Assembly: GCA_903884505.1 (NCBI GenBank)
Contig: CAISET010000030.1
Span: forward strand, 29,701-93,700
Length of the DNA: 64,000 bases
DNA from: an uncultured Candidatus Micrarchaeota archaeon
GTDB taxonomy: Archaea > Micrarchaeota > Micrarchaeia > Burarchaeales > Fermentimicrarchaeaceae
Direction of reading: 5' to 3'
Shown here: positions 1-64,000 of the stretch, piece after piece
Layout: every line of letters starts with the position of its first letter
How positions within the stretch are numbered: position 1 is the stretch's first letter
Program-made: the position numbers and the translations under genes
The notes under the pieces: generated by a model
Database searches by the model: none
What the model was told of the DNA's origin: nothing
Seen by the model: the letters and a program-made list of their open reading frames with translations, nothing else

Positions 1-17
1 TGACTGCCCAGAACAGC

Positions 18-575
18 GTGCTGCTTTTGGTGGATTACCAGCCTGCGATGTTCAAGGGAGTGGAGTCGGGAGACAGGACCATCATGAAGAATTGCGCGGT
101 TGGCGCGGCAAAGGCCGCAAGCATCCTGCAGATTCCGGTGGTCTTGACTTCCATCGGCCCCAAGCTAAACGGGGAGTTCATCAAGGAAATCACGGACCTT
201 TTCCCGGGGCAGGAGGTGTTTGCGCGCAAGGTGCCGGGCTTTGACGCCTTGGAGGACGAGCGTGTCTTGGCCGCCATCAAAAAAACCGGGCGCAAGAAAG
301 TGATTGTATCCGGCCTGTGGACGAGCATGTGCTTTGCGTTCACCGCCATCCACGGAGTGCGTGAGGGGTTCGATGTGTACGGTCTGATTGACGCTTCGGG
401 CGACGCCTCGCACGACGCACACAAGTACGGCGTGAAGCGCATGACGCAGGTCGGTGTCGTGCCGGTTACGCTGCTGCAGGTAGTGTCGGAATGGATGCAC
501 GATTGGGCAAATCCGAAGGCGGGCGACCTTGTAAAAGAGGTATACTCCAAGTTCGACGCAATGCTTGGGATGTAA
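18..575 (+). CDS. Isochorismatase-family cysteine hydrolase. The ORF is open to the window edge, so the N-terminus may begin upstream.
   Basis: Translation has the isochorismatase-like beta-strand 'LLLVDYQ' and a conserved Cys region 'SGLWTSMCF'. GTG at position 18; no upstream in-frame stop before position 1. Confidence 0.6.
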   Translation: MLLLVDYQPAMFKGVESGDRTIMKNCAVGAAKAASILQIPVVLTSIGPKLNGEFIKEITDLFPGQEVFARKVPGFDALEDERVLAAIKKTGRKKVIVSGLWTSMCFAFTAIHGVREGFDVYGLIDASGDASHDAHKYGVKRMTQVGVVPVTLLQVVSEWMHDWANPKAGDLVKEVYSKFDAMLGM

Positions 576-666
576 CCCGGGTTCGCCGGCTTCGCGCACG
601 GGCTTGTCGCGCATAAGCCAGCTCATCCTAAAGCAAAAAATCTAGGGCCTGCAGACGTGAAGTGGC

Positions 667-1632
667 TCACAATCTAGCTATCTTTCTTATCTCGCCGGCC
701 GATTTCGCCTTCATGATTTTCCGCCGCATCCCAACGGCGCCTTCAAACCCCTTTGCGAAATAAGCCGCATGAGCCCTGGTCACGGCAATCGGCGCTCCCC
801 GTGCGTAATCCAGAAACCGCAGGAGCATCCCAATCCTCCCGCTCCTGTCCGGAATAACATATTCCCCGTCCCGGAAATATTCGGCCATCTGCCGGAATAT
901 GGAGGGGTTTCCCAGCGCCCCCCTGCCCACCATCACGCCGTCGCACCCTGTTTTCTTGAGCATCCTTTCCGCATCCTCCGGCGTGAAAATGTCCCCGTTC
1001 CCAATGACTGGAATCGAAAGCGCCTTCTTTATCCTGCATATTGCGCCGAGGTCGGCCTTCTCGGAATAGTTCTGCTTCGCCGTCCTCCCGTGGACCGTGA
1101 GCGCAGCCGCGCCTCCCTGCTCGATAAGCCGGGCAATCCCAACGCACCCTGCCTTAGTGGCGAACCCGAGCCGCATTTTCACAGTAACCGGGATTTTCAG
1201 CGTTGTGAGGGCATCGAAAATCCCCCTGATTTTCGCGGGCTTCCCCAGAAGCGCGGCGCCGCCCCCCTGCTCCGTTATGCGGTGCATAGGGCAGCCCAGA
1301 TTTATGTCGATGATTTCGCATCTTTTCTCCAGCGCCTCCGCGGCTAGCGCAATCCTTTTCGGTTCGCTTCCGAAGACCTGGATTGCGAAAGGCTTCTCGT
1401 TCCTTGCGCGGGCCACAAGCCTTTCCGTCTTCCAGTTCTCGTGGATGGCAGCCTCGCAGGAGACCATCTCGCTTGTGGTCAGCCCCGCGCCATGCTCCCT
1501 GCACAGCCGCCTGAATGGGGCTGTGGAAAAATTTGCCATCGGCGCGAGGAAAAATCCGTTTTTGAGCCGAATCCTGCCTATGTGCATCTCCTCACTCTCT
1601 GAATTTCCTGAACAGAGTATGAAATGGCTCAC
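667..1632 (-). CDS. dus: tRNA-dihydrouridine synthase (Dus family, FMN TIM-barrel)
   Basis: 321 aa with motifs 'LAPMANFST', 'DINLGCP' and 'KMRLG', typical of DusB-like enzymes. Confidence 0.8.
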   Translation of the reverse strand: MSHFILCSGNSESEEMHIGRIRLKNGFFLAPMANFSTAPFRRLCREHGAGLTTSEMVSCEAAIHENWKTERLVARARNEKPFAIQVFGSEPKRIALAAEALEKRCEIIDINLGCPMHRITEQGGGAALLGKPAKIRGIFDALTTLKIPVTVKMRLGFATKAGCVGIARLIEQGGAAALTVHGRTAKQNYSEKADLGAICRIKKALSIPVIGNGDIFTPEDAERMLKKTGCDGVMVGRGALGNPSIFRQMAEYFRDGEYVIPDRSGRIGMLLRFLDYARGAPIAVTRAHAAYFAKGFEGAVGMRRKIMKAKSAGEIRKIARL

Positions 1633-1669
1633 AAGCTACTCCGTCAATCATGACCTTTCGGTTCATCCT

Positions 1670-1991
1670 GGGACGGTGCGATCATCGCCGGCTAATACTC
1701 TGATTCGCAACTTTAAAAACAAGCCGGAAGCCGTGGAGGTTCAGGAACCAAGGATGTCCGACCGAGGAGCGAAGCGACGACCGAGGACACCATTGGTTCT
1801 GATGGGACGGTGCGATCATCGCCGGCTAATACTCTGATTCGCAACTTTAAAAACAAGCCGGAAGCCGTGGAGGTTCAGGAACCAAGGACGTCTGCGGGAG
1901 GAGCCCGCGACAAGCTTCGCCCCGTGGGGCGAAGGTGTCCCTTTGCGCTGAAGCGCAAAGAGGACGACCAAAGACACCATTGGTTCTGATG
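1670..1991 (+). repeat. Tandem duplication of an ~88-bp unit. Each unit carries a TTTAAAAA promoter-like box and is followed by a hairpin-module cassette closed by GAACCAAGG...CCATTGGTTC.
   Basis: Unit copies sit at ~1670-1758 and ~1804-1892 and are near identical. Cassette 1 is ~1745-1803 and cassette 2 is ~1878-1991. Cassette 2 contains the palindromes cttcgccccgtggggcgaag and ctttgcgctgaagcgcaaag. Both end with gacaccattggttctgatg. Confidence 0.7.
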
Positions 1992-2026
1992 CAGGCTTTT
2001 AAATTCCCACCGAGAATTAACCGCCC

Positions 2027-2512
2027 GTGGCAAGGAAACTGAAGGCCGGGTTCTTCTCATTCACAGGCGACGAGGGCTGCATGATAGTCCTGCTGGAGCT
2101 CATAAGCGACAGGTTCGACGAGCTCTCGCAGAAGATGGAGATAGCCTACTGGCACGTGCTCCGCTCGAAGAAGTGGCGGGACATAAATGATTTCGACGTG
2201 GCGATTATCGAGGGCGCGGTTTCCACCAACGGCGAGGTGGAGAGGCTGAAGGACATACGTTCCCGCGCGAAGAAGGTGGTTGCGGTCGGCTCTTGCGCAA
2301 CAACCGGCGCGCCATCGAACCACAGGAACTTCTTCGATGAGAGGAGGCTCGGGGAGATAGACAGCGTCATCCGCAGGTTCGGCTACAGAGAGAAGGTGCA
2401 GCCTCTCAAGGATTTTGTGAAAGTTGATGACGAGGTGCCGGGCTGCCCGGTAATGGAGGAGCCTTTCCTCCAGGTCATGCAGAAATATTTCAAGGAGTTC
2501 GGAGTGGGATGA
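2027..2512 (+). CDS. [NiFe] hydrogenase small subunit with proximal cluster only (HoxY / sulfhydrogenase-delta-like, group 3)
   Basis: 161 aa with 'GDEGC', 'GSCATTG' and 'PGCP' Cys motifs. GTG start ~25 bp after a TTTTAAATT box. Confidence 0.75.
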   Translation: MARKLKAGFFSFTGDEGCMIVLLELISDRFDELSQKMEIAYWHVLRSKKWRDINDFDVAIIEGAVSTNGEVERLKDIRSRAKKVVAVGSCATTGAPSNHRNFFDERRLGEIDSVIRRFGYREKVQPLKDFVKVDDEVPGCPVMEEPFLQVMQKYFKEFGVG

Positions 2513-3799
2513 ATGCACGACGCTGACTTTGAGATAGCGGTCGAGAGCCTCTCGAAGATTGAGGGGCACGCCAACCTAGTGGTCTCCGTGCACGAGGACC
2601 GCGTGGTGGATGCGAGGCTGGAGATAGACGAGAGCAAGAGATTCTACACGCAGGCGATACGGGGGAAGCCCTACGCCGCGCTCCCGCAGATGGTCTCGAG
2701 GATATGCGGAACCTGCAGCACGGCGCACCTCCTCTGCTCGATGGAGGCGGTCGAAGAGGCGGTCGGCATAGTGCCCTCAGAGCAAGTGATGACTGTCAGG
2801 AAGCTCGCCATGTATGCCGCGTGGATAAGGGACCACGCGATGCACCTTTACTTCTTCTCCCTGCCGGACCTTCTCGGGAAGGACTCTGCGCTCGAGTTCG
2901 ACGGCAAGGAGCACGAGCTCCTCCACGATGCGCTCAAGGTGAAAGGGGCAGGGAACAGGTTCGCCAAGCTCATAGGCGGAAGGGCCGTGCACCCCACCTA
3001 CTTCCAGCCCGGGGCCGTCACGAGGCTGCCGAAGAAGGAGGAGGCGAAGGCAACCATCAAGGAGCTGCGGGAGATAAGGCCGATGGTCCTCAAGCTCATA
3101 GACCTGTTCTACCATTCTGGGCAGGAATTCCACAGGACCACGCACTTCGCTGCGGTGGTAAATAACGACTACAGCTTCTGCGGAGAGGAGATAATGCTGT
3201 CGAGCGGGATGTCCGTGAAGGAGGACGACTACTTCAACCACCTGATGCGCGTTGTCCTTCCCTACTCGACCGCCACTGGGTTCGCCTTCGAGGGCTCGGC
3301 ATTCATGGTAGGCGCGCTCGCGAGGATGGATCTGAACAGGGGAAGCCTTCATCCAGACACGAAGAAGGACGCTTCACAGCCGATGAGCGCTTTCCCGACG
3401 AAGAACATCTTCCGCAACAACCTCGCCCAGGCGATAGAAATACTCCACGCGATAGACGCCTCATGCGAAATCCTCGAGCGCACCGACTTCAAGGAGGAGC
3501 AGCCAGCGAAGCCGCAGAGGAAGGGAGGCGTTGGGATGGCGGCGATCGAGGCACCGCGCGGAATTCTTTTTTACCAGGTTGATGTTGGCGAGGACGGGCT
3601 CGTGCGCGACGGCACGCTCGTAATCCCCACGCAGCAGAACCAGATAAACATGGTGAAGGACATGAAGACGGTCGTGCAGGCGAACATCAGGAAGGACCAT
3701 GAGGAGATAAGGAAGGAGCTCGAGGCTTTGATACGCGCCTACGACCCTTGCATGAGCTGCGCCTCCCACTTCCTGAAGATAAAGTGGGTAAAAGCCTAG
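2513..3799 (+). CDS. [NiFe] hydrogenase large (catalytic) subunit
   Basis: N-terminal 'RICGTCSTAH' and C-terminal 'DPCMSCASH' Ni-Fe ligand motifs. Start overlaps the small-subunit stop (TGAATG). Confidence 0.85.
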   Translation: MHDADFEIAVESLSKIEGHANLVVSVHEDRVVDARLEIDESKRFYTQAIRGKPYAALPQMVSRICGTCSTAHLLCSMEAVEEAVGIVPSEQVMTVRKLAMYAAWIRDHAMHLYFFSLPDLLGKDSALEFDGKEHELLHDALKVKGAGNRFAKLIGGRAVHPTYFQPGAVTRLPKKEEAKATIKELREIRPMVLKLIDLFYHSGQEFHRTTHFAAVVNNDYSFCGEEIMLSSGMSVKEDDYFNHLMRVVLPYSTATGFAFEGSAFMVGALARMDLNRGSLHPDTKKDASQPMSAFPTKNIFRNNLAQAIEILHAIDASCEILERTDFKEEQPAKPQRKGGVGMAAIEAPRGILFYQVDVGEDGLVRDGTLVIPTQQNQINMVKDMKTVVQANIRKDHEEIRKELEALIRAYDPCMSCASHFLKIKWVKA

Positions 3800-4160
3800 C
3801 GAGCTCGGCAAGCGCCTTTTTTTCAGGGTACTCTGGGGGAATTCCCAGGATACGCACCTTCCCCAGCATCCCCATCTTCGCCAGAATCTTCAGGTCCAGC
3901 GCCAGGTCAAAATCATGCATCGATGCGGAAGGAGGAAGCTCGAGCCGGCCGATGTCCTTGTTTGTGAGCATCCTGACCTTCCTTATCCCATAAACCGCAT
4001 CAATCGCCACGAACCCTTTCGCGCCCTCCTCTTCGATATCCTCATTTGGGTCGAACTCCACGAACTCGATTTTGGGGAATTTCTTCCGCAGCCTGCCTAT
4101 CAGCCTGAGCGGAAGGCTGTCCTCGGGAATGAGCGGGTTGCCGAGGACAAGGACGCGCAT
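3687..4160 (-). CDS. Hydrogenase maturation endopeptidase (HycI/FrhD family). The C-terminus may be shorter than called.
   Basis: 'MRVLVLGNPLIPEDSLPL' and 'FDLALDL' motifs. The called 3' end overlaps the hydrogenase large subunit by ~110 bp with a low-complexity tail, which may indicate a frameshift or read-through. Confidence 0.6.
   Translation of the reverse strand: MRVLVLGNPLIPEDSLPLRLIGRLRKKFPKIEFVEFDPNEDIEEEGAKGFVAIDAVYGIRKVRMLTNKDIGRLELPPSASMHDFDLALDLKILAKMGMLGKVRILGIPPEYPEKKALAELARLLPTLSSGSGRRSSCKGRRRVSKPRAPSLSPHGPS
3811..3825 (+). terminator. Oligo-T archaeal terminator after the hydrogenase genes
   Basis: gcgccttttttt, located 12 bp after the large-subunit stop. Confidence 0.4.
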
Positions 4161-4173
4161 GCAACCACTCCGC

Positions 4174-7100
4174 TCAGTTGAACGGCACAAGCGCCCAGTA
4201 GCTCTGGCATGGGTCGCCGTCGCCCGCGCACATCTCACCAGGATATGCGATTTCGGTTTTCACCACAAGGTATTTGGTGCCGTCCCAAACATCAACCGGT
4301 ATGTCAAGCCCTGAAAGCGTCGTGGTGACCGGCGATTCGCTTGGGCTCAGGTGCGGGCCGCCCGGAATCTCCTGGACCGCATGCTGATTGGCGTCCCTTA
4401 TCACTATTGAGTTAACCTGCAGTGCGGTGCCCCCTTCGCCCGAGGCGGCAGTAATGTCCTGGAACATCGACTCCGCGTCCGCGTCGCTCACAGCATCGAT
4501 GAGTGCAGGGCCCGAGTGCAGGGTGTAGCTTATCTGGTGGATTACATGGTCGTCTGTGTACTTTATCTCATAATCGACCCTGAAGAACCCGTACCAAACA
4601 GCAGCGCACGGGCACCCCTCTCCTGGCTCGTAGACGTGGAGGTGCGCATAGAAGACCGAGCTGCCGGTCTTCGTTCTCATGGCCGGCGCATTCGTGACAC
4701 TCACGGTCGCAGTATCACTCGCGACCGCGCCATTGTCATCGGTCACAATCACGCTTACTGTGCGCGTTCCTGTGCTTGAGTAGGCATGGGATGCGCCTTC
4801 AGGCCCGGTCGTGGCGGTCTGCCCGTCCCCGAAGTTCCAGACCATGGAAACGATGTGTCCGTCCGGGTCGGAGGCGTAGACTGGGAAGGTGCTTTCAACA
4901 TTAGTGTACATGCTCGTGTCCTCAAGCTGGACGGTTGGGGCGACATTCTGCGCTATTTCGATTGTCGAGCTCGCAGTGTCGGTTCCGCCGTCAGTGTCAG
5001 TGACAGTCACCTCAATCGTGTGCGTGCCCGGGGTTGTGAACTGGTGGTCGATGGCCTGCCCAGTGTAGTCGTATCCCTCCGAGTCCTTTGAAACCCCGTC
5101 GAACTTCCATGCGCAGCTGAACCAGGCGAAGTCAGGGTAGTCCGGGTCGGTTGACCTCTCGCAGCTGAACTGCACCGGCTGATTCCGCAAGGCATCCGTT
5201 GCGCTCTGGTTGATGACCGCATTAGGAAGCTGGTTCGCGTACAAGGTGGCGGTTGCCTGGGCCGCGTTGTTGTCATCGGTAATCTCGGTAACGGTGTTGT
5301 CCGGGTCCACAATCGCATTGAAGGTGTAGCTGCCCGCAGGGGTGCTGGAGTTGAACAGGTACCCGAACCTGGCACTGGAGTTTGCGCCGGCATTTATGGA
5401 GGGGATGGCCAGTTCCCCGAAGGTGGCGCCGTTCACAAGAAGCCTTACGGGAACGTTCTGCGCCCTGTCCGTGCCGCCGTTGTATACCGCAACATACACG
5501 CTCATCTCCTTGTTGCGGCCAGGATTGCTCGGGATTATCGGGTGCCGCGGGGAGGTGGTTATGGAAGCCGAGAGGTCGGGAAGCCTTGCGTTAAGGGCAA
5601 GCGCCCCCTGGTTGTTGCTGAAGTCGGACTCGTAAATCGCCTCATCCTCGTTCGCCTTCACTATTATTACGGGGTTCGCGCTTATCCCTGCGGGGACCGT
5701 CCAGGTGATGGTTGCAGTTGTCTTTCCGCCCGCGTTGAGGGTCACGTTCTTCTCCCCGATGAGGGTCTCGCCCTCGGTCGGGTGCCTGCTGTAGAACCTG
5801 ATTACCGCGCGCTGCGCCTTCGCGTTGCCGATGTTGCTCACGTTCGCCTTGATTGTCACCTGGCTGCCCACCGCGACGTTGCCGGTCACCGAGATGTCGT
5901 TCCCGGAAAGCTCCAGGTCTGGCAGGAAAACAGTGACGTTCTTCTGCGCCTCGTTGTTCGTCTTGTTCAATTCGCCGATTGCGTTCCAGGGGTCGACCCT
6001 AACTAGGAATGTCGCCATCTGCACACCGGCAGGGATGGTCCAGTTCACCGCTACCTGCGAATTGGTCTTCGCGCTAATCTTGCGCACGGTGATGTTGGCG
6101 AGCGATGAGAATGGCCCGCCATCCTGCGAGATGTAGAATGCCACAAGAACATTTTCCGCAGCGAGCGTGCCGCTGTTCCGAACAGCTGCCTTCACACTCA
6201 CCTTGTCACCCACCGCAGGGCTCGCGGGGTTGTAGGTTATGCTGCTGCTGTTGATCGAAAGGTCGGGGTAGAGCAAGTCGACAGGAATAGTCTTCATTGC
6301 GATGTTGTTGTCCTCGTTCGTCTCGCCTATTTCATTCTCAGGGTCAACGGTCACCCCTATCGGGAGTGCGCTGGTTCCCGCAGGCACGATGAAAGTCACC
6401 CTCACGGTCTTGGATGTTCCGGGCGCGATTGACGCAATCGTTGCGTTCCCTATCACCGGGCCGCGGATGGTCGTCCTGTGCCTGCGCATCAGCTCCTCAA
6501 TCAGCAAGGCCCCTGCGCCATGCCCGGGCACAACCTCCTGGTCCGAGCCCTGCGCCGTGTCCCTGTACTCGTCTGCGTTCTCCACAATCTGGAATATCAC
6601 CCTCACGTTCTGCGCGGTCACTGCGCCGTTGTTGTAGACCTTTGCTGTGATTGCAACCGTGCTTCCCGTTCTTACAGATGAAGGTGCGTAGGTTATTCCG
6701 GATGCGTTGATTGAAAGGTCGGGCGCCATGCCTTCGGCTGAAACCGTGTGGTGCGCGGCATTGTTCCCCTCGTCCGCTTCGCTTATCCTGTTCTCCGGGT
6801 CAACGGTGACTGTGAACTGCGTGTTTCCGGCAGCGGGCAGCGTTACACTCACAAGGCCCCTGCCTCCCGCGGAGATGGAGGAGATGGTCTTGGTGGTTGT
6901 CGTGCTCTCGCTCTGCACCTTCACCTTCACGCTTGTCGCCTTCGCGGTCCCGGTGTTGCTGACGTAGATGTTCAGCGTCACCTTCATCACGCCGCTTGTT
7001 TCCTTCAGCGTGTGCGTGATATCCGCATCGGTAATCACAAGCTCCGGCCTGGGCGCAGTGCCATAGGCAACAGTCGAATTCAGGAGGTTGTTGGATTCGT

Positions 7101-7707
7101 CTGACTCACTGATTGCATCCGCCGGGTCAACATCAGCAATAATCTGGTATGCGCCGGCTGCGGCTGGCGGAGGACACGTTATCGAAACGGTGGAGGAGCC
7201 CGATGCGCTTATGGAGGAGATAGTCTTGCTCTGCGTGACGCCGTCGGCGCACGTGAACTTCACCAGCACGTTCTGCGCTGTCGCATCCCCCAGATTCTTA
7301 ACATACGCCTTCACGGAAACGTTCTTGTCGAGCGTAGTATTATTGGGGGTGACGGTCAGCTTTGTTATTGTGAGATCCGGGAATGAAACCAAAGTGGCGA
7401 ATGTGTAGTCAGTCGAGTTTTCGGAGTATGTCGAGTTAACCTGGCACATGAGCTTGTAGTGATAGGTGCTGTTCGCGGTGAGGCCTGAGATTGAGAGGCT
7501 GTGCGCAGTTGTTTTCGCGCTCTTCAAAGAGGTCTTGCCGTAGCTCGTGTTAATGCCATAAACGAGCTTCGATGAGCAGTTGATGTCCGTGCTCCAGGTG
7601 ATGTTCGCCTTGGTGGTTGACGCATTGGCCGCGACATCAGAAAATGTGACTGCGAACGCGGAGGTTGCAAGCGCGATTAAGGCGACAAAAGCAATCAGTT
7701 TCTTCAT
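4174..7707 (-). CDS. Large secreted surface protein with FN3-like, multiple CARDB-like and PKD domains
   Basis: Signal peptide 'MKKLIAFVALIALATSAFA'. Repeated 'PDL..SxxxItxxP....G..VTI.A.V.N.G...A' CARDB-like units. PKD-like 'WNFGDGQTATTG...VTDDNG'. Confidence 0.7.
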   Translation of the reverse strand: MKKLIAFVALIALATSAFAVTFSDVAANASTTKANITWSTDINCSSKLVYGINTSYGKTSLKSAKTTAHSLSISGLTANSTYHYKLMCQVNSTYSENSTDYTFATLVSFPDLTITKLTVTPNNTTLDKNVSVKAYVKNLGDATAQNVLVKFTCADGVTQSKTISSISASGSSTVSITCPPPAAAGAYQIIADVDPADAISESDESNNLLNSTVAYGTAPRPELVITDADITHTLKETSGVMKVTLNIYVSNTGTAKATSVKVKVQSESTTTTKTISSISAGGRGLVSVTLPAAGNTQFTVTVDPENRISEADEGNNAAHHTVSAEGMAPDLSINASGITYAPSSVRTGSTVAITAKVYNNGAVTAQNVRVIFQIVENADEYRDTAQGSDQEVVPGHGAGALLIEELMRRHRTTIRGPVIGNATIASIAPGTSKTVRVTFIVPAGTSALPIGVTVDPENEIGETNEDNNIAMKTIPVDLLYPDLSINSSSITYNPASPAVGDKVSVKAAVRNSGTLAAENVLVAFYISQDGGPFSSLANITVRKISAKTNSQVAVNWTIPAGVQMATFLVRVDPWNAIGELNKTNNEAQKNVTVFLPDLELSGNDISVTGNVAVGSQVTIKANVSNIGNAKAQRAVIRFYSRHPTEGETLIGEKNVTLNAGGKTTATITWTVPAGISANPVIIVKANEDEAIYESDFSNNQGALALNARLPDLSASITTSPRHPIIPSNPGRNKEMSVYVAVYNGGTDRAQNVPVRLLVNGATFGELAIPSINAGANSSARFGYLFNSSTPAGSYTFNAIVDPDNTVTEITDDNNAAQATATLYANQLPNAVINQSATDALRNQPVQFSCERSTDPDYPDFAWFSCAWKFDGVSKDSEGYDYTGQAIDHQFTTPGTHTIEVTVTDTDGGTDTASSTIEIAQNVAPTVQLEDTSMYTNVESTFPVYASDPDGHIVSMVWNFGDGQTATTGPEGASHAYSSTGTRTVSVIVTDDNGAVASDTATVSVTNAPAMRTKTGSSVFYAHLHVYEPGEGCPCAAVWYGFFRVDYEIKYTDDHVIHQISYTLHSGPALIDAVSDADAESMFQDITAASGEGGTALQVNSIVIRDANQHAVQEIPGGPHLSPSESPVTTTLSGLDIPVDVWDGTKYLVVKTEIAYPGEMCAGDGDPCQSYWALVPFN

Positions 7708-7708
7708 T

Positions 7709-8254
7709 TCAATCACCCTCAATCTTCTGCCCGCTGGTCGCATTGACCTCGCAGACCGTTGCGCCTGATATGAATGTCCAGACCGGTGTCCCATCCCTCA
7801 TCTCAATTGAGCAGTCACTATCACTCATCCTGCAGGCTGAGGCGGCCTGCGTGCTGTCAACCCACTGCCCGCCGAGCGGCTGGCTGAAAGAGAACGTTGC
7901 GTCGCGCATGCTTGCTGCGCCCCCTGGCACGCTGACGACGTAGCCCCTGCCCGCTGCAACGGAATCGAAGTGGTAGTCCCACTGCGGCGCTTTCCCGTCC
8001 CCACCGCATGCGCCCTGAACTCCCACAAGCTGCGCATCGCCCCTCAGCCAGGTTATTCCACCGGCAGCAGCCGTGCGGCCTTCCGAAGCGGAAAATGGCG
8101 CCATCTCAGGCGTCTCGTTTTCCAGTGGCGTTTCCGTGGGTGTAATTTCGGGGGTTGGGCTCCCTCCAGTTGGCGGCTGCGGAGGGGTTATGCAGCATCC
8201 CGAAAAGATAACGCATGCGCAAATAAGCGCTAGTAGTAAATGCTCCGGCTTCAT
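7709..8254 (-). CDS. Putative lipoprotein (lipobox-like FSGC)
   Basis: 'MKPEHLLLALICACVIFSGCCITPPQPPTGGSPTPEITPTETP', followed by a globular domain. Confidence 0.5.
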   Translation of the reverse strand: MKPEHLLLALICACVIFSGCCITPPQPPTGGSPTPEITPTETPLENETPEMAPFSASEGRTAAAGGITWLRGDAQLVGVQGACGGDGKAPQWDYHFDSVAAGRGYVVSVPGGAASMRDATFSFSQPLGGQWVDSTQAASACRMSDSDCSIEMRDGTPVWTFISGATVCEVNATSGQKIEGD

Positions 8255-8291
8255 GTCTCGACCACCTTTGATTGTTATGCGTGCGCGCCCG

Positions 8292-9212
8292 TTAAAAAGG
8301 TAGCTTTGTGGGCTTTGGGGCAGGAATCTTCTTCGGCAGGAAGGTTATTGCGACAACTCCGCAAATCACCGCGCCCGCGGCAGCCATCTCAATCATTCCA
8401 GGCATCTTCCCGGCGGTTGCAGCGAGTGCCGTGGTGACCACCGAGCCGAAAACAAGCATGGCGGTCGCCTCGCCCACCTTCAGCCTTGAAAGGCCAGAAT
8501 AGAAGGTGAGGTTGTAGCCGAGCAGCAGAAGTGATGTGGCAAGGAGCCAGAGGTAGTGGTTCGGAGTGAATGCAGCGAAGTTTGGAAGCTGGGAAGTGGC
8601 TGCAAGAAACGCAACCATCACTAGTGAGCCGAAGAACATCCTTCCGAAAACAACCGTGCTCGGCGAGAGATTGCGCAAAACATATCTGGAGATCACATCC
8701 TCGATGCTCCAGAGGAGGACTGCGGCTATGATGGCGATGTCGCCTGTCGCCAATGCAGTGAAATTCACGCCCGCGTACAATGCCGCGCCAATGAACAGCA
8801 AGCCAGCGCCGAGCAGCTGCACCCTGCTGAGTTTTTCCTTCAGGAACAGGAACGCGAGCGCTGATGCGGGAATGAAGAGCGACTTCTGCAGCAGCGAGCC
8901 GTTCGCTGCCGAAGTCTGGGAAAGCCCCCAGAAGAAGAGCAGGAAAGGAATTGAGCCTCCGATGATTCCGATCGCGAGAAGGTTGCGCCAATCCTTCAGC
9001 TTCAGCCTCAGCAATTCGCCGTATCGCGCTGTGAGGAGCACTCCCGAAATGACAAATATCGCGACGACCGAGTTCTTCAGCGTAGTAAATACGAACGGGT
9101 TGAAGGAGGCGAGCGCATACTTGTTGAGGAAGATGGAGACCCCTGAAATCACCGCGGTCGCGAACACGAAAAGCAATCCCTTCTCCCTTTCGTTCATTTT
9201 TTCACCTTCCAC
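8292..9212 (-). CDS. DMT/EamA-family membrane transporter
   Basis: 306 aa, ~10 TM helices, two EamA-like halves. Confidence 0.65.
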   Translation of the reverse strand: MEGEKMNEREKGLLFVFATAVISGVSIFLNKYALASFNPFVFTTLKNSVVAIFVISGVLLTARYGELLRLKLKDWRNLLAIGIIGGSIPFLLFFWGLSQTSAANGSLLQKSLFIPASALAFLFLKEKLSRVQLLGAGLLFIGAALYAGVNFTALATGDIAIIAAVLLWSIEDVISRYVLRNLSPSTVVFGRMFFGSLVMVAFLAATSQLPNFAAFTPNHYLWLLATSLLLLGYNLTFYSGLSRLKVGEATAMLVFGSVVTTALAATAGKMPGMIEMAAAGAVICGVVAITFLPKKIPAPKPTKLPF

Positions 9213-9895
9213 AAGCGGTCGAAGTCATCCTTCCCAATCTTCTCGCAGGCATATTGGTAATGGATTGCCAGCAAATCTCCCGGCTTTACTTTGTCAACCA
9301 TCGAAATATTAACGTTTCTCAGGCCAAGCGGGGTGGAGACTAGCGCGTTGGAGCCGTCAATCTTCAGGGCCTTCGCCGGGAGGATGCGGCAGTTCGCCCT
9401 GTCCTCAACAACATCGTCGTGGTCGAACCAGAAATGCCGGCGGATTGAGGATTCATCCATGAGCGGAAGGCTGAGGCGCGAGGCAGTGATGCCGAGCCGC
9501 TCAACCGCTTTCTCAAAAAGGAGCGGTGATTCCCTGGGAACTCCGCCATTGAGGAGTGACTTGCGGACAGATGCGAGCTGCGCGGGTTTTATTCTTCCCT
9601 TCGCAACTAAAACTTCGCCGCAGGGATGCGCGTAGAGGAAGAAAAGGCGGAGCGGGGAGGCAGATGCCTTTTCGCCATTGCCTTCTTGCTTCAGCGCCGC
9701 CTTCCAAGCGGAAAGGGCCTCTTTCGCCTCCTTTACGCCAGCTTTGTCTACTACGAAGCCGCCCTGTACGTAGACATAATCGCCAGGCTTCAGCTTAATG
9801 CCGTCAGTTCTCGCAATTCTTTTCTCGCCGAAATAGTCTATGGTCGCAAGGTTTCCGCTGACTTTCTCCACTTTTCCCGGAATCGACTGGCACAC
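9194..9895 (-). CDS. Tandem HypC/HupF-like hydrogenase maturation chaperone (two HypC-like domains fused)
   Basis: N-terminal 'MCQSIPGKVEKV...PGDYVYVQGGFVV' (HypC signature with MC start). Second half 'CRILPAKALKIDG...VKPGDLLAIHYQYACEKI' repeats the fold. Confidence 0.55.
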   Translation of the reverse strand: MCQSIPGKVEKVSGNLATIDYFGEKRIARTDGIKLKPGDYVYVQGGFVVDKAGVKEAKEALSAWKAALKQEGNGEKASASPLRLFFLYAHPCGEVLVAKGRIKPAQLASVRKSLLNGGVPRESPLLFEKAVERLGITASRLSLPLMDESSIRRHFWFDHDDVVEDRANCRILPAKALKIDGSNALVSTPLGLRNVNISMVDKVKPGDLLAIHYQYACEKIGKDDFDRLWKVKK

Positions 9896-9940
9896 GGCAT
9901 TCCTTTCGGCAGCCGGCTATTAATTGGTTTGGGGGTAGAG

Positions 9941-10060
9941 GGAACCAGCGATGTTGCCGAGCAGGGCGAGGCAACAGGCAGTCGCCAACGAAGTTGGCGA
10001 TGCGCAACGTGAGTTGCGTAGTTGTCGCCGAAGGCGACTTGAAGCCATCGGTTGGTTCCT
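9941..10060 (+). repeat. Hairpin-module MITE-like element (copy C), with GAGGGAACCAGCGATG...CATCGGTTGGTTCCTC inverted termini
   Basis: ~100 bp near-identical to the reverse complement of 20975-21072. Contains the hairpins gtcgccaacgaagttggcgat, gcgcaacgtgagttgcg and tcgccgaaggcga. Confidence 0.75.
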
Positions 10061-10546
10061 CTAAATTCTGTCCCCGAAGAAGTCGATTAACAGGTGAAGG
10101 AGGTAGCCAAGGGCGGCGAAAACGCCCACGAGCAGCGAATCATCTACTGAGAGATTGAGAAGAAGAAGGAAGGCGAAAACCAAAATTCCCCAGAGGAAGG
10201 CCGCTGACCACGAATGCATGACGCCGCGGTGGCCCGGGATGGAGAGTTCGGCAAGGGCGAGCAGCAGGAAGGGAAGGAAGAGCGCAAGGAGCGGGGAGAT
10301 TGCCGAGAATGTGGAGTAGAAGAGGACTACAATCAGGATTCCGAGCAAAAACACGGCAAGCCGGAAAGCCCTCCTGGGTTTTGATTTCCTGCTGTCTATG
10401 TCAGGCAGGAGCGAGCTGATGATGAAGACGAGCGAGGCAACGGCAGCGGTGGGGACTGGAAAGCCATGCATCTCGGCGATGAACGCGGATATGAATACTG
10501 CGCCAAGTATTCCGCCGATGAAATGCTCCCGAAACCCGGTCTCCAC
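10061..10546 (-). CDS. Membrane-bound metal-dependent hydrolase-like protein (DUF457/YdjM family)
   Basis: 161 aa polytopic, with conserved His/Asp 'LLPDIDS' and 'HLLIDFFGD'. Confidence 0.5.
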   Translation of the reverse strand: METGFREHFIGGILGAVFISAFIAEMHGFPVPTAAVASLVFIISSLLPDIDSRKSKPRRAFRLAVFLLGILIVVLFYSTFSAISPLLALFLPFLLLALAELSIPGHRGVMHSWSAAFLWGILVFAFLLLLNLSVDDSLLVGVFAALGYLLHLLIDFFGDRI

Positions 10547-10575
10547 GAACTCTTGTCACGGTGTGTCTAAATAAG

Positions 10576-11568
10576 CTATTCCTTCGGGGTGAGGACCTTC
10601 CTGAGCCTTTCCCCAACGCTCTCAATCTGGTGCGTTGACTCGGCCTTTCTCATCGCATCGAATTTGCCCATTCCGCTTTCATATTCGCGTATCCATTCCC
10701 TAGTGAAAGTGCCGTCCTTCACCTCATCGAAAATTTCCTGCATCTTTTTCCGCGCCTTCTCATCAACAACGAGCTTCCCCCGGGTCATGGCGCCGTAGCC
10801 GGCTGTGCGCGAAACGCCGTAAATGGTCTTCTTCAGCCCGTCCCTCTCAATGAGGTCGAGCATGAGCCTCGAAACCCCGATGCATTCGAAATAGGCGATT
10901 TCCGGCGGGATGCCGTTCTTCACCATGGTCTCGAAGCCGGCCTTCAGGAGCGCAAGCTGGCCCCCGACCGTGACGCCCTGCTCGGCGAATAGGTTCGCGT
11001 AGGTCTCCTGGTCGAAGGTGCACTCGAAGACCGCCTTGCGCGTGAGCCTCATCGCCTTTGCGAGCGCGAGCGCAACCTGCCTCGCCTTGCCCGTGTAATC
11101 CTGGTGCACGGCCATAAGCCCGGGCACGCCCTCCTCGTGCAGGTAAGCCTCCCTGAGCCTGCTGCCCGTGGATTTTGGCGCGAGGAGCACCACATCGACG
11201 TTCTTCGGGGGCCTGATGAGCTTATAGGTTATGTTGAAGCCGTGCGAGAAGCAGAGAACCTTCCCCGGTCTGAGGTTCTTCGCGATGAATCGCTCATAAA
11301 CTTCGCGCTGCGCCATGTCAGGCACGAGCATGCAGACGATGTCCGCCTTCTCCGCTGCCTCGGCAATGCCCATCACGGCCATGCGGTCGTCCTCCGCGGC
11401 CTTGAGCGAGTTGCCTGGGCGCACCCCGACTATGACATTCAGCCCGGAGTCACGGAGGCACTTCGCCTGTGCGCTCCCCTGGTTGCCGTAGCCGATAATC
11501 CCTATCATCTTCCCTGAAATAGGCGCAGTCGAAATCCCCTCATCATGGTACATCCTGGTGTGCGGCAT
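10576..11568 (-). CDS. ilvC: Ketol-acid reductoisomerase, class I
   Basis: 'IGIIGYGNQG' Rossmann motif, 330 aa, strong family resemblance throughout. Confidence 0.9.
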   Translation of the reverse strand: MPHTRMYHDEGISTAPISGKMIGIIGYGNQGSAQAKCLRDSGLNVIVGVRPGNSLKAAEDDRMAVMGIAEAAEKADIVCMLVPDMAQREVYERFIAKNLRPGKVLCFSHGFNITYKLIRPPKNVDVVLLAPKSTGSRLREAYLHEEGVPGLMAVHQDYTGKARQVALALAKAMRLTRKAVFECTFDQETYANLFAEQGVTVGGQLALLKAGFETMVKNGIPPEIAYFECIGVSRLMLDLIERDGLKKTIYGVSRTAGYGAMTRGKLVVDEKARKKMQEIFDEVKDGTFTREWIREYESGMGKFDAMRKAESTHQIESVGERLRKVLTPKE

Positions 11569-11583
11569 CCTGCGGTCCCTCCG

Positions 11584-12774
11584 TTATCTGGCTGAGATTA
11601 GCCTCGCGCCCCGCACCGTGACGTTCGCGACGGACGCGACATCATCTCCGATGCTGGCGTTTAGGGGCAGGGCCCCGACTACCGTCATTCCAGGGGATGC
11701 TATGAACTCCTTCCCTCTTATCTCGACCAGCCTGCCGAGTTCCAGCGTGCCCACCCTCCTTACGGTTGCGTTTTCCCCAAGGATTCCGCTCACGGCGCTC
11801 TCGTTAATATCGGGTGAGTTGATGTTCGCGAGCAGCTGGCTTTCGGGGAATATTATGGAAGCGTTCGCGGCTATACCGGTTATGTCCGCCTCGGCCCTGC
11901 TCCTGTTCGCGAAGTCATCCTCGACGTAAAAAGTCTCGCCAATGGCAAAGGTGACATAGGTCAGGTTCTGAACCAGCGCTGCCTGCTCCGCGCTAAGGCC
12001 CGTGACCTGGATGTAGCTGTTGGCTCTGTATGATACGCTCGAATTGGGATACTTCGCCTTAAGGTTCGCCCCGAGCACCGTGGCGTTCACCGCCCTCGCC
12101 TCCCACGGATACGTCGCATTCACCCGCCAGCTATCGCTCAGCGCGGCCACTGTCGCGTTTATCGGGACAACCCCCGACTTCTCCGCAACCTGCACCTCGA
12201 ACCCGGATGCCGTGCCGTTCGCAACCATTGCGCCCACAAGCACGTCGAAGCTGGCATTGGTAGGCACGAGCGGCTCCATATAGATGAAAATCCTTGCGCT
12301 GGCCGGGGCGGTAACATTCCCGGCATCGGTCTGGAAAGTCAGGTTTCCTAGCGGCAGGGAAAGCTGCGCCTTTGATGAGAGCGAATAGCTCGGGAAAGCG
12401 AGCGCCAGGCCAGTCGCGATTTCACTGATGTTCGCGCCCTGCGCAAGGACCGCGCTCACGCTGTCCTGCCCCGAGGCATCGAAATATGAGACCTTGCCCT
12501 CCCGCTGCAGCGCGGAGAGGCTCGCCGAGAGGTTCGCATCAGCGCCAGCCCCGGTGCCGCTCACCGCTATCACGCCGTCGGGGTAGGAGACGACGGTCGC
12601 GTTCGCCGCAGCGGTCCCGAACAGCAGCCCTCCGGGCGTCGGGCTTTCCACGGGCGTGGGCCCTGTCCCGCCCTGATTCAGGTATCTCTGCGCCCCCGAG
12701 ATCTGGAACATCTCGAGCATGAATACTAAGACTATTACCGTAACTGCTATCTGTATTAAAACCTTTTTCTCCAT
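11584..12774 (-). CDS. N-terminally anchored secreted hypothetical protein
   Basis: 'MEKKVLIQIAVTVIVLVFMLEMF' TM/signal, then a Ser/Thr/Asn/Ala-rich extracellular region. The upstream part of the longer ORF lacks support. Confidence 0.5.
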   Translation of the reverse strand: MEKKVLIQIAVTVIVLVFMLEMFQISGAQRYLNQGGTGPTPVESPTPGGLLFGTAAANATVVSYPDGVIAVSGTGAGADANLSASLSALQREGKVSYFDASGQDSVSAVLAQGANISEIATGLALAFPSYSLSSKAQLSLPLGNLTFQTDAGNVTAPASARIFIYMEPLVPTNASFDVLVGAMVANGTASGFEVQVAEKSGVVPINATVAALSDSWRVNATYPWEARAVNATVLGANLKAKYPNSSVSYRANSYIQVTGLSAEQAALVQNLTYVTFAIGETFYVEDDFANRSRAEADITGIAANASIIFPESQLLANINSPDINESAVSGILGENATVRRVGTLELGRLVEIRGKEFIASPGMTVVGALPLNASIGDDVASVANVTVRGARLISAR

Positions 12775-12847
12775 AAAATACCCCGAGGAAGGTATTTTTG
12801 CCAGCGAAGGCTTATAATTAGAAATCCTTGTTTGGGGTTTTGGTGAT

Positions 12848-13531
12848 TTGATGGTGAATGAAAAAGTGGCTGCAGGGGACTTTGTGCGCATAGCATACAC
12901 TGCGCGGCAGGGAAGCACCGGCGCGGTCGTCGACACGACCGATGGGGCCGTGGCGAAGGAGGCGAAGATATACGATGAGAAGTACGCCTACGGCCCGGCG
13001 CTCGTGGTAGTGGGCAAGGGCATGGTCGTGAAGGGCCTGGACGAAGCGCTCGCGGGCATGGCTGTCGGCGAGGAGAAGAAGCTGGAGCTGCAGCCCGAGA
13101 ATGCATTCGGTCCCAGGAACCCGAAGCTCGTGCGCGTGCTTCCGCTTGCGGAGTTCAGGAAGCGCGACCTCAATCCGGCTCCGGGAATGGTCATGGAGCT
13201 CGACGGCAACCCCGCGCTAATACGCAGCGTGACCTCGGGCCGCGTGATGGTCGACATGAACCACAGCCTCGCGGGCGAGAAGATAAGCTATGATGTCAAG
13301 ATTGCTGAGAAGCTCTCCACAACCGACTCCAAGATAGCCGCGCTCCTCGAGAGCAACGGCCTGAAGGGCGCGGGCGTGAAGGTGACGGAGGGCGCGCTTG
13401 AGCTCTCGTTCCCCAATTCCATCGAGAAGGACGCAAGGTATTTCGTGGGCAAAACCGCGGCCGTGCGCGCGATAAAGGAGCTCATCCCGGAAGTGAAGAA
13501 GATCGAGGTGAAGGAGGAATACCTGGCCTGA
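12848..13531 (+). CDS. FKBP-type peptidyl-prolyl cis-trans isomerase (archaeal long type with IF/chaperone insert)
   Basis: 'FVRIAYTAR...GAVVDTT', 'LVVVGKGMVVKGLDEALAGMAVGEEKKLEL', 227 aa. A TATA-like 'gcttataatt' lies upstream. Confidence 0.8.
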   Translation: MMVNEKVAAGDFVRIAYTARQGSTGAVVDTTDGAVAKEAKIYDEKYAYGPALVVVGKGMVVKGLDEALAGMAVGEEKKLELQPENAFGPRNPKLVRVLPLAEFRKRDLNPAPGMVMELDGNPALIRSVTSGRVMVDMNHSLAGEKISYDVKIAEKLSTTDSKIAALLESNGLKGAGVKVTEGALELSFPNSIEKDARYFVGKTAAVRAIKELIPEVKKIEVKEEYLA

Positions 13532-13539
13532 GGCGCCGC

Positions 13540-14346
13540 ATGTGCAAGCTCTGCGAGTACGCAAGGACGAACGCGGCCTTCCGCAGTGACATGGCCAAGG
13601 GCGCGCTCGCGGACCTGGACCGTTTCTTCAAGACGAAGGCCCATGCGCCCGAGAGCACATCCCTCTTCTCGAACATGCCGGGCTGGGCCGCGCTGAAATC
13701 CGACTTCGCGCTCTTCGAGCCCCTTGCGGCATTTCCCAACCCCCAGTCTTACTACCAGCCCCTATATATAAACGGAGAGAAGCTGCGGAACGACTGGCAG
13801 AGCGGCTGGACCCGCAGCATCGGCTTCCTCCCGAACGGCAACCTCCTGCTCTTCGCGAAGGCTGTCGAGCGCGGGAGGTTCGCAGCCGCGCTGGAGACCT
13901 TCCAGCACCTCTTCATCGTCGAATTCAGGCCGGATGAGCTGCAGGTGGAATACTCGCCCCCGCAGTTCACCCTCCGCGCGGAAGAGGTCACGAAGGAGGG
14001 CACAACTCTCATTAGCGGTGCCAAGGTTTCGCACACATTTTCGTTCGCCTTCTCCCACCTCGCTGCGGAGAAGAGCGCTATGCGCGCAGATGCGATCAAG
14101 CAGAGCGCGTTCCTCCGCCAGGTCCTGCGCAGGGGGAAAACCGAGGAGGAGGCTGCGAAGGACAGGGGCATCACGGACGCCCCGAAGTCTGACTTCGAGA
14201 AGTTCATCATCACAACCCTCCATTATGCCCCCCACCCGCTCCTAATGAGGGGGTTCAAGGAGATGGGCTACGAGAATCGGTTCGCCCTGCAGATGGACGT
14301 GCCGAAATTCCTTGATGAGCACTTCAAGAGGCTGAAAGGGGCTTAG
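13540..14346 (+). CDS. Hypothetical protein
   Basis: 268-aa ORF with coding-like composition and no recognised motifs. Confidence 0.4.
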   Translation: MCKLCEYARTNAAFRSDMAKGALADLDRFFKTKAHAPESTSLFSNMPGWAALKSDFALFEPLAAFPNPQSYYQPLYINGEKLRNDWQSGWTRSIGFLPNGNLLLFAKAVERGRFAAALETFQHLFIVEFRPDELQVEYSPPQFTLRAEEVTKEGTTLISGAKVSHTFSFAFSHLAAEKSAMRADAIKQSAFLRQVLRRGKTEEEAAKDRGITDAPKSDFEKFIITTLHYAPHPLLMRGFKEMGYENRFALQMDVPKFLDEHFKRLKGA

Positions 14347-14362
14347 AGCTTCTTCTCAACCG

Positions 14363-14600
14363 AGAAACCCCCGATGCGCAGGTTTGAGTCGCCTTCGGCG
14401 ACAGCTGCGCAACTTCTGTTGCGCATCGCTCTTCGTTGCCAACGCGATTTGCGCTCGTTGCGCAACAAGCATCGCCCTTTGGGGCGATGATGCCCCCTTG
14501 TGCTTTCGCACAAGGAGGGATGCGTCGCTGTTCGCCCGCTGGCGAACATGCGAACGAACTCGCTCGCCGCGCATATCGTCGGTTTCTACGTTACTTCCGG
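14363..14600. mobile_element. Hairpin-module MITE-like element (copy D) flanked by an 18-bp direct repeat that duplicates the AMMECR1 gene 3' end
   Basis: Direct repeat TYAGAGYTTCTTCTCAAC at 14343-14360 and 14601-14618. Start of D matches the reverse complement of the 3' part of copy C (agtcgccttcggcgaca...gcgcaact...gttgcgcatcgc). Confidence 0.7.
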
Positions 14601-15200
14601 TCAGAGTTTCTTCTCAACTACTTTTCCGCCAGGCGTTTCCTCAGAGAAGATTTGCGCCTGGAATTTCAAAACCCTTACCCCTGGCTTCAGCCACGAATCC
14701 GGCGGAAGCCCTGCCTTCCAGCAGGCCTGGCAAAGGAATTCCTCGCTCCCCCATTTCTGCTCGACAGGCACCTGGGGGAGAAGCAATCCGGATTGCCGTC
14801 CTGCCTCAATAATCAGCCCGTCCCTGCCAACCTTCACCTGCTCAACGAGCTTCTTCCTGTCCTTCGCCTCAATAGGCTCGGGCACGGTCAGCACCGAGAC
14901 CTCAATCATGATGTTTTTCAATTCTTCCGCAGTCACTTCCGGGAACCTCGGGTCGCCTGTCGCAGCCTCAACCGCCATCTCAACAACCGATTCAGCGAGC
15001 GGCCCCTGCGGCCTGGGATAGCCTATGCAGCCCTTCAGCTCGCGCTCAGGGTAGCTTTCAAGAGTCACGAACACGCCCCTCGGTTCCATCAGGTGCTTCG
15101 GCGCGCCGCCGGGTGGCAGCCTGCTTCCGTTCTCAAGGTACGCGGCTATCGCCTTTCTCGCGAGCCGCACGAGGAATTCGCCGTCCGAAATCTTGAGCAT
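14601..15200 (-). CDS. AMMECR1-domain protein
   Basis: 'GCIGY', 'PRGVFVTL' and 'LLLPQVP' motifs, 199 aa, typical archaeal AMMECR1. Confidence 0.8.
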   Translation of the reverse strand: MLKISDGEFLVRLARKAIAAYLENGSRLPPGGAPKHLMEPRGVFVTLESYPERELKGCIGYPRPQGPLAESVVEMAVEAATGDPRFPEVTAEELKNIMIEVSVLTVPEPIEAKDRKKLVEQVKVGRDGLIIEAGRQSGLLLPQVPVEQKWGSEEFLCQACWKAGLPPDSWLKPGVRVLKFQAQIFSEETPGGKVVEKKL

Positions 15201-15388
15201 GCTTAGGATGAAGTGCAGCCTGCTAAATAAACATTAGCTCGCATTTTACTCAACTACAAGACAATAGATTTAAATATATTTCGGCACAAAACGATTCCGC
15301 TGGTTCTTCGTCTTTTGAGGTGGTTGCACCACCTCAGCTGTGCGGGAACTGTGAAAAGACTGGTTCTGTAAATTCTGAGGTGGTGTGG

Positions 15389-18300
15389 ATGTCGACTTCC
15401 GTGAACTCCGCGAAGTGGTTCCTGCTGGCAGCGCTGCTGCTGGCAGGCATGGCATGCGCAGCGGGCAATTCGGACATACCCGAAAGCTACAACAGGTTCT
15501 GGGAAGGCCCGAACACGGGATTATTTCCATGCATAACCAACCTCCCGCTTCTCAACCTCGAGAAAACCGATGTGATGGATGCGCCGGCAATTGCACGGCT
15601 TGAACTTCCAGCGGGCTTCTCGGCGGTGAGGGAAAAGATGCAGAACGCAAGCGAAAAAATCAAGGCGGCCAAGGAAGGCTCCGTGCGTTTTCTCGGCATA
15701 TCGTTCTTAATCTTCGAGGTCGGAGAGAAAGTCCGCCTTTATGCAGATGGAAATCCCTACCCGATGTTGGCGAGCACGACATTTTGCGGGATGTCGGAAG
15801 AATCAGCGGATATATGGATAATAACCGAACCAGCCATGTACTGGAAGTGCCATGAGCTTTGGCAGGCGAACGAACAGGCCTGCAAGGCAATGGGCGATTC
15901 CCTTGACGCGCTGCAGGCGGCGGCATACGCCTCAAACGATGCGCGGGATGCAGCCGCTTCGCACCTTGAAACCCTCGGGAGGATGGGCGCCGATTACGGG
16001 AACTACTCCGGCTCCGCGAGAGGCGTTTATTCCGATTCAAAGGAAGCCCTGGAGGCTGACCCAATCATCGCTTTTAACGGCTCGCGGGAGATAACGCTGA
16101 GATACGATGACCAGGCGCCTAGGTTCGCTGCCGCATACGTTTCCGCATACGATGTGAAGACGGCATTCGAGAACGGCTCTGCCCAGTTCGAACGGCCGGA
16201 TTCCTACGCCGCGGCGATAGACCTTATGGCGGGGAGGGACGAGAACCTGGTGACCGGCTGGGCCGCAGTCTACTGGAACATCGATTCCGCAATCTCCGGC
16301 ATGGAAAGCGAATGGAACGGCAGTGAACGGGCGGCGGATGCGGAATATAGCGACGCGGATTCGGCCGTGGCCGCACTGGAGGAAGACGGTTACTCCAAGA
16401 TTACCGCAGACCTCATCTCGAATTTCAGCGAGGCAGCCACGGGCCCAATCCACGGCTCATTCAACGCGGCGCCTCCTGATGAGCGGGTGGCGAACGCAAG
16501 GGCGATGCTGCAGGGCGCAAATGCGAACATAACGGAAGCGCGCCGCCTTTCAAATGCGGAGTACGAAGAGGATTACCTCGCGCGGGCGATTGAAACTAGC
16601 CAGCGGGCGCACAGCTCCATCACGTCCGCGAAAAGCATGGCTGAGGAGGCGAAGGCGGAGGTTGAGGAGATAATCTCGGCAGCAGACGGGCTCTATGGCC
16701 TGAAGAGCAGCGAGGTGAGGAGCGCAATCGATTCCTTCAGCACAGAAACTCCCGGAAGCGCGAGGCTGAAGGCGAATGCCGAAACGGACTACCGAGAAGC
16801 GGTTGGGCTCGCGGCTACAGCGAGAGCCGGAACTTCCGGAAAGCACCTTGCCGGCCTTGCAGCTGCGCTTGGGAAGCTCGAATCCGCAAAGCTCTGGCTC
16901 AGCGATGAGAACGTGAGCATCGCAATCAGAAGGGATGCGGCCCGCGATGAACTGGCGAGGCTGAATGCAACGCTGAACAAGGCGGAGCATGACGGGATTG
17001 GCGTCACCTCCGAGCGGGACTGGCTCAACAATGCCATGCAGGGGCGTGACTCCGGGACTGCAGAAGATATGGAAAACTTCAAGGAGAAGGCGGAGCTGGC
17101 TGAGGAGGAGGTTTATGCGAAGGCAGCTGCGCAGTTCGGCTATCTTGACTGGCAGGTCTCCGCGCTTGACTCGACAATCTCCGCAATCCGCAGCTACCGC
17201 TCCATCCTGGGGAGCGCTGCCGAGCTCGAGGCGAAGTTCCGCGAATTCGACGAGCTGAAGAGGAATTACGCGAGTGGGGGGACGCTGGTTCCCGAGAAGG
17301 CGCTTGGCCATTATCTAGAGATAGCGGACAAGCTTGATGCGATTTCGCAGGAAGTGGAAAGCAACAAGGCGAAGATGATCCAGGAAATGATGGAGAAGAG
17401 CGCCAGATATGATGTGGCCTGGGAGGGCGAGCCAATCCTCGATGAAGAGATGTCGGCGCTGGTCTCGGTAAGGCTCGCGAACGAGCTTCCGTTCGGCACA
17501 AACAGCTCGCTCAGCGTTTCCATTCCCGGAGATTTCCCATCGGGCCTTTCCGTGGTCTCAAAAGATGCGGCAATCTTCTCCGTTGATGCGACCGGCACGA
17601 AGATTACGGCCTACTTTACCTCGGTTTCCGCAGGCAGCGCATATTCCATTTCGCTGAAGGGAAGCGGCGCGGAGCCGGCACGCAGCGTCGGAAGGCAGCA
17701 GGGGAACATAACCTCCCTCCACGAGCAGGAGCTTGTTGGCAGCGAAACGCTGGAGTTCGAGGCCCTGCGGGACCTTGACCGCCTGGCAATTCCTATGGAA
17801 ATCCCGGAAGGCACGGGCAGGCTTTCCGCGGAGATGGAGAACGGCAGGGTTGCGGAAGTGGTGAATTCCGATGGAATGGCACTTGTCTCCGCCGAAAGGG
17901 TGCGCAAGGGAAGAGGTAGCGTCACACTGGCATACCACATCCCGAACCCCTACTTAGTAACCGAGGGCGATGCGGAAGTGCGGAAAATAGACAACCTGAC
18001 CGCACGCATCACCTACAATGTTACGGTATCTTCGCGCGCCATGGACCTTTCGGACGTTCCAGTCCTCATATTCGTCCAGAACGTGAGCGGCGAGGAAGGC
18101 GTTTCCGTCCGCGGGCTGGATGGCGCATCGCTGCGTAACTTCGAGCAGCAGCCTTCGCAGGGAGGCGTGTCAGTCTCCTGGAGCATCAGGAGTCTTGGCA
18201 AGGGGGAGAGCGCAACCTACGAAGTCTCTTACGCGATAAGCGACCCCGGCGAATATGCCGAGTGGTTTTATTCGCAGGATGCTTTGCTCATCAATTCGCT

Positions 18301-19612
18301 TGATGAGGCCGGTCTCATTCCCGAGGCGCGCTTGGATGCTTTGAAGGGAAAGCTCGCGGACGCCCGCGGCCTGCTCGACAGCCAGAAATGTATGGAGGCG
18401 ATAGCGGAACTGAAGGGGCTCAGTGCGGACGCGCAGAAAGCAGCCAAAGACTCGCAAATTCAGGAGACTGCGAGGGCAGGTTACTACGATGAATTGGCGC
18501 AGTTTAAGAAGGAGAAGGCGGCGCTCGGGAATCTGCACGATGGGCTCTTCTCCGCGGGCTTGGACAGCGAGGCACGCAAAGTACAAACTGCGCTCGATGC
18601 TGCGGGCGAATCCGAGGATGAGGCGGCAGGGCTTGCGGACGATTTGAATTTTGGCTCCGCAAAGGCGAAAATTTCCGACGCGCGCAAGTCGCTCCATGTC
18701 GACCTTTCGGGCCCGCTCAACAACAGGGTGGAGTCGCTTTCCAAGGAGGCTGACCTGCTGAATAAGCGGGGCCATGCCCTTTCGCTCCTGGACAATGAGG
18801 CAAACCTCAGCGATTTCCAGGTGGAACTCGCGGGAATCCGCTCGTCCATCTCCGATGCGGACTATTCTTCGGCAGCAACCGGCATCGCGGGACTGAACCG
18901 CTCGCTTTCGGCAAAGGAAGGCGAAACGGACGCGGGCTTCGGCCGGCTTGTCCCGGAGTTCGAAGGCTATGCGCGCGAAGTCTCCGAATTGAAGATAGTA
19001 TTCGGGGCGAACTTGGTGGAATTCTCAAAATCTTCGAAAAACGAGACCATCCTGGGGCAGGCGAGAAACGATTTGGCCGAGCTCGGCAGGCTCGATTCCC
19101 TGCTCTCAAACTTCTCGAGCTCCCCGGAGAAGCCGAAGTTCCTAGAGGCGAACGCAGAGAAGCTCGCAGGGATAAGCGCGGAGATCGCCACGCTGAACGG
19201 CACGAGCGCCAGCCTCGCCCAGGCAACGCAGGCCTACGCCAAGCTCGCGAACAGCTCCTTCTCGGAGGCCAGCCTGAAGCTCGAGCAGGCGCGGAAAATA
19301 GTCCCTGCAAGCGGGCAATACGCGGATAGGCTGCAGAACCTCACCTCAATCCTCAGCGATGCCGAGTCCGCACTCACTGCAAACAATTACGCGGATGCGG
19401 CAGTCCTTTCGGAGAAGGTAAGGGCGGGGGCGGAGCTGCTGCTTTCCGCAGCCTCGCAGGTCGAGCAGAAGGAGGCGGGCGCCGGCTTTTCGTTCCAGCC
19501 GGTCTATCTCCTTCTTCCGCTCCTCTTCTTCCTCGCGCTCGGCTACGTCTTCCTGAAGAAGAGGCCCGAGAAACCGCAAGAGGCCAAGCCAATCCAGCGC
19601 CTAGAATTCTAA
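15389..19612 (+). CDS. Giant alpha-helical, coiled-coil-rich surface protein with signal peptide and C-terminal TM anchor
   Basis: Probable start 'MSTSVNSAKWFLLAALLLAGMACAAG'. C-terminus 'FSFQPVYLLLPLLFFLALGYVFLKKRPEK'. AT-rich TATA region upstream contains the palindrome gaggtggttgcaccacctcag. Confidence 0.65.
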   Translation: MSTSVNSAKWFLLAALLLAGMACAAGNSDIPESYNRFWEGPNTGLFPCITNLPLLNLEKTDVMDAPAIARLELPAGFSAVREKMQNASEKIKAAKEGSVRFLGISFLIFEVGEKVRLYADGNPYPMLASTTFCGMSEESADIWIITEPAMYWKCHELWQANEQACKAMGDSLDALQAAAYASNDARDAAASHLETLGRMGADYGNYSGSARGVYSDSKEALEADPIIAFNGSREITLRYDDQAPRFAAAYVSAYDVKTAFENGSAQFERPDSYAAAIDLMAGRDENLVTGWAAVYWNIDSAISGMESEWNGSERAADAEYSDADSAVAALEEDGYSKITADLISNFSEAATGPIHGSFNAAPPDERVANARAMLQGANANITEARRLSNAEYEEDYLARAIETSQRAHSSITSAKSMAEEAKAEVEEIISAADGLYGLKSSEVRSAIDSFSTETPGSARLKANAETDYREAVGLAATARAGTSGKHLAGLAAALGKLESAKLWLSDENVSIAIRRDAARDELARLNATLNKAEHDGIGVTSERDWLNNAMQGRDSGTAEDMENFKEKAELAEEEVYAKAAAQFGYLDWQVSALDSTISAIRSYRSILGSAAELEAKFREFDELKRNYASGGTLVPEKALGHYLEIADKLDAISQEVESNKAKMIQEMMEKSARYDVAWEGEPILDEEMSALVSVRLANELPFGTNSSLSVSIPGDFPSGLSVVSKDAAIFSVDATGTKITAYFTSVSAGSAYSISLKGSGAEPARSVGRQQGNITSLHEQELVGSETLEFEALRDLDRLAIPMEIPEGTGRLSAEMENGRVAEVVNSDGMALVSAERVRKGRGSVTLAYHIPNPYLVTEGDAEVRKIDNLTARITYNVTVSSRAMDLSDVPVLIFVQNVSGEEGVSVRGLDGASLRNFEQQPSQGGVSVSWSIRSLGKGESATYEVSYAISDPGEYAEWFYSQDALLINSLDEAGLIPEARLDALKGKLADARGLLDSQKCMEAIAELKGLSADAQKAAKDSQIQETARAGYYDELAQFKKEKAALGNLHDGLFSAGLDSEARKVQTALDAAGESEDEAAGLADDLNFGSAKAKISDARKSLHVDLSGPLNNRVESLSKEADLLNKRGHALSLLDNEANLSDFQVELAGIRSSISDADYSSAATGIAGLNRSLSAKEGETDAGFGRLVPEFEGYAREVSELKIVFGANLVEFSKSSKNETILGQARNDLAELGRLDSLLSNFSSSPEKPKFLEANAEKLAGISAEIATLNGTSASLAQATQAYAKLANSSFSEASLKLEQARKIVPASGQYADRLQNLTSILSDAESALTANNYADAAVLSEKVRAGAELLLSAASQVEQKEAGAGFSFQPVYLLLPLLFFLALGYVFLKKRPEKPQEAKPIQRLEF

Positions 19613-19662
19613 CAAGAGCATTCGCATCCCGCAAAGAATTCGCGGGCAGCGCATTCGCGAGC

Positions 19663-19832
19663 TCAGCAGGAAAACTCGCATAACCTTTCTTTGGTGTCGC
19701 CCTTCGGGACGAATTCGCCTTCGGGCGAAATGTCCGCGTCCGAGACGCGGACGCTCCTCGCCATCCAGCAGGGGCTCGTCGCTCGACATCCTAAGAAACG
19801 TTAACGAAAGAATTCAGCAGGAAAACTCGCAT
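19663..19832. mobile_element. Small hairpin-rich element (G) flanked by the 19-bp direct repeat TCAGCAGGAAAACTCGCAT, which duplicates the 3' end of the Cas4-like gene
   Basis: Direct repeats at 19663-19681 and 19814-19832; both encode 'CEFSC*' on the minus strand. Internal hairpins tcgccttcgggcga and gtccgcgtccgagacgcggac. Confidence 0.55.
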
Positions 19833-20494
19833 CCTTCCCTGAATTCACAGACAAGGCATTTCGCAGGCTCCCCGCACGCGAGCTCCCTCCGCTCGAATCT
19901 TCCCTCAAGTATTCCCGCAAACCTTTCAAGCCTGGAAGCCACAAACCCCGCGTCGAACGGCTTGGGCTCTCCTTTTCCAAGTGGATGCCTTCCCAGCAAA
20001 TCCCGCTCGATTATCCGGTAGTAGATATCGAAGCCGCGCAGGACTCCCTCCCCGAGTTCCCTTCCCCTCACCCTCATAATCCCGTTCGCCAGCCCGTTGC
20101 AGTAAGCGGACAGCTGGCATTCGTATTTCCCCGAGAACAGCCCGCCAGCCCTCGATGTGAATTTCTCATCGCAGACAACAACCGACCTTCCGAATTTCAG
20201 CAGCTTGTCGAGCCTTCCGGAGAAGGTGAGGCCGCCAAACGCAAATCTCACGCTCACCGCCTCATTCGGGAACTCGAGCGCGCTTCCCTCGTCCTGCAGC
20301 CGGCGCAGCAGTTCATCAACGCTGACAGCCTCGTATTCCTTCTCCGCATCCTCCTCCGCGGAGATGGCATGCTGCCTAGTGCCAATTGCCACGCAGGGGC
20401 GGAAGTGCGGCCTCCTTTCCTCAAGAAAATGATAGACGGGCTTGAGGCCGCAGAACTCCACGTCCGCGAATTTGGAGATAGGGACGGCTCTCAT
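19814..20494 (-). CDS. Cas4-like / RecB-family PD-(D/E)xK nuclease with Fe-S Cys cluster (DUF83-like), standalone
   Basis: N-terminal Cys ('FCGLKP'), 'GRLDKLL', 'VVVCDEKF', QxxxY motif ('QLSAY'), C-terminal 'CGEPAKCLVCEFREGC'. Confidence 0.65.
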   Translation of the reverse strand: MRAVPISKFADVEFCGLKPVYHFLEERRPHFRPCVAIGTRQHAISAEEDAEKEYEAVSVDELLRRLQDEGSALEFPNEAVSVRFAFGGLTFSGRLDKLLKFGRSVVVCDEKFTSRAGGLFSGKYECQLSAYCNGLANGIMRVRGRELGEGVLRGFDIYYRIIERDLLGRHPLGKGEPKPFDAGFVASRLERFAGILEGRFERRELACGEPAKCLVCEFREGCEFSC

Positions 20495-20497
20495 AGC

Positions 20498-20623
20498 CTA
20501 TCCGACCTTCAGCTCAAGCCGCGCCCCATTCCGCTGTATGACGGCTCCGGTGCTCACCCTTTCCAGCCTCGCAATCAGCTCCTCCAGCTGGTCGAACGTC
20601 AATTCGGTCACATCCATTTTCAT
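20498..20623 (-). CDS. Small 41-aa protein immediately upstream of the Cas4-like nuclease
   Basis: 'MKMDVTELTFDQLEELIARLERVSTGAVIQRNGARLELKVG'. RBS gaggtgagggca precedes the ATG. The longer ORF call runs through repeat element E and is unlikely. Confidence 0.4.
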   Translation of the reverse strand: MKMDVTELTFDQLEELIARLERVSTGAVIQRNGARLELKVG

Positions 20624-20627
20624 TGCC

Positions 20628-20780
20628 CTCACCTCGGAACCCCGGTTGGCGCTGCGCTCGCTTGCGCGACCACGCAACACCTTCGGTGTTGCGCAAACGC
20701 ACCTTCGCTTGCGCCATATCCAGTCGCCTCCGGCGACTGCCTGTTGCGCGTTGCGCAACATCCTCGGTTCCTGAACCTCC
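20628..20780. repeat. Hairpin-module MITE-like element (copy E)
   Basis: GGAACCCCGGTTGG...CCTCGGTTCC termini. Modules gcgcaacaccttcggtgttgcgc and gtcgcctccggcgac. Ends ggttcctgaacctcc, as copy F does. Confidence 0.7.
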
Positions 20781-20829
20781 GTGAGCTGGTGCTGGACTGC
20801 TTTTAAAGAAGGGGAAGCGCACGTGGTTT

Positions 20830-21080
20830 CCAGTAAGAACCAATGGTTGGCATCCTCGCTGGCGCTCGTTGCCATATCCGGTCGCCTCCGGCGATTGATT
20901 TCGCCTTGCGGCGAAAGCTGTCGCTTTGCCGCGGGCAAAGCGCCATTGAGTCGCCTTCCGGCGACAGCTCAAATCGCCTGCGGCGATAACTGCGCAACTC
21001 ACGTTGCGCATCGCCAACTTCGTTGGCGACTGCCCGTTGCCTCGCGCTGCTCGGCAACATCCTTGGTTCCTTAACCTCCA
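20830..21080. repeat. Hairpin-module MITE-like element (copy F, longest; about seven tandem hairpin modules)
   Basis: GAACCAATGGTTGG...CCTTGGTTCCTTAACCTCC termini. 20975-21072 is the reverse complement of copy C. Modules gtcgccttccggcgac, gctttgccgcgggcaaagc, tgcgcaactcacgttgcgca and tcgccaacttcgttggcga. Confidence 0.75.
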
Positions 21081-21087
21081 CGCAAAA

Positions 21088-21597
21088 TCAGGGCTCTGCG
21101 CTGAACTCGTCCGCCTCGGTCAAATCAACGACTTCCCCAGCGCTCTGCAAGCCTTTCCCAACATAGACGAGCGAGGATGAGAACACGATGCGGTAAACGC
21201 CGTTGAACTCCTCAATCTCGCTCTTCATCATCCTCAAATATTTGTGTAGGGTCTGCGGGGAAATCTTAGTCTCCTTCTGTATCTCGTTGAAGGTCTTGGC
21301 GCGGGACTTGAGGCAGTTCCTCACCATCTGCTTCATGTCCTCGTCAGAAACAATATACTCCTCGGTCGCGAACTGCAGCTTCTCCTGCACGGACTCTATC
21401 CTCTTCGTTATCTCGTCCCTGCTCAGCACATCGCAACTTTTCAGCTCGCGCAGCTCCCTGAGGATGTGGTGCGCGCTCTCCCTCTGCGCGCCATCGAGCC
21501 GCTTAACATGCGCGGAAAGCTCCTCCAGCTTCCCGGAGACGCCGTCATTCCCGTTATTTTCCTTTCTCGCGCCGAACAGAATGTCCAATAAACCCAT
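21088..21597 (-). CDS. Hypothetical protein with C-terminal winged-helix-like region
   Basis: 169 aa; 'KTFNEIQKETKISPQTLHKYLRMMK' HTH-like segment. Confidence 0.4.
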   Translation of the reverse strand: MGLLDILFGARKENNGNDGVSGKLEELSAHVKRLDGAQRESAHHILRELRELKSCDVLSRDEITKRIESVQEKLQFATEEYIVSDEDMKQMVRNCLKSRAKTFNEIQKETKISPQTLHKYLRMMKSEIEEFNGVYRIVFSSSLVYVGKGLQSAGEVVDLTEADEFSAEP

Positions 21598-21861
21598 AAT
21601 AAAGTCGCCTAGGGCGCATATTAGATGCCGAAAATATTTAAAGAGTGCGGTAATTCGGTTTCGCAGCCTGTCAGCCGGCGGCTTCCCCGAAGCCCCTTCG
21701 CAAAAAGCAGGCGCTCGCTTCCGCTATTCGTCCGAAGTGGCGCCATCTCACTTTAAAAAGGGTTCAAACAAAACCACTGTCCCCAAAACATCAAGTATCT
21801 GCGCCTGGTCCGCGCGGACGCCGGAAAATTCTTGGGGAAAAGGGAAGCAATCGGAGGGGTG

Positions 21862-22077
21862 ATGGCGATGTTCGAGTTGCCGATTCTAGAAGTTGAGAGG
21901 TTCATCAGGAATGCAGGGGCGCAGCGCGTCACGGAGGCCGCTGGGAAGAAGCTCACGAGGCTGCTTGAATGCCGCGCAGAGAAGATAATAGAGAATGCGG
22001 CGATGATTTCGAGGTATGCCGGCAGGAAGACAATTACAAGGGAAGACATCATCCTCGCGCTTGAATTCGAGAATTAG
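21862..22077 (+). CDS. Archaeal histone (HMf family). The 3' end lies in a 25-bp direct repeat.
   Basis: 'MAMFELPILEVERFIRNAGAQRVTEAAGKKLTRLLE...AGRKTITREDIILA'. GGAGG RBS. Ends with an atypical 'LEFEN*'. Confidence 0.85.
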   Translation: MAMFELPILEVERFIRNAGAQRVTEAAGKKLTRLLECRAEKIIENAAMISRYAGRKTITREDIILALEFEN

Positions 22078-23469
22078 GATTCAACTTGATTTGCGGAACA
22101 GTTTTATTCTTCCTCCACCAAAATCCATGCATGCCAACGACCGTGGCCCCAAACCAAACTAAGACTAAAACCGGCAGCGAAGCGGCTCTGGAGAATAGGG
22201 CGAAAGGGCTTCTCAATCGCTTTGGAGATGCGATGGCAGAACTTCGTGGGCCTGAGTTTTACAGTTCAGCCCATTGGCTGTTCAAACTCCATGATGAAGA
22301 CCCCGCCCTCTTCAATCTTGTCTGGTACCGCTACACGGAGAAGATGGGACGCGTCGAGCCGACCAAGACGCTCACCGTTCCCCAGCAGCGCGTGGACCTC
22401 GAACGGGCATGCCCTCCAACAGAAAGAGAAAAGATGAAATCCGAATGCGATGCTTTAGGCGAAGCGCTGACGCAGAGGATTCCGAGCCGCCGCTTCGCCT
22501 CCATAATCTTCTCCCTCCGGTCTCATTTTGTGATTGGAGATTTATTTATCCAACATCATCCTTTGTGGGAAGATAATGACTCAAAGCTTGCTGCGAAGGT
22601 CATGCGTCTTCTAGCCAGCACCGATAATTTAGCGCATCGTGACCTAATCATGCGCGCGCTGTCAAACGGCGCCGAATTCAAGGGGGATGTGCTCAACGAG
22701 GATATGCTTGCGGGGCGGATTCATAGGATTGTGAATGGGAACAAGGAACTGCGGCTGTTCATAATCTGGGGCGGAGTAAAATGGAGCGAGGAGGGGACCG
22801 CGGACCTTTGGGATGAAAAGGCGGTGGAAACGCTGAAGGCAATCCAGGGGCGCGTCCGCGCCGTCTACCCGAACACCTCGGTGGAGCTTATTATCTGCGA
22901 CGTCCATGCCGCCGACTTTGCGGGCAAGCCGCTGGAACACGTCTACCGCTACGCCGGAAACCAGGGCTCAGCCGCGGATGCGAAGACGCTCCACGCCCTC
23001 GCAAAAAAGCACGGGCTTAAGATGGTGCCGCTTTCGGAGATATATGACTATTTCAAAGGAAGAGGGATGCAGGGGGAGCTTGCGAGAGCTGAGCGCAAGG
23101 AATATCTGAAGTCGCGCGAGATACTGAAAAGAGACGTGGCGTATGCGCGTCTCCTCGACGATGCGGCAGAGAAGCATTCAGATCTTGTCAGGGAAGGAAT
23201 CAAGAAGAAGGAGCAGGCGGCATTGGACTACTTGGCAAGGAGGCGCTTCGAGGCGAAGCTCTTCCAGATGTGGTGTCCGGATGCAGTTTTCTTGAGCTTT
23301 GCCGGTGATACGGAGAGAGAGAAATACATCATCAGCTCGCCAATTCCCGTAATTTGTATCTATCCATACAGGAAGAGCACGAAGAGCGACCTGCCCTGGT
23401 TCAGGGACATGCGCACAGAGGACCGAGAGTCGTTCCCACCTCAAGAATTCGAGAATTAGGATTCAACTT
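22063..23469. mobile_element. 1.38-kb insertion between convergent histone genes, bounded by a 25-bp direct repeat GAATTCGAGAATTAGGATTCAACTT
   Basis: Direct-repeat copies at 22063-22087 (histone 3' end) and 23445-23469 (3' end of the 457-aa ORF). Both encode 'EFEN*'. Confidence 0.6.
22086..23459 (+). CDS. Hypothetical 457-aa protein (cargo of the direct-repeat-flanked insertion); alternative start at 22131
   Basis: Long ORF with coding-like composition and no recognised catalytic motif. The C-terminus 'QEFEN*' is encoded by the direct repeat. Confidence 0.5.
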   Translation: MICGTVLFFLHQNPCMPTTVAPNQTKTKTGSEAALENRAKGLLNRFGDAMAELRGPEFYSSAHWLFKLHDEDPALFNLVWYRYTEKMGRVEPTKTLTVPQQRVDLERACPPTEREKMKSECDALGEALTQRIPSRRFASIIFSLRSHFVIGDLFIQHHPLWEDNDSKLAAKVMRLLASTDNLAHRDLIMRALSNGAEFKGDVLNEDMLAGRIHRIVNGNKELRLFIIWGGVKWSEEGTADLWDEKAVETLKAIQGRVRAVYPNTSVELIICDVHAADFAGKPLEHVYRYAGNQGSAADAKTLHALAKKHGLKMVPLSEIYDYFKGRGMQGELARAERKEYLKSREILKRDVAYARLLDDAAEKHSDLVREGIKKKEQAALDYLARRRFEAKLFQMWCPDAVFLSFAGDTEREKYIISSPIPVICIYPYRKSTKSDLPWFRDMRTEDRESFPPQEFEN

Positions 23470-23479
23470 ATTTCTTTCT

Positions 23480-23686
23480 TTAGTCTGCCAGCCGGATATC
23501 TTCTTCCGTTACTGTCTTTCTCCCGGCGTGTTTCGCCAGTTTCGCGGCCTTTGCCGCGATGCGGCCCGCCTGCTCCTCAAGAACGTCGCGGAGAGCCGAG
23601 GCTGCCTGCGGAGAGACGCGCGTCGCGCCGGATTTCCTGATGAGCCGCTCGACGGCGGCTATCGGAAGTTCTGCCATAAGAAGCAC
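23480..23686 (-). CDS. Archaeal histone (HMf family), second copy
   Basis: 'MLLMAELPIAAVERLIRKSGATRVSPQAASALRDVLEE...AGRKTVTEEDIRLAD'. Confidence 0.85.
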   Translation of the reverse strand: MLLMAELPIAAVERLIRKSGATRVSPQAASALRDVLEEQAGRIAAKAAKLAKHAGRKTVTEEDIRLAD

Positions 23687-23696
23687 CTAACAGAAT

Positions 23697-23777
23697 CTAC
23701 TCGAACTCCTCCTCTTCCTCCTCTTCGTACTCCTCCTCATCCCAGTCTTCCTCTTCCTCCTCGTCATCGTCAAACAT
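23697..23777 (-). CDS. Ultra-acidic 26-aa micro-protein (MFDDDEEEEEDWDEEEYEEEEEEEFE), 10 nt upstream of histone 2
   Basis: ATG preceded by a gaggtga RBS at appropriate spacing. Uninterrupted GAG/GAA run. Not in the ORF track (<60 aa). Confidence 0.35.
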   Translation of the reverse strand: MFDDDEEEEEDWDEEEYEEEEEEEFE

Positions 23778-23847
23778 TTAGGGCTCACCTCGTTGAAAGC
23801 GCGTTTCTTATTGCCCATGTGGTTAATAAGGCTATCGCCGCCCCCTT

Positions 23848-24465
23848 TCAGCTGACGCGGCTCTTCTGCGGCTTTTTCGGGGTTTCCGGGCTTTCCGTTA
23901 TCTTCCGGAGGGCTTTCTCACTAATCTTCTGATAACTATTTAGGCGGAAGAGCAAGTTCTCCAGCGTCTGCTTCGGGACGAGCCACTCGTTCTCGTGCTC
24001 CCTGCGCCAAGCGGCAATCTCTCCGCCTGCCTCTTTGTGGATAATGCTTGACACTTCCACCGCGCCGTTCATCTTCACCATGGTCCAGGCCTTCTTGTTG
24101 AGCACCTGCCAGAGCTTGAGTCCGGGCTTTTCCCCAAGAATGAGATTGGAATCGCCAATTGGCGCAACCGCATAAACTTCAACCCCGCGGAACTTGGGTG
24201 CGACATACATCCAGCCGATTGCGCCGGCCTTCAGGTCAGCGATTGAGAAGCCAGCAGGCTTATCGATTCCATAGGCCGCGACAACCGCGAGCTTTAGCCC
24301 GCCCTTTATCTGCCTCTCCATCTCTTCGAGCGTTTCGCCTCCCTTCACCGCCGCCTTCCATTCCTTGTAAAGGCTCCGGAAATCATCCCAGTCAAAGTCG
24401 TCGCCGACGTCGCCGCAGAGTATGCGGACGCGGACCTTTTTGGCCTCATTTTCTGCCATGCCCAT
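23848..24465 (-). CDS. Hypothetical protein
   Basis: 205-aa ORF with no recognised motif. Confidence 0.4.
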   Translation of the reverse strand: MGMAENEAKKVRVRILCGDVGDDFDWDDFRSLYKEWKAAVKGGETLEEMERQIKGGLKLAVVAAYGIDKPAGFSIADLKAGAIGWMYVAPKFRGVEVYAVAPIGDSNLILGEKPGLKLWQVLNKKAWTMVKMNGAVEVSSIIHKEAGGEIAAWRREHENEWLVPKQTLENLLFRLNSYQKISEKALRKITESPETPKKPQKSRVS

Positions 24466-24699
24466 ATTTTCACAAGAGCAGTATAAAAGCTATTAAACTT
24501 GAACCGAGCGGTAAAAAGGGGCTGATTTGGAATGACTGGGCGTGGCGCTAAAACGAGAGAAATGAAACAGAAACCGGAACTAACAGATGCGGCGAAGCCG
24601 CCTGCGCCGCAACAGGCTGGCGATACCCACCGACAACCACCGTGGCACAACAATGCCTACTGGCAGGAGCAGTGGAATCAGGGCTTGGGCGGGAAGGAG

Positions 24700-26304
24700 A
24701 TGGTGGAGCTCTTCCAAACGCTCCTGAGGATTGATACGACCACTGTGCCGGATGATGCCACTTCATTGCCCGTGCCAAAGGAGAACTACGAGGCATTCGT
24801 AAATGCCGTTACGAGATTCGCAGAAAAAGAGGGATTCCAAGCCGACGTCTTTTACGCCCTGGGAGGAAGAACAAAACACGGAGCCCGGATGGGGAACATC
24901 CTGATTGCGTTCGATTGCGGTGCTAAAGAGACAATCGCCATCATAGACCACTGGGACAAAATGCCGTATGATGCCAACCACTGGAACAAATTGACCCCTC
25001 CCCTCGGGGGCGTGATTGTCGCGGAGAGGCTGTACGGCAGGGGGGCTTCCGACAACATCGGCGGTTTCATGGCCGCGTTCCAGGCCCTGAGGGAGTTGAA
25101 AAAAAGTGGAAACTCCAAGGTGAACATAGACCTCTGGCTGACCTGGGGCGAAGAGGCGCAGTGCGAAAGCGGCCTGCATTACGTTGCGAACAACAAGCTG
25201 AGCGGGTTCGACGGCTATTCCGGGATACTTATGCCCGATGTGGCGCCGGACCCGATAATGGTGGGCTCGAGCGGGGTGTACTGGAATACCGCGACATGCA
25301 AGGGAACAATATCAAGCATCGCGGGATTCACTGAAGCCCTGGCTTCCTACCACGCCGAGGCCTTGAAGGATGTATCGAGATTTGTGCCTCCGGACGGCTC
25401 GCCTTACAAGCACGTGCCCGGGCAGTTCTCGGTCGTGAAGATTGAATTCAAGCCGGAACTGAAATCCGGCAGTAAGTTCCAGGTGACCAGAATCGCCACC
25501 GGCCTGGTTGAAGACGAAACGGGCAAAGTGGCCGGAACAAAACCGTTCAAGGACATTCCGCACAACACAATCCCGGGAAAGTGCGGCATCTTCTTCATGC
25601 TGGAGGCGGACAGGAAAAAGGAATTCAATGGCTTGTTCGGCAAGCTCAACGATGCAAACGGAGGGAAAGCAAAACTGTCATTCGACCCGGCCGAAGGCGG
25701 CAAAGTGACCGGGGTAATCGAGGTGAACGGCAAGCCAACCCATTCCAGCAGGCCTTATCTCGGCGAGAACGCGCTCCTGAACGCAATCCCCTACTTGAAG
25801 GGTCTCGCCGCATATGGGGAGACCGAGGGAGAGGCAACGCTCGGCTTCGACATGCGGACAATCCCCGAACGCAGGGGAGATGGATACTGGGAGGCGGTGC
25901 GGAATTTTGAAAGCTGGTTCAATGCAGAGGTAAGGCCCAGATTCAAAGGATGCGAGGTAAATACGCACGTGAATGCGAAGGGCGCAAAGGAGCCGGTAGT
26001 CGAGCTGCAAGGCTCGTTCTCGGACCCCGACTCCGTTCTCGCGCAGCTGATTGCCAGGAAGACGGGCAGGCCGTTCGGCGCGGAGCTCGGCGGAACGGAC
26101 GCATCCGTCATCGAGGGGGCCGGAATAAAAACCCCGCGCGGCAAGCCGGTTCCGATAGTGCTCTGCGGTTGCGAGGTGGACGAGGATAACGGCCACGGCG
26201 ACAACGAAAGCGTATCCCTCACCGGCCTGGTGGACGTGAAGGACACAATCGCATATGTGGCGGAGAACTGGGAAAACGCCAAAACAGGAAAACGCGGGCG
26301 TTAG
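24700..26304 (+). CDS. M20-family metallopeptidase (dipeptidase / ArgE-DapE-like)
   Basis: 'YGRGASDNIGG' metal-ligand motif and dimerisation-domain architecture. GGGAAGGAG RBS before ATG 24700. The upstream ORF extension 24532-24699 is low-complexity. Confidence 0.65.
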   Translation: MVELFQTLLRIDTTTVPDDATSLPVPKENYEAFVNAVTRFAEKEGFQADVFYALGGRTKHGARMGNILIAFDCGAKETIAIIDHWDKMPYDANHWNKLTPPLGGVIVAERLYGRGASDNIGGFMAAFQALRELKKSGNSKVNIDLWLTWGEEAQCESGLHYVANNKLSGFDGYSGILMPDVAPDPIMVGSSGVYWNTATCKGTISSIAGFTEALASYHAEALKDVSRFVPPDGSPYKHVPGQFSVVKIEFKPELKSGSKFQVTRIATGLVEDETGKVAGTKPFKDIPHNTIPGKCGIFFMLEADRKKEFNGLFGKLNDANGGKAKLSFDPAEGGKVTGVIEVNGKPTHSSRPYLGENALLNAIPYLKGLAAYGETEGEATLGFDMRTIPERRGDGYWEAVRNFESWFNAEVRPRFKGCEVNTHVNAKGAKEPVVELQGSFSDPDSVLAQLIARKTGRPFGAELGGTDASVIEGAGIKTPRGKPVPIVLCGCEVDEDNGHGDNESVSLTGLVDVKDTIAYVAENWENAKTGKRGR

Positions 26305-26319
26305 GCAACCCGCCAGCGC

Positions 26320-26459
26320 CGCGAGGTTTATAAATTCCCACTTCCCCAATACAGTCCTGCTCATTTTACTGTCGTAGATGAGCTTGATGAACCCCCAACG
26401 GGGGATTCGCAACATGCGAGCATGTTGCGGGTTTGCACGGGGGGCGAGGGTGATTTCAA
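26320..26459 (+). promoter_or_regulatory. Promoter (TTTATAAATT) plus structured 5' leader of the L7Ae operon, with a tandem GATGA...GATGA (C-box/K-turn-like) motif and palindromes
   Basis: TATA at 26327-26336. gtaGATGAgcttGATGAacc at 26374-26393. Hairpins cccccaacggggg and gcaacatgcgagcatgttgc. Confidence 0.4.
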
Positions 26460-26978
26460 ATGGCAAAGGGTTACGTGGAATTCGAGACTTCGAAGGAGCT
26501 CCAGGAGAAGGCCTATCAGGCCATAGAGATGGCCAAGGACACTGGAAGGCTCAGGAAGGGGATGAACGAGGCGACTAAGGCCGTTGAGAAGACCGGCTGC
26601 GCACTAGTCGTAATCGCCGAGGACATTGACCCGCCTGAGGTCGTGATGCACCTGCCAGGGCTCTGCAGGGAGAAGAAGATTCCCTTCATGTATGTTGCTG
26701 GGAAGAAGGAGCTCGGCAAGAGCGCGGGCCTAACTGTTCCCTGTGCTGCTATCGCGATCGAGAAGCCGGGGAACGCTCAGGACCTTGTGAACGAGATAGT
26801 CGCGGGCCTGGGCGGAAAGGGCAAGAAGGCCGAAAAGAAGGAGGAGGCCCCGGTTGAGGCGCCTGCGGCAGAGGCTCCAGCGGAGAAGCCCAAGAAAGAA
26901 AAGAAGCCCCGCGTGAAGAAGGAGAAGCCCGCTGAGGCGAAGCCAGCAGAGATTAAGCCTGAGGAGGCAAAGGCCTAA
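26460..26978 (+). CDS. rpl7ae: Ribosomal protein L7Ae with an unusual C-terminal K/E/A/P-rich ~50-aa tail
   Basis: '[51 protein letters not shown]', followed by '[44 protein letters not shown]'. Confidence 0.85.
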
Positions 26979-27000
26979 GGGCTTCAGCTAGGTGTTGATT

Positions 27001-27288
27001 ATGGCTGAGAAAGGTGGAAGGCCCAAGAAGGAAGAGGTCCAGCAGAAGGGCAAGGAGGAGCGCCCGGTCGCAAAGGGCGTTCCGGCGCAGGGCTTCGCAG
27101 CCGAGGTCGTGCAGGTGCTCGGGAAGACCGGAATCTACGGCGAGGTCTACCAGACGATGTGCAAGATTCTCGAGGGTAGGGACAAAGGCCGCGTAATCCG
27201 CAGGAACATTAAGGGGCCTGTGAAGCGCGGGGACAAGCTCATGCTGCTCGAGACCGAGCGCGAGGCCAAGGCCATCAAGGCAAGGTGA
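27001..27288 (+). CDS. rps28e: Ribosomal protein S28e
   Basis: '[56 protein letters not shown]'. Confidence 0.85.
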
Positions 27289-27292
27289 TGAG

Positions 27293-27457
27293 ATGAACTG
27301 CAGCTTTTGCAACTCGGACATGGAGAAGGGGACGGGCGTCATGTACGTGAAGCGCGACGGCTCCGTGACTTACTTCTGCTCCAACAAATGCAGGAAGAAC
27401 AAATTGAAATTGGGAAGGAACCCAAGGAAGTTGAAGTGGACCGGAAAGGGCGTCTGA
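27293..27457 (+). CDS. rpl24e: Ribosomal protein L24e (zinc-ribbon), 54 aa; missed by the ORF track
   Basis: '[36 protein letters not shown]'. Confidence 0.8.
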
Positions 27458-27467
27458 GGCGCGTTGA

Positions 27468-27935
27468 ATGGCACTCGAAAAAACCTTTGTGATGCTGAAG
27501 CCGGATGCGCTCCAGAGGGGCCTTTACGGGGAAATCATCTCGCGGATTGAGAGGAAGGGCTTCAAGATCGCGGCCGTGAAGATGTTCCGCTTCACGCCTG
27601 AGCTCTGCAAGGCGCATTACGCGCACCACGCGAGCAAGCCATTCTTCCCGAGGCTCATGGAGTTCATGTGCTCGGCGCCGGTCCTCGCGATGGTAATCGA
27701 GGGAAAGGACGCCGTGAACCAGCTGAGGAACTTCTGTGGCGCAACCGACTGCGGGAAGGCGGCTGCTGGGACGATCAGGGGAGACCTCGGCTTGAGCGTC
27801 CAGTCGAACCTCATCCACGCTTCCGACTCAAAAGAAACTGCTGAGGCTGAGATTAAGAGATTCTTCAAGCCCGAAGAGATCCAGAAGTATGACAGGCTCA
27901 CCGAGCCCGCAGTTCACTCGAAGGATGAGCTTTAG
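27468..27935 (+). CDS. ndk: Nucleoside diphosphate kinase
   Basis: 'TFVMLKPDALQRGL', 'NLIHASDS' active-site His. Confidence 0.9.
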   Translation: MALEKTFVMLKPDALQRGLYGEIISRIERKGFKIAAVKMFRFTPELCKAHYAHHASKPFFPRLMEFMCSAPVLAMVIEGKDAVNQLRNFCGATDCGKAAAGTIRGDLGLSVQSNLIHASDSKETAEAEIKRFFKPEEIQKYDRLTEPAVHSKDEL

Positions 27936-27957
27936 GTTAACCAAAAGGTGATACAAA

Positions 27958-28242
27958 ATGGCAATTGAGGAACCAATGGCAAGCGCGGCGCCCAGGACGG
28001 GAAGGCCGCCAAGGGAAGAGTACGAGACCATCAAGGTCGAAACCGTGAACTACGGGACCAACAACTTCATCGAGGTCTCGAAGAAGAAGGCGCCGAACGG
28101 CAACCTCTTCATCTCCGTGTCCAAGGGCTGGTACCCTACGGGGAGCACCGAGAAGAGGTACAGGGCGGGCGTCGGCTTCCCGAACGAGAAGGAGCTCATT
28201 GACCGCATAATGGCGGCATTCGACACCGTCCTGACGGAGTAA
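27958..28242 (+). CDS. Small hypothetical protein (94 aa)
   Basis: ORF in operon position after ndk, followed by an oligo-T tract. Confidence 0.4.
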
Positions 28243-28246
28243 ATCC

Positions 28247-28266
28247 CTTTTCATTTTTTATTTTCA
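28247..28266 (+). terminator. Oligo-T terminator (cttttcattttttattttc)
   Basis: T-rich run immediately after the stop of the 27958-28242 ORF. Confidence 0.45.
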
Positions 28267-28343
28267 ATTCTGCGCATTTTCCGAATTTAGCTGCGGCGCT
28301 TTGTCCGCAAGTTTCAAATATACTGCATCACAATACGCATAGC

Positions 28344-29486
28344 ATGGCTAAATCGTATTCCGCATTAATAGTATTGTGCCTAGCTTGTCTCGTGTTCACA
28401 ACAGGTAGCGCATTCGGCAATGTAATCCAGATTGATCTTGGCGTGCCAGTGAATGGCTCGGTAAGCGCATCGCAACGTATCATCAATTATTCGTACCACG
28501 TACATGCCGGCGAGGAATACGAGTTCATATTCGAACCGCATCTTGCAGATGCCCGGATAATAACCGTTGGATATGCAACCGCTGCGTCCGCAGGTCACGA
28601 AAATAGAGGGCGCGTGACTGCAGAGCGGACAGGGTTGCAGTACTTCCAGATTGCATTCGAAGACCCATACTCTACGACGTATACGGTCACTGTAAACCAG
28701 ACCACCCACTATGGCTGCAGTACGCACACAACATGCGGAACGTGTGTTCAGGTATCGTCCTGCGGCTGGTCAAAATTTGAAGGATGCGTGCATAATAGCT
28801 CGGGCGAACTGGACTGGTTAGTTTTTTCAGCCTCACAATGCCCCACGTCAAGCCCGGTTGATTGCGCCAGTTCAGATGCGGCAGTACAAATCGAAGCCAA
28901 TTCCCTGACAAATGGTTTCCTTGGTCGGGACAATGTGCAGGCGTGCTACGGGTTTGCCACAATCGGCAGTGGGACGTATACCGTTATGCTTATCACAGAT
29001 GCACAAAACATCGCGCTCGCAGTTTACGACGCGGACGGCTATATAATCTCGGCCGGACCCGGAATAACCGGTTCCGTTTTCGGCGCTTCTGGCGGCAGCC
29101 ATTATTCAATTGCAGTATGGAAGAACAATTCCAATCCTGCGGCGTTCAACCTTTCAGTCGCGCAGGGGCTCAATGCGATATTCACGCCTACCCCTACACC
29201 TTCGCCAACCGCAACTCCGACACCAACTCCGACGCCGAACTCGACTCCTACCTCTGCGCCGACCGCAACTCCATCTCAAACGCCCTCACCTGTGCCATCT
29301 CCATCACCGACTCCCAGCAGCACTGCGACTCCGCTGGTGATAGCAACTCCTGGCGGGAATGCGCGCGATTCACATAACGGAAGCGTGCTGCTGGTTGCCG
29401 GTGGGGCTTTGCTGGCCGTGGTACTCGTTGCACTGGCGGCCATTCTAGCCTATTTCCTGCTTAGGAGGCGTCGAAAGCACCTGTGA
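28344..29486 (+). CDS. Secreted protein with PT-rich linker and C-terminal TM anchor plus basic tail (archaeosortase-signal-like)
   Basis: Signal '[25 protein letters not shown]', '[23 protein letters not shown]...', C-terminus '[32 protein letters not shown]'. Confidence 0.65.
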
Positions 29487-29546
29487 GCTTGCGTTTAGGC
29501 AGGCGCCCCTGGAAGGCCTATTAAGCCTTATCGACAAAAGCAATTC

Positions 29547-30038
29547 ATGATTCTTCCGAAGCATGAGCTCCAGGAGCGGAAGGCAGTCTCTGGCTTCCTC
29601 TCGGACTCCCAGTTCCAGCCCGCGGGCGTCGATTTGACGCTCCGCGAGGCCTTTTCCTTTTCTTCAGAAGGCAGCGTAGATTTCGACAACTCGGAGAGGA
29701 AGTTAGCGGAGACAAAACCGCTGGCATTCGATGAAAAAGGCTGGCTCCATCTTCCGAAGGGCGCATACAAAGTCGTATATAATGAAATAGTTTCCATCCC
29801 TTCCGACTGCGCGGGCCTTGCATACCCGCGCTCAACTCTTCTGAGGTGCGGCGCGTTCCTCCATTGCGCGGTCTGGGACCCGGGCTACAAGGGGAGGAGC
29901 GAGAGTTTGCTTGTGGTGGAGAATGAAAAGGGCATAAGGCTGAAGAAAAATGCAAAGTTGGTCCAGCTAATCCTCATCAAGCTGACCTGCGATGCGAAGG
30001 AAACCTACAAGGGCAAATACCACAACGAGAACCTCTGA
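29547..30038 (+). CDS. dCTP deaminase / dUTPase-family protein
   Basis: 'AGVDLTL' and 'VWDPGYKGRSE' motifs. Confidence 0.65.
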   Translation: MILPKHELQERKAVSGFLSDSQFQPAGVDLTLREAFSFSSEGSVDFDNSERKLAETKPLAFDEKGWLHLPKGAYKVVYNEIVSIPSDCAGLAYPRSTLLRCGAFLHCAVWDPGYKGRSESLLVVENEKGIRLKKNAKLVQLILIKLTCDAKETYKGKYHNENL

Positions 30039-30088
30039 GCGCAATCTGATTTTAAAACCATCGCCCCAAACGTACTTCGGGTGTCACC

Positions 30089-31033
30089 ATGAAGTATGTC
30101 CTCGTCCTGCTAACTCTTGCCGTTTTCCTGCTGCCTGCCTTCGCGATCATGCCGAGCCCAACGCCGGTTGATTCGGACCACGATGGCATTCCTGACAGCA
30201 CGGACAATTGCGTGCTCGTCCCCAACCCCACACAGGCGGACAGGGACCTCGACGGGATAGGCGATGCCTGCGACACGTGCATACGCGTCTCCAATCCCGG
30301 CCAGGAGGACCGCGACGGCGACGGCGTTGGCGACGTTTGCGACAATTGCGTGGATATCTCCAACGCAAACCAGAATGACGGCGATGGCGATAACATTGGT
30401 GATTTGTGCGACAACTGCATTCTCGTTCCCAACCCGGACCAGCTGGACAGCAACGGAAACGGGATAGGCGATGCCTGCGAGGCCGCGGCGCCAACCCCAA
30501 CGCCTACGCCAACTGCAATCCCGACACCTACTCCCACTGCAACGCCAACCCCAACACCAACCCCAGTTGCCTGCGGCAACTACTGCGAGTACGGCGTCCT
30601 TTATAGCGGCGGCTACTACGATGCTGGACAGATGAAATGCGTTTATCAGAACAGGTATGGCTGCCTCACCATCTGCAATGCGAACGGTACGGCTTGCGCG
30701 ACAGCCACATCAACTCCGGCACCAACGCCCACTCCTACGTCCGCGCCAAGCCCGACTTCCACTTCGGAGCCGACTGCAACGCCAACCCCGACATCTGCTC
30801 CAACTCAGACGCCGGCGCCAGAGCCAACTGCAACTCCAACTCCGGTTCCAACGCCTACTCCGGCACCCACGCCCGTTCCAACTCCTACGCCAACCCCCAC
30901 ACCATACAGTGCTACGCCAACGGCAACGCCAGCCGCATCCCCCACCCCGCAGCCCAGCGCATGCCCGCTATTCTTCGTGCTGCCGCTCTTCGGGAGTGCG
31001 GCTGCGCTGTTTGCGCTGAGAAGAATGGAATAG
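30089..31033 (+). CDS. Secreted Ca-binding thrombospondin type-3-repeat protein with PT-rich linkers and hydrophobic C-terminus
   Basis: Repeated 'D.D.DG..D..DNC' units (DSDHDGIPDSTDNC; DRDLDGIGDACDTC; DRDGDGVGDVCDNC; DGDGDNIGDLCDNC; DSNGNGIGDACE). C-terminus 'CPLFFVLPLFGSAAALFALRRME'. Confidence 0.7.
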   Translation: MKYVLVLLTLAVFLLPAFAIMPSPTPVDSDHDGIPDSTDNCVLVPNPTQADRDLDGIGDACDTCIRVSNPGQEDRDGDGVGDVCDNCVDISNANQNDGDGDNIGDLCDNCILVPNPDQLDSNGNGIGDACEAAAPTPTPTPTAIPTPTPTATPTPTPTPVACGNYCEYGVLYSGGYYDAGQMKCVYQNRYGCLTICNANGTACATATSTPAPTPTPTSAPSPTSTSEPTATPTPTSAPTQTPAPEPTATPTPVPTPTPAPTPVPTPTPTPTPYSATPTATPAASPTPQPSACPLFFVLPLFGSAAALFALRRME

Positions 31034-31043
31034 CCCGCTAGCA

Positions 31044-31793
31044 TCAGATGGGCAGGCCGTAAAGCAAGTAGCTTAATCCTACGATAAGAATGAACGCGGC
31101 GAGGAATGCGGGAACGAGTGCGATTGTGCGCCTAAGCTCGAGCTCGCGCGGAATTTTGCCCTGCACGGCCAGGCTTATCAGCTTCAAAATCTCCTCCTTT
31201 GACAGCCCATCCGCGCTCCAGCCGACCACGCAATCCGCGTCGGCCATCCGTTCATACATGTTCCGCGTGTTGTTGAACGAGCTGAACGGGCTGTGCAGCC
31301 AGTGCATCGGGGTCGAAGGAAGGAATTCCTCGACTTTGCCTCCTTTCACAATGAACTGGCGAACAGGCACGTCTCCTTCCGCGAGTTCCTCCACTTTTTT
31401 GGTTTCCCTGAAGATATTCCTGCGCTGAAGTGATAATGTCATCACATAGGTTGCGGCTATTCCAAGCGTAACCCAAATCAGCAGCAGCGGGAACGGCGGG
31501 AACGCAAGCCAGGGGAGGGCGGGGATAAGCATTCCGATTGCCACGAGAAGCTTGATGTCCCCGGATGCGATGGCGCCGAGTACGTAAAGCAAAAGCCCTG
31601 CGGTCAGCGAAGTGATAAATCCGTAAGCCATTAGTGGAACAGAACCCTGAATGATGTGGTAGCCGATGGCAAGCGCAAGCAACGCGATGATGAGCAGGTT
31701 GGGCACCGTCCTATTTCTTACGTCAGTATATGATGCGACGGCAAGGCCCAGGAAGCCGATTGCGATGTTGATGAACTGAAAGGAGTCCGCCAA
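31044..31793 (-). CDS. A24-family prepilin/preflagellin peptidase (FlaK/PibD-like) with C-terminal extension
   Basis: Two catalytic Asp contexts: 'ASYTDVRNRTVPN' and 'ASGDIKLLVAIGML'. Polytopic. Confidence 0.65.
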   Translation of the reverse strand: MADSFQFINIAIGFLGLAVASYTDVRNRTVPNLLIIALLALAIGYHIIQGSVPLMAYGFITSLTAGLLLYVLGAIASGDIKLLVAIGMLIPALPWLAFPPFPLLLIWVTLGIAATYVMTLSLQRRNIFRETKKVEELAEGDVPVRQFIVKGGKVEEFLPSTPMHWLHSPFSSFNNTRNMYERMADADCVVGWSADGLSKEEILKLISLAVQGKIPRELELRRTIALVPAFLAAFILIVGLSYLLYGLPI

Positions 31794-31798
31794 GCAAA

Positions 31799-32566
31799 TT
31801 ACCTCAGCTTTACCTTACCGAAAAGCTGCCTTATCCCCTGCCCCATCAGGCCGAGCCTTAGCCTCACCCTTTTGGCGAGTGTCTTCGGGAGCCTTGCGGC
31901 TTTTTCCGCCTCAAGCTTCTTCTTAATCATCTCCCTTCTGCGCAGCTGCTCAAGCTTTCGAAGCTTCTCGGCCTCGCGCTCCTTCTCCTCAAAAGTCGGG
32001 GGGCGCCTTATCCGCGTTCGCTCAGTCCCCTTGGCCTTCTCCTTCTTTGCCTTGACTCGTTTCCTCTCTTCCCCGAACTTCTCCCCCTTCGCCTTTTCCT
32101 CCTGCCGCACGCGCTCCTCTAGGGCGCGTTCCCTAACCTCTGCGGTCTTCGACTCGAGCCTGAACTCGTCGCGCCGGACCTCTTCGGGCAGCTTCTGCTC
32201 GGAAGCTTTTATGCGCGAAGCCTCCTCTTCAAGCTGGAGCGACTTCTCGGGCCTGCTCTCCTGCACCTCGCCCTTGTGCTCGGGAATGCGCTCCTTCTCC
32301 TGGCGCACCGCATCTTTCTGCTCCTCCTGCTTCTCCTGCCCCTTCCGCCCGCGGACCTCCTCCTTCTTTTCTTCTGCAATCTTCTCGGAAGCAACCTTGT
32401 TTATCTCCCGCTTAAGGTCCTCCCTCTCGACTTCCAAAGAATGCTTCGCTATCTCGCGCTTCAGCTCCTGCTTTTCCACGGGAGGTTTCGCCTTCTCCTT
32501 CGGCTCTTCTTCGAGCTGCCGCTTTCGGGCCTCCTTTTCCGCAAGTTCGCCGCTTCCGCTGCCCAT
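31799..32566 (-). CDS. Highly charged E/K/R-rich coiled-coil protein
   Basis: Start assumed at 'MGSGSGELAEK'. Low-complexity charged sequence. The longer ORF would overlap the corA start. Confidence 0.4.
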   Translation of the reverse strand: MGSGSGELAEKEARKRQLEEEPKEKAKPPVEKQELKREIAKHSLEVEREDLKREINKVASEKIAEEKKEEVRGRKGQEKQEEQKDAVRQEKERIPEHKGEVQESRPEKSLQLEEEASRIKASEQKLPEEVRRDEFRLESKTAEVRERALEERVRQEEKAKGEKFGEERKRVKAKKEKAKGTERTRIRRPPTFEEKEREAEKLRKLEQLRRREMIKKKLEAEKAARLPKTLAKRVRLRLGLMGQGIRQLFGKVKLR

Positions 32567-32613
32567 GCTACGCTTTCCTTCCTCGGAACATTTAAATATG
32601 CGGGCAAGGTATA

Positions 32614-33594
32614 GTGAGGCCGATGGGCAAGACGAGGGCATTCACTTTCGACAAGGGCAAGGTCTCAAAGGTCTCGATTGATGAGGTGGTCAGGCTTAGG
32701 GGCAAGGCCGGAACCATGACATGGGTGGACATCGAGGACCCGACAAGGAAGGAGCTACAGTCCATCGGCAAGAAATTCAAATTCCATCACCTCGCGATAG
32801 AGGATGCGAGCAATACGAACCAGCGCTGCAAGGTGGAGGAGTACGAGGGCTTCGCGTTCATCGTCCTGCACGTCTTCCCCAAGGGGGAATGCATGGAGCA
32901 GACGCAGCTCAACCTTTTTCTTGACGGCAACCTGCTCGTGACCGCCCATTTCAAGTGCGTTGAGGCGATTGACGAGGTTGCCAAAACGGTTGAAGAGAAT
33001 CCATCCATCCTTGAGCGCGGGCCCGACTTCCTTGCCTACCAGATAATGGACCTCGCAGTCGACAGCCTCTTTCCCCACCTCGATGAGGTGGAGACTGGCA
33101 TAGACGACTTCGAGGACAGGATGCTCAAGGCGACCTCGCCCGAGCAGATTACCGCGACGCTTGGGGGCCTCTTCGACCTCAAGAGGAGGAACCTCGCCAT
33201 AAGGAAGATCGCATGGCCGATGCGCGATGTCCTAACAGTCTTCTCCCACAGGGATTCCAAATATGTCAGGCCGGAGAACACAGTCTACTTCCGCGACGTC
33301 TACGACCACATGCTGCGCATCACGGACATGACCGAAATGAACAGGGAGGTCCTCTCCGCATCCATGGAGGCCTACCTGGCGGTAATCTCGAACAATCTCA
33401 ACGTTGCGATGAAGAAGCTCGCCGCGCTTGCCGGCATATTCGCGGTTCCGATGCTCATATCGTCAATCTACGGGATGAACTTCCACGTCATGCCCGAGCT
33501 CGATGACTTATACGGATTTTACGTAGCGGTCTGCGTGATGCTGCTCGGCGCTGTGCTCACCTTCGCATTCTTCAGGATAAACAAGTGGATTTAG
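32614..33594 (+). CDS. corA: CorA-family Mg2+/Co2+ transporter
   Basis: 'YGMNF' signature and two C-terminal TM helices. Confidence 0.85.
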   Translation: MRPMGKTRAFTFDKGKVSKVSIDEVVRLRGKAGTMTWVDIEDPTRKELQSIGKKFKFHHLAIEDASNTNQRCKVEEYEGFAFIVLHVFPKGECMEQTQLNLFLDGNLLVTAHFKCVEAIDEVAKTVEENPSILERGPDFLAYQIMDLAVDSLFPHLDEVETGIDDFEDRMLKATSPEQITATLGGLFDLKRRNLAIRKIAWPMRDVLTVFSHRDSKYVRPENTVYFRDVYDHMLRITDMTEMNREVLSASMEAYLAVISNNLNVAMKKLAALAGIFAVPMLISSIYGMNFHVMPELDDLYGFYVAVCVMLLGAVLTFAFFRINKWI

Positions 33595-36518
33595 CCGGCC
33601 GGGTAAATCGTCCTGATTATGCTGACGACCTTCTCCACTATCTCAAGCGCCTGCTTCGTCTCCTCGAGAACTTCCTTTCTCTTCTCCTTCGTCTCATTGC
33701 GCATCCGCAGCCTTTCAAGCACCATCTCAAAGTCGCGGTTGTAGGTCTTTCCCACCCTGTCCAGGTGATTCAGCTGGTGAATTATACCCCAAGGGGCGAC
33801 TTCGTTTTTCAGCGCGTTGAAAACTACCTCGGCCCCGTGCCTGCCAATGGCATCCCGGATATAGTTTGAAAGGCTCCACATCGTGGAGGCGCTGCGCGTG
33901 TACTGGTACCCCTTCTGATTAGCAATTGCCTGCGCCTCGTCAGTAACCATCTTGCTGTCCTCGATAAGCTTGCGCTTGATGCTCTTCTTGAAAGCTTCAG
34001 CGCACTTGTCTTTGCTGGCAGGGTCGGGATTACGGCCCTTTGCCATCCTCATGCACTTTTCGGTAATGGTAATATCATTCGGATTTCGAGGCCGGACAAA
34101 GTCCCTGAATTCATCGAATTTCAGGTACTCGGTATATGAAGAAATCCCCTCACTTTCGGATTGATTTGCAAAGGCTGCCTGGCGCAGCTCCTTGACCCTG
34201 TTATTGAGCTGCAATATGTGAGTAGGCGCTTCTATTCCCAGCGCCTTCATGTAAATCCTTAGCACCTTGTGTTTTGCCTTGGTGGGATTGGTTATCTCCT
34301 TTAGGCGCAGCGCCCAAAAATCCGCAACAAGCGCCTTCTCCTCTTCGGTTGCGCTTCCCAAGCCCGCGGCCTTCTCCGCCCAATACCCCCTGATTCTCTC
34401 CCTTGAGTACGCATGCGTCACAACGTGTATCAACGCGTCGAACACTTCCTGCTTCCCGATGAATTCGAGCTTCTCCCTCTGCCGCTCGCTCAAAGGCCCC
34501 TCAAGCCTCCATCCCGGGGCTGGAAGGTCGCGCATTGCCTCGTAGGCCTTCTCGCCATATCGCCGTCTTATGTGCTCGCTTGGCCTAGAGCTGCGCCATG
34601 CAAGCTGCAGTTCCCTGAACATGAATCCTTTCTCATCGAGCTCATGGTATGCCTGCGCGAGTACGTCCATGCCTATCTTGCCGAAGTCGTTCTCCCTTAT
34701 CGCATCGATGACTTTTGGATGGATGAGGATTACGGACACCGTTCCGCACTCTTTTGTCGGAAATTGGAACAGCAGCGCAAGGCGCCCGTTCGGCTTCTCT
34801 TCAGTCTCTAAAACAATCGTGTTCTCGGGTATCATGCTGTTCGCAGGGTGGTTCTTCTTTATGGCGCCATTGAGCGCGAGGAATGTGCTCATCGGCAGCA
34901 CTTTTCCCGGTATGTTGCCCAGGAAGGGGTGCTTGAGGATGGCTTCGCATGCTCCAGTCTCGCGGTCTGTCCTTCTTATCTCAAGGAACGAATCGTGGGC
35001 GAGCGCATCCCTTAGCTGTGCGATTCGCTCCGCATTGTGCCTGCTGGCCTCTTCGAAGGTTGCAGGCTCCCACTCCGCCGGCTCCAGCGCCAGCTTTGCA
35101 AGGTATCTTTCGGCAGGCCCGCACTGCTTCCGTGCCCTCTCGAGGATTCGGTTGAAATCCAGGTGGATTTCCTCCTTCTCGCCAAGTTCGGGCTCGCGCT
35201 CAAACCTGCAGGCTATTGCATTGAAGTTCTTGATGAGCTTCTCGCCTTCCTCCCCAGTAACCACCTTGCCTTTCCTGTCAAGTATGGCACAGCTGATTGC
35301 ATCGCCCGTTGGGACCGTGAACAGCCAATTGCCCTCCGCATCCCCGACCAGCACCTTCGCGCCCTTCTCATCGTAAAGCACAGTGTTCCCGTCCACATCC
35401 CTCATCTGGCGCAGCCGCCCCTTCGGGTCGTATATCGCGTCCTCGCCGAGCTTGTTCACGACGAGAGTGTAGTTCTTCGAGAAGACGACGTCGCTGCCAT
35501 CCATGCATATCTCCAGCACATTTGTGCCATCCGCATTGGAAGTCACCCCGTATCCGTCAATCGAGAAGCGCGTCTTCATGCCCGGCGCGCGCACGGATTC
35601 GGTCGTGACCGGCGCTCCCTTCTTCGCATTCTCCTCCACCATCTGTATGTCCGCTTCAACTAGCCCTGCGAATTCCGGCCTTGCGTCCCTCTTCCTGGCC
35701 TCAAGGAAATCCAGCGCCTTGTTCCAGGAGCCGGCATAGGACCCGTAGTCGCGCACAAGGGAGACCAGGCTTTCCATCGCCTTCTCGCGAATCTTCGGCC
35801 CGGTATCCCTGCCGGTGACGATTGCAAGCGGCAATTTCGCCCCATGCCTCAGTGAATTCGAAATGTAATGGTAGCCAAGCTCGTACTCCAATTTCAGCGT
35901 GAGCTTATTGAACTGCTCGACAATATGCAACTGTTTCGCGTCAAATGTGGCGAGCCCTATCTCCTTTTCCAACCGTTTTTTCTCGCGCAAATATGCCTCT
36001 TTTGAAATCTTCCCTTCGTCGCACGCCCTCTTGCACTCCTCAATCTTCTTTTCAAGTTCGGGTATGCATTTCTCGAGCAGGTATGCCTCGGCATTCGCCG
36101 CAGTGGAAGCGACTTTGGCATATTCCTCCTCAAGCTTGCCGAACGCCTCCCCAGTTTTCCGCTCGTAATCCCCTTCGCTCTCCTCAATCGCCGCGGCCCT
36201 TTCGTGTTCATTCCTGAATTTTGCTTTCCCTATCTCCGCCTTCTCCGCCTTCAACTCCTCTTCATACCTCGTCTTTATCCCGCTCCTCTCAGCAATATAC
36301 CTGTCCTTGAGGTATTTGGAACGCGCATTCAGGTCGTTCCACATGTCGCTCATGGCCTTCCTTTCCGTATATTCCTTGAAGCTTTCCTTGGGAGCCAGGG
36401 CTACCGATTTCTGGGGTTCCTTGCTCTTTTCGGTCTCAGCGGGCGCCATGCTATTCTCACGATTTTCAGGTATATAATGCAGTCGCTTCGGCGGAGGCTT
36501 TAAATTCCGCACCGGCAA
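33591..36518 (-). CDS. Large cytoplasmic hypothetical protein (975 aa; alternative leaderless start at 36449), with YD-repeat-like segment
   Basis: No signal peptide. N-terminal coiled coil. 'YDPKGRLRQMRDVDGNTVLYDEKGAKV' resembles the RHS/YD consensus. TATA-like cattatatacc lies ~30 bp upstream of ATG 36449. Confidence 0.5.
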   Translation of the reverse strand: MPVRNLKPPPKRLHYIPENRENSMAPAETEKSKEPQKSVALAPKESFKEYTERKAMSDMWNDLNARSKYLKDRYIAERSGIKTRYEEELKAEKAEIGKAKFRNEHERAAAIEESEGDYERKTGEAFGKLEEEYAKVASTAANAEAYLLEKCIPELEKKIEECKRACDEGKISKEAYLREKKRLEKEIGLATFDAKQLHIVEQFNKLTLKLEYELGYHYISNSLRHGAKLPLAIVTGRDTGPKIREKAMESLVSLVRDYGSYAGSWNKALDFLEARKRDARPEFAGLVEADIQMVEENAKKGAPVTTESVRAPGMKTRFSIDGYGVTSNADGTNVLEICMDGSDVVFSKNYTLVVNKLGEDAIYDPKGRLRQMRDVDGNTVLYDEKGAKVLVGDAEGNWLFTVPTGDAISCAILDRKGKVVTGEEGEKLIKNFNAIACRFEREPELGEKEEIHLDFNRILERARKQCGPAERYLAKLALEPAEWEPATFEEASRHNAERIAQLRDALAHDSFLEIRRTDRETGACEAILKHPFLGNIPGKVLPMSTFLALNGAIKKNHPANSMIPENTIVLETEEKPNGRLALLFQFPTKECGTVSVILIHPKVIDAIRENDFGKIGMDVLAQAYHELDEKGFMFRELQLAWRSSRPSEHIRRRYGEKAYEAMRDLPAPGWRLEGPLSERQREKLEFIGKQEVFDALIHVVTHAYSRERIRGYWAEKAAGLGSATEEEKALVADFWALRLKEITNPTKAKHKVLRIYMKALGIEAPTHILQLNNRVKELRQAAFANQSESEGISSYTEYLKFDEFRDFVRPRNPNDITITEKCMRMAKGRNPDPASKDKCAEAFKKSIKRKLIEDSKMVTDEAQAIANQKGYQYTRSASTMWSLSNYIRDAIGRHGAEVVFNALKNEVAPWGIIHQLNHLDRVGKTYNRDFEMVLERLRMRNETKEKRKEVLEETKQALEIVEKVVSIIRTIYPAG

Positions 36519-36527
36519 AACAACTTC

Positions 36528-38051
36528 ATGAAGAAGGAGGCTCCGAGGGGAGACGCCGCAGCATTCCTGCTTATCTTCGTGATTGCGGCAGCCGCATTGG
36601 CATTGCTCCCCAGCCTCTTCCTTACCAAATGGTTCATCGATGACAAGGACCCTTCCTCATTCGCGGGCATAGTGCTCCTTATGGCGCTCCTGCAACTGGT
36701 GTTCTTCTTCACAAAGGAGGCTACGCCTTCCATTGACTGGAGGGGCTGGGCTGCGGCCTTGGTCCTTTTCGCCCTTGGCGCGTCCGTCCTCCTCTTCCTT
36801 CCGTTCGAGCTCTCCTTGGGCTTCTGGTATTTCAGGATGGACATGCTTGCGCTTTCCTTCTTCCTCGCGGGCGCGCTCGCCCTTCTCTTCGGCGCTGAAG
36901 CCCTCTGGAGGATGCGCTTCCTCCCGATATACTCCCTCCTCGCCTGGCCCGTCATCGCCTTGCCGCTCATCTGGCTCGAGCCCCATCTGACGAGTTTCAC
37001 CGCAGACTTCCTGCAATTCTTCGCATCCACGTTCGGGCTTGCGATAACCCGCGGGGCCGGCAACGTATTCACGACGCCTGCCAGCGAGATACCGATAATA
37101 ATCGCGCCGGCATGCGCGGCCCTTGCGGCAATCCTCGGCTTCGCGGCCTTCGTCCTGCCGTTCGCCTACCACCTTCGCGGGAAGCTCAACAAGAGGGTGA
37201 CCTGGCTCGCACTCGGAGTCGTGCTTGTGGGGCTGCTCAACCTTGCGAGAATCGCAATCGTGGCCCTGCTCTGGAGCTACTTCGGACTCACGAGCGCGGT
37301 TTCGTTCTTCTACAATTTCAGCGGAACCATGCTCTTCAACATCTCGGTCCTCGCGGTGCTGCTCCTCATCCCCGTCTTCGGGCTCTCCTTCCCGCCCCTG
37401 CGCGGCGCATCGGTTTTCAGGGAAGGAATACATGCATCATTCTCCAAGTCCATCCGCAGCCTGCGCGCCTCCGCCAAAATGCTTGCGCCGCCCATTCTCG
37501 CGCTCGTAATCCTGACCGCGGGCTTCTATCTGCTCGATTCGAGCGTGATGGTGAATTACTCCTGGCTTGAAAATTTCGGCGGGCAGCAGTTCTCCACGGT
37601 CCAGGCGAACCCTGACGAGCTCCCATACCCTGACGACTGGGACTTCATCGCCTCGGACACCGGCTTCTCCGCAAACTACACTGTGAGCAGGTTCATCTTT
37701 GAAATGCCGGACGGCAGCCAGGTGCAGGCCATGGCCTTCTCCTCTTCGAACTCCTCCGCGCTCTCATTTAGCGCTGAGGATAAGTTGCGCTCGGAAGGCT
37801 ATACACTCCAGCGCGAAACCCTCACGCCAATCGGGTACGGAATAACCGGGAGGGGCGTTTCCTACTATAAGAACGGCACCTACTACTCGACATTCTACTG
37901 GACGCAGCCCGCGGTGTTCGGCGGAAGCCCCACCTATGCCGCCTTCCTCTTCACAATGGGCGATGATGAAAACTACTCCCATGCCTCCAGCCTGCTGCCT
38001 ATCGCACGGGAGTTCAGGAGAAGGCTCAACACAATGCCGGAACCCGCCTGA
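36528..38051 (+). CDS. Exosortase/archaeosortase-like polytopic membrane protein with ~200-aa C-terminal extracytoplasmic domain
   Basis: ~8 TM helices. Candidate catalytic Cys in 'IIAPACAAL', followed by an 'LLNLARIAIV' N..R motif, in the order expected for exosortases. Confidence 0.45.
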   Translation: MKKEAPRGDAAAFLLIFVIAAAALALLPSLFLTKWFIDDKDPSSFAGIVLLMALLQLVFFFTKEATPSIDWRGWAAALVLFALGASVLLFLPFELSLGFWYFRMDMLALSFFLAGALALLFGAEALWRMRFLPIYSLLAWPVIALPLIWLEPHLTSFTADFLQFFASTFGLAITRGAGNVFTTPASEIPIIIAPACAALAAILGFAAFVLPFAYHLRGKLNKRVTWLALGVVLVGLLNLARIAIVALLWSYFGLTSAVSFFYNFSGTMLFNISVLAVLLLIPVFGLSFPPLRGASVFREGIHASFSKSIRSLRASAKMLAPPILALVILTAGFYLLDSSVMVNYSWLENFGGQQFSTVQANPDELPYPDDWDFIASDTGFSANYTVSRFIFEMPDGSQVQAMAFSSSNSSALSFSAEDKLRSEGYTLQRETLTPIGYGITGRGVSYYKNGTYYSTFYWTQPAVFGGSPTYAAFLFTMGDDENYSHASSLLPIAREFRRRLNTMPEPA

Positions 38052-38109
38052 TAATTGCCCTCGGTGCCCAGCTATCCTTCGCTTCCCGGCAGCAGGGAAT
38101 TCGCAGCGC

Positions 38110-38709
38110 TCAGCGCTCTTCGTAAATGCGCCCATGCGCCGAACTGACGAATTCCCAGTCTATGTTCTTCATGAAGGCCTCGATATACTTCTTCCTCGCG
38201 GTCCCGTAATCGAGGAAGTAGGCATGCTCGTAAACATCGAGCACGAGCAATGGTGTGGCATTCCAAACCCCGTGCGTGTGGATGTCCAGCGAGTAGTTGT
38301 GCAGCTTCCTGTCATTCCAGTTGTAAGCCAGCACCACCCAACCGCGCGCAGCAAGCCCGGAAGCCTTGAAGTCCTCCTCCCATTTCGCATAGGAGCCGAA
38401 GTCCCCCCCAATCATCCCCTGAATCTTTCCCTTCGGCTTCCCGTCCCCTCCGAGAGAATCGAAGTAGGCCTCGTGGAGCAGGATGGCGTTCGTGGCGAAA
38501 GCCTCCTCCCTCCAAAGCTCGCCGACAAGACTGTAGGTCGCGTTCGCCTCGCTCCTGTCCGCAGCCGCGAGCTTCGCCTCGATCTCGCCCAGCTTCTTCA
38601 CATAGCCGGCATAGAGCACATCGTGGTGCTCCTGAAGCTGCCTCAGGGAAAGCCCCTCGATTCCCTTCTGCAATGCCGCTTTCAGCGGCTTAACTACTCT
38701 TTCCACCAT
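38110..38709 (-). CDS. sod: Fe/Mn superoxide dismutase
   Basis: 'DVYEHAYFLDY' signature and N-terminal His pair region. Confidence 0.85.
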   Translation of the reverse strand: MVERVVKPLKAALQKGIEGLSLRQLQEHHDVLYAGYVKKLGEIEAKLAAADRSEANATYSLVGELWREEAFATNAILLHEAYFDSLGGDGKPKGKIQGMIGGDFGSYAKWEEDFKASGLAARGWVVLAYNWNDRKLHNYSLDIHTHGVWNATPLLVLDVYEHAYFLDYGTARKKYIEAFMKNIDWEFVSSAHGRIYEER

Positions 38710-40957
38710 GCCACCACCTCATCAACAGAGAATTGCCTACGACTGAAAACGAGCTGAATGCCATCGCGGCGCCAGCAATCATCGGGTTCAGCAGGAAGCC
38801 TGAGAACGGATAAAGAATGCCTGCCGCAACCGGAATCGTGATTATGTTGTAGAAGAAAGCCCAGAAGAGATTCTGCCTTATCTTCTTCATCGTATATCTG
38901 CTCAAATCAATCGCAGCAACCACGTCGCGCAAATCGTCCTTGATCAGCACGATATTTCCGGTCTCGAGCGCCACGTCGGTTCCGGAGCCAATCGCGATGC
39001 CCACGTCCGCCTGCGCGAGCGCGGGCGCATCATTAATTCCGTCGCCGACCATCGCCACAATCTCCCCTTTCTTCTGCAGCTCCTTCACCCTCTTCTCTTT
39101 CTCTTCAGGCAGCACGTTCGCCATGACTTCCGTTATCCCCGCTTCGTGCGCAACCGCCATCGCGGTCTTCTCATTGTCTCCGGTAATCATTGCCACCTTA
39201 AGACCCATTTTTTGCAGCGCCAGAACGGCTTCCGCTGAGCCTGGCTTGAGCGCATCCGCGACCCCAAGCACGCCAACCAGCTTTCCGCCAACCGAAACGA
39301 GCACGGCCGTCTTGCCTTCCTCCTCCAGTTTAGTAACCTCGTTCCCAGCCCTCGCCGCAACTTCTACCTTCTCCTTCGCCATCAGCGCGCGGTTCCCAAC
39401 AGCAACGCGCCGCCCCCCAACCTCAGCAAGCACCCCTCTTCCCGGAACCGCCTTGAAATTTCTCGCCTTCTCCACTCGCACCTTTCTCTTCTCCGCCCCG
39501 CCCACAATCGCCTCGCCAATGGGGTGCTCGGACCCCTTCTCAGCCGAAGCAGCGCAAGCCAGCAGCTCCTTCTCGCTGAGGGTGCCGAGTGGCATGATGT
39601 CAATCAGTTCAGGCTTGCCCGTAGTCAGCGTCCCTGTCTTGTCCAGGATTACAACGCTGATTTTCCCGGCGGCCTCGAGCGCCTCTCCGCCCTTAATCAG
39701 GATTCCATTCTCAGCGCCCTTCCCTGTCCCGACCATTATCGCGGTAGGCGTAGCCAGCCCCAATGCGCACGGGCAGGCGATAATCAGCACGGAAACTAGG
39801 ATTGACATCGCAAAAACCAGCGGTGGCGCACCGAGTACCATCATCGCTGGCGCAACAAAATACCAGAATCCGAAGGCGAGAAGCGCAATCGCAATCACCA
39901 CGGGCACGAAATACGCGGCAACAACATCAGCGAGCCGCTGTATCGGCGCCTTGCTGCCCTGCGCTTCCTCAACCAGGCGTATTATCTGCGCGAGCGTAGT
40001 GTCCTTGCCCACTTTCGTTGCCTTCATCCTGAAAGAGCCCAGCTTGTTCATCGTTGCGCCGATCACTTCGCTTCCCTTCCTCTTCCCAACAGGCCTGCTC
40101 TCCCCGCTAATCATCGACTCGTCAACATGGGATTCGCCTTCGACTACGATTCCATCGACAGGAATTCGCGCTCCTGGCCTGATTACAAGGATGTCGCCCA
40201 TCCGTACATCCTCAGCAGCCACCTCAACCTCTCTCCCACTCCTAACAATTCTCGCGGTCTTCGGCTGCAGGCTGATGAGCCTTTTCACAGCCTCGCCTGT
40301 CCTCCCTTTCGCAGCCGCCTCAAGGTATTTGCCGAGCAGGATGAAGGTGATGATGACCGCCGCGCCGTCGTAATACGTCACCGCAAGCGCAGGCCCGAGA
40401 AAGGCAGGCGCGAAGGTGGCGACAGCGCTATACAGGTAGGCTGCGCTAGTGCCCATCGCAATCAGGGTGTCCATGTTTGCGGAAAGCGACCTGAGCGCTG
40501 CCAGGGTTCCCCGGTAGAATCTCCAGCCCGCGATGAACTGCACCGGCGTCGCCAGGATGAAGAGAAGCAGGTTCGTGGTTCCCGCGTCCGCAATCCTCGC
40601 CCCGAAAATCTCCGGGAAGGAGAGGATGAAAATCGGGATGGCGAGCGCGGCGGCGAGAACGACGTCCATCTCGAGCCTGCCCATCTCCTTCTCCCGCATA
40701 TGGTGCGCGTGCTCACCAGCACCCATGCCTTCCATGAGCGGCTCCGCATCATATCCGGCGTTCCTTATCGCCGCAATCAGCTTCCCGGGCCCGACATGCT
40801 GCTCTGCCTCGATATATGCCTTCTCGCTTGCGTAATTCACATTAGCAGAAGAAACTCCCGGCACCTTCCTCAGCCGCTTCTCAATAGTAGCCGCGCAGCC
40901 GGCACAGTCCATTCCGGAAACGCCGAGAATGATGCGCCTACCTTTCGTCCCAGCCAC
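38690..40957 (-). CDS. copA: Copper-translocating P1B-type ATPase
   Basis: HMA 'GMDCAGCA', 'CPC', 'DKTGTLT', 'GDGINDAP'. Confidence 0.9.
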   Translation of the reverse strand: MAGTKGRRIILGVSGMDCAGCAATIEKRLRKVPGVSSANVNYASEKAYIEAEQHVGPGKLIAAIRNAGYDAEPLMEGMGAGEHAHHMREKEMGRLEMDVVLAAALAIPIFILSFPEIFGARIADAGTTNLLLFILATPVQFIAGWRFYRGTLAALRSLSANMDTLIAMGTSAAYLYSAVATFAPAFLGPALAVTYYDGAAVIITFILLGKYLEAAAKGRTGEAVKRLISLQPKTARIVRSGREVEVAAEDVRMGDILVIRPGARIPVDGIVVEGESHVDESMISGESRPVGKRKGSEVIGATMNKLGSFRMKATKVGKDTTLAQIIRLVEEAQGSKAPIQRLADVVAAYFVPVVIAIALLAFGFWYFVAPAMMVLGAPPLVFAMSILVSVLIIACPCALGLATPTAIMVGTGKGAENGILIKGGEALEAAGKISVVILDKTGTLTTGKPELIDIMPLGTLSEKELLACAASAEKGSEHPIGEAIVGGAEKRKVRVEKARNFKAVPGRGVLAEVGGRRVAVGNRALMAKEKVEVAARAGNEVTKLEEEGKTAVLVSVGGKLVGVLGVADALKPGSAEAVLALQKMGLKVAMITGDNEKTAMAVAHEAGITEVMANVLPEEKEKRVKELQKKGEIVAMVGDGINDAPALAQADVGIAIGSGTDVALETGNIVLIKDDLRDVVAAIDLSRYTMKKIRQNLFWAFFYNIITIPVAAGILYPFSGFLLNPMIAGAAMAFSSFSVVGNSLLMRWWHGGKSS

Positions 40958-41008
40958 GCAGATAATGGCGCCGCAACCTGTTTATATATTTGCGGGCAAA
41001 TCCCGTTT

Positions 41009-41845
41009 ATGGTCTGGATACTGAACGCGGGCGGGCTGAGGGAGGAGTTCGACCAGCTCAAAGTGCAGCGCACCTGCCTGCGTGCAGGCGCTGAAAAGGA
41101 GACTGCGGAGAGGATTGCAGCCGAGGTCGCATCCAGCGTGCGCGATGGCATGACTACCAAGCACATACTCAAGCTCACGCTCAAGCTGCTCGAGAAGCTG
41201 GAGGCGCCGCACGTCGTCGCCCGCTACGACCTGAAAGGCGCAATCATGAGGCTCGGCCCGGCGGGCTTCCCGTTCGAGACCTTCCTGGGCGAGGTGCTCG
41301 GGGAATTTGGCTACAAGACCAGGCTGAGGCAGATTCTCCAGGGGTTCTGCGTCACCCACGAGATTGACGTAATCGCGGAGAAAGACGGCGCAAGGGGAAT
41401 GATAGAGTGCAAGTATCGCAACTCCTCAGGAGACTACATCGGAATAAAGGATGCGCTCTACACCTACGCCCGCTTCCTCGACCTGGTAGATGGCCACAAA
41501 GCGGGCAAGTGCGAGGAGTTCGGTCAGGTCTGGCTCGCGACCAACACCAAGTTCTCCGAGGAGGTGCTCAAATACGCGACATGCAAGGGGATGAGGCTTA
41601 TAGGATGGAGATACCCGAAGGGCGGAAGCCTGGAGGAGATGGTTGAGTCTAAGCGCCTCTATCCCATAACAGTCCTCCGCACCCTCGATCCCCTTTCCCA
41701 GCGGAGGTTCGCCGCGGCCGACCTGATGCTCTGCACGCACGCGGCCCGGCTCTCCCTCGATGAGCTGCACGATAAAACTGCGCTCCCAACGAGGAAGCTC
41801 GCAATAATAATGGACGAGATAGCACAGGTCTGCGGAGGGGACTGA
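41009..41845 (+). CDS. ATP-cone domain fused to Mrr-like restriction-endonuclease-fold (PD-(D/E)xK) domain protein
   Basis: N-terminal ATP-cone-like helix pattern. 'IDVIAEKDGARGMIECKYR' D...E.K core. The annotated long ORF 40127-41845 is antisense to copA and rejected upstream of 41009. Confidence 0.5.
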   Translation: MVWILNAGGLREEFDQLKVQRTCLRAGAEKETAERIAAEVASSVRDGMTTKHILKLTLKLLEKLEAPHVVARYDLKGAIMRLGPAGFPFETFLGEVLGEFGYKTRLRQILQGFCVTHEIDVIAEKDGARGMIECKYRNSSGDYIGIKDALYTYARFLDLVDGHKAGKCEEFGQVWLATNTKFSEEVLKYATCKGMRLIGWRYPKGGSLEEMVESKRLYPITVLRTLDPLSQRRFAAADLMLCTHAARLSLDELHDKTALPTRKLAIIMDEIAQVCGGD

Positions 41846-41851
41846 AGGCAT

Positions 41852-43003
41852 ATGGCAATGTACGACGTGATTGTTGTCGGCGCCGGCCCTGGCGGCTCGA
41901 GCGCGGCCCGCGCATGCGCGAAGAAGGGGCTGACGGTGCTCCTCATTGACCAAGCGGAATTCCCGCGCTACAAGCTGTGCGGGGGCGGCGTAACTGAAGC
42001 GGCGAGGCGCCTCCTCGGCTTCAACATCCCGAAGGAGATTGCCGAGAGGGAGGCGCGCGGGATGAGGTTCATCCACGAAAATGTCTCCCTTGAATTCAAA
42101 TCCAGCAGGCGCGTGGTCACCATGGTGATGCGCGACGCCTTTGACAATTTTCTCGCGGAGAAAGCCGTTGATGCGGGCGCTGAATTCGCCCAGGGCGAGA
42201 GGGTGCTCGGAATGAAGAAAGGCAGCAACTGCGTCGAACTCGCCACCTCAAAAGGCATGAGAAAGGCGCGCTGCGCAATCGGCGCGGACGGGATAACCAG
42301 CGTGCTTGCCAGCTCCGTCCGCCCGCCATTCCACAGGGACGAGATTGGCGCGACCGTCGGTGCGGAGATCCCGGCGAAGGAGAAAGAGATAGACCGTGAA
42401 TTCGGTGACATGGTAGAGATAGAGACCGGCATGCTCGGGTTCGGCTACGGCTGGATATTCCCTAAAAGGCGCACGCTCTCCTTCGGCTACGGCGCATACC
42501 TTGACAACTCCGCGGGAGTCCGCGGCGCGCTCATAGGCTATCTGGGGAGGCACGGTTTCCGCAGCGGCTACAAGATAACCGGGCACATGATTCCGTTCGG
42601 CGGAACCATGAAGCGGTGCTGGGGCAACCGCATCCTGCTCGCAGGCGATGCCGCGGGCTTCGCGGACCCGTTCCACGGGGAGGGGATAAGATATGCCATT
42701 CGCTCGGGCCAGATAGCGAGCGAGGTCCTTGCGACTGCGCTCGAGGACAGCGACCTTTCGGAAAAATCCCTCGCCCACTACGGCGCGCGCTGCTACGACG
42801 AGTTCGGCAGGGAGCTGAAATGGGCGCGCAGGCTCGCGAGGGTCGTATACCGCGACTTCGGCCTCTTCTTCCACCTCGCGAAGAAGAACCCGTCCGTCCT
42901 CGAGAACTACTGCAAGACCATTTTCGGCGAGCTCGGCTACAAGGAGTTCTTCCTCTGGTCCGCGCCCCGCTTCCCCATGTTCGCGCTCAAGAGCGTAGTC
43001 TGA
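41852..43003 (+). CDS. Geranylgeranyl reductase-family FAD-dependent oxidoreductase
   Basis: 'YDVIVVGAGPGGSSAA' FAD motif and 'LLAGDAAGFADPFHGEGI'. Confidence 0.8.
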   Translation: MAMYDVIVVGAGPGGSSAARACAKKGLTVLLIDQAEFPRYKLCGGGVTEAARRLLGFNIPKEIAEREARGMRFIHENVSLEFKSSRRVVTMVMRDAFDNFLAEKAVDAGAEFAQGERVLGMKKGSNCVELATSKGMRKARCAIGADGITSVLASSVRPPFHRDEIGATVGAEIPAKEKEIDREFGDMVEIETGMLGFGYGWIFPKRRTLSFGYGAYLDNSAGVRGALIGYLGRHGFRSGYKITGHMIPFGGTMKRCWGNRILLAGDAAGFADPFHGEGIRYAIRSGQIASEVLATALEDSDLSEKSLAHYGARCYDEFGRELKWARRLARVVYRDFGLFFHLAKKNPSVLENYCKTIFGELGYKEFFLWSAPRFPMFALKSVV

Positions 43004-43032
43004 GCATAAGGTTTAAAGGCGGGCCAAAATAA

Positions 43033-43416
43033 GTGATACCTGTGAGACGGATGAAAAGTTCCGCATATCTGCTCGTGGGCGCTTTGTTAGCCGCTACCGT
43101 GCTTCTCTTCGGGTGCCTTGGGCAAAACTCAAAACAGGCCAGCTTCACCGGCGGCGGAGGGTGCGTAAGAACGGGCAGCGCCGTGGACGGATGCAAGGTC
43201 TTTTGCAACGGTACCATCACGAACAGCGGTGGCGCGCCCGGGTCCGCAAGAATGAGCTTTGACATTGTCGAGGACAACGGTTGGCACAAATCGTATACGC
43301 TCGGCCCATATCCCCTGCAGCCCAACCAGACCCAGCGTTGGAGCATGACCATGTTGTATGCCGACTGCAACAGGGCATATGGCATCGGCGGTGTTAGCAT
43401 ACAGGGCGTGGATTGA
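43033..43416 (+). CDS. Small putative lipoprotein (lipobox-like LFGC)
   Basis: 'MKSSAYLLVGALLAATVLLFGCLGQ'. Confidence 0.45.
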   Translation: MIPVRRMKSSAYLLVGALLAATVLLFGCLGQNSKQASFTGGGGCVRTGSAVDGCKVFCNGTITNSGGAPGSARMSFDIVEDNGWHKSYTLGPYPLQPNQTQRWSMTMLYADCNRAYGIGGVSIQGVD

Positions 43417-43640
43417 AAGAAGAAGGGCTTTTTGGAAGCAACCGGTTTCAGAAATTATTCCTAATTTCTTTCTTCCGTCAGGCCCTGGCATGCAACTGTT
43501 GGCCTCCAACGCACGTTTTTGCCTTTTTTTTGCGCTTTCGTCGTTGCATTCCAGCGTTTTTCCCACCGGATGCTTCCGTAGGTAATTACGCAGTACTTAT
43601 ATAAATACTTACGCTTCCTAGGCGTAATGAAATAATAAAT

Positions 43641-43668
43641 TCGGAAAAAGAAAAGGAAAACTGAAACG
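43641..43668 (-). terminator. Oligo-T terminator for the minus-strand SPFH operon
   Basis: The minus strand reads ccgtttcagttttccttttctttttcc just after the SPFH stop. Confidence 0.35.
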
Positions 43669-43670
43669 GT

Positions 43671-44633
43671 TTATTTCTTCCCTTTTTTCGCAGGACCGAA
43701 TTTCGCCCCACATTCAGGGCAGAATTTCGCGTCCTTTGCGATGAGCGCGCCGCATTTCACGCAAGCTTTCTGCCCGCCTCCTGCGGCTGGCTGCTGGCCC
43801 GCCTGCTGCGCCATCCCTGCGCCCATGGTCGGAATCATCGCGATTCCTGCGCCGAACGCAGCGCCGCCTCCGCCGCCTTTCGCGAGCTCGCGGCTGCTCT
43901 GCACCATCATGTCCTTCGTCAGGACCATCTCGCTGCGCGCGCCGCTCTTGATGTAGAATAGCCGCTCCTGCCACTCTTTCCAGGTAGCCTCATCCTCTGG
44001 CCTCAGGCTAACTCCTGAAATCTTCAGGTCAATCAGCCCGATTCCGAACCTTGAGAGCTCCTCACCAATCTTGCTCTTCACTTCCGCGCTCGTCTCATCG
44101 AGCTTCGTGTAAATCTCGTCGAACGGGAAGCCCGCGAGCGTGTCCATGAACTTCTCCAGGAAGAACCCGTTCAGGTAGTCGCGGATTTCCTGCGCGCCAT
44201 ATCCCGGCTTCGTTCCCACAACTCCGATAACGAAAAGCTTGGGGTCATCAATTTTGAACCAGAATTCACCGAAAGCCCGGATTCCGACCTGGACAAATTT
44301 CGGCACCTGCGGGTCGTTCGAGAGCTTCAGCATAACGGGCTGGGGCGTCCCGAATTTCCCCTGCGCCTTCCGTACAGTCACGAACACCACTTTGCACTGG
44401 AACGGCGACTTCCCGAAAACGAGCTTGAACGCCTTCGTCAGCAGCGGCAGGTTCGCAGTCGTGAGGGTGGTCCTTCCAGGCCCAATCACGTCGTATGCCT
44501 TCCCATCGCGGTAGAAGACCGCCTGCTGGCTCTCGTCAACTATCAATTGCGAGCCCCACTGGAACTCCGTCCCCGGGTAGGTGTAGACTATCTCGTCGTC
44601 GGTCGTCTGGTCCCATTTGATTACATCAACCAT
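43671..44633 (-). CDS. SPFH/Band-7-family protein (Band_7_1 / T7 gp14-like) with C-terminal zinc ribbon
   Basis: 'VDESQQAVFYRDGKAYDVIGPGRTTL' and C-terminal 'CVKCGALIAKDAKFCPECGAKF'. Confidence 0.6.
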   Translation of the reverse strand: MVDVIKWDQTTDDEIVYTYPGTEFQWGSQLIVDESQQAVFYRDGKAYDVIGPGRTTLTTANLPLLTKAFKLVFGKSPFQCKVVFVTVRKAQGKFGTPQPVMLKLSNDPQVPKFVQVGIRAFGEFWFKIDDPKLFVIGVVGTKPGYGAQEIRDYLNGFFLEKFMDTLAGFPFDEIYTKLDETSAEVKSKIGEELSRFGIGLIDLKISGVSLRPEDEATWKEWQERLFYIKSGARSEMVLTKDMMVQSSRELAKGGGGGAAFGAGIAMIPTMGAGMAQQAGQQPAAGGGQKACVKCGALIAKDAKFCPECGAKFGPAKKGKK

Positions 44634-44643
44634 TCATCTCACC

Positions 44644-45177
44644 TCATTCAAGCCTCAGAAGAACATCCTTTCGCTGGTCGAACTTCTTGTCAAAATCATT
44701 CACGGCACCCTTCAGCTCCTTCACCGTTTTCGGGATGCCGGCGGAGTCGTCAGTTATTTCACTCGCAAGCCCGTCAACAATCTTGCCCATCTCATTCGCA
44801 TCCTTGAAAAGGGCCATGTCGAACTCATAGACCTCATCCAGCGCATCCTCCTTGATTTTAATTGCGCTGAAGAAGCCGGCATAGCCGTAATCGGCCATCT
44901 CCACCTTCCCGATAATCTTGTCCATCAGCGCGGTTATGGCATTCATGGCGGAATACTGCGCAGCCATCTTCGAGTCCACCATGTCCCCATAAGCAGCATC
45001 AATCTTCGAATCAACCTCTTTCAGCTGCCCTGCAAGCTTCATCCTCAGGAGCTTGTCCGCCTCCCTTCTCAGCTCCTTCTCCTTGTAGCCGGCGAACCCG
45101 GGAACCCATGTCTCGAGTTGCTCTAAAAATCGCTTGTTTCCCATTACCCTTCCCTTGACATCCTTAGGAGCGGCCAT
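44644..45177 (-). CDS. Hypothetical protein, probably co-transcribed with the SPFH protein
   Basis: 177-aa helical ORF, 10-bp spacing. Confidence 0.4.
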   Translation of the reverse strand: MAAPKDVKGRVMGNKRFLEQLETWVPGFAGYKEKELRREADKLLRMKLAGQLKEVDSKIDAAYGDMVDSKMAAQYSAMNAITALMDKIIGKVEMADYGYAGFFSAIKIKEDALDEVYEFDMALFKDANEMGKIVDGLASEITDDSAGIPKTVKELKGAVNDFDKKFDQRKDVLLRLE

Positions 45178-45224
45178 CTGTCCACCTCCAAATCCTTCTG
45201 TTCCCGCTCGTTATTAAACGTTTT

Positions 45225-47300
45225 CTATCTTGCCTTTTTCACATCTCCCTTAATCAGTTCCCAGAGAACCGGCCTGAGCTTCTCCCCGAGCAGTTCGGAC
45301 TGCCTCGCCTCCTCGATCATGTCCCCGTCTTTCGGCTTCAGCTCTGAGTATATCGCCCCTGCGATGTTGTAAGCCATCATCGAGAGCTCGGTCATTTCGC
45401 CGCTGTATTCGGCTGGAAACGCGTCCGACTTCTTCCTGCAGACATATTCCAAGTACTCGTAATGCGATTCGTTCCTTGCAATCCTCCCGAGCTTCTCCAT
45501 GTCAATCCTCGCCATCAGCCCGGACACGGTTTTCTCCCGTTCTGCATTATTGTGCATCCCGGTGACAATCGGGGGCATGCTCGTCTCCTGCTGCGGTGCC
45601 GAAGCCTTGCCGTTTATGCGCGTGACGAAAACATGCGCGCCCTGCAGCTTCCCGTTCTGAAACACGGATTGCGGAACGCAGTAGAACTCGAGCTCCCCAT
45701 ATTTCACAAAGTAGCTGCCATTACTTCCCCGCGTTACGTTTCCGGAGAGTATGGCGCCTATAGCCTCATCCTTTGAGAGCATTTCCCTGCAGTTCTTGTT
45801 TATCTTTATCAGCAGCTTCATTTCCCTGACCTCTTTCTTCATCTCATCGGGCTCCAGCTCCAGATTCTTGAATTCCACCTTATCCCCATTCTGCTGCTGG
45901 CCCACTACATCCATACGCCGCGGCCTCAGCCTTCCGAGCTCCCTTCGGATTTTCTCCTTTGAGCCCCCGTCGTTCACAGCCACCAGCCCCTTCCCAAGCG
46001 CGTCCATTGCCCTGTATTCCTGCCCCCACTCCATGTAAATCGCCGCAGCCCCGAGCCATCCTTCCCCGTCATCGGGCCTTACCTCGGCATAGGCGATGAA
46101 ATCCTTCAGCGCTTCTTCGGGCCTTCCCATCCGCTTCCTCACCTCGCCTCTCCTCCTCAAGGCAGGCGGAAAGGCCGGGCTTGCCTTAAGAAGTTCGTTA
46201 AGCGCCATCTCAGCCTTCGGAAAGTTCCCCGCGTCCTGGTAAATTTCCGCCTTCCTCAGCCGCAGGAAAAGATATTCCGGATGCTGCGCAAGCTCCCTGT
46301 CGATGAGCAGAAGTCTCCGTTCCTTCGACTCCTCGCCATTTAGCCTATCCATCGCCTTCTTCTCATCTTCAGCAAGCCTGAAGGCAGGCACCGCATTTGG
46401 CTTCTCGCAGCCCATCTTATCCACGGCGTTCCTCTCGTTCCCGGTCAGTGTTAAGACTGGCGCCGCACTTCTCTGCAGCTCGGCAGCAGGCGCAGCTTCC
46501 GCCTTTTTTTCCGTTCTAACCCGCGCAGACTTGGGCTGGTCCATGAACCTTCCTTTAAACCAGTCTTCCATCCCCGGGACGCGCGCCAGCTCCCGTTGCA
46601 GGTCCGAGAGGAATACTTCCTTGCTCTGGGTTGATGCGCGGGAAGCTGCCACCAGCAGCATGCAGGCCCTGAACGGCTCCTCCTCCACCATCTTGTCGAA
46701 GCGCCCGTCCCCAAGCAGCCTCCTGGCAGTCTTGAGCCTCTCGACCCCGAGCGTTTCCACGGCCTCGCAAAATGATTTGAGAATGAACTGGTTGTTCAGC
46801 AGCTCCAGCTCCAGCACCCACTCCTTCCCGAAAACACCCTCTTCCACAAGCTCGCACATCACCCTTCCCTTCTTCCCGACCTTCGCCGTGCCGATCTGGA
46901 CCGCAAATGCCCAAGAGAACCATTCCCGCGTCCCCACGAAATAGTTGCTCAGCTCTTCCAGCATCTTCGGGAAAAAGACATCGGGCTGCTCCACCGGCAC
47001 CTTGTATGCCGCGTACAGGATGCTGCACATGACCGACGGTGTCTCATCCATCTCCCGCATGAAGCTCTTCTTCCCGAGGTGCTCAAGCACCTGGCCGAAC
47101 GAATGGATGCCGAGCCTGTCCGCCGATTCGCAGAACTCGGCAAAATACCTGCCGCCTTCCAGCCTTATCAGCCATTCCTTCGTGAACATTCCGTTATCAA
47201 CGAGCCCGCTAAGCATCTTGTCGTGCTTTCCGTTCCTCTTAAGAAGCCCCTGCCACGCATCCGTTTCCTTCGGCGGCTGCACCTGGTGCGGTTTGAACAC
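45225..47300 (-). CDS. TPR-repeat-containing hypothetical protein (691 aa)
   Basis: TPR-like helical repeats around 'AEIYQDAGNFPKAEMALNELLKASP...ALKDFIAYAEVRPDDGEGW'. Confidence 0.5.
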   Translation of the reverse strand: MFKPHQVQPPKETDAWQGLLKRNGKHDKMLSGLVDNGMFTKEWLIRLEGGRYFAEFCESADRLGIHSFGQVLEHLGKKSFMREMDETPSVMCSILYAAYKVPVEQPDVFFPKMLEELSNYFVGTREWFSWAFAVQIGTAKVGKKGRVMCELVEEGVFGKEWVLELELLNNQFILKSFCEAVETLGVERLKTARRLLGDGRFDKMVEEEPFRACMLLVAASRASTQSKEVFLSDLQRELARVPGMEDWFKGRFMDQPKSARVRTEKKAEAAPAAELQRSAAPVLTLTGNERNAVDKMGCEKPNAVPAFRLAEDEKKAMDRLNGEESKERRLLLIDRELAQHPEYLFLRLRKAEIYQDAGNFPKAEMALNELLKASPAFPPALRRRGEVRKRMGRPEEALKDFIAYAEVRPDDGEGWLGAAAIYMEWGQEYRAMDALGKGLVAVNDGGSKEKIRRELGRLRPRRMDVVGQQQNGDKVEFKNLELEPDEMKKEVREMKLLIKINKNCREMLSKDEAIGAILSGNVTRGSNGSYFVKYGELEFYCVPQSVFQNGKLQGAHVFVTRINGKASAPQQETSMPPIVTGMHNNAEREKTVSGLMARIDMEKLGRIARNESHYEYLEYVCRKKSDAFPAEYSGEMTELSMMAYNIAGAIYSELKPKDGDMIEEARQSELLGEKLRPVLWELIKGDVKKAR

Positions 47301-47323
47301 GGGCTATTCCGCTCAGTTCAGGA

Positions 47324-48511
47324 TTAATACCTTATCCTCTCGACGAACCCCTCAACCAGCCTGACTGCATTCCGCGCCCCGTTCTCCGAATCCCTTGCCA
47401 GTTCCGCAAGCTTCCCCAGCTTCCCGTTGTGCTTCCTCTCGTTCTCCCGCAATCTTCTCAGCGCGCCCCCCAGGCTCCCGATTTCATCGACCGTAAGCAT
47501 TCTCCCCAAACCCAATTTCTCATACTGCCTCGCATTGCTCTCCTGCTCGGGCTGCCCCCTGTCCGGGACAACGACCGCGGGCTTCTCGAGAAGGATTGAT
47601 TCCATCACCGATGAATGGCCGGCGGGAATAACGAGGAAATCGGCCGCAGCGGCATAGGGGAGCACCTCGGGCAGGAACCTTCTCAGCTTCAGGTTCCCGA
47701 TATCCGCATCCTTCTTCACGAAAAAGCTCGCAACCATGAACTCGAACTCGGGCATCCTCTTCGCGGCCTTCACGACCTCTCCGAGCAGCCCTCCCCTGAA
47801 CCGCTGCCCCCCGAAAGTCACCAAAACCTTCGGCTTCCCCGATTCCCATTTTGCAGGCCTTGCTTTCCTGAAGCACAACTGGTTCATCGGGCCCGTGAAA
47901 AATGTCTTCTTCCTCATCTCCATGCCCTTCGAAAGCAGGGGCAGGCAAATGGTGTTCGGCGGGCTGAAATCGGGTATGAGCACCTCATCGGAAAAGCCGT
48001 AGGGCATGGAGAGCGGCATGTCCACCAGCCGCCTCACCGCTTCCGCAGGCACCCTCGCCCTCGCAAGGATTCTCAGCGCCCTCAGCCTCCTGCTCCCCAT
48101 GACCGGCAGGCGCGAGAACTGGAATTCGCTCTGGTTGGTTACGTAGAAGGTAGGCAGCCCCGCAATCGAGCCCGCAATGACCGTTGAAAGCCTCGAATCC
48201 GAGATTACGGCATCCGCCCCCATCTGCCCTATCTTCCATCTCTCCCTCCCATAAGAGCGCATCAAATCCAGCGGAGTGTCATAGCTCTTTATGATGCTGG
48301 AGACGATGTCGAACCTTCCGCCTTTCCCGGTCATCCTTATCTCGGGGAAAGTCTCGAAGGTATTCATCCCCTCCTTCTTCATGACTTCCAGCGAATCCCC
48401 ATAACCCGCAAAAACAGCCTCGTGCCCCCTCTCCTTGAGCGCGTGGTGGAGGCCAATCATCCTGCTTGTATGCCCGAGCCCTTCACCGCAGAGAGAAATG
48501 AAGAAACGCAT
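47324..48511 (-). CDS. GT1/GT28-like glycosyltransferase (MGT/MurG-like)
   Basis: 'FFISLCGEGLGHTSRMIGL' N-terminal motif. C-terminal donor-binding region 'FGGQ...'. Confidence 0.65.
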   Translation of the reverse strand: MRFFISLCGEGLGHTSRMIGLHHALKERGHEAVFAGYGDSLEVMKKEGMNTFETFPEIRMTGKGGRFDIVSSIIKSYDTPLDLMRSYGRERWKIGQMGADAVISDSRLSTVIAGSIAGLPTFYVTNQSEFQFSRLPVMGSRRLRALRILARARVPAEAVRRLVDMPLSMPYGFSDEVLIPDFSPPNTICLPLLSKGMEMRKKTFFTGPMNQLCFRKARPAKWESGKPKVLVTFGGQRFRGGLLGEVVKAAKRMPEFEFMVASFFVKKDADIGNLKLRRFLPEVLPYAAAADFLVIPAGHSSVMESILLEKPAVVVPDRGQPEQESNARQYEKLGLGRMLTVDEIGSLGGALRRLRENERKHNGKLGKLAELARDSENGARNAVRLVEGFVERIRY

Positions 48512-48628
48512 GGAACGGATTAGCCTCAGGCGGATATTTAAAATGCAGTCTTCTTGCGCGACCGGCCCTACCCGGAGATGTTCTCGATTCTAGAACGGTA
48601 TCCGTATCCGAATCCCAGATGCGCCTGC

Positions 48629-49711
48629 CTATCTCTTCCACGCGATTGCCATTCCCGCGGCTAGCGCCAGCGCGATTCCCGGGATGCATTGCTGCGAGGG
48701 CGCAGGGGTGGGCGTCTCGATTGGAGACGGGCAGGGCGCGAAGTTGCAGTCAGGCGGAATCCTTCCCACCGCACTCCCATCCGGGCAAATCAGCGCATCG
48801 ACGGTGCAGGCAACCGGGGTTTGCGTCCCCTCAGGGGTTGGCGTAATCTCAGGAGTCTGCGTGGGTTGCGGGGTTGCGGTTGGCGCAGGCGTCGCTGTTG
48901 GGGCGAGTGTCGGAGAGCTGACTGGCGTTGGCGTGATGGCTGGCGAGGAGGTTGGCGAAGGCGTTGCTATCGGCGTAGGCGTTGGAGTCGGAGCGGGAGT
49001 CGGCGTCGCCTCTGGAGTCGGCGTTGGCGTTGCTGTTGGTGACGGAGTCGGCGTAGGCGTGGGTGTCGACAGCTCGCTAGCCCTCAGTAGGATGAACGGC
49101 TTATTAGTGCCCGTCCCTGAAGTGATATTCACGGCCCCGGAAGTGTAGACATAGCCGTCAGCACTCACACCCATTGAGCCAGTGCCAGGGGGGACGCCTG
49201 GAAACACATAATAGCCCGCGCTGTCCGTGGTGGTGCTCAGCACAGTCGAAGGCGGCACGGTTATCGCCACGTGCGCACCCTCTATTCCTGCCCCACTGCT
49301 GTTCAGCACATGGCCGTAGACGCTGCCAGAAAGGGTTTCGCCAGCCCTCAGAAGGACGAAATCCTTCCTACTACTTCCGTTCGGGGTGACGTTCACATTG
49401 TCGGAAATCACCAGATAGCCGTCCTTGCTCACGCCCATCAGGCCCATGCCTGCGGGGACATTTTGAATCCTATAAAAGCCCGTACTGTCCGTGGTGGCAT
49501 ACAGCGTCGGTCCAGATGTGTGGAGTGATACGCTCACACCTTCCACCCCAGTTCCACTGTTGTTAGTAACAGTGCCGTAGACCTGGCCCGGAAGGGGCGT
49601 TGGCGTAGGAGTTGGCGTGTTCGGGTTGAACGGAGTCGGCGTTGCGGCAAAGGCCGCTGCAGATGCCAGTACTACCAGCAGAAGAATCGGATATGCTTTC
49701 ATAACACTCAC
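48629..49711 (-). CDS. Secreted protein with two carboxypeptidase-regulatory-like domains, PT-rich linkers and C-terminal TM anchor
   Basis: Signal 'MKAYPILLLVVLASAAAFA'. 'SDSTGFYRIQNVPAG' and 'TDSAGYYVFPGVPPG'. C-terminus 'CIPGIALALAAGMAIAWKR'. Confidence 0.65.
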   Translation of the reverse strand: MSVMKAYPILLLVVLASAAAFAATPTPFNPNTPTPTPTPLPGQVYGTVTNNSGTGVEGVSVSLHTSGPTLYATTDSTGFYRIQNVPAGMGLMGVSKDGYLVISDNVNVTPNGSSRKDFVLLRAGETLSGSVYGHVLNSSGAGIEGAHVAITVPPSTVLSTTTDSAGYYVFPGVPPGTGSMGVSADGYVYTSGAVNITSGTGTNKPFILLRASELSTPTPTPTPSPTATPTPTPEATPTPAPTPTPTPIATPSPTSSPAITPTPVSSPTLAPTATPAPTATPQPTQTPEITPTPEGTQTPVACTVDALICPDGSAVGRIPPDCNFAPCPSPIETPTPAPSQQCIPGIALALAAGMAIAWKR

Positions 49712-49807
49712 CGCATCTTGTTCGTAGCCGCTGTTTAAAATTGTTTTGGGGCTATCTCTCCACGCGCTTACCCGGGACTATTTATATCCGAATCTCATAA
49801 AATCAGC

Positions 49808-50743
49808 ATGACTGGTGAAAGGGCAGAGGGCGCCTCCGCTGAATTTCTCGCAGCGCCCGTCAAATCGGCCCTTATCGTCCGCAACCCCAAGAAGACGGAG
49901 TTCGCGGAAATCGAATCCTCGGTCCGCCACTACCTGAAAACGCACAAAATCGCGATAGCCAGGAACGCTGCGGACGCGGACTTCCTCATTACGCTTGGCG
50001 GGGACGGGACTATCTTCTACGCCCATGCGAAATACCGCGATGCCAACCTGCCCATTTTCGGCATCGGCACGGTAAAGAGCTACATCTGCCAGGCCACCAA
50101 TGAGAACTGGGCGCAGAAGCTCAGTGAGATGCTAAAGGGCGCTGAACTGGAGAAACGGTACCTTCTTTCCTACACGCTCGGCAGCTTCAAGGGCACGGAC
50201 GCGCTCTGTGACATCGTGCTCGTGCGGAGCATCCACAACAAGCACCTCCAAAACCCCTACCGCATCATACCCTTCCAGATAACGGTTGATGGAGAGCCGG
50301 TGCAGATGCGCGCCGACGGCCTCATCTTCTCGACCGCAACGGGCTCCACGGCATACAACAGCTCGGTCGGCGGCCCGGCCCTTCCGATGGATTCCACCAA
50401 CTACGTAATGGCAGGCATAGCGCCATACCGGGTTCCGGAACGGTTCCGCATCCTTTCGGGAAAATGCACCTGCCGGGTGGAGGCCTGGCCCGAAATCAAC
50501 CTTGCGCTCGTGGTTGACGGCATGGTTGCCAAGGACCCTGCTTACGACTGCACCAAAAGCCGCAATCCGCCTCCGCTCGAAATCTTCCAGAGCAAGGATG
50601 CGGCGAAATTCCTCAAATCGGAATCCCCTTCCCACGTCAGAGGCTTAGAAGGCAAGGACCAGTTCTTCGCCTACCATTTCAATAAGCGCCCGCGCATTGC
50701 CCCGGTATGCGAGACAAAGAAGAGGTGCCCGGATGCACGTTGA
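49808..50743 (+). CDS. nadK: NAD+ kinase
   Basis: 'GGDGT' motif and 'DGLIFSTATGSTAYNSSVGGPAL'. Confidence 0.8.
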   Translation: MTGERAEGASAEFLAAPVKSALIVRNPKKTEFAEIESSVRHYLKTHKIAIARNAADADFLITLGGDGTIFYAHAKYRDANLPIFGIGTVKSYICQATNENWAQKLSEMLKGAELEKRYLLSYTLGSFKGTDALCDIVLVRSIHNKHLQNPYRIIPFQITVDGEPVQMRADGLIFSTATGSTAYNSSVGGPALPMDSTNYVMAGIAPYRVPERFRILSGKCTCRVEAWPEINLALVVDGMVAKDPAYDCTKSRNPPPLEIFQSKDAAKFLKSESPSHVRGLEGKDQFFAYHFNKRPRIAPVCETKKRCPDAR

Positions 50744-51761
50744 GGTCAAGTCCAACAACCTCACGAAGGACAGGGTTCCCGCATTAGAATCGCCCTTCCG
50801 CAGGATACCCGCCTTCGACGTCACGATTTCCGCCCTTGACAAGGAAATTCCCTATGTCCTGGGGCGCAACGCAACGGGCAAATCGCAGCCGGGCGGGTTC
50901 GAGACCGCAAAAGTCCACACAATCCGCAACGCCTTGCTGATGAAGGATTTCGCATGGGTCTCCCCTTCCCTTACACAAGAAGGCAAGACCACCCTTCGCG
51001 ACACAATCTTCAACCTCTACGAATACGCCAGGCGCGTCTACTCCTACGATAAGATGGACCTCCACTTCGACTCCACGAAATATGGCGCGGTCTGGGCCCC
51101 GAGCATAGACACATTCTTCGTCGTGGACGGGCTCAAGGCATACGCAAAGAAGCTGCTCGGCGATACCGTCCACAAGGCGATTGAGCTTGGAAGCGGCTCC
51201 GGCTTCATCTCCAAATACGTGCTCAGCAGTGCGCGGAAGCTCAAGGAGCTCCATGCCATTGACCTGGACCCGGATGCGGTCAGGTGCAGCGCGGACAACA
51301 TCCGCCCCCTTGCGGAGAAAAAGGGCGTCTATGACGTTGAGGCGCGGGCTGATGGCCTGGAATACATAATGAAGAATGGCGGGCAGTTCGACCTGGTTAT
51401 ATCCAATCCCCCTTACGTTCCCAGGCATTTCACTGAGGAGGGCAACCCCTATTCCGGCACCGGCCTTTTCATGGGGCTCGTGGAGAACTGCAATTCCTTC
51501 CTCTCATCCGGCGGAATCCTGCTTCTTAACGTCTCCAGCCTCGCGGAGCCCGAGCGCCTCACCGCAATCAGGAAGGCGGAGGCTGGCGGACTGAAATGCT
51601 ACCAGATTTCCGAAATGACCGTCCCCTTCAAGGTGATGCCGGTCCAGAACGATTCGCAGTGGATGCAGTTCCTCCAGCAGAAGCGCGGGCTGCAAACCCA
51701 GTTCCACGATGGCTACGACTACTGGCACAAGCTCAATCTTTTTGCCGTGAAGAAGAGATAA
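50733..51761 (+). CDS. SAM-dependent methyltransferase with NPPY motif (HemK/PrmC-like or N6-adenine MTase family)
   Basis: 'LGSGSGFIS' motif I and 'VISNPPYVP' motif IV. 11-nt overlap with the nadK end. Confidence 0.6.
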   Translation: MHVEVKSNNLTKDRVPALESPFRRIPAFDVTISALDKEIPYVLGRNATGKSQPGGFETAKVHTIRNALLMKDFAWVSPSLTQEGKTTLRDTIFNLYEYARRVYSYDKMDLHFDSTKYGAVWAPSIDTFFVVDGLKAYAKKLLGDTVHKAIELGSGSGFISKYVLSSARKLKELHAIDLDPDAVRCSADNIRPLAEKKGVYDVEARADGLEYIMKNGGQFDLVISNPPYVPRHFTEEGNPYSGTGLFMGLVENCNSFLSSGGILLLNVSSLAEPERLTAIRKAEAGGLKCYQISEMTVPFKVMPVQNDSQWMQFLQQKRGLQTQFHDGYDYWHKLNLFAVKKR

Positions 51762-51790
51762 GTGTGGCCAGTTGGCAGTCAATACGGCGG

Positions 51791-52210
51791 CTACCTAATC
51801 TTCTGCAGCGGCTTCTTCACCTTTTCTACTATGACATCCACTTTCTCAAGTCTAGCTCTGGCTAATACTATAACATCGCTCCATTTCGCTTCATTGCGTA
51901 TCTCGTCCAGGTCAATCGACCTAGTAGCAACCGCAAACTGGATAACCTGATTCTCGTTTATTCTGACACCTCTGAGCACCGTCCCCCCCGCATCCATGAG
52001 GTCGACGCGTTCCAGCAGCCGGGGGTCAGCACCCCTGAGATCAGCGCCTGCGATAACGCAATGCGTGAGATCGAATCCGATTGCCATCAGATCTTCCCTG
52101 AACTTCTTGTTATCGGGTTTGTCAGTCCCAAAGCCGTAAACACCATTCTTGATATTTGCAATCACTTGCCACTTAGTCAGTTCTTCATTCGACCCCATCC
52201 GTATCACCAC
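51791..52210 (-). CDS. Hypothetical protein (139 aa)
   Basis: ORF with coding-like composition only. Confidence 0.35.
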   Translation of the reverse strand: MVIRMGSNEELTKWQVIANIKNGVYGFGTDKPDNKKFREDLMAIGFDLTHCVIAGADLRGADPRLLERVDLMDAGGTVLRGVRINENQVIQFAVATRSIDLDEIRNEAKWSDVIVLARARLEKVDVIVEKVKKPLQKIR

Positions 52211-52400
52211 ACATTTTTTTGCATTAAGAAGAATATATACCTCTGCCCTTCAGCTTCCCGTAAGCATCGAACAGCTTTTGGTCAACAAAGCGTACCCGCC
52301 TCACGCGTAAGTCGTCCTTCATGCTTCCACGCCCTCGCGTTTCACACGCTTCAAGAGCTTCGGGTTCCAGATCCACACGATTGTCTGGCCGGCGAATGAA

Positions 52401-52802
52401 TCATTCCACGTTTCCTTTCAGGTACTTGATGGCAAGCTCCCTGTAACGCCGTGCTTCCGTGTCATCCGGATTTATTTCAAGCGCCTTGTCGAAAGCAGCT
52501 ATTGCTTCCTCAAACCTGCCCAAATCGCCCAGAACGTTTCCCTTGCTATAATACGCATCCGAATTTCTTGGGTTTCTTTTTATCTCCTCATTAAAACATT
52601 CGATGGCGTCCTCATGGCGTCCCAGGGCACGAAGGGAGTTGCCCTTGTTTATCCGTGCAGCACTATTCGGGTTCAGTTTGAGAGCCTTATCAAAAGTTAT
52701 GATTGCCTCCTCATGCCGGTTTGCGTGCTGAAGCTCAACGCCAGTCTCGTTCAACGCAAGCGCGGCCTGGAAAGCTGTTTTCTGCGCCAGTTTCACTGCC
52801 AT
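52401..52802 (-). CDS. TPR-repeat protein (133 aa)
   Basis: Three or four TPR units ('AIECFNEEIKRNPRNSDAYYSKGNVLGDLGRFEEAIAAFDKALEINP'). Confidence 0.6.
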   Translation of the reverse strand: MAVKLAQKTAFQAALALNETGVELQHANRHEEAIITFDKALKLNPNSAARINKGNSLRALGRHEDAIECFNEEIKRNPRNSDAYYSKGNVLGDLGRFEEAIAAFDKALEINPDDTEARRYRELAIKYLKGNVE

Positions 52803-52956
52803 GCCCTGACTTGCTCACGCGGAGAATATAATTATGCATCCTGGAGGAAGGGTTTCTTTCTAATGCTCATTGCTATTTCTTCGCCTTCCTCTCGCTCCGA
52901 ACGCCCACCCAGATGCCGTCCGGGTCCTTCACGAAGCCCGTGGGCATCTCCCTGCC

Positions 52957-54363
52957 TCAGGACCAGTATTGCGATGGCAGCCCGGTCCGCTTAATCTCGT
53001 CCTGCGTCAGCAGCCCGAGCTTGTTCATCTCTCTAAGCACGCTAATGCTTCCGTTGATGGCAATGTTAAGCTCCTGGATTTCCGCTTTTTCGGCAATGTT
53101 TCTTGCAGCGCGCGCCGACATTTTCTCTGGAAATGCCGACTTAAGGAAGTCATATACTCCTTCCTGCACAAAGTTCCGAAGATCCTTTTCATTGATTTTG
53201 GCCCTTTCAACGCATCCGTTAACTATCTCGTCCCTTTCCGCCTTGCCGACAAGGCCATCCCTTGCCAGCAGCGCAATGAGCTGGACGCAGTTCTCCCTGA
53301 CATAAGTATAGCCAGCATCGTCACCGCCTGAGTGGAGCGCACTGTTCATCACATCGCGAATAAGCGTTTCAGGCATGTAGTCCTGTTTTATCATCCCTTT
53401 GCGTGCAAGTTCCAAAAGCATGCCGCTATACTTATAACGTCGGCTAGAATCGATTGTGAAACCCGAGGCCAGGGTTTGGACGAGGGCAGGACAACGTGCC
53501 TCTCCGATAAGGTTTGCCTTCACCAAAGGCTCGAGCACCTTAAACGCGTTGTACCAATCATCGGGCTTCAGCTTAGGCAGGATGGCCTGCACCAGCTCAT
53601 CAGCCTTCCCGGCCTCAATCGGGTGCGCCTCCACTGAATTTACAAAGAGCTCCAAGGCAGGTCCAGCAGTATAGGTATCGTACTCAAGCGACTTGGCTGC
53701 AATCTCAGCCAGTATTCCCCTAATCTTGGCTTCCGGTAGGATGGTGAACGTTATTCTCAAAAACGCGGCGCTTCTTTTCCTGTGATGCTCGTCTTTATCA
53801 TAGAGAGAACGAGTGAATTCGGATGGCAGCGTGCCGGAGATGTCATCCATCTTGAGCACCTTGGTTTCAACGAGCTTGCTGAACAGCGAGAGTGCATGGT
53901 CTCCGGTCACGGAGTCATAAATGCCCATGTTTCCCTCCAAGTAATTGATAAAGCCCTTCACGTGCTTGCTCTCGAATAGGCTTTTGCCAGCTAGGTCATT
54001 GAGGCACTTGAACAGGTACTTGGAAATAGGCGCGGCAGAAAGCCCCTGCATCAGCTTTTCCGATGCAATTTTCGAAGAAGCTTCATCGAGCAGGTCCTGC
54101 TTTGCCAGGGAAGAAAAAACGTTCGCAGCCTCGAAATCCCAGTCTCTATCTTTGTTGGTGATATCGAAAACAACTCCCTCAACCAAGTCCTTGGAAACCA
54201 GCGTTTTGGTCAATTTCTCTTCTTTTATCAAATTGCCTAGGGAAGTCAAAGCGTTTCCCCGTATGATCATATCCGGGTCCTTAAGGTCCAGTTCCAATAG
54301 CTTGACCTGCTGTTGCGTGCGCTTATCAGGTGCGAATCTAGTGTGCATGCATAGATTGCTCAC
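52957..54363 (-). CDS. Alpha-helical-repeat (HEAT/ARM-like) hypothetical protein
   Basis: 468 aa, helical repeat composition, no catalytic motifs. Confidence 0.4.
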   Translation of the reverse strand: MSNLCMHTRFAPDKRTQQQVKLLELDLKDPDMIIRGNALTSLGNLIKEEKLTKTLVSKDLVEGVVFDITNKDRDWDFEAANVFSSLAKQDLLDEASSKIASEKLMQGLSAAPISKYLFKCLNDLAGKSLFESKHVKGFINYLEGNMGIYDSVTGDHALSLFSKLVETKVLKMDDISGTLPSEFTRSLYDKDEHHRKRSAAFLRITFTILPEAKIRGILAEIAAKSLEYDTYTAGPALELFVNSVEAHPIEAGKADELVQAILPKLKPDDWYNAFKVLEPLVKANLIGEARCPALVQTLASGFTIDSSRRYKYSGMLLELARKGMIKQDYMPETLIRDVMNSALHSGGDDAGYTYVRENCVQLIALLARDGLVGKAERDEIVNGCVERAKINEKDLRNFVQEGVYDFLKSAFPEKMSARAARNIAEKAEIQELNIAINGSISVLREMNKLGLLTQDEIKRTGLPSQYWS

Positions 54364-54441
54364 TTCCCGAATAATAAGCTAATCCCTAAGGCGGCGGGCT
54401 GCCTTTTAAATTCTGCCCGCTTAACCTTCTTCGCCTGACTT

Positions 54442-55275
54442 GTGGCCCGGCCGGCGGCGATTTCCGATGGCCGAAGTGCGCAGGATAATGGTGTGTGGCT
54501 GATGGGGAAGATTCCGACTCTGAACTGCAGGCAGTGCGGGGCTGAGATAAAGCTGCCCGAGCAGGCGGGGCAGATAACGTGCCCATACTGCGGGACGCCC
54601 CAGGTCCTCGACACTGGAGGCCTGCTTTTCCACTATTACATGCCCCCGGGTCTGAATGCCGCCGAAGGGAAGAAGGTCCTGATGGAGTGGATGAGCCGCC
54701 CGGACAAGGCTAAGAACCTCAACCTCAAGGCAGGCATCTCGAAGTTTGAGCTCAAGTTCGCGCCAATCTGGCTCTTCAAGTTCGTGCAGGGCGGAAAGGA
54801 GGAGGTCATCCTCGAGACCGCCAACCCCGAGTTGCACTGGTGCCCGCAGAAGCTGCCGCCCGGCGAGCTGAAGTTCTTTGATGAAACGAAGGTGAAGAAC
54901 GCCGTCGAACCGTCAATCAAGGCGGATAACGCGCTGACCAGGATGGAGACAAGGCTCGGCTTCGGGGAGCAGGCAGGGCATGGCGAGGCCGTGGAGAAAG
55001 AGCTCGTCCACTTCCCGATGTACCTCGCCTCCTATGGGTTTGGCGGCACCGAGTATACCGCAGCGGTTGACGCCTCCTCGGGCGAGGTGTTCGCCACGTC
55101 CTTCCCAAGGCGGGGAGAGCACCCCTTCATACTCCTCGGCGCAGGGACGGTCGTGCTGCTTACTATCATCCATTCGCTCACGGTCTTCGGGATTTACGAT
55201 GCCACCTGCACGCTTCTCCCGATAGGGATTCTGCTCACGTTTGCCGCCGCGATGCTGGTGGCGGAGAGGTACTGA
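54442..55275 (+). CDS. Zinc-ribbon protein paralog 1 (C-terminal 2 TM); alternative start 54502
   Basis: 'CRQCGAEI...CPYCGT', 'KFAPIWLFKF', 'VHFPMYLASYGF', TM tail. Confidence 0.55.
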   Translation: MARPAAISDGRSAQDNGVWLMGKIPTLNCRQCGAEIKLPEQAGQITCPYCGTPQVLDTGGLLFHYYMPPGLNAAEGKKVLMEWMSRPDKAKNLNLKAGISKFELKFAPIWLFKFVQGGKEEVILETANPELHWCPQKLPPGELKFFDETKVKNAVEPSIKADNALTRMETRLGFGEQAGHGEAVEKELVHFPMYLASYGFGGTEYTAAVDASSGEVFATSFPRRGEHPFILLGAGTVVLLTIIHSLTVFGIYDATCTLLPIGILLTFAAAMLVAERY

Positions 55276-56231
55276 TGGCAGGAATCACCTCGCTCCTGTG
55301 CCCGTCCTGCGGCGCGCCCCTCCCAATGGAAGAGGGCGACCTGATTGCAGAATGCGCGCATTGCGGAACGAATTCCTATCTAGCGGAGGAGGAAGACTAC
55401 CCGAAGTTCATGGTGCGCAACTGCGTCGGCGCGCAGAGCGCGCGGGAGATTTGCAAGGAGTGGTGGGGCGGGCTTAACAAAGCTAGGGACATCGCAAAGG
55501 TCGCAGCCATAGACGATGTGCGGCTCGTCTACCTGCCGTTCTGGAATGTGAAGAGCAGCATCTTTGCCTGGTTCACCGGCTATACTAGGGGAAGCAAGGG
55601 TGCGATACATCCCCGTGAGGCCGTGACGGCGGACGGGATGAAATGGAACGGGCTCGCATGCAACGCCGGCGACCTGGGAGTTGAGAGCCTGCCGAGCCTC
55701 GAAGGCGATATGGAACCGTTCGACGCATCGAAGCTTGAGCCCTTTGCGATTCCCTACGCGGTGACGGAATCGCTCACGGCTGCCATTTCCGATGCAAGGA
55801 GCGCAATGATGACAAGGGTGCGAAAAGAAATCCAGATGAGCGGCATCTACCAAGAGGAATCGTATATGATTGGGAAGGGAGCAGGCATCGTGTATTACCC
55901 CGTCTGGATAGTTGACTATTCCTACAAGGGCAGACTTTACAAAGTGCTTCTCGATGGCTTCTGGGGCAGGGTGATATTCGCCAAGGCACCGGGCAGCGCG
56001 CTCTACCGCTCGGCGGTATTCACGGGCGCGGCAACAATAGGCACATTCCTGGTTCCACTTGGATTAAAGGCGCTGTCGGTCTGCACTGGAAGGAATTGCG
56101 GAGGAACGCTGGGTATTTCCCTGCTGGGGCTGGGGATATGCCTCGCGGGCTATGCCGCTTTCAGGGCGTTGAGCATAATACAGGATGGGAAGGCGATAGG
56201 CGCCACGGGCATCGAAAAGGTGAGGATATGA
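55275..56231 (+). CDS. Zinc-ribbon protein paralog 2 (C-terminal TMs); start overlaps the paralog-1 stop
   Basis: 'CPSCGAPL...CAHCGT', 'LVYLPFWNVK', 'IVYYPVWIVDYSY', TM tail. Confidence 0.6.
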   Translation: MAGITSLLCPSCGAPLPMEEGDLIAECAHCGTNSYLAEEEDYPKFMVRNCVGAQSAREICKEWWGGLNKARDIAKVAAIDDVRLVYLPFWNVKSSIFAWFTGYTRGSKGAIHPREAVTADGMKWNGLACNAGDLGVESLPSLEGDMEPFDASKLEPFAIPYAVTESLTAAISDARSAMMTRVRKEIQMSGIYQEESYMIGKGAGIVYYPVWIVDYSYKGRLYKVLLDGFWGRVIFAKAPGSALYRSAVFTGAATIGTFLVPLGLKALSVCTGRNCGGTLGISLLGLGICLAGYAAFRALSIIQDGKAIGATGIEKVRI

Positions 56232-56836
56232 AGCTTGTCCCGCTCGTATGCAGAAAGTGCAATGGAAAGTTGAACGGCAAAGGCGCACTTGCCGGGGTAG
56301 TCTGCCCTTCCTGCGGCTCCGCGTACCTGCTTGGGAAGGATGGGCTTGAGCCTGTTCCTGCGAAGTATACTGCGGATTCTGCCCCGGAGGGCGCGGACGT
56401 TGTCTATGTGCCGTTCTGGCGCGAAACTTTCGACTTCAAGATAACCAGTGAGAAATCCTCAGGCATTTTCTCGCCTAACTATGCGGGGCCGCACACCGAG
56501 CCTTACGATATGAAGATTCCGGCGTTCGAGCTGCGCGCGGAGGCGTTGCAGGGGATGGCAGAGGATTCCGTATCCTGGAGCCAGAAGCTGACGGATAAGC
56601 CGCCAGCAGGCGCCAGGTTTGCAAACATCTCGCTTTCCGAGACGGACGCGAGAAAGCTCGCCCAGTTTGTGGCCTGCAGCATCGAGGTCAAAAAGTCGGG
56701 CACAATGCAGGCGCTCTCCTATGAAACGGCCTTCCAGAAGCCGGAACTCGTGTTTCTTCCCTTCCGCTGGAAGGACAAGCAGCTCTTCGACCTGGAGGAC
56801 AGGAGCTGGACTGATGCGGTTTTGTCAATTCCCTGA
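56228..56836 (+). CDS. Zinc-ribbon protein paralog 3 (soluble); ATGA overlap with paralog 2
   Basis: 'CRKCNGKL...CPSCGS', 'VVYVPFWRETFDF', 'LVFLPFRWKDK'. Confidence 0.55.
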   Translation: MKLVPLVCRKCNGKLNGKGALAGVVCPSCGSAYLLGKDGLEPVPAKYTADSAPEGADVVYVPFWRETFDFKITSEKSSGIFSPNYAGPHTEPYDMKIPAFELRAEALQGMAEDSVSWSQKLTDKPPAGARFANISLSETDARKLAQFVACSIEVKKSGTMQALSYETAFQKPELVFLPFRWKDKQLFDLEDRSWTDAVLSIP

Positions 56837-56877
56837 GTAGGCTTTATATCCGGCGCTTCGCAAAGCCTTTTTCAGCG

Positions 56878-56968
56878 GATTGTGACACACTGCCACGCTT
56901 GGACGCGTGGCTGGTGTGCTGCTGCCAGTAAGCGTGGCAGTGTGCGTCCGGCGGTGATTTCTGTGGTT
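56878..56968 (+). repeat. Upstream copy of the duplicated rtcB 5' region (GGATTGTGA...CGTCCGGCGGTGATTTCTGTGGTTGAACTGAA), interrupted by a 60-bp perfect-arm palindrome
   Basis: Matches 58466-58510. Palindrome cacactgccacgctt...aagcgtggcagtgtg at 56888-56947. Confidence 0.6.
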
Positions 56969-57068
56969 GAACTGAAGACTTTGCCCACAGAAAGGCGGTT
57001 TTGAAGCAAACATTTATAATATACAAATTGTTTATTATTGCGTGTTTTCTGAAAGTGTGACGCAGAGG

Positions 57069-57644
57069 ATGTTGAAGGCTGTCGAGGGCTCCCCATCAGG
57101 GATTGCCCGGCTCGACGTCTTGGAGAGCCTGGGCTTGTGCAGCCCTGCCACCCTGAAGATAACATTGAGCAGGCTCGGAAGGAGCGGGAGGATTATCCGG
57201 CTGAAGCGGGGTGTGTACTCTGCAAGCCCCATCCGTGACGCATTCGCCTCCGCGCAGGCGGTTTTCAACGGGTACGTCGGCTTTTCGGCCGCCCTCTACC
57301 TGCATAGGCTCATAAGCGAGGTGCCCTTCACTGTGGCCGTGGTCACGGGGAGGAAGTCAGGCGTGAAGCGCATCGGGAACTACGAATTCAGGGCAGTTGC
57401 CCTGGGCGGCAAGGCAGTTGGCTTTGAACGGAACGGGCCATACGTGGTATCGACCCGCGCGAAGACGTTGTTTGACTGCCTTTACCTGCCTAAATATTCG
57501 GTCGAGCAGGAGAAGCTTGTCGCGGCATTTCGGGAAGCGCGCCTTGGGGCGGAAGAGCGGCGCGAGTTCACGGGCTATGTGAAAAAGTTCGCCTCGGGGA
57601 AGACCCGCGCAAAGATGCTGAAGGCAGCAAAGCTGTTGTGGTGA
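57069..57644 (+). CDS. abiEi: AbiEi-like antitoxin / transcriptional regulator (type IV toxin-antitoxin)
   Basis: N-terminal wHTH, C-terminal AbiEi_4-like region. Alternative GTG start at 57042. AT-rich promoter catttataatatac upstream. Confidence 0.55.
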   Translation: MLKAVEGSPSGIARLDVLESLGLCSPATLKITLSRLGRSGRIIRLKRGVYSASPIRDAFASAQAVFNGYVGFSAALYLHRLISEVPFTVAVVTGRKSGVKRIGNYEFRAVALGGKAVGFERNGPYVVSTRAKTLFDCLYLPKYSVEQEKLVAAFREARLGAEERREFTGYVKKFASGKTRAKMLKAAKLLW

Positions 57645-57648
57645 TGGA

Positions 57649-58434
57649 ATGGTTGAAATCAATCTGGAGGCTTGCAGGGTGTTGGCAATACAGCACGGGC
57701 TCCCGCTGCAATTCCTTGTGAAGGAGTTCTGCGTGTTCGATGTGCTGGGCCAGGTTGTGATGTTCACGGCTCCGTCGAAACGCCTCATCTTCAAGGGTGG
57801 CACCGCGCTGAACAAAGTCTACCTGGGCGGCATGCAGCGGTTCTCCGAGGACCTGGACTTCGATTTTGATACTGAGAATATAAGCGAAGCCCGTGCGGAA
57901 GCGCAGCGAATCTCCGAGCACATCGAAGGGTATCGCATCTCGGATTTCAGAACGGTCAGGCGAACGGTGCAGTTCGATTGCGAGTATGACAGCCCGCTGG
58001 GCGGAAAGGACCACGTGCGGATTGATGTGGCTGCGAAGAGAATAATTACGGAAAAGCCTCCGCTGGTAAAGCCAGCCGTTTCTGCCTACACGCAGCGTTT
58101 CGTAACCGGATTTTACGTGTATGCTCTCGAAGACTTGGTTGCGAGGAAGCTTCACGCGCTCCAGACCCGGGGCGAAGGGAAAGACATCTATGATGCTTCC
58201 AATGCCCTTCCGCTGTGCGGCAAGATGGAGCACGCGCTCCAGAAGATGCTGGAATCGGAAAAGCGGCCGGACACTCCGACTGAGTTCATTAGAACGACCA
58301 TCAAGAAGGTTCAAGCGGCAGACCCTAAGAGGCTCCGCAACCTGGCAAACCCTTTCATCCCTGCGGGCAACCGCCCGAAGGACTGGCTCGAACTGAAAAA
58401 TGACCTCCTGCTTAGGCTCGAAAAGCTGGTATAG
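57649..58434 (+). CDS. abiEii: AbiEii-like nucleotidyltransferase toxin (DUF1814)
   Basis: 'FKGGTALNKVYL...QRFSEDLDFDF' NTase signature. 4-nt spacing from abiEi. Confidence 0.65.
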   Translation: MVEINLEACRVLAIQHGLPLQFLVKEFCVFDVLGQVVMFTAPSKRLIFKGGTALNKVYLGGMQRFSEDLDFDFDTENISEARAEAQRISEHIEGYRISDFRTVRRTVQFDCEYDSPLGGKDHVRIDVAAKRIITEKPPLVKPAVSAYTQRFVTGFYVYALEDLVARKLHALQTRGEGKDIYDASNALPLCGKMEHALQKMLESEKRPDTPTEFIRTTIKKVQAADPKRLRNLANPFIPAGNRPKDWLELKNDLLLRLEKLV

Positions 58435-58487
58435 GTTATTAATCCTCACTTCCAAACCTCTTTCGCCTGGATTGTGAACGTCCGGCG

Positions 58488-59930
58488 GTGATTTCTGTGG
58501 TTGAACTGAAAGCTCTTGGGCCTGCGAAGTGGGAGATTCCCCACGAGGGCAAGATTCCTGTCTGGCTTTACGCGAACAAGCAGCTAGCGGAGAACATGGG
58601 GAGGGACCGGACGCTCTGGCAGGCGCAGAACGTGGCGAAGCTGCCGGGAATCATAAAGGCAAGCGAAGTGATGCCGGACGGGCACGAGGGGTATGGCTTT
58701 CCGATTGGAGGGGTAGCCGCCTTTGACATGGAAGAGGGAATCATCTCGCCCGGCGGAGTCGGTTATGACATCAACTGCGGAGTTAGGATGATTCTGACGA
58801 ATCTGACTGCCGCAGATGTAAAACCGAAAATCGGAGAGCTGATGAGCAAGCTTTTCCAGAATATTCCTTCCGGGGTCGGAAGCAAGGGGAGAATCAGGCT
58901 TACAAGGGAGGAGCTGGCTGCGCCGCTCATGGAAGGCGCGCAGTGGGCAATTGAGAAAGGGTACGGATGGAAGGAGGATTCGGAGAGAATTGAAGAGAAC
59001 GGAAGGATGGAGGGCGCGGACCCGGCCAAATGCTCGGATATGGCGATGAAAAGGGGAGCGCCGCAGTTCGGAACTCTGGGAGCGGGAAACCACTTCCTTG
59101 AAGTGCAGAAGGTGACCGAGATTCTGGACGAGAAGGTGGCGAAGGCGTTCGGAATCACGGCGAAGGACCAAGTCGTGGTGATGCTGCATTGCGGAAGCAG
59201 GGGATTCGGGCACCAGGTCTGCGACGACTATATCCGCGTGATGCTGCAGGCTTCCGAGAAGTATGGCATCCCGCTTCCTGACAAGGAGCTATGCTGCGCG
59301 CCTATCAATTCCAAGGAGGCGCAAGATTATGTGGGCGCCATGTACGCGGCAGTGAACTATGCCTTCTGCAACAGGCAGGTCATGACGCACTGGATTAGGG
59401 AGACGTTCCAGGACGTGTTCAAGAAGGCGCCGGATGCGCTCGGGATGCATGTTGTTTACGACGTCTGCCACAATATTGCGAAATTCGAGGAGCACAAGGT
59501 TGATGGCGGAGTGAAGAAGGTCTGCGTGCACAGGAAGGGCGCGACAAGGGCTTTTGCAGCGGGAAGGAAGGAGATTCCGCAAATCTACCGCAGCGTTGGG
59601 CAGCCGGTCATCATCCCAGGAAGCATGGGGACTGCAAGCTATCTTCTCGTGGGAACCGAGGGAGCGATGGTGGAAAGCTGGGGAAGCACGTGCCACGGCG
59701 CGGGAAGGACGATGAGCAGGCATGAGGCAATCCGGAGATACCCTGCGCAGATGGTTGAGGGCGAACTGGAGAAGAAGGGAATCGTTCTCAGGGCGACTGG
59801 GAAGGAGATTATTTCCGAGGAGGCGAGCGGCGCATACAAGGACGTTTCCGCAGTCGTCTCCAGCGTGCAGGAGGCAGGCCTTTCAAGGATAGTCGCAAGG
59901 GTCGAGCCGATGGGAGTCGCGAAGGGATAA
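58488..59930 (+). CDS. rtcB: RNA-splicing ligase RtcB
   Basis: 480 aa with 'GYDINCGVRM', 'GAGNHFLEVQ', 'HCGSRGFGHQV', 'STCHGAGR'. Confidence 0.9.
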   Translation: MISVVELKALGPAKWEIPHEGKIPVWLYANKQLAENMGRDRTLWQAQNVAKLPGIIKASEVMPDGHEGYGFPIGGVAAFDMEEGIISPGGVGYDINCGVRMILTNLTAADVKPKIGELMSKLFQNIPSGVGSKGRIRLTREELAAPLMEGAQWAIEKGYGWKEDSERIEENGRMEGADPAKCSDMAMKRGAPQFGTLGAGNHFLEVQKVTEILDEKVAKAFGITAKDQVVVMLHCGSRGFGHQVCDDYIRVMLQASEKYGIPLPDKELCCAPINSKEAQDYVGAMYAAVNYAFCNRQVMTHWIRETFQDVFKKAPDALGMHVVYDVCHNIAKFEEHKVDGGVKKVCVHRKGATRAFAAGRKEIPQIYRSVGQPVIIPGSMGTASYLLVGTEGAMVESWGSTCHGAGRTMSRHEAIRRYPAQMVEGELEKKGIVLRATGKEIISEEASGAYKDVSAVVSSVQEAGLSRIVARVEPMGVAKG

Positions 59931-60185
59931 TCACTTGCCTTTTTCGCCTTTCCGTGGTTCCTTTTTGCCCTGTTCTGCAACGTAGTCTTCGAACTTTATG
60001 AGTGGCGGCGGAAAGGGTGGGCTATCAGCTGTCTTGTCGCCGCCTTTCCTTTTCTCGGCTGCCATGAAAACCACCCGGCAGGATTATGCGGCTCGCCCTA
60101 TAAAAGGGTGGGCGAGGCGGCAGCTCAGCTCAAGTCGGAATGGAAAATGAAAAAAGGAACAAAAAGAAAGGAGAATCGGTGCCGC

Positions 60186-60908
60186 TCAGGATGAGTATGT
60201 CACCAATTCCATGGTCGCGTTCGCTGCGGTCATCTTGACCGGCACGCTTATTGACGGAGCAACCCACACATCAGACGTGTAGCTGCCGTCCGCACCGACC
60301 ATATGGTACCTGACCGCAGGCCCGCTGTATGCCGGAACGCTGACTTGTTCGGTCCCAATGGTCGTTATGGTCGGGTTCGCGCCGCCCCCTCCGCCTCCCT
60401 GCGCAGCGCTCGGGCATTGCCCGGGTATCGTCTGCCCTGCATATACTGACTCAACCTTCACGCAGCTGCAGCCGACTCTCGCGTTCCATGTGTGCGTGAC
60501 CATCTGCACCCCACCCGTGCTTAGGGTCACGGTTTGGAGCACGGTGGCAACACCGCTCACCATCCCGCCGTCGCTGGTCGCATACTGCATGTCCATCGCG
60601 GTCCCCTGCACCGTTGTGCGGTAGGTGTAGCTCAGGCCTGCCCTGTCGCAGCCCGTCAAGCTCGCCCAGGTCGCATTGCTTCCCGGCGTGGGCGTGGCAG
60701 CCGCTGCAGTCCCTGTTGGCGCAGGCGTTGGCGTCGCGCTCGCTGCCGGAGTCGCAGTCGGCACCGGCGTCGCTGTGCTCACTGGCGTTGGCGTCTGCAC
60801 TGGTGTCGCAGTCGGCACAGGAGTCGGCGTAGCTACGCCTCCTCCGCTTATGCATCCGAAGAGCACGGCAGCCGCTATCAGCAGCACGATTATTCCTGTC
60901 AATCTCAC
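60186..60908 (-). CDS. Putative lipoprotein with PT-rich linker
   Basis: 'MRLTGIIVLLIAAAVLFGCISGGG', followed by a TPTPVPTATPV linker. Confidence 0.5.
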   Translation of the reverse strand: MRLTGIIVLLIAAAVLFGCISGGGVATPTPVPTATPVQTPTPVSTATPVPTATPAASATPTPAPTGTAAAATPTPGSNATWASLTGCDRAGLSYTYRTTVQGTAMDMQYATSDGGMVSGVATVLQTVTLSTGGVQMVTHTWNARVGCSCVKVESVYAGQTIPGQCPSAAQGGGGGGANPTITTIGTEQVSVPAYSGPAVRYHMVGADGSYTSDVWVAPSISVPVKMTAANATMELVTYSS

Positions 60909-61015
60909 TTAACCACCTCGCTATTCCTTCTTTTTCGCCTATTCTTATAAAGATGAGCCATCAAGCTGCCGGCGGGATGCTGGGCCCGGCAAAACTTTAA
61001 TTAACCGCGTGGCAA

Positions 61016-61321
61016 ATGTCTTTGGAGGCTGAGACTATGGTTTGCTATGCAGTTCCGCTGGTTGGCGCAATCATCTGCTCCGTGTGGAGGGCGCACGGGC
61101 ACGAGAAGAGGCCGAAGTACCTCTGGCTGAACCTTATGCTCATGGGCGGCGCGATTTTCGGCGTTGTCGACCACATCTGGAACGGGGAGCTCCTTCTCAT
61201 CGGGCCCAACATAGTATCGGATTTGGCCCTGGGTGTTGTGATAACCATAGCTATAGTCGCCACCTGGGCGGTTGTGGCAAGGATGAGTGCGGTTGTTCCG
61301 CGGCCAGCTGAAGCGGCTTGA
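61016..61321 (+). CDS. Small membrane protein (2 TM)
   Basis: 101 aa with two hydrophobic helices. Confidence 0.35.
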   Translation: MSLEAETMVCYAVPLVGAIICSVWRAHGHEKRPKYLWLNLMLMGGAIFGVVDHIWNGELLLIGPNIVSDLALGVVITIAIVATWAVVARMSAVVPRPAEAA

Positions 61322-61602
61322 GGCGTGCCCCGATGACCTGCTGGCTCCGCTACCTCCAAAGGGTTGCGGATGGGCTGAAGCCTCTTGAGCCGAACCTCGC
61401 AAATAGGAAGCGCCTGGGGATAGAGATTCTGAAGAACCTTGAGCGGGAGAAGGGCCACGATGTTGTGAAGATAGGGAAGGCATTAGACGAGCTGGGAGAG
61501 GAAGGCCTGCTGAAGCGGGGCGAGGCAAAGCTCGGGAAGAAGAAAAGGCGGCGCACGTGGATTGCTGAAGGCGAGAAGGAAGAGGCAACCGCCCAGGAGT
61601 GA
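61318..61602 (+). CDS. Small basic hypothetical protein
   Basis: 94 aa. Overlapping starts/stops link it to the neighbouring genes. Confidence 0.35.
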   Translation: MRRAPMTCWLRYLQRVADGLKPLEPNLANRKRLGIEILKNLEREKGHDVVKIGKALDELGEEGLLKRGEAKLGKKKRRRTWIAEGEKEEATAQE

Positions 61603-62462
61603 AGGTTATGCCGGAACTAGATGCCACTTCGCTTCTCCTCAATGGATTCTCAAAAGTGATGCTTCAGGAAAACCGCATCACAGGTCTCCTTTTCCTTATC
61701 GGAATAGGCATTAACTCGCTCCCGCTTCTAGGGTTCGCAATCCTCGGCCTGCTGGCCGGCACAATATTCGCGGTGCTTGCGGGCTATGGCAGAAGGCAAA
61801 TCAACGCAGGAACGTATGGGTATAATGGCGTGCTCGTGGGCATAGCCTGCGGCCTGTTCATCACAAACATGCCCGCAGCCGCACTGCTCACAATCTTCTT
61901 CGGAGCGCTATCGTCCTTGATTACCAGATTATGGCCGGGATACGGGCTGCCTGCTTTGACTGCGCCTTTCTGCATCATGGGCCTGACCGCCTATTGCATC
62001 TCCCTGCTCTTCGGCCTTGCCAACCCAGGCGGCGCGGGCATTGCGGCGAGCCAGCTGGACCCTGCAGCAATCCTGTTCAAGGGAATCGCCCAAGTGATGT
62101 TCCAGAACAACATTGCGACAGGCATTCTCTTCTCCCTGGGCCTCGCCGCAAACGGTATTCCAGTTTTGTATGCGATTCTGGGTTCCGCCATCGGTTCCCT
62201 TGTCGCGAGTCCATTCATAGATGCGGGAACGCTCAATGCGGGGACATACGGATTCAACGGAGCGCTCTGCGGAATCGCGCTTGGAAGCGGGGAGGGCAAA
62301 ACTCCGGTGCGCAAGGCAGTAGCGGTTCTGGGTGCGGTCGCATTCTCCTCTGTTCTCTCCTATCTTTTCATTCAGGGCAGCATTCCGCCGCTCACGATGC
62401 CTTTCGTGATTTCGACCTGGGCTTTTCTGCCCCTGAAGAGTGGGAAGCGGAAAACGAAGTGA
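61599..62462 (+). CDS. Urea transporter (UT family)
   Basis: Duplicated 'NAGTYG(Y/F)NG(V/A)L(V/C)GIA' motifs. Confidence 0.7.
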   Translation: MKVMPELDATSLLLNGFSKVMLQENRITGLLFLIGIGINSLPLLGFAILGLLAGTIFAVLAGYGRRQINAGTYGYNGVLVGIACGLFITNMPAAALLTIFFGALSSLITRLWPGYGLPALTAPFCIMGLTAYCISLLFGLANPGGAGIAASQLDPAAILFKGIAQVMFQNNIATGILFSLGLAANGIPVLYAILGSAIGSLVASPFIDAGTLNAGTYGFNGALCGIALGSGEGKTPVRKAVAVLGAVAFSSVLSYLFIQGSIPPLTMPFVISTWAFLPLKSGKRKTK

Positions 62463-62466
62463 AACC

Positions 62467-62949
62467 ATGCCGACCATCGGACACGCAATCTTCCCGTTTC
62501 TCACCTTCCGCAGGCAGAAGATGGAGCTTTTCGGCTGGGGGATTCTCATCTTCTTCTCGCTCCTTCCTGATATAGACGTGATAATAGGCTTCCTGGCGAC
62601 CGGCAATCTCTTCGGCTTCCACAGGATGCTCACGCACTCGTTCCTCTTCATCCTCTTCTTTGCAGCCATATACGTTTTCATCAAGCGCATCGAGGTTGTC
62701 CTCGCATTCATCGGCGTTTCCGGCCACATCTTCCTCGATTCGCTGGACACGCACGGCGTGCCGTTCCTCTGGCCGTTCTCCCAGAAATTTTACGGCCTTG
62801 GCCTGTGGTCATCCTCCGACCTGCGCAACCTGAATCCCGAGGGGCTGCTCAATCCGGCGAACTTCGTTCCTGACAAGATTCTACTCGCTTTATTAATTCT
62901 GTGGCTCATCTACTACTTCGGCTCAAGGTGGTACAATGGCAAGCGTTGA
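62467..62949 (+). CDS. Membrane-bound metal-dependent hydrolase-like protein (DUF457), second paralog
   Basis: 'LLPDIDVIIGF' and 'HIFLDSLDTHG'. Confidence 0.5.
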   Translation: MPTIGHAIFPFLTFRRQKMELFGWGILIFFSLLPDIDVIIGFLATGNLFGFHRMLTHSFLFILFFAAIYVFIKRIEVVLAFIGVSGHIFLDSLDTHGVPFLWPFSQKFYGLGLWSSSDLRNLNPEGLLNPANFVPDKILLALLILWLIYYFGSRWYNGKR

Positions 62950-63829
62950 TTGGATTTACACGAAGCGGACTATTCTGATTCTGGCCATAGTGCTTGCTAT
63001 TGTTTCAGTTTCTATCTACGTGTATGGGACGACAACTAAATACTACTGGAATTACCCATCCATATCGCTTGGCGTATTTTTCGGTGGCATGATCGTCTTC
63101 CTCATATTCATCTGGCTTCCTGGGAGGGCAAGGCATAGAACGGAGTCGCTCGCTAAATCACTAGGTGGAACTTTTGTGAAAACGGGAGACGAGGAGCTTG
63201 TTTCCGTGGTTTTCAATGGTTTAGATATTGAGGCGGGCTTCTCACAATCGCTGCGCAGGGAAACCACGCCGAGCGGGCACACTTACCGCTTTGCCGCAAG
63301 CCCCAGATCTCCTTCGAATATGCCCCCTATCGTAATTATTATCCCGGGAAGGCCACCGAACGCAAGGTATACGGCGAAACTTTACTTCCAAAGGACATTT
63401 GTTGATACGGGAGCATTCAATCTCCATGTCAGAAAGAGGTCGGGTGCGCTGGACAAATTCCAGGCGCTAATCCAATCTTCCCCCAAAGTCGATCCGACGC
63501 CGGAAGTCTCGAAGGAGGAACTCCAGCAGAAATTTACGGATGAGTTCAGAACCGGCGATACGGAATTTGACAATGAATTCCAGGTGTTTGTAACCGATCA
63601 GCGCAAGGCATCCGAAATGCTCGATTTTGAGGTGAGGCGGAAAATCCTGGAATTCAGCCACAGCCTTGGGGTTGCCGGGCTCAGGGAGATTATGATAGAT
63701 TTCGGACAGGTGTATTTTGATGCCTCTGAGCCAAGGGCAATTACAAATGCCGCTGATCCGAACCGCGCACGCAACGGCATGGCGTTATTGTCACTTCTCG
63801 CAGAGCGCCTAAGGAGGTCGATGAAGTGA
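62936..63829 (+). CDS. Hypothetical membrane-anchored protein
   Basis: Two N-terminal TM helices, then a soluble domain. Confidence 0.4.
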   Translation: MASVDWIYTKRTILILAIVLAIVSVSIYVYGTTTKYYWNYPSISLGVFFGGMIVFLIFIWLPGRARHRTESLAKSLGGTFVKTGDEELVSVVFNGLDIEAGFSQSLRRETTPSGHTYRFAASPRSPSNMPPIVIIIPGRPPNARYTAKLYFQRTFVDTGAFNLHVRKRSGALDKFQALIQSSPKVDPTPEVSKEELQQKFTDEFRTGDTEFDNEFQVFVTDQRKASEMLDFEVRRKILEFSHSLGVAGLREIMIDFGQVYFDASEPRAITNAADPNRARNGMALLSLLAERLRRSMK

Positions 63830-64000
63830 TTCTTTCAAACGAAGACGTTGAGAATTATCTTAAGAGGGGAGTCATCCGCATAACTCCCCAGCCGACACCG
63901 GAGCAGATAGGCCCGGGCTCGGTTGATTTGACGCTTTCGAACGAATTCTGGAGGTTCAGCGGGAAGGCGAAGGGCAAGACCTTTGATTTGGATGAGATAG
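63826..64000 (+). CDS. dcd: dCTP deaminase (Dcd), 5' fragment running off the window
   Basis: GTG start; 'ILSNEDVENYLKRGVIRITP...QIGPGSVDLTL'. Confidence 0.7.
   Translation, partial: MILSNEDVENYLKRGVIRITPQPTPEQIGPGSVDLTLSNEFWRFSGKAKGKTFDLDEI

Follow-up and report, generated by a model that had tools for sequence, protein, structure and literature searches.

A conserved polyacidic micro-ORF directly upstream of an HMf-type histone gene in a clade of Candidatus Micrarchaeota

The short polyacidic reading frame lying directly 5' of an HMf-type histone gene in this DNA is, on comparative sequence evidence, a previously unannotated conserved micro-gene. It very probably encodes a protein under purifying selection at the level of the peptide, and it is linked to only one of two histone paralogues, histone 2. 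By analogy with known acidic proteins, we infer that the peptide may act in trans as a polyanionic partner of this histone, either as a minimal chaperone or as an antagonist, a reading held with a confidence that stops just short of even. Literature searches returned no description of an acidic micro-ORF beside archaeal histone genes. In Archaea, no histone chaperone, remodeller or dedicated antagonist has been identified and no homologues of such proteins are known (PMC7990501), while genes for nucleoid proteins, model histones included, are normally single-gene operons (PMC11390915). A polyanionic micro-gene placed ahead of a histone offers a concrete way of asking whether archaeal histones have partners.

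The micro-ORF and its histone neighbour

The window, i.e. the whole 64-kb stretch of DNA that was analysed, is of even composition (~57% G+C). Among genome records, those nearest to it are MAGs of Candidatus Micrarchaeota, so that the organism can be taken to be a DPANN archaeon. The features of the micro-ORF/histone unit, which is read on the minus strand, are collected in Table 1.

Table 1. Features of the micro-ORF/histone unit and the second histone gene of the window
Feature	Position	Strand	Observations
Putative archaeal TATA box TTATTAA of the micro-ORF/histone unit	23823..23829	-	~45 nt 5' of the micro-ORF ATG; unchanged in 12/12 aligned loci
A/T-rich conserved element AATAAGAAAC	23803..23812	-	3' of the TATA box, 5' of the predicted transcription start
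Shine-Dalgarno (SD) sequence GAGGTGA	23785..23791	-	7-nt SD, 7 nt 5' of the micro-ORF ATG
Polyacidic micro-ORF MFDDDEEEEEDWDEEEYEEEEEEEFE	23697..23777	-	26 aa + TAG; ORF read, charge computed, conserved in 12 distinct loci
Pyrimidine-rich spacer	23678..23696	-	19 nt; holds the weaker histone SD AGGTG at 23684..23688
Histone 2, HMf-type nucleosomal	23480..23677	-	65 aa; Pfam PF00808 E=1.7e-16 (cutoff 21.4 bits); pI 9.8; net charge +2.6
Histone 1 (paralogue)	~21868..22077	+	Without micro-ORF

The micro-ORF reads ATG TTT GAC GAT GAC GAG ... TTC GAG TAG. Its product would be a peptide of 3434 Da (3.4 kDa) with a net charge of about -21 and no basic residue, in which Asp and Glu make up 81% of the sequence (~80-90% across the peptides of the clade). 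An in-frame TAA directly 5' of the ATG leaves no possible upstream extension. This is the sole ORF of at least 10 aa with 50% or more D/E in the 64-kb window, and its tract is also the sole 15-residue stretch with at least 11 D/E in all six frames; no second copy was found in the 64 kb or in any other locus that was fetched. Since the peptide lacks K and R, it would escape standard tryptic proteomics and, being encoded by fewer than 30 codons of low complexity, the ORF is invisible to standard annotation.

A sequence-only reading of this DNA had already proposed the 26-aa ORF with its strong GAGGTGA sequence, and both were recovered exactly where it had placed them. It had described 21 consecutive acidic codons; the count is right, but the residues fall into runs of 9, 4, 7 and 1, with W12, Y17 and F25 between them. 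The gap of 10 nt that it gave between micro-ORF and histone had been measured to a GTG at 23686, which is a mechanical call of the ORF list. From the ATG at 23677 (MAELPIAA...), the start common to all homologues and to the database gene calls, the gap becomes 19 nt. Its further proposal, that micro-ORF and histone share a strand and probably a transcript, agrees with the layout found here: strand and predicted promoter are common to both, and the motifs point to a single transcript.

The product of the downstream gene has the make-up of an HMf-type histone. It ends at alpha3 and is tailless, its L2 loop contains 'AGRKT' (as HAGRKTV), and among solved structures it comes nearest to HPhA (1ku5, E=1.2e-18) and HMfA/HMfB (E=1e-14 to 1e-16). 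Histone 2 is the more basic of the two paralogues, histone 1 having a net charge of +0.5. Likewise, histones of the micro-ORF-linked clade have net charges of +2 to +4 (mean +2.9) compared with a mean of +0.44 for 106 close homologues, a comparison that concerns a single clade and one evolutionary event. In absolute terms the net charge of the histone is only about +3, a point against a polyanionic partner for it.

Database searches with the peptide were negative. Exact look-up of eight peptide variants in a collection of 15 billion proteins found none of them, and a profile built from nine peptides yielded 4972 word candidates among 5.8 billion proteins but no match at E<=10; neither a Pfam family nor a chain among PDB sequences was matched at E<=10. 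Such homology tests are weak, as a short, low-complexity peptide defeats HMMER, and this applies equally to the lack of detectable homology with the eukaryotic acidic histone chaperones (nucleoplasmin, NAP, prothymosin/parathymosin, APLF). Three giant-virus contigs contain the MFD[DE]DEEEE start, but in AT-rich sequence and as internal acidic stretches of longer ORFs; they were rejected as unrelated. The histone query found no relatives in viral contigs.

The +1 frame of the acidic tract gives an Arg/Lys-rich reading of 43 aa (23687..23818). This basic ORF was rejected as a true gene: its ATG is unconserved and lies at or 5' of the predicted transcription start, and the differences between loci are nearly all non-synonymous in this frame. 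In two database entries (P0007 and P0009), gene callers joined this frame to the histone, producing 'histones' of 95-96 aa with spurious basic N-terminal tails. False tails of this kind could mislead surveys of tailed archaeal histones.

Conservation and coding signature

Related loci were gathered by way of the histone, from contigs with an identical histone, species-representative genomes and metagenomes, and by protein search followed by contig look-ups of the closest matches. In every readable locus whose histone is at least 75% identical, the micro-ORF lies directly 5' of the histone gene on the same strand, and the acidic tract occurs exactly once per micro-ORF locus. The loci counted (window, L006, L019, L020-22, L023, L024, L025, L026, L027, L028, L029 and L030) represent 12 distinct DNA versions encoding nine different peptides, and were drawn from over 15 independent assemblies (ENA, JGI, Logan, GenBank). 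The acidic tract was not found in 11 loci with histones of 70% identity or less, other Micrarchaeota included. P0010, whose histone is 75% identical and which is outside the DNA count, has a 43-aa gene called 34 nt 5' of the histone.

The association is thus, among the loci compared, confined to one shallow Micrarchaeota clade, and at such shallow depth conserved gene order weighs little. The neighbours of the unit do vary: the window and L020 have a 205-aa gene there, L006 has a divergent gene for a membrane protein, and L019 has the L7Ae region. Sequence resembling the window begins ~15 nt 5' of the TATA box (~23843 in L019). The change of neighbours and the onset of similarity near the TATA box suggest that promoter, micro-ORF and histone behave as an autonomous module.

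The peptides follow the consensus M-F-D-[DE]-D-E-E-E-E-E-(E-E)-[DET]-W-D-E-[ED]-[ED]-[YAPE]-.... F2 and the W are invariant, as are the M and several D/E positions, and the DWDE motif was called invariant. The aromatic residues are F2, W at about position 12, usually Y at about 17 and often F near the C-terminus, where S may also stand. From the MFD start the peptides are 25-27 aa long, reaching 29 aa in L029 if an upstream in-frame ATG is used; with lengths of 25-29 aa, indels are of whole codons only. The 26-aa gene had been annotated by the JGI pipeline in L020 and L024; for L030 the pipeline gave a 40-aa version, whose start is an in-frame ATG farther 5', overlapping the TATA box.

The nucleotide pattern is strongly periodic, with codon positions 1 and 2 all but constant and position 3 close to saturation. 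Among 277 sense codons 235 are GAN, with G at position 1 in 239 and A at position 2 in 242, while position 3 is T in 27, C in 62, G in 128 and A in 60. Over 29 codon columns, 3, 5 and 26 sites are variable at codon positions 1, 2 and 3, respectively, corresponding to 69, 93 and 583 pairwise differences. Pairwise codon differences in the acidic frame split 400:225 into synonymous and non-synonymous, the latter being mainly D-E swaps; the two shifted frames give 18:588 and 48:531. The peptide of L026 is the same as that of the window, with 6 synonymous changes between the two genes, although the histones are only 82% identical.

The choice between D and E is itself kept position by position. Third-position transversions, at 10.5%, are far below the 44% seen at four-fold sites of the histone, whereas synonymous transitions (pairwise) reach 32% in the micro-ORF and 20% in the adjacent histone. 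A constraint acting purely on a purine tract is hard to reconcile with D codons that never vary at given positions. Start, stop and ribosome-binding site are kept, changes concentrate at codon position 3 and selection is visible in one frame, a combination by which coding small ORFs are recognised.

The sequence-only reading had asked whether an acidic micro-ORF is conserved upstream of histone genes in related archaea. It is so within this Micrarchaeota clade, with a coding signature, but not in archaea in general. The tract would, according to the same reading, be only a GA-rich spacer if it were neither conserved nor translated; its conservation and codon-position statistics are instead those of a coding sequence.

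Expression signals of the unit

The TTATTAA sequence is probably the promoter of both micro-ORF and histone, to judge from its consensus and position. It is kept although the sequence farther upstream and the upstream neighbour genes vary among loci. Archaeal transcription generally starts ~25 nt downstream of the TATA box. The SD would then fall in an mRNA leader of ~20 nt, and the micro-ORF would be the first cistron. The A/T-rich element, with the consensus [GA]ATAACA and invariant T, A, A and A columns in the upstream alignment, may be a promoter-proximal element or the site of a regulator. A sigma-70 promoter scan returned 0 sites, the model being bacterial and irrelevant to an archaeon. 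Two terminator-like matches on the plus strand are in number at chance expectation.

Within the aligned loci, G[AG]GGTG is invariant and G[AG]GGTGA lies 6-8 nt 5' of the micro-ORF ATG. The GAGGTGA 7-mer also precedes bona fide long genes of the window, e.g. the gene ending at 43671. The composite TTATTAA-N30-50-GGTGA-N4-9-ATG occurs once in the window and 0 times in 100 shuffles. The histone start of micro-ORF loci has only a weak SD (GGTG, GTGG or AGGTG), whereas relatives without the micro-ORF have a strong GAGGTGAT immediately 5' of the histone ATG; the strong ribosome entry site of the clade thus appears now to serve the micro-ORF.

The gaps between micro-ORF and histone in the 12 loci are 6, 16, 16, 17, 18, 18, 19, 19, 21, 23, 50 and 73 nt, i.e. 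6-23 nt in ten of them, with 50 nt in L030 and 73 nt in L028. In L028, a T5 run follows the micro-ORF stop and a TATTTAAT box lies 23 nt 5' of the histone ATG. This suggests separate transcription units and a leaderless histone mRNA in that locus, the promoter proper to the histone being a motif match. Runs of T5-T6 are present in 8/12 spacers, which are pyrimidine-rich; the window spacer has no such run.

In minimum-free-energy folds the spacer pairs with the GAR tract, and the histone SD is left unpaired with a probability of 0.2-0.5. The z-scores of these folds lie between -1.6 and +1.1, so that stability does not exceed that of shuffled controls, and no conserved RNA structure was detected by RNAalifold (consensus -3.0 kcal/mol, covariation term -0.15). 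A conserved hairpin hiding the histone ribosome-binding site is not supported, since the folds show no more than composition-driven purine-pyrimidine pairing. A search of Rfam with 23300-24000 gave no match at E<=1.

Possible roles and comparison with known systems

In the reading we favour, the peptide as a trans-acting partner of histone 2, TTATTAA would act as one strong promoter and give a bicistronic mRNA with a short leader. Ribosomes would load at the 7-nt SD, synthesise the 25-29-residue peptide and then reach the weak-SD histone start 6-23 nt further on. Peptide and histone would be co-produced from a single mRNA, the former being supplied at the place and time of synthesis of the latter. 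As a disordered polyanion and DNA mimic, the peptide could bind the histone 2 dimer, which is unusually basic, along its DNA-binding ramp, with the aromatic residues of the peptide as anchors on the histone; by our own estimate, an extended 26-mer of ~90 Å fits the ~30-bp DNA path on one histone dimer. Once bound, it might keep new or free histone soluble and away from non-target nucleic acids, and might set the ease with which histone is handed over to DNA or competed off it.

Support for such a partner comes from the exclusive linkage to one histone paralogue, the more basic of the two, and from constraint beyond charge, namely the invariant F2 and W and the fixed D/E positions. The micro-ORF is moreover retained in L028, where coupling to the histone looks broken. 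Against it, the peptide is always in the leader of the histone mRNA and nowhere else, as would be expected of a cis-acting leader, and a D/E run from residue 3 is the strongest trigger of abortive translation known in bacteria and eukaryotes (10.1101/2021.02.02.429294; PMC9718836). Because such a run can abort translation, the yield of full-length peptide could be low. It is conceivable, though we lean slightly against it, that this free-standing 26-residue D/E microprotein with aromatic anchors, encoded on the same mRNA, is a dedicated DPANN histone partner working as a disordered DNA mimic. If true, this would give Archaea their first known histone chaperone or antagonist, the smallest known anywhere, and the chaperoning of histone folds by acidic disordered peptides would not be a eukaryotic invention.

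A cis-acting leader peptide (uORF), which would control histone synthesis and yield no functional product, is the main rival reading and seems to us somewhat less likely. The poly-D/E nascent chain would destabilise the ribosome (intrinsic ribosome destabilisation, IRD) in a manner dependent on Mg2+ or ionic state, and only ribosomes that finish would reinitiate at, or unmask, the weak-SD histone start, so that histone output would track ribosome stability or ion status. The layout suits this well: in 12/12 loci the micro-ORF stands between the only conserved promoter and the histone, at no more than 23 nt from the latter in 10/12, and the histone SD (GGTG or GTGG) is weaker than in relatives without the micro-ORF. 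In E. coli and eukaryotes, D/E runs at the N-terminus cause translation to abort, and MgtL uses this effect to sense Mg2+. Bulky residues counteract it, which could account for the conserved F2, W and Y (10.1101/2021.02.02.429294; PMC9718836). The pairing of spacer with GAR tract and the partial masking of the histone SD in the folds are also as this model would have them, but without a conserved RNA structure. Known IRD leaders need only ~4-10 residues, as against 25-29 codons, position-specific D/E and DWDE here, and the ORF persists in L028, where the histone may have a promoter to itself, and in L030, neither of them tightly coupled. Furthermore, IRD has been shown only in bacteria and eukaryotes, and Pyrococcus displays no avoidance of N-terminal D/E (PMC9718836). 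The trans-partner and leader models are not mutually exclusive. If the micro-ORF encodes a leader peptide, it becomes the first archaeal candidate for translational control by a nascent chain (IRD-type), and the supply of a chromatin protein would be tied to ionic state.

The remaining alternatives are less probable. The coding signature is silent on the target of the peptide, polyacidic peptides bind divalent cations generically and Micrarchaeota are host-dependent DPANN archaea. A real peptide riding the strong promoter might accordingly buffer Mg2+, Ca2+ or another metal, or be the partner of another basic or host protein; this is improbable in view of the exclusive linkage to one histone paralogue in 12/12 loci, with other neighbours changing, and of the single copy per locus. 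Acidic tails fused to histones do exist in the coiled-coil histones of DPANN (PMC11390915), and the gap is a multiple of 3 in L006, L019, L024 and L026, but read-through or frameshifting into a histone with an acidic N-terminal tail is hardly credible here and was rejected on the variable length and frame of the gap (6-73 nt). Moreover, no locus lacks the stop, the ATG and SD belonging to the histone are themselves conserved, and no fused homologue exists among the 120 best histone matches, the long P0007 and P0009 being out-of-frame caller artefacts. It is just as hard to regard the ORF as incidental to a non-coding GA-rich spacer or an RNA or DNA element (polypurine tract, multiple SD-like sites, H-DNA). 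GAR repeats do resemble SD cores, and the tract end GGAGGAG of L006 could serve as histone SD; yet the 3-nt periodicity is strict, pyrimidines being tolerated only at codon position 3, and the conserved ATG and stop, whole-codon indels and fixed D codons, together with the lack of any Rfam match or conserved structure, all speak against it.

Among systems to which the micro-ORF can be compared are the bacterial and phage DNA mimics that bind nucleoid proteins, e.g. DMP12 of Neisseria and HI1450 of Haemophilus with HU. These are acidic proteins for which occupation of the DNA-binding site of an abundant chromosome-packaging protein has been proposed or shown, and the peptide would resemble them in both respects; they differ in being folded proteins of ~100 aa with a patterned charge surface, are not operonic micro-ORFs, and no homology to them was found. 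With 26 aa, 81% D/E and no hydrophobic core a stable fold is implausible, and the peptide could be a DNA mimic only as a disordered polyanion.

MgtL is likewise a short leader ORF, rich in D/E(P) right after the initiator Met (10.1101/2021.02.02.429294). In both position and composition the micro-ORF agrees with IRD leaders, lying between promoter and histone with D/E at residues 3-11. MgtL, however, is bacterial, has a 4-residue motif and a riboswitch/attenuator, and lies upstream of an Mg2+ transporter (10.1101/2021.02.02.429294), whereas the micro-ORF has 21-24 acidic residues and no detected conserved RNA structure, belongs to an archaeon and precedes a histone.

Prothymosin-alpha is a disordered polyanion that chaperones linker histone H1 purely as a polyelectrolyte (PMC7661507). 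Like the peptide, it is free-standing and extremely acidic, with long stretches devoid of basic residues; unlike it, it is eukaryotic, ~110 aa long and not co-transcribed with its target, a disordered linker histone, and there is no Pfam match between the two. In the acidic domain of APLF, aromatic anchors insert in alpha1-alpha2 patches of histone-fold dimers while acidic residues replace the DNA phosphates (PMC9328677, PMC6101569). The D/E stretch of the micro-ORF is similarly broken every 5-10 residues by F, Y or W, although the APLF domain is 60 residues long, sits in a large eukaryotic repair protein and has no sequence relationship to the micro-ORF.

The CC histones of DPANN, Micrarchaeota included, and of other archaea bear highly negative disordered tails, proposed to be auto-inhibitory by occluding the DNA-binding face (PMC11390915). 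These tails (Schwab et al. 2024, PMC11390915) share with the peptide a polyacidic, presumably disordered character, the tie to a prokaryotic histone and the same superphylum. They are by definition fused to a coiled-coil histone and so part of its polypeptide, whereas the micro-ORF is distinct from the histone gene, has an SD and a stop of its own and lies in a variable frame relative to the histone. Histone 2 is, moreover, a minimal, 65-aa, HMf-type protein and CC histones have a long C-terminal coiled-coil helix; the distinction is one of architecture. While a member of neither family, the product of the micro-ORF appears, by analogy, most like an acidic disordered histone chaperone or an acidic tail supplied in trans.

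Leader organisation and origin of the micro-ORF

In related histones without a micro-ORF, a strong Shine-Dalgarno (SD) sequence, GAGGTGAT, stands immediately 5' of the histone ATG (loci L005, L008 and L010), whereas in the micro-ORF clade the strong SD stands before the micro-ORF (window 23785-23791) and the histone is left with only GGTG or GTGG. This difference in placement hints that the micro-ORF was born within the original histone leader. The N-terminus of the paralogous histone 1, M-F-E, resembles the M-F-D of the micro-ORF. Downstream of the TATA box and ahead of the predicted start of transcription, the sequence [GA]ATAACA is conserved in all 12 micro-ORF loci and could represent a regulator binding site or a promoter-proximal element.

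Positions of leader, spacer and matching features (A2, alignment of the upstream regions of the 12 micro-ORF loci)
Feature	Locus	Position	Strand	A2 columns
Spacer, micro-ORF stop to histone ATG	window	23678-23696	-	
Same	L020	2369-2384		
Same	L023	207-229		
Same	L024	353-373		
Same	L025	1027-1043		
Same	L027	371-386		
Same	L029	759-777		
[GA]ATAACA element	window	23803-23812	-	50-56
Strong SD before histone ATG, no micro-ORF	L005	~2985-3000		
Same	L008	~2985-3000		
Same	L010	~1613-1628		
MFDEDEEEEEEEEEDELDELDD match	L031	11319-11347		
Same	L032	4931-4959		
Same	L033	10471-10499		

Spacers and transcription units

The spacers between micro-ORF and histone share a GGTG core amid pyrimidine-rich sequence, and T5-T6 runs occur in eight of the 12; the window's own spacer has none. 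Archaeal transcription can end at T-runs of this kind, and those in the spacers could act as an attenuator or as the source of a short transcript carrying the micro-ORF alone. At locus L028 the gap is 73 nt (443-515): it has a T5 run directly 3' of the micro-ORF stop, and 23 nt upstream of the histone ATG lies a TATTTAAT box. In this lineage, micro-ORF and histone probably form separate transcription units, the histone mRNA being leaderless.

Neighbouring DNA

A perfect 25-nt direct repeat, GAATTCGAGAATTAGGATTCAACTT (window 22063-22087 and 23445-23469), takes in the last codons of histone 1 and brackets a 1382-bp segment (window 22088-23444) carrying a 457-aa ORF with a weak DIT1_PvcA match. 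Loci L002 and L003, whose micro-ORF and histone 2 are 100% identical to those of the window, lack this segment, and both histone genes are directly convergent there. The segment is a strain-level insertion/deletion. Upstream of the promoter, micro-ORF and histone unit, a 205-aa ORF (window 23848..24465, minus strand) without a Pfam match has syntenic counterparts of 188-203 aa in close relatives (L020-22 and the ENA contigs) and is missing at this position in L006 and L019.

Misleading matches and false histone tails

MFDEDEEEEEEEEEDELDELDD... was found within a longer ORF on three giant-virus (GVMAG/IMG-VR) contigs. These matches were rejected as members of the micro-ORF family: the protein is an unrelated one, encoded in AT-rich DNA, and what matches is its acidic C-terminal region.

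Read in the +1 frame, the acidic tract gives an Arg/Lys-rich ORF (window 23687..23818, minus strand). In the histone proteins P0007 and P0009 of two relatives (loci L027 and L029), gene callers joined this ORF in frame to the histone, and the basic N-terminal tail (MTRKRRKRRTGTRR...) of these database 'histones' of 95-96 aa is therefore false. Such entries could pass for eukaryote-like tailed histones in DPANN.

What the first reader, a model, noticed from the sequence alone, without database searches (positions are those of the whole stretch)
54442..56836. Translationally coupled operon of three paralogous zinc-ribbon proteins sharing a (V/I)xY(L/V)PFW motif
All three proteins start with a CxxCG...CPxCG ribbon. 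Each contains one or two hydrophobic 'hhYhPFW'-type segments (KFAPIWLFKF / VHFPMYLASYGF; LVYLPFWNVK / IVYYPVWIVDYSY; VVYVPFWRETFDF / LVFLPFRWKDK). Paralogs 1 and 2 add a C-terminal pair of TM helices, while paralog 3 is soluble. Stops and starts overlap (TGATG at 55272-55276, ATGA at 56228-56231), implying stoichiometric co-expression. I cannot place the family. The architecture suggests a membrane-associated complex that may bind nucleic acid or metal.
Basis: seen in the sequence. Interest (0 to 1): 0.6.

Follow-up and report, generated by a model that had tools for sequence, protein, structure and literature searches.

The report
Triplicated YdjG/SamG-like membrane-anchor operon
The three overlapping genes are real paralogues, distant relatives of Bacillus subtilis YdjG (SamG), a zinc-ribbon membrane protein that anchors an SPFH/flotillin-like protein at the membrane. 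This is a three-subunit archaeal and Chloroflexota variant of a known but poorly understood membrane-stress module, not a new kind of system.

Summary
Three same-strand genes, A (54502-55275), B (55275-56231) and C (56228-56836), overlap at stop/start. Each opens with a C4 zinc ribbon and carries "hhYhP[FV]W" segments. A and B end in two TM helices; C has none.

Paralogy is statistically solid: A-B hhalign E 2e-30, B-C E 8e-14.

The family can be placed. A and B profiles align end to end with B. subtilis YdjG/SamG (probability 98%, E 1e-13 to 1e-15), including both motifs and the C-terminal anchor.

The A-B-C order is kept in essentially all 87 loci examined (Chloroflexota and Thermoplasmatota). 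B-C overlap occurs in 74 of 79 loci, and natural B-C fusion proteins exist.

In 25 of 26 archaeal loci the trio lies next to a Band_7_1 SPFH protein with a C-terminal zinc ribbon (the YdjI/SamI architecture) and a conserved 176-aa helical protein. The window carries that pair 10 kb upstream.

PspA and the TPM protein YdjH are absent.

Most likely function: a heteromeric, membrane-anchored cytoplasmic platform working with the SPFH protein in membrane organisation or stress. Verdict: a new variant of a known kind, of moderate interest.

The parts
54502..55275 (+). Gene A, 257 aa. It has an N-terminal C4 zinc ribbon, a YdjG-like alpha+beta core (motifs LKFAPIW and LVHFPMY) and a C-terminal two-helix TM hairpin. 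The longest ORF starts at GTG 54442.
   Evidence: The A-family profile against YdjG gives probability 97.9, E 4.5e-13 over 220 columns.
55275..56231 (+). Gene B, 318 aa. It has a zinc ribbon, a YdjG-like core (motifs LVYLPFW at 84-90 and IVYYPVW at 205-211, then 'YKVLLDGFWGRVIFAKAPG') and two TM helices. Its start overlaps the stop of A (TGATG, 55273-55277).
   Evidence: AF2 core pLDDT about 80-88. Against YdjG: probability 97.5, E 6.5e-12; BLASTP E 3e-9; probability 98.4, E 7e-15.
56228..56836 (+). Gene C, 202 aa. It is a soluble, truncated paralogue of B: ribbon, VVYVPFW, a helix and LVFLPFR. It lacks the first helix, the terminal hairpin and the TM helices. Its start overlaps the stop of B (ATGA, 56228-56231).
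   Evidence: B-C profile comparison gives probability 98.1, E 8e-14 over all of C. The C domain is fused to B in P0025, P0028, P0008 and P0009.
54404..54412 (+). TTTTAAATT, a possible archaeal TATA-like element about 90 nt upstream of the A start. This is inference only.
   Evidence: Read directly from the sequence. No tool supports it.
56840..56872 (+). Imperfect inverted repeat (GGCTTT...AAAGCC) followed by TTTTT, just after the stop of C. It is a possible operon end. This is inference only.
   Evidence: Sequence. The terminator scan did not flag it; the gap between the two arms (about 16 nt) exceeds the scan's 3-8 nt loop limit.
43671..44633 (-). SPFH protein (Band_7_1) with a low-complexity linker and a C-terminal zinc ribbon, the same architecture as B. 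subtilis YdjI/SamI. It is the likely functional partner. It sits 10 kb away on the opposite strand.
   Evidence: Pfam Band_7_1 E 2.9e-35 plus Zn_ribbon_3. BLASTP against YdjI gives E 8e-17 over the full length. A homologue is adjacent to the trio in 25 of 26 archaeal loci.
44644..45177 (-). 'H176', a 177-aa helical-bundle protein with no Pfam family that always precedes the SPFH gene. It has 438 homologues.
   Evidence: AF2 pLDDT is 77.5. It has no significant fold match and no similarity to PspA.

Best explanation
A, B and C are diverged paralogues of the YdjG/SamG family. That family has zinc ribbon(s), an uncharacterised alpha+beta core whose two long beta-hairpins carry the 'hhYhP[FV]W' strands, and a C-terminal membrane anchor.

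**Proposed mechanism**
1. The three genes are co-translated from one transcript with overlapping stops and starts.
2. A and B insert through C-terminal helical hairpins. Their ribbon and core domains face the cytoplasm.
3. C, a truncated anchorless copy of B, binds them, most likely to B.
4. The resulting hetero-oligomer is a sub-membrane docking or sensing platform. It works with a cytosolic SPFH protein that has a C-terminal zinc ribbon (YdjI/SamI-like) and with that protein's obligate 176-aa helical partner.
5. The function is membrane organisation or envelope-stress handling, as YdjG/YdjH do for YdjI and PspA in B. subtilis.

**Shown here:** homology, paralogy, conserved order and overlaps, natural fusions, and the gene-neighbourhood link to SPFH.

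**Taken from the literature:** the role of YdjG/YdjH as membrane anchor and sensor.

**Inferred:** topology, heteromer formation, the docking of SPFH, and the physiological role.
For: **Homology to YdjG.** The real B. subtilis pspA-ydjGHI operon was recovered from a metagenome contig (L089).
- The B-family profile (A1, 7 sequences) against YdjG gives probability 97.5, E 6.5e-12 over 250 columns.
- Larger A and B profiles give probability 97.9 and 98.4, E 4.5e-13 and 7e-15. YdjH and PspA controls are null.
- phmmer with YdjG against all window ORFs hits only B (1.6e-8) and A (8.3e-5).
- YdjG carries the same motifs: GMYIPFW and FYVLLPVWMVSYDY...NGQTGKVVGKPP, followed by a TM helix.

**Heteromer.**
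- The A-B-C order is kept in 74 loci, plus 4 with an extra upstream paralogue. The remaining 9 loci show only part of the set.
- B-C overlap in 74 of 79 loci.
- Natural fusions exist. P0028 has famB at 5-322 (E 2.5e-92) and famC at 410-595 (E 2.6e-44). P0025 is similar. P0008 and P0009 are fusions without TM helices.

**Link to SPFH.**
- 25 of 26 archaeal loci have a Band_7_1+ZnR gene adjacent, and 22 of 26 have H176. The pair lies upstream in most loci and downstream in four.
- The window SPFH aligns with YdjI at E 8e-17, including the C-terminal ribbon.

**Literature.**
- YdjG and YdjH are required for YdjI and PspA membrane foci, and they interact (PMC8581546).
- SamI restrains SamGH signalling (bioRxiv 10.64898/2026.02.06.704340).
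- YdjG is described as two ZnRs, an uncharacterised YpeB-related domain and a TM segment (PMC11237479).

**Not mobile or defence.** There are no PADLOC or PHROG hits and no relatives in viral contigs.
Against: - In this window the SPFH/H176 pair is not adjacent. It lies 10 kb away on the opposite strand.
- In about 60 Chloroflexota loci it is never within 7 kb. The pair also stands alone in L090 and L092. Genome-level co-occurrence could not be tested.
- PspA and the TPM-domain YdjH are absent from the window and from all loci. In B. subtilis two-hybrid assays YdjH, not YdjG, was the protein that contacted YdjI and PspA.
- H176 shows no similarity to PspA or ESCRT-III in sequence or fold.
- No complex prediction or experiment was possible.
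- The B model is of moderate quality only (pLDDT 69 overall) and has no significant PDB fold match.
Confidence: 0.6

Rival explanations
1. The trio is a self-contained membrane-tethered sensor or signalling complex. It resembles the SamGH 'signalling' activity, and its function does not depend on the SPFH protein. The archaeal adjacency would then reflect regulation or shared ancestry rather than a physical partnership.
For: The trio is unlinked from SPFH/H176 in the window and in all Chloroflexota loci. The H176-SPFH pair occurs alone elsewhere. In B. subtilis, SamGH is proposed to signal while SamI only restrains it (bioRxiv 10.64898/2026.02.06.704340).
Against: 25 of 26 archaeal loci keep the adjacency, with the pair upstream in most and downstream in four. 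The same pairing of a YdjG-like gene with a Band_7_1+ZnR gene occurs in the distant Firmicutes operon. None of the three proteins has an output domain such as a kinase or HTH.
Confidence: 0.2
2. The five genes (H176, SPFH, A, B, C) form a membrane-remodelling or repair machine. H176 would be a non-ESCRT-III analogue of PspA that is recruited by SPFH and the trio.
For: H176 immediately precedes the SPFH gene in the window and in every homologous locus checked, much as pspA opens the pspA-ydjGHI operon. It is a conserved, highly charged helical bundle with 438 homologues and no family assignment. PspA is absent.
Against: H176 has no detectable similarity to PspA, Vipp1 or ESCRT-III. hhalign gives probability 0.2 and the best Foldseek hit is IncA at E 0.07. 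The model is a compact bundle rather than an ESCRT-III hairpin. There are no functional data.
Confidence: 0.12
3. The proteins are membrane-tethered nucleic-acid-binding or transcription-factor-like proteins, with the zinc ribbon acting as a DNA/RNA-binding module.
For: There are sub-threshold matches to TFIIB, RpoP and LysW-type ribbons. The YdjG ribbon matches Pfam Zn_Ribbon_TF.
Against: All ribbon hits for A, B and C fall below the curated cut-offs. No HTH, cyclin or other nucleic-acid-binding domain is present. The conserved residues outside the ribbon are mostly aromatic or glycine, and the motifs sit inside beta-strands of the model. Ribbons in this context, including the one on YdjI, are more simply read as protein-protein modules.
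Confidence: 0.04
4. The trio belongs to a mobile or anti-phage defence island.
For: An AbiEi/AbiEii pair lies immediately downstream in the window. In Chloroflexota a PLD-family lipoprotein and a HerA-like ATPase follow the trio in 28 and 19 of 60 loci. Both give generic DrmC/HerA matches in PADLOC.
Against: AbiE is absent from every homologous locus. A, B, C, SPFH and H176 have no PADLOC or PHROG hits. No relatives are found in 2.9 million viral contigs. The trio sits among housekeeping genes, with stable synteny within each phylum.
Confidence: 0.04

Closest known systems
[quoted passage not shown]
   Same: - N-terminal C4 zinc ribbon.
- Colinear alpha+beta core with both 'hhYhP[FV]W' strands and the 'xxDGxTGxVxGxxP' hairpin.
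- C-terminal membrane anchor.
- Encoded with a Band_7_1 SPFH protein that itself ends in a zinc ribbon.
   Different: - One ribbon rather than two.
- A two-helix hairpin anchor rather than a single TM helix.
- The gene is triplicated into a fixed A-B-C set, including an anchorless truncated copy.
- No PspA and no TPM-domain YdjH partner.
- A 176-aa helical protein accompanies SPFH instead.
- Found in Thermoplasmatota-type archaea and Chloroflexota rather than Firmicutes.
- Only about 21-22% identity.
'D-type' YdjG-like proteins (TPR + two zinc ribbons + core + one TM), such as the L001 468-aa protein and P0010
   Same: They share the same core domain (famB HMM E 6e-51 for L001_D). They lie directly upstream of A-B-C in a few Chloroflexota loci.
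   Different: They are much closer to YdjG (phmmer E 1e-24 to 1e-26). They have two ribbons and a single TM helix. The window has none.
B. subtilis YdjI/SamI (SPFH Band_7_1 with a C-terminal zinc ribbon)
   Same: The window protein at 43671-44633 has the same architecture and aligns over its full length at E 8e-17. It is the predicted partner of the trio.
   Different: It is not part of the reported finding. In the window it is 10 kb away. It is paired with H176 rather than with PspA.
PepSY/YpeB-like and NTF2-like domains, the relationship proposed for the YdjG core in PMC11237479
   Same: A helix packed on an antiparallel hairpin that ends in a 'Y.V.vDg.tG.v' type strand (and the sequence).
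   Different: There is no Pfam PepSY hit at E <= 1 and no significant Foldseek hit in the PDB. The relationship remains unverified here.

Membership tests
YdjG/SamG-like family (no Pfam or NCBIfam model) | N-terminal C4 (CxxC...CxxC) zinc ribbon(s) | tested here: met
   A, B and C each have one CxxC-x14-CxxC ribbon. YdjG has two. The ribbon of A, B and C aligns with the second ribbon of YdjG.
YdjG/SamG-like family (no Pfam or NCBIfam model) | Core domain colinear with YdjG residues about 52-336, including both 'YhP[FV]W' strands | tested here: met
   A and B are met. hhalign gives probability 97.5-98.4, E 6.5e-12 to 7e-15 over 220-253 columns, and controls are null. C aligns with YdjG only over the ribbon, but it aligns with B over its whole length at E 8e-14.
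YdjG/SamG-like family (no Pfam or NCBIfam model) | C-terminal transmembrane anchor | tested here: met
   A and B have two predicted TM helices each, where YdjG has one. C has none, so C fails this feature and is best called a truncated derivative.
pspA-ydjGHI (samGHI)-type system | Encoded together with a Band_7_1 SPFH protein carrying a C-terminal zinc ribbon | tested here: inconclusive
   Met in 25 of 26 archaeal homologous loci. In the window the SPFH gene is present but lies 10 kb away on the other strand. In Chloroflexota loci it is absent within 7 kb.
pspA-ydjGHI (samGHI)-type system | PspA (ESCRT-III superfamily) and TPM-domain YdjH encoded in the operon | tested here: not met
   phmmer with B. 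subtilis PspA and YdjH finds nothing in the window or in any of the 87 loci. H176 is not PspA-like.
pspA-ydjGHI (samGHI)-type system | Membrane recruitment of the SPFH protein by the YdjG/YdjH membrane proteins | not testable with these tools
   Known only from B. subtilis experiments (PMC8581546). It needs localisation or interaction assays.
PepSY/YpeB-like or NTF2-like fold | Recognisable sequence or fold similarity of the core domain | tested here: inconclusive
TFIIB-type zinc-ribbon transcription factors | Zn_Ribbon_TF above threshold plus cyclin or HTH domains | tested here: not met
   Ribbon hits are all below the curated cut-offs and no further domains are present.

The most novel reading that the evidence does not exclude
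The ancient, portable core of this membrane system may not be PspA/ESCRT-III. It may instead be the pair 'YdjG-like anchor + SPFH-ZnR'. In Thermoplasmatota-type archaea and Chloroflexota the anchor has expanded into an obligate A-B-C hetero-oligomer. There the effector would be a previously undescribed helical-bundle protein (H176) that takes the role PspA plays in Firmicutes. That would make it a new five-component membrane repair or remodelling machine shared between an archaeal and a bacterial phylum.
Probability: 0.15. Interest if true: 0.65.

Novelty: new variant of a known kind. Interest (0 to 1): 0.4.

Why it matters
YdjG/SamG has no Pfam or NCBIfam model, and it is known only from one Firmicute operon. 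The profile search found about 5,000 cluster representatives (at 50% identity) at E <= 1e-3.

This locus shows three things:
- The family reaches archaea.
- It can be triplicated into a fixed, translationally coupled three-subunit set.
- Its link to a zinc-ribbon SPFH protein survives where PspA and YdjH are absent.

That points to the anchor-SPFH pair as the conserved unit. It also supplies natural B-C fusions and a new obligate SPFH partner (H176) as handles for structural and genetic work on how SPFH scaffolds are tethered and regulated in prokaryotes.

Tried and rejected
- **Family libraries.** Pfam, NCBIfam, PADLOC and PHROGs scans of A, B and C gave only sub-threshold ribbon hits.
- **PDB by sequence.** Single-sequence and profile searches returned ribbons only.
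- **PDB by fold.** Foldseek on the B model found nothing significant.
- **Internal duplication of the core.** Only the 11-residue motif aligns, at probability 27.5, so this is not demonstrated.
- **H176 as PspA/ESCRT-III.** Rejected on both sequence and fold.
- **Upstream 468-aa protein.** The divergent gene at 52957-54363 (-) was considered as a counterpart of the 468-aa 'D-type' protein of L001. The family HMMs find no further paralogue in the window. Its only Pfam hit is a sub-threshold match to a proteasome-subunit family.
- **Wider alignment for genome scan.** The 66-sequence alignment was too diverse to use.
- **Organism.** Identification failed. The nearest named relative of H176 comes from a MAG labelled 'Candidatus ainarchaeum sp.'.
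- **Viral origin.** No relatives were found in viral contigs.
Full report
**1. Observation**

The region holds three consecutive + strand ORFs. Public gene calls on the same contig give products of 257, 318 and 202 aa. This fixes A at 54502-55275, B at 55275-56231 and C at 56228-56836. The longest ORF for A starts at GTG 54442, but homologues begin only 3-10 residues before the first CxxC.

The stop/start overlaps are real. ATGA lies at 56228-56231. Purine-rich Shine-Dalgarno-like stretches precede each start inside the preceding gene.

Each protein has one CxxC-x14-CxxC ribbon near the N-terminus. All quoted motif strings are present. A and B each have two C-terminal hydrophobic helices and C has none.

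**2. Paralogy**

A and B align colinearly (BLASTP E 2e-9). C looked only marginally similar in pairwise comparison. I built family alignments from 79-84 homologues recovered from related loci:
- A-B: probability 99.8, E 2e-30 over 223 columns.
- B-C: probability 98.1, E 8e-14 over 194 columns, which is all of C.
- A-C: ribbon only.

The B-C alignment shows C as a truncated copy of B. It keeps the ribbon, the first 'PFW' strand, the second helix and the second motif. It lacks the first helix, the terminal hairpin and the TM helices.

**3. Structure**

AF2 on B used a shallow 7-sequence alignment and gave pLDDT 69 overall, with about 80-88 for residues 40-240. The model shows:
- a ribbon;
- a helix (53-65) followed by a very long beta-hairpin (78-105 and 111-127);
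- a second helix (167-185) followed by a hairpin (190-217, 220-227, 233-237);
- two TM helices.

**4. Family size and distribution**

The word-indexed search with B found only 10 proteins. The exhaustive profile search was very different. It found 5,035 cluster representatives at E <= 1e-3, 1,496 at <= 1e-10 and 131 at <= 1e-30. No Pfam model covers the core in any of 66 members scanned.

A scan of one genome per GTDB species confirmed 188 loci. The 80 kept are titled Chloroflexota (Anaerolineae and related) or Thermoplasmatota-type archaea (Methanomassiliicoccales, Thermoplasmata, DHVE2). No relative was found in viral contigs.

**5. Synteny**

Across 87 loci, the same-strand order A-B-C is kept in 74. 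Four more loci have an additional upstream paralogue. The remaining nine show only part of the set; several of them sit on short contigs or at a locus end. Spacing is tight:
- B-C: median -4 nt, overlapping in 74 of 79 loci.
- A-B: median +1 nt, 30 nt or less in 73 of 81 loci.

Natural fusion proteins exist:
- P0028 has famB at 5-322 (E 2.5e-92) and famC at 410-595 (E 2.6e-44).
- P0025 is similar.
- P0008 and P0009 (P0009 is labelled Nitrospirae) are more divergent and have no TM helix between the two halves.

P0025 and P0028 could in principle be read-through artefacts at an ATGA overlap. P0008 and P0009 cannot. Together these results argue for a B-C physical association and probably an A-B-C heteromer.

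**6. Placing the family**

In locus L006 the trio is preceded by a Band_7_1 SPFH protein with C-terminal zinc ribbons. That recalled the B. subtilis pspA-ydjGHI operon. The literature describes:
- YdjG as a zinc-ribbon membrane protein;
- YdjG and YdjH as membrane proteins needed for YdjI (SPFH) and PspA foci (PMC8581546);
- the operon, renamed samGHI, with SamI restraining SamGH signalling (bioRxiv 10.64898/2026.02.06.704340).

I recovered the actual operon by searching metagenome contigs for the back-translated first ten YdjG codons, taken from a published primer. YdjG contains GMYIPFWMFD and FYVLLPVWMVSYDYERAEHIFAMNGQTGKVVGKPP followed by a TM helix.

The statistics are as follows:
- The 7-sequence B profile (A1) against YdjG gives probability 97.5, E 6.5e-12 over 250 columns.
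- BLASTP of B against YdjG gives E 3e-9, colinear.
- The larger A profile gives probability 97.9, E 4.5e-13.
- The larger B profile gives probability 98.4, E 7e-15.
- YdjH, YdjI (outside the ribbon) and PspA serve as null controls.
- phmmer with YdjG against every window ORF hits only B and A.

The extra upstream 'D-type' paralogues in a few Chloroflexota loci have TPR repeats and two ribbons. They are far closer to YdjG (E 1e-24 to 1e-26).

**7. Partners**

Clustering of neighbouring ORFs and a per-locus table give the following for archaeal loci:
- 25 of 26 have the SPFH-ZnR gene adjacent. The exception is a 2.2-kb contig.
- 22 of 26 have a conserved 176-aa protein (H176) just before the SPFH gene.
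- Most loci have the order [H176][SPFH][A][B][C]. Four have [A][B][C][H176][SPFH].

The window carries the same pair at 44644-45177 and 43671-44633 on the minus strand, 10 kb upstream of A. Its SPFH protein matches YdjI over the full length, including the terminal ribbon (E 8e-17; Pfam).

In Chloroflexota the pair is not near the trio. It exists as a stand-alone dyad, as it does in an archaeal MAG whose contig shares several neighbouring gene families with the window.

H176 has 438 homologues and no Pfam family. AF2 predicts a helical bundle at pLDDT 77.5. It resembles neither PspA nor ESCRT-III in sequence or fold. PspA and TPM/YdjH homologues are absent from the window and from all loci.

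**8. Mechanism**

The best-supported reading is a co-translated A-B-C hetero-oligomer.
- A and B are tail-anchored by helical hairpins. No signal peptide is evident and zinc ribbons are usually cytoplasmic, so ribbon and core most likely face the cytoplasm. This is inferred, not tested.
- C is a soluble subunit docked on B.
- The complex serves as the membrane tether or sensor for the SPFH-ZnR oligomer and H176.
- The function is membrane organisation or envelope stress, by analogy with SamG/SamH-SamI.

The extra paralogues may stand in for the missing YdjH. This is inference.

The main caveats are that linkage is loose outside Thermoplasmatota, and that in B. subtilis YdjH was the main contact for YdjI.

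The rivals are a stand-alone sensor, a remodelling machine with H176 as a PspA analogue, nucleic-acid binding, and defence. They are scored separately. The defence idea rests only on the window-specific AbiEi/AbiEii neighbour and on generic PLD/HerA neighbours in Chloroflexota.

**9. Verdict**

The family is placeable as YdjG/SamG-like, so 'unplaceable family' falls. The locus is a new three-subunit variant of a known but poorly characterised kind. The conserved association with SPFH-ZnR and H176, in the absence of PspA, is the most interesting lead.

Interest is 0.4. The most novel reading still open is a five-component archaeal/Chloroflexota membrane machine with a new effector, at probability about 0.15.

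Noticed in passing
window 57042-58434 (+): An AbiEi antitoxin-like gene (57042-57644) and an AbiEii toxin-like nucleotidyltransferase gene (57649-58434) lie directly downstream of gene C. PADLOC gives E 9.5e-29 and 4.6e-25. The pair is absent from all homologous loci, so it is probably an independent insertion.
   Followed up: partly
window 43671-45177 (-): The H176 helical-bundle gene and the Band_7_1 SPFH gene with a C-terminal zinc ribbon form a tight pair. H176 is a 438-member family with no Pfam model and no significant fold match. The same dyad stands alone in Chloroflexota (L090) and in a MAG labelled 'Candidatus ainarchaeum sp.' (L092).
   Followed up: partly
L008-L084 (Chloroflexota loci), about +1.5 to +5 kb from B: A PLD-family (PLDc_2 x2) protein with a lipoprotein-like signal follows the trio in 28 of 60 loci. 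An ~860-aa HerA/FtsK-like ATPase with a long coiled-coil tail follows it in 19 of 60. It is unclear whether these are functional partners or just lineage synteny.
   Followed up: partly
L001 3692-5098; L007 4698-6122; L013 4199-5122: A fourth 'D-type' paralogue lies upstream of A-B-C in a few Chloroflexota. In L001 it has TPR repeats, two zinc ribbons, the core domain and one TM helix. It is much closer to B. subtilis YdjG (E 1e-24 to 1e-26) than A or B are, which suggests the trio arose from a YdjG-like ancestor.
   Followed up: partly
P0025, P0028, P0008, P0009 (proteins from database searches): These single polypeptides combine a B-like and a C-like half. P0008 and P0009 (P0009 labelled Nitrospirae) lack the TM hairpin between the halves. 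P0015 and P0141 carry other N- or C-terminal extensions. One member each in the Pfam scan carries Pkinase, AAA_16 or CARDB.
   Followed up: partly
window 52957-54363 (-): A 446-468-aa protein with no family assignment is transcribed divergently from gene A. Its only Pfam hit is a sub-threshold match to a proteasome-subunit family (Proteasom_PSMB). A small TPR protein (52401-52802, -) follows it.
   Followed up: no
window 48629-49711 (-) and 60186-60908 (-): Two predicted secreted or surface proteins have long Pro/Thr-rich low-complexity linkers (PTPTPTP runs). The first ends in a hydrophobic C-terminal segment, reminiscent of archaeal surface-anchored proteins.
   Followed up: no
window 45225-47300 (-): A 691-aa TPR-containing protein lies immediately upstream, on the same strand, of the H176-SPFH pair. 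The H176 relatives examined (L092 and the P0166 contig) have a GT28-type glycosyltransferase near the pair, as the window does (47324-48511), but not this TPR protein.
   Followed up: no
window 1-64000: No Rfam family reaches its gathering score anywhere in the 64 kb. The window proteins carry no source names, so the organism stays unidentified. Gene content (for example RtcB at 58488-59930) and the nearest relatives point to an archaeon.
   Followed up: partly
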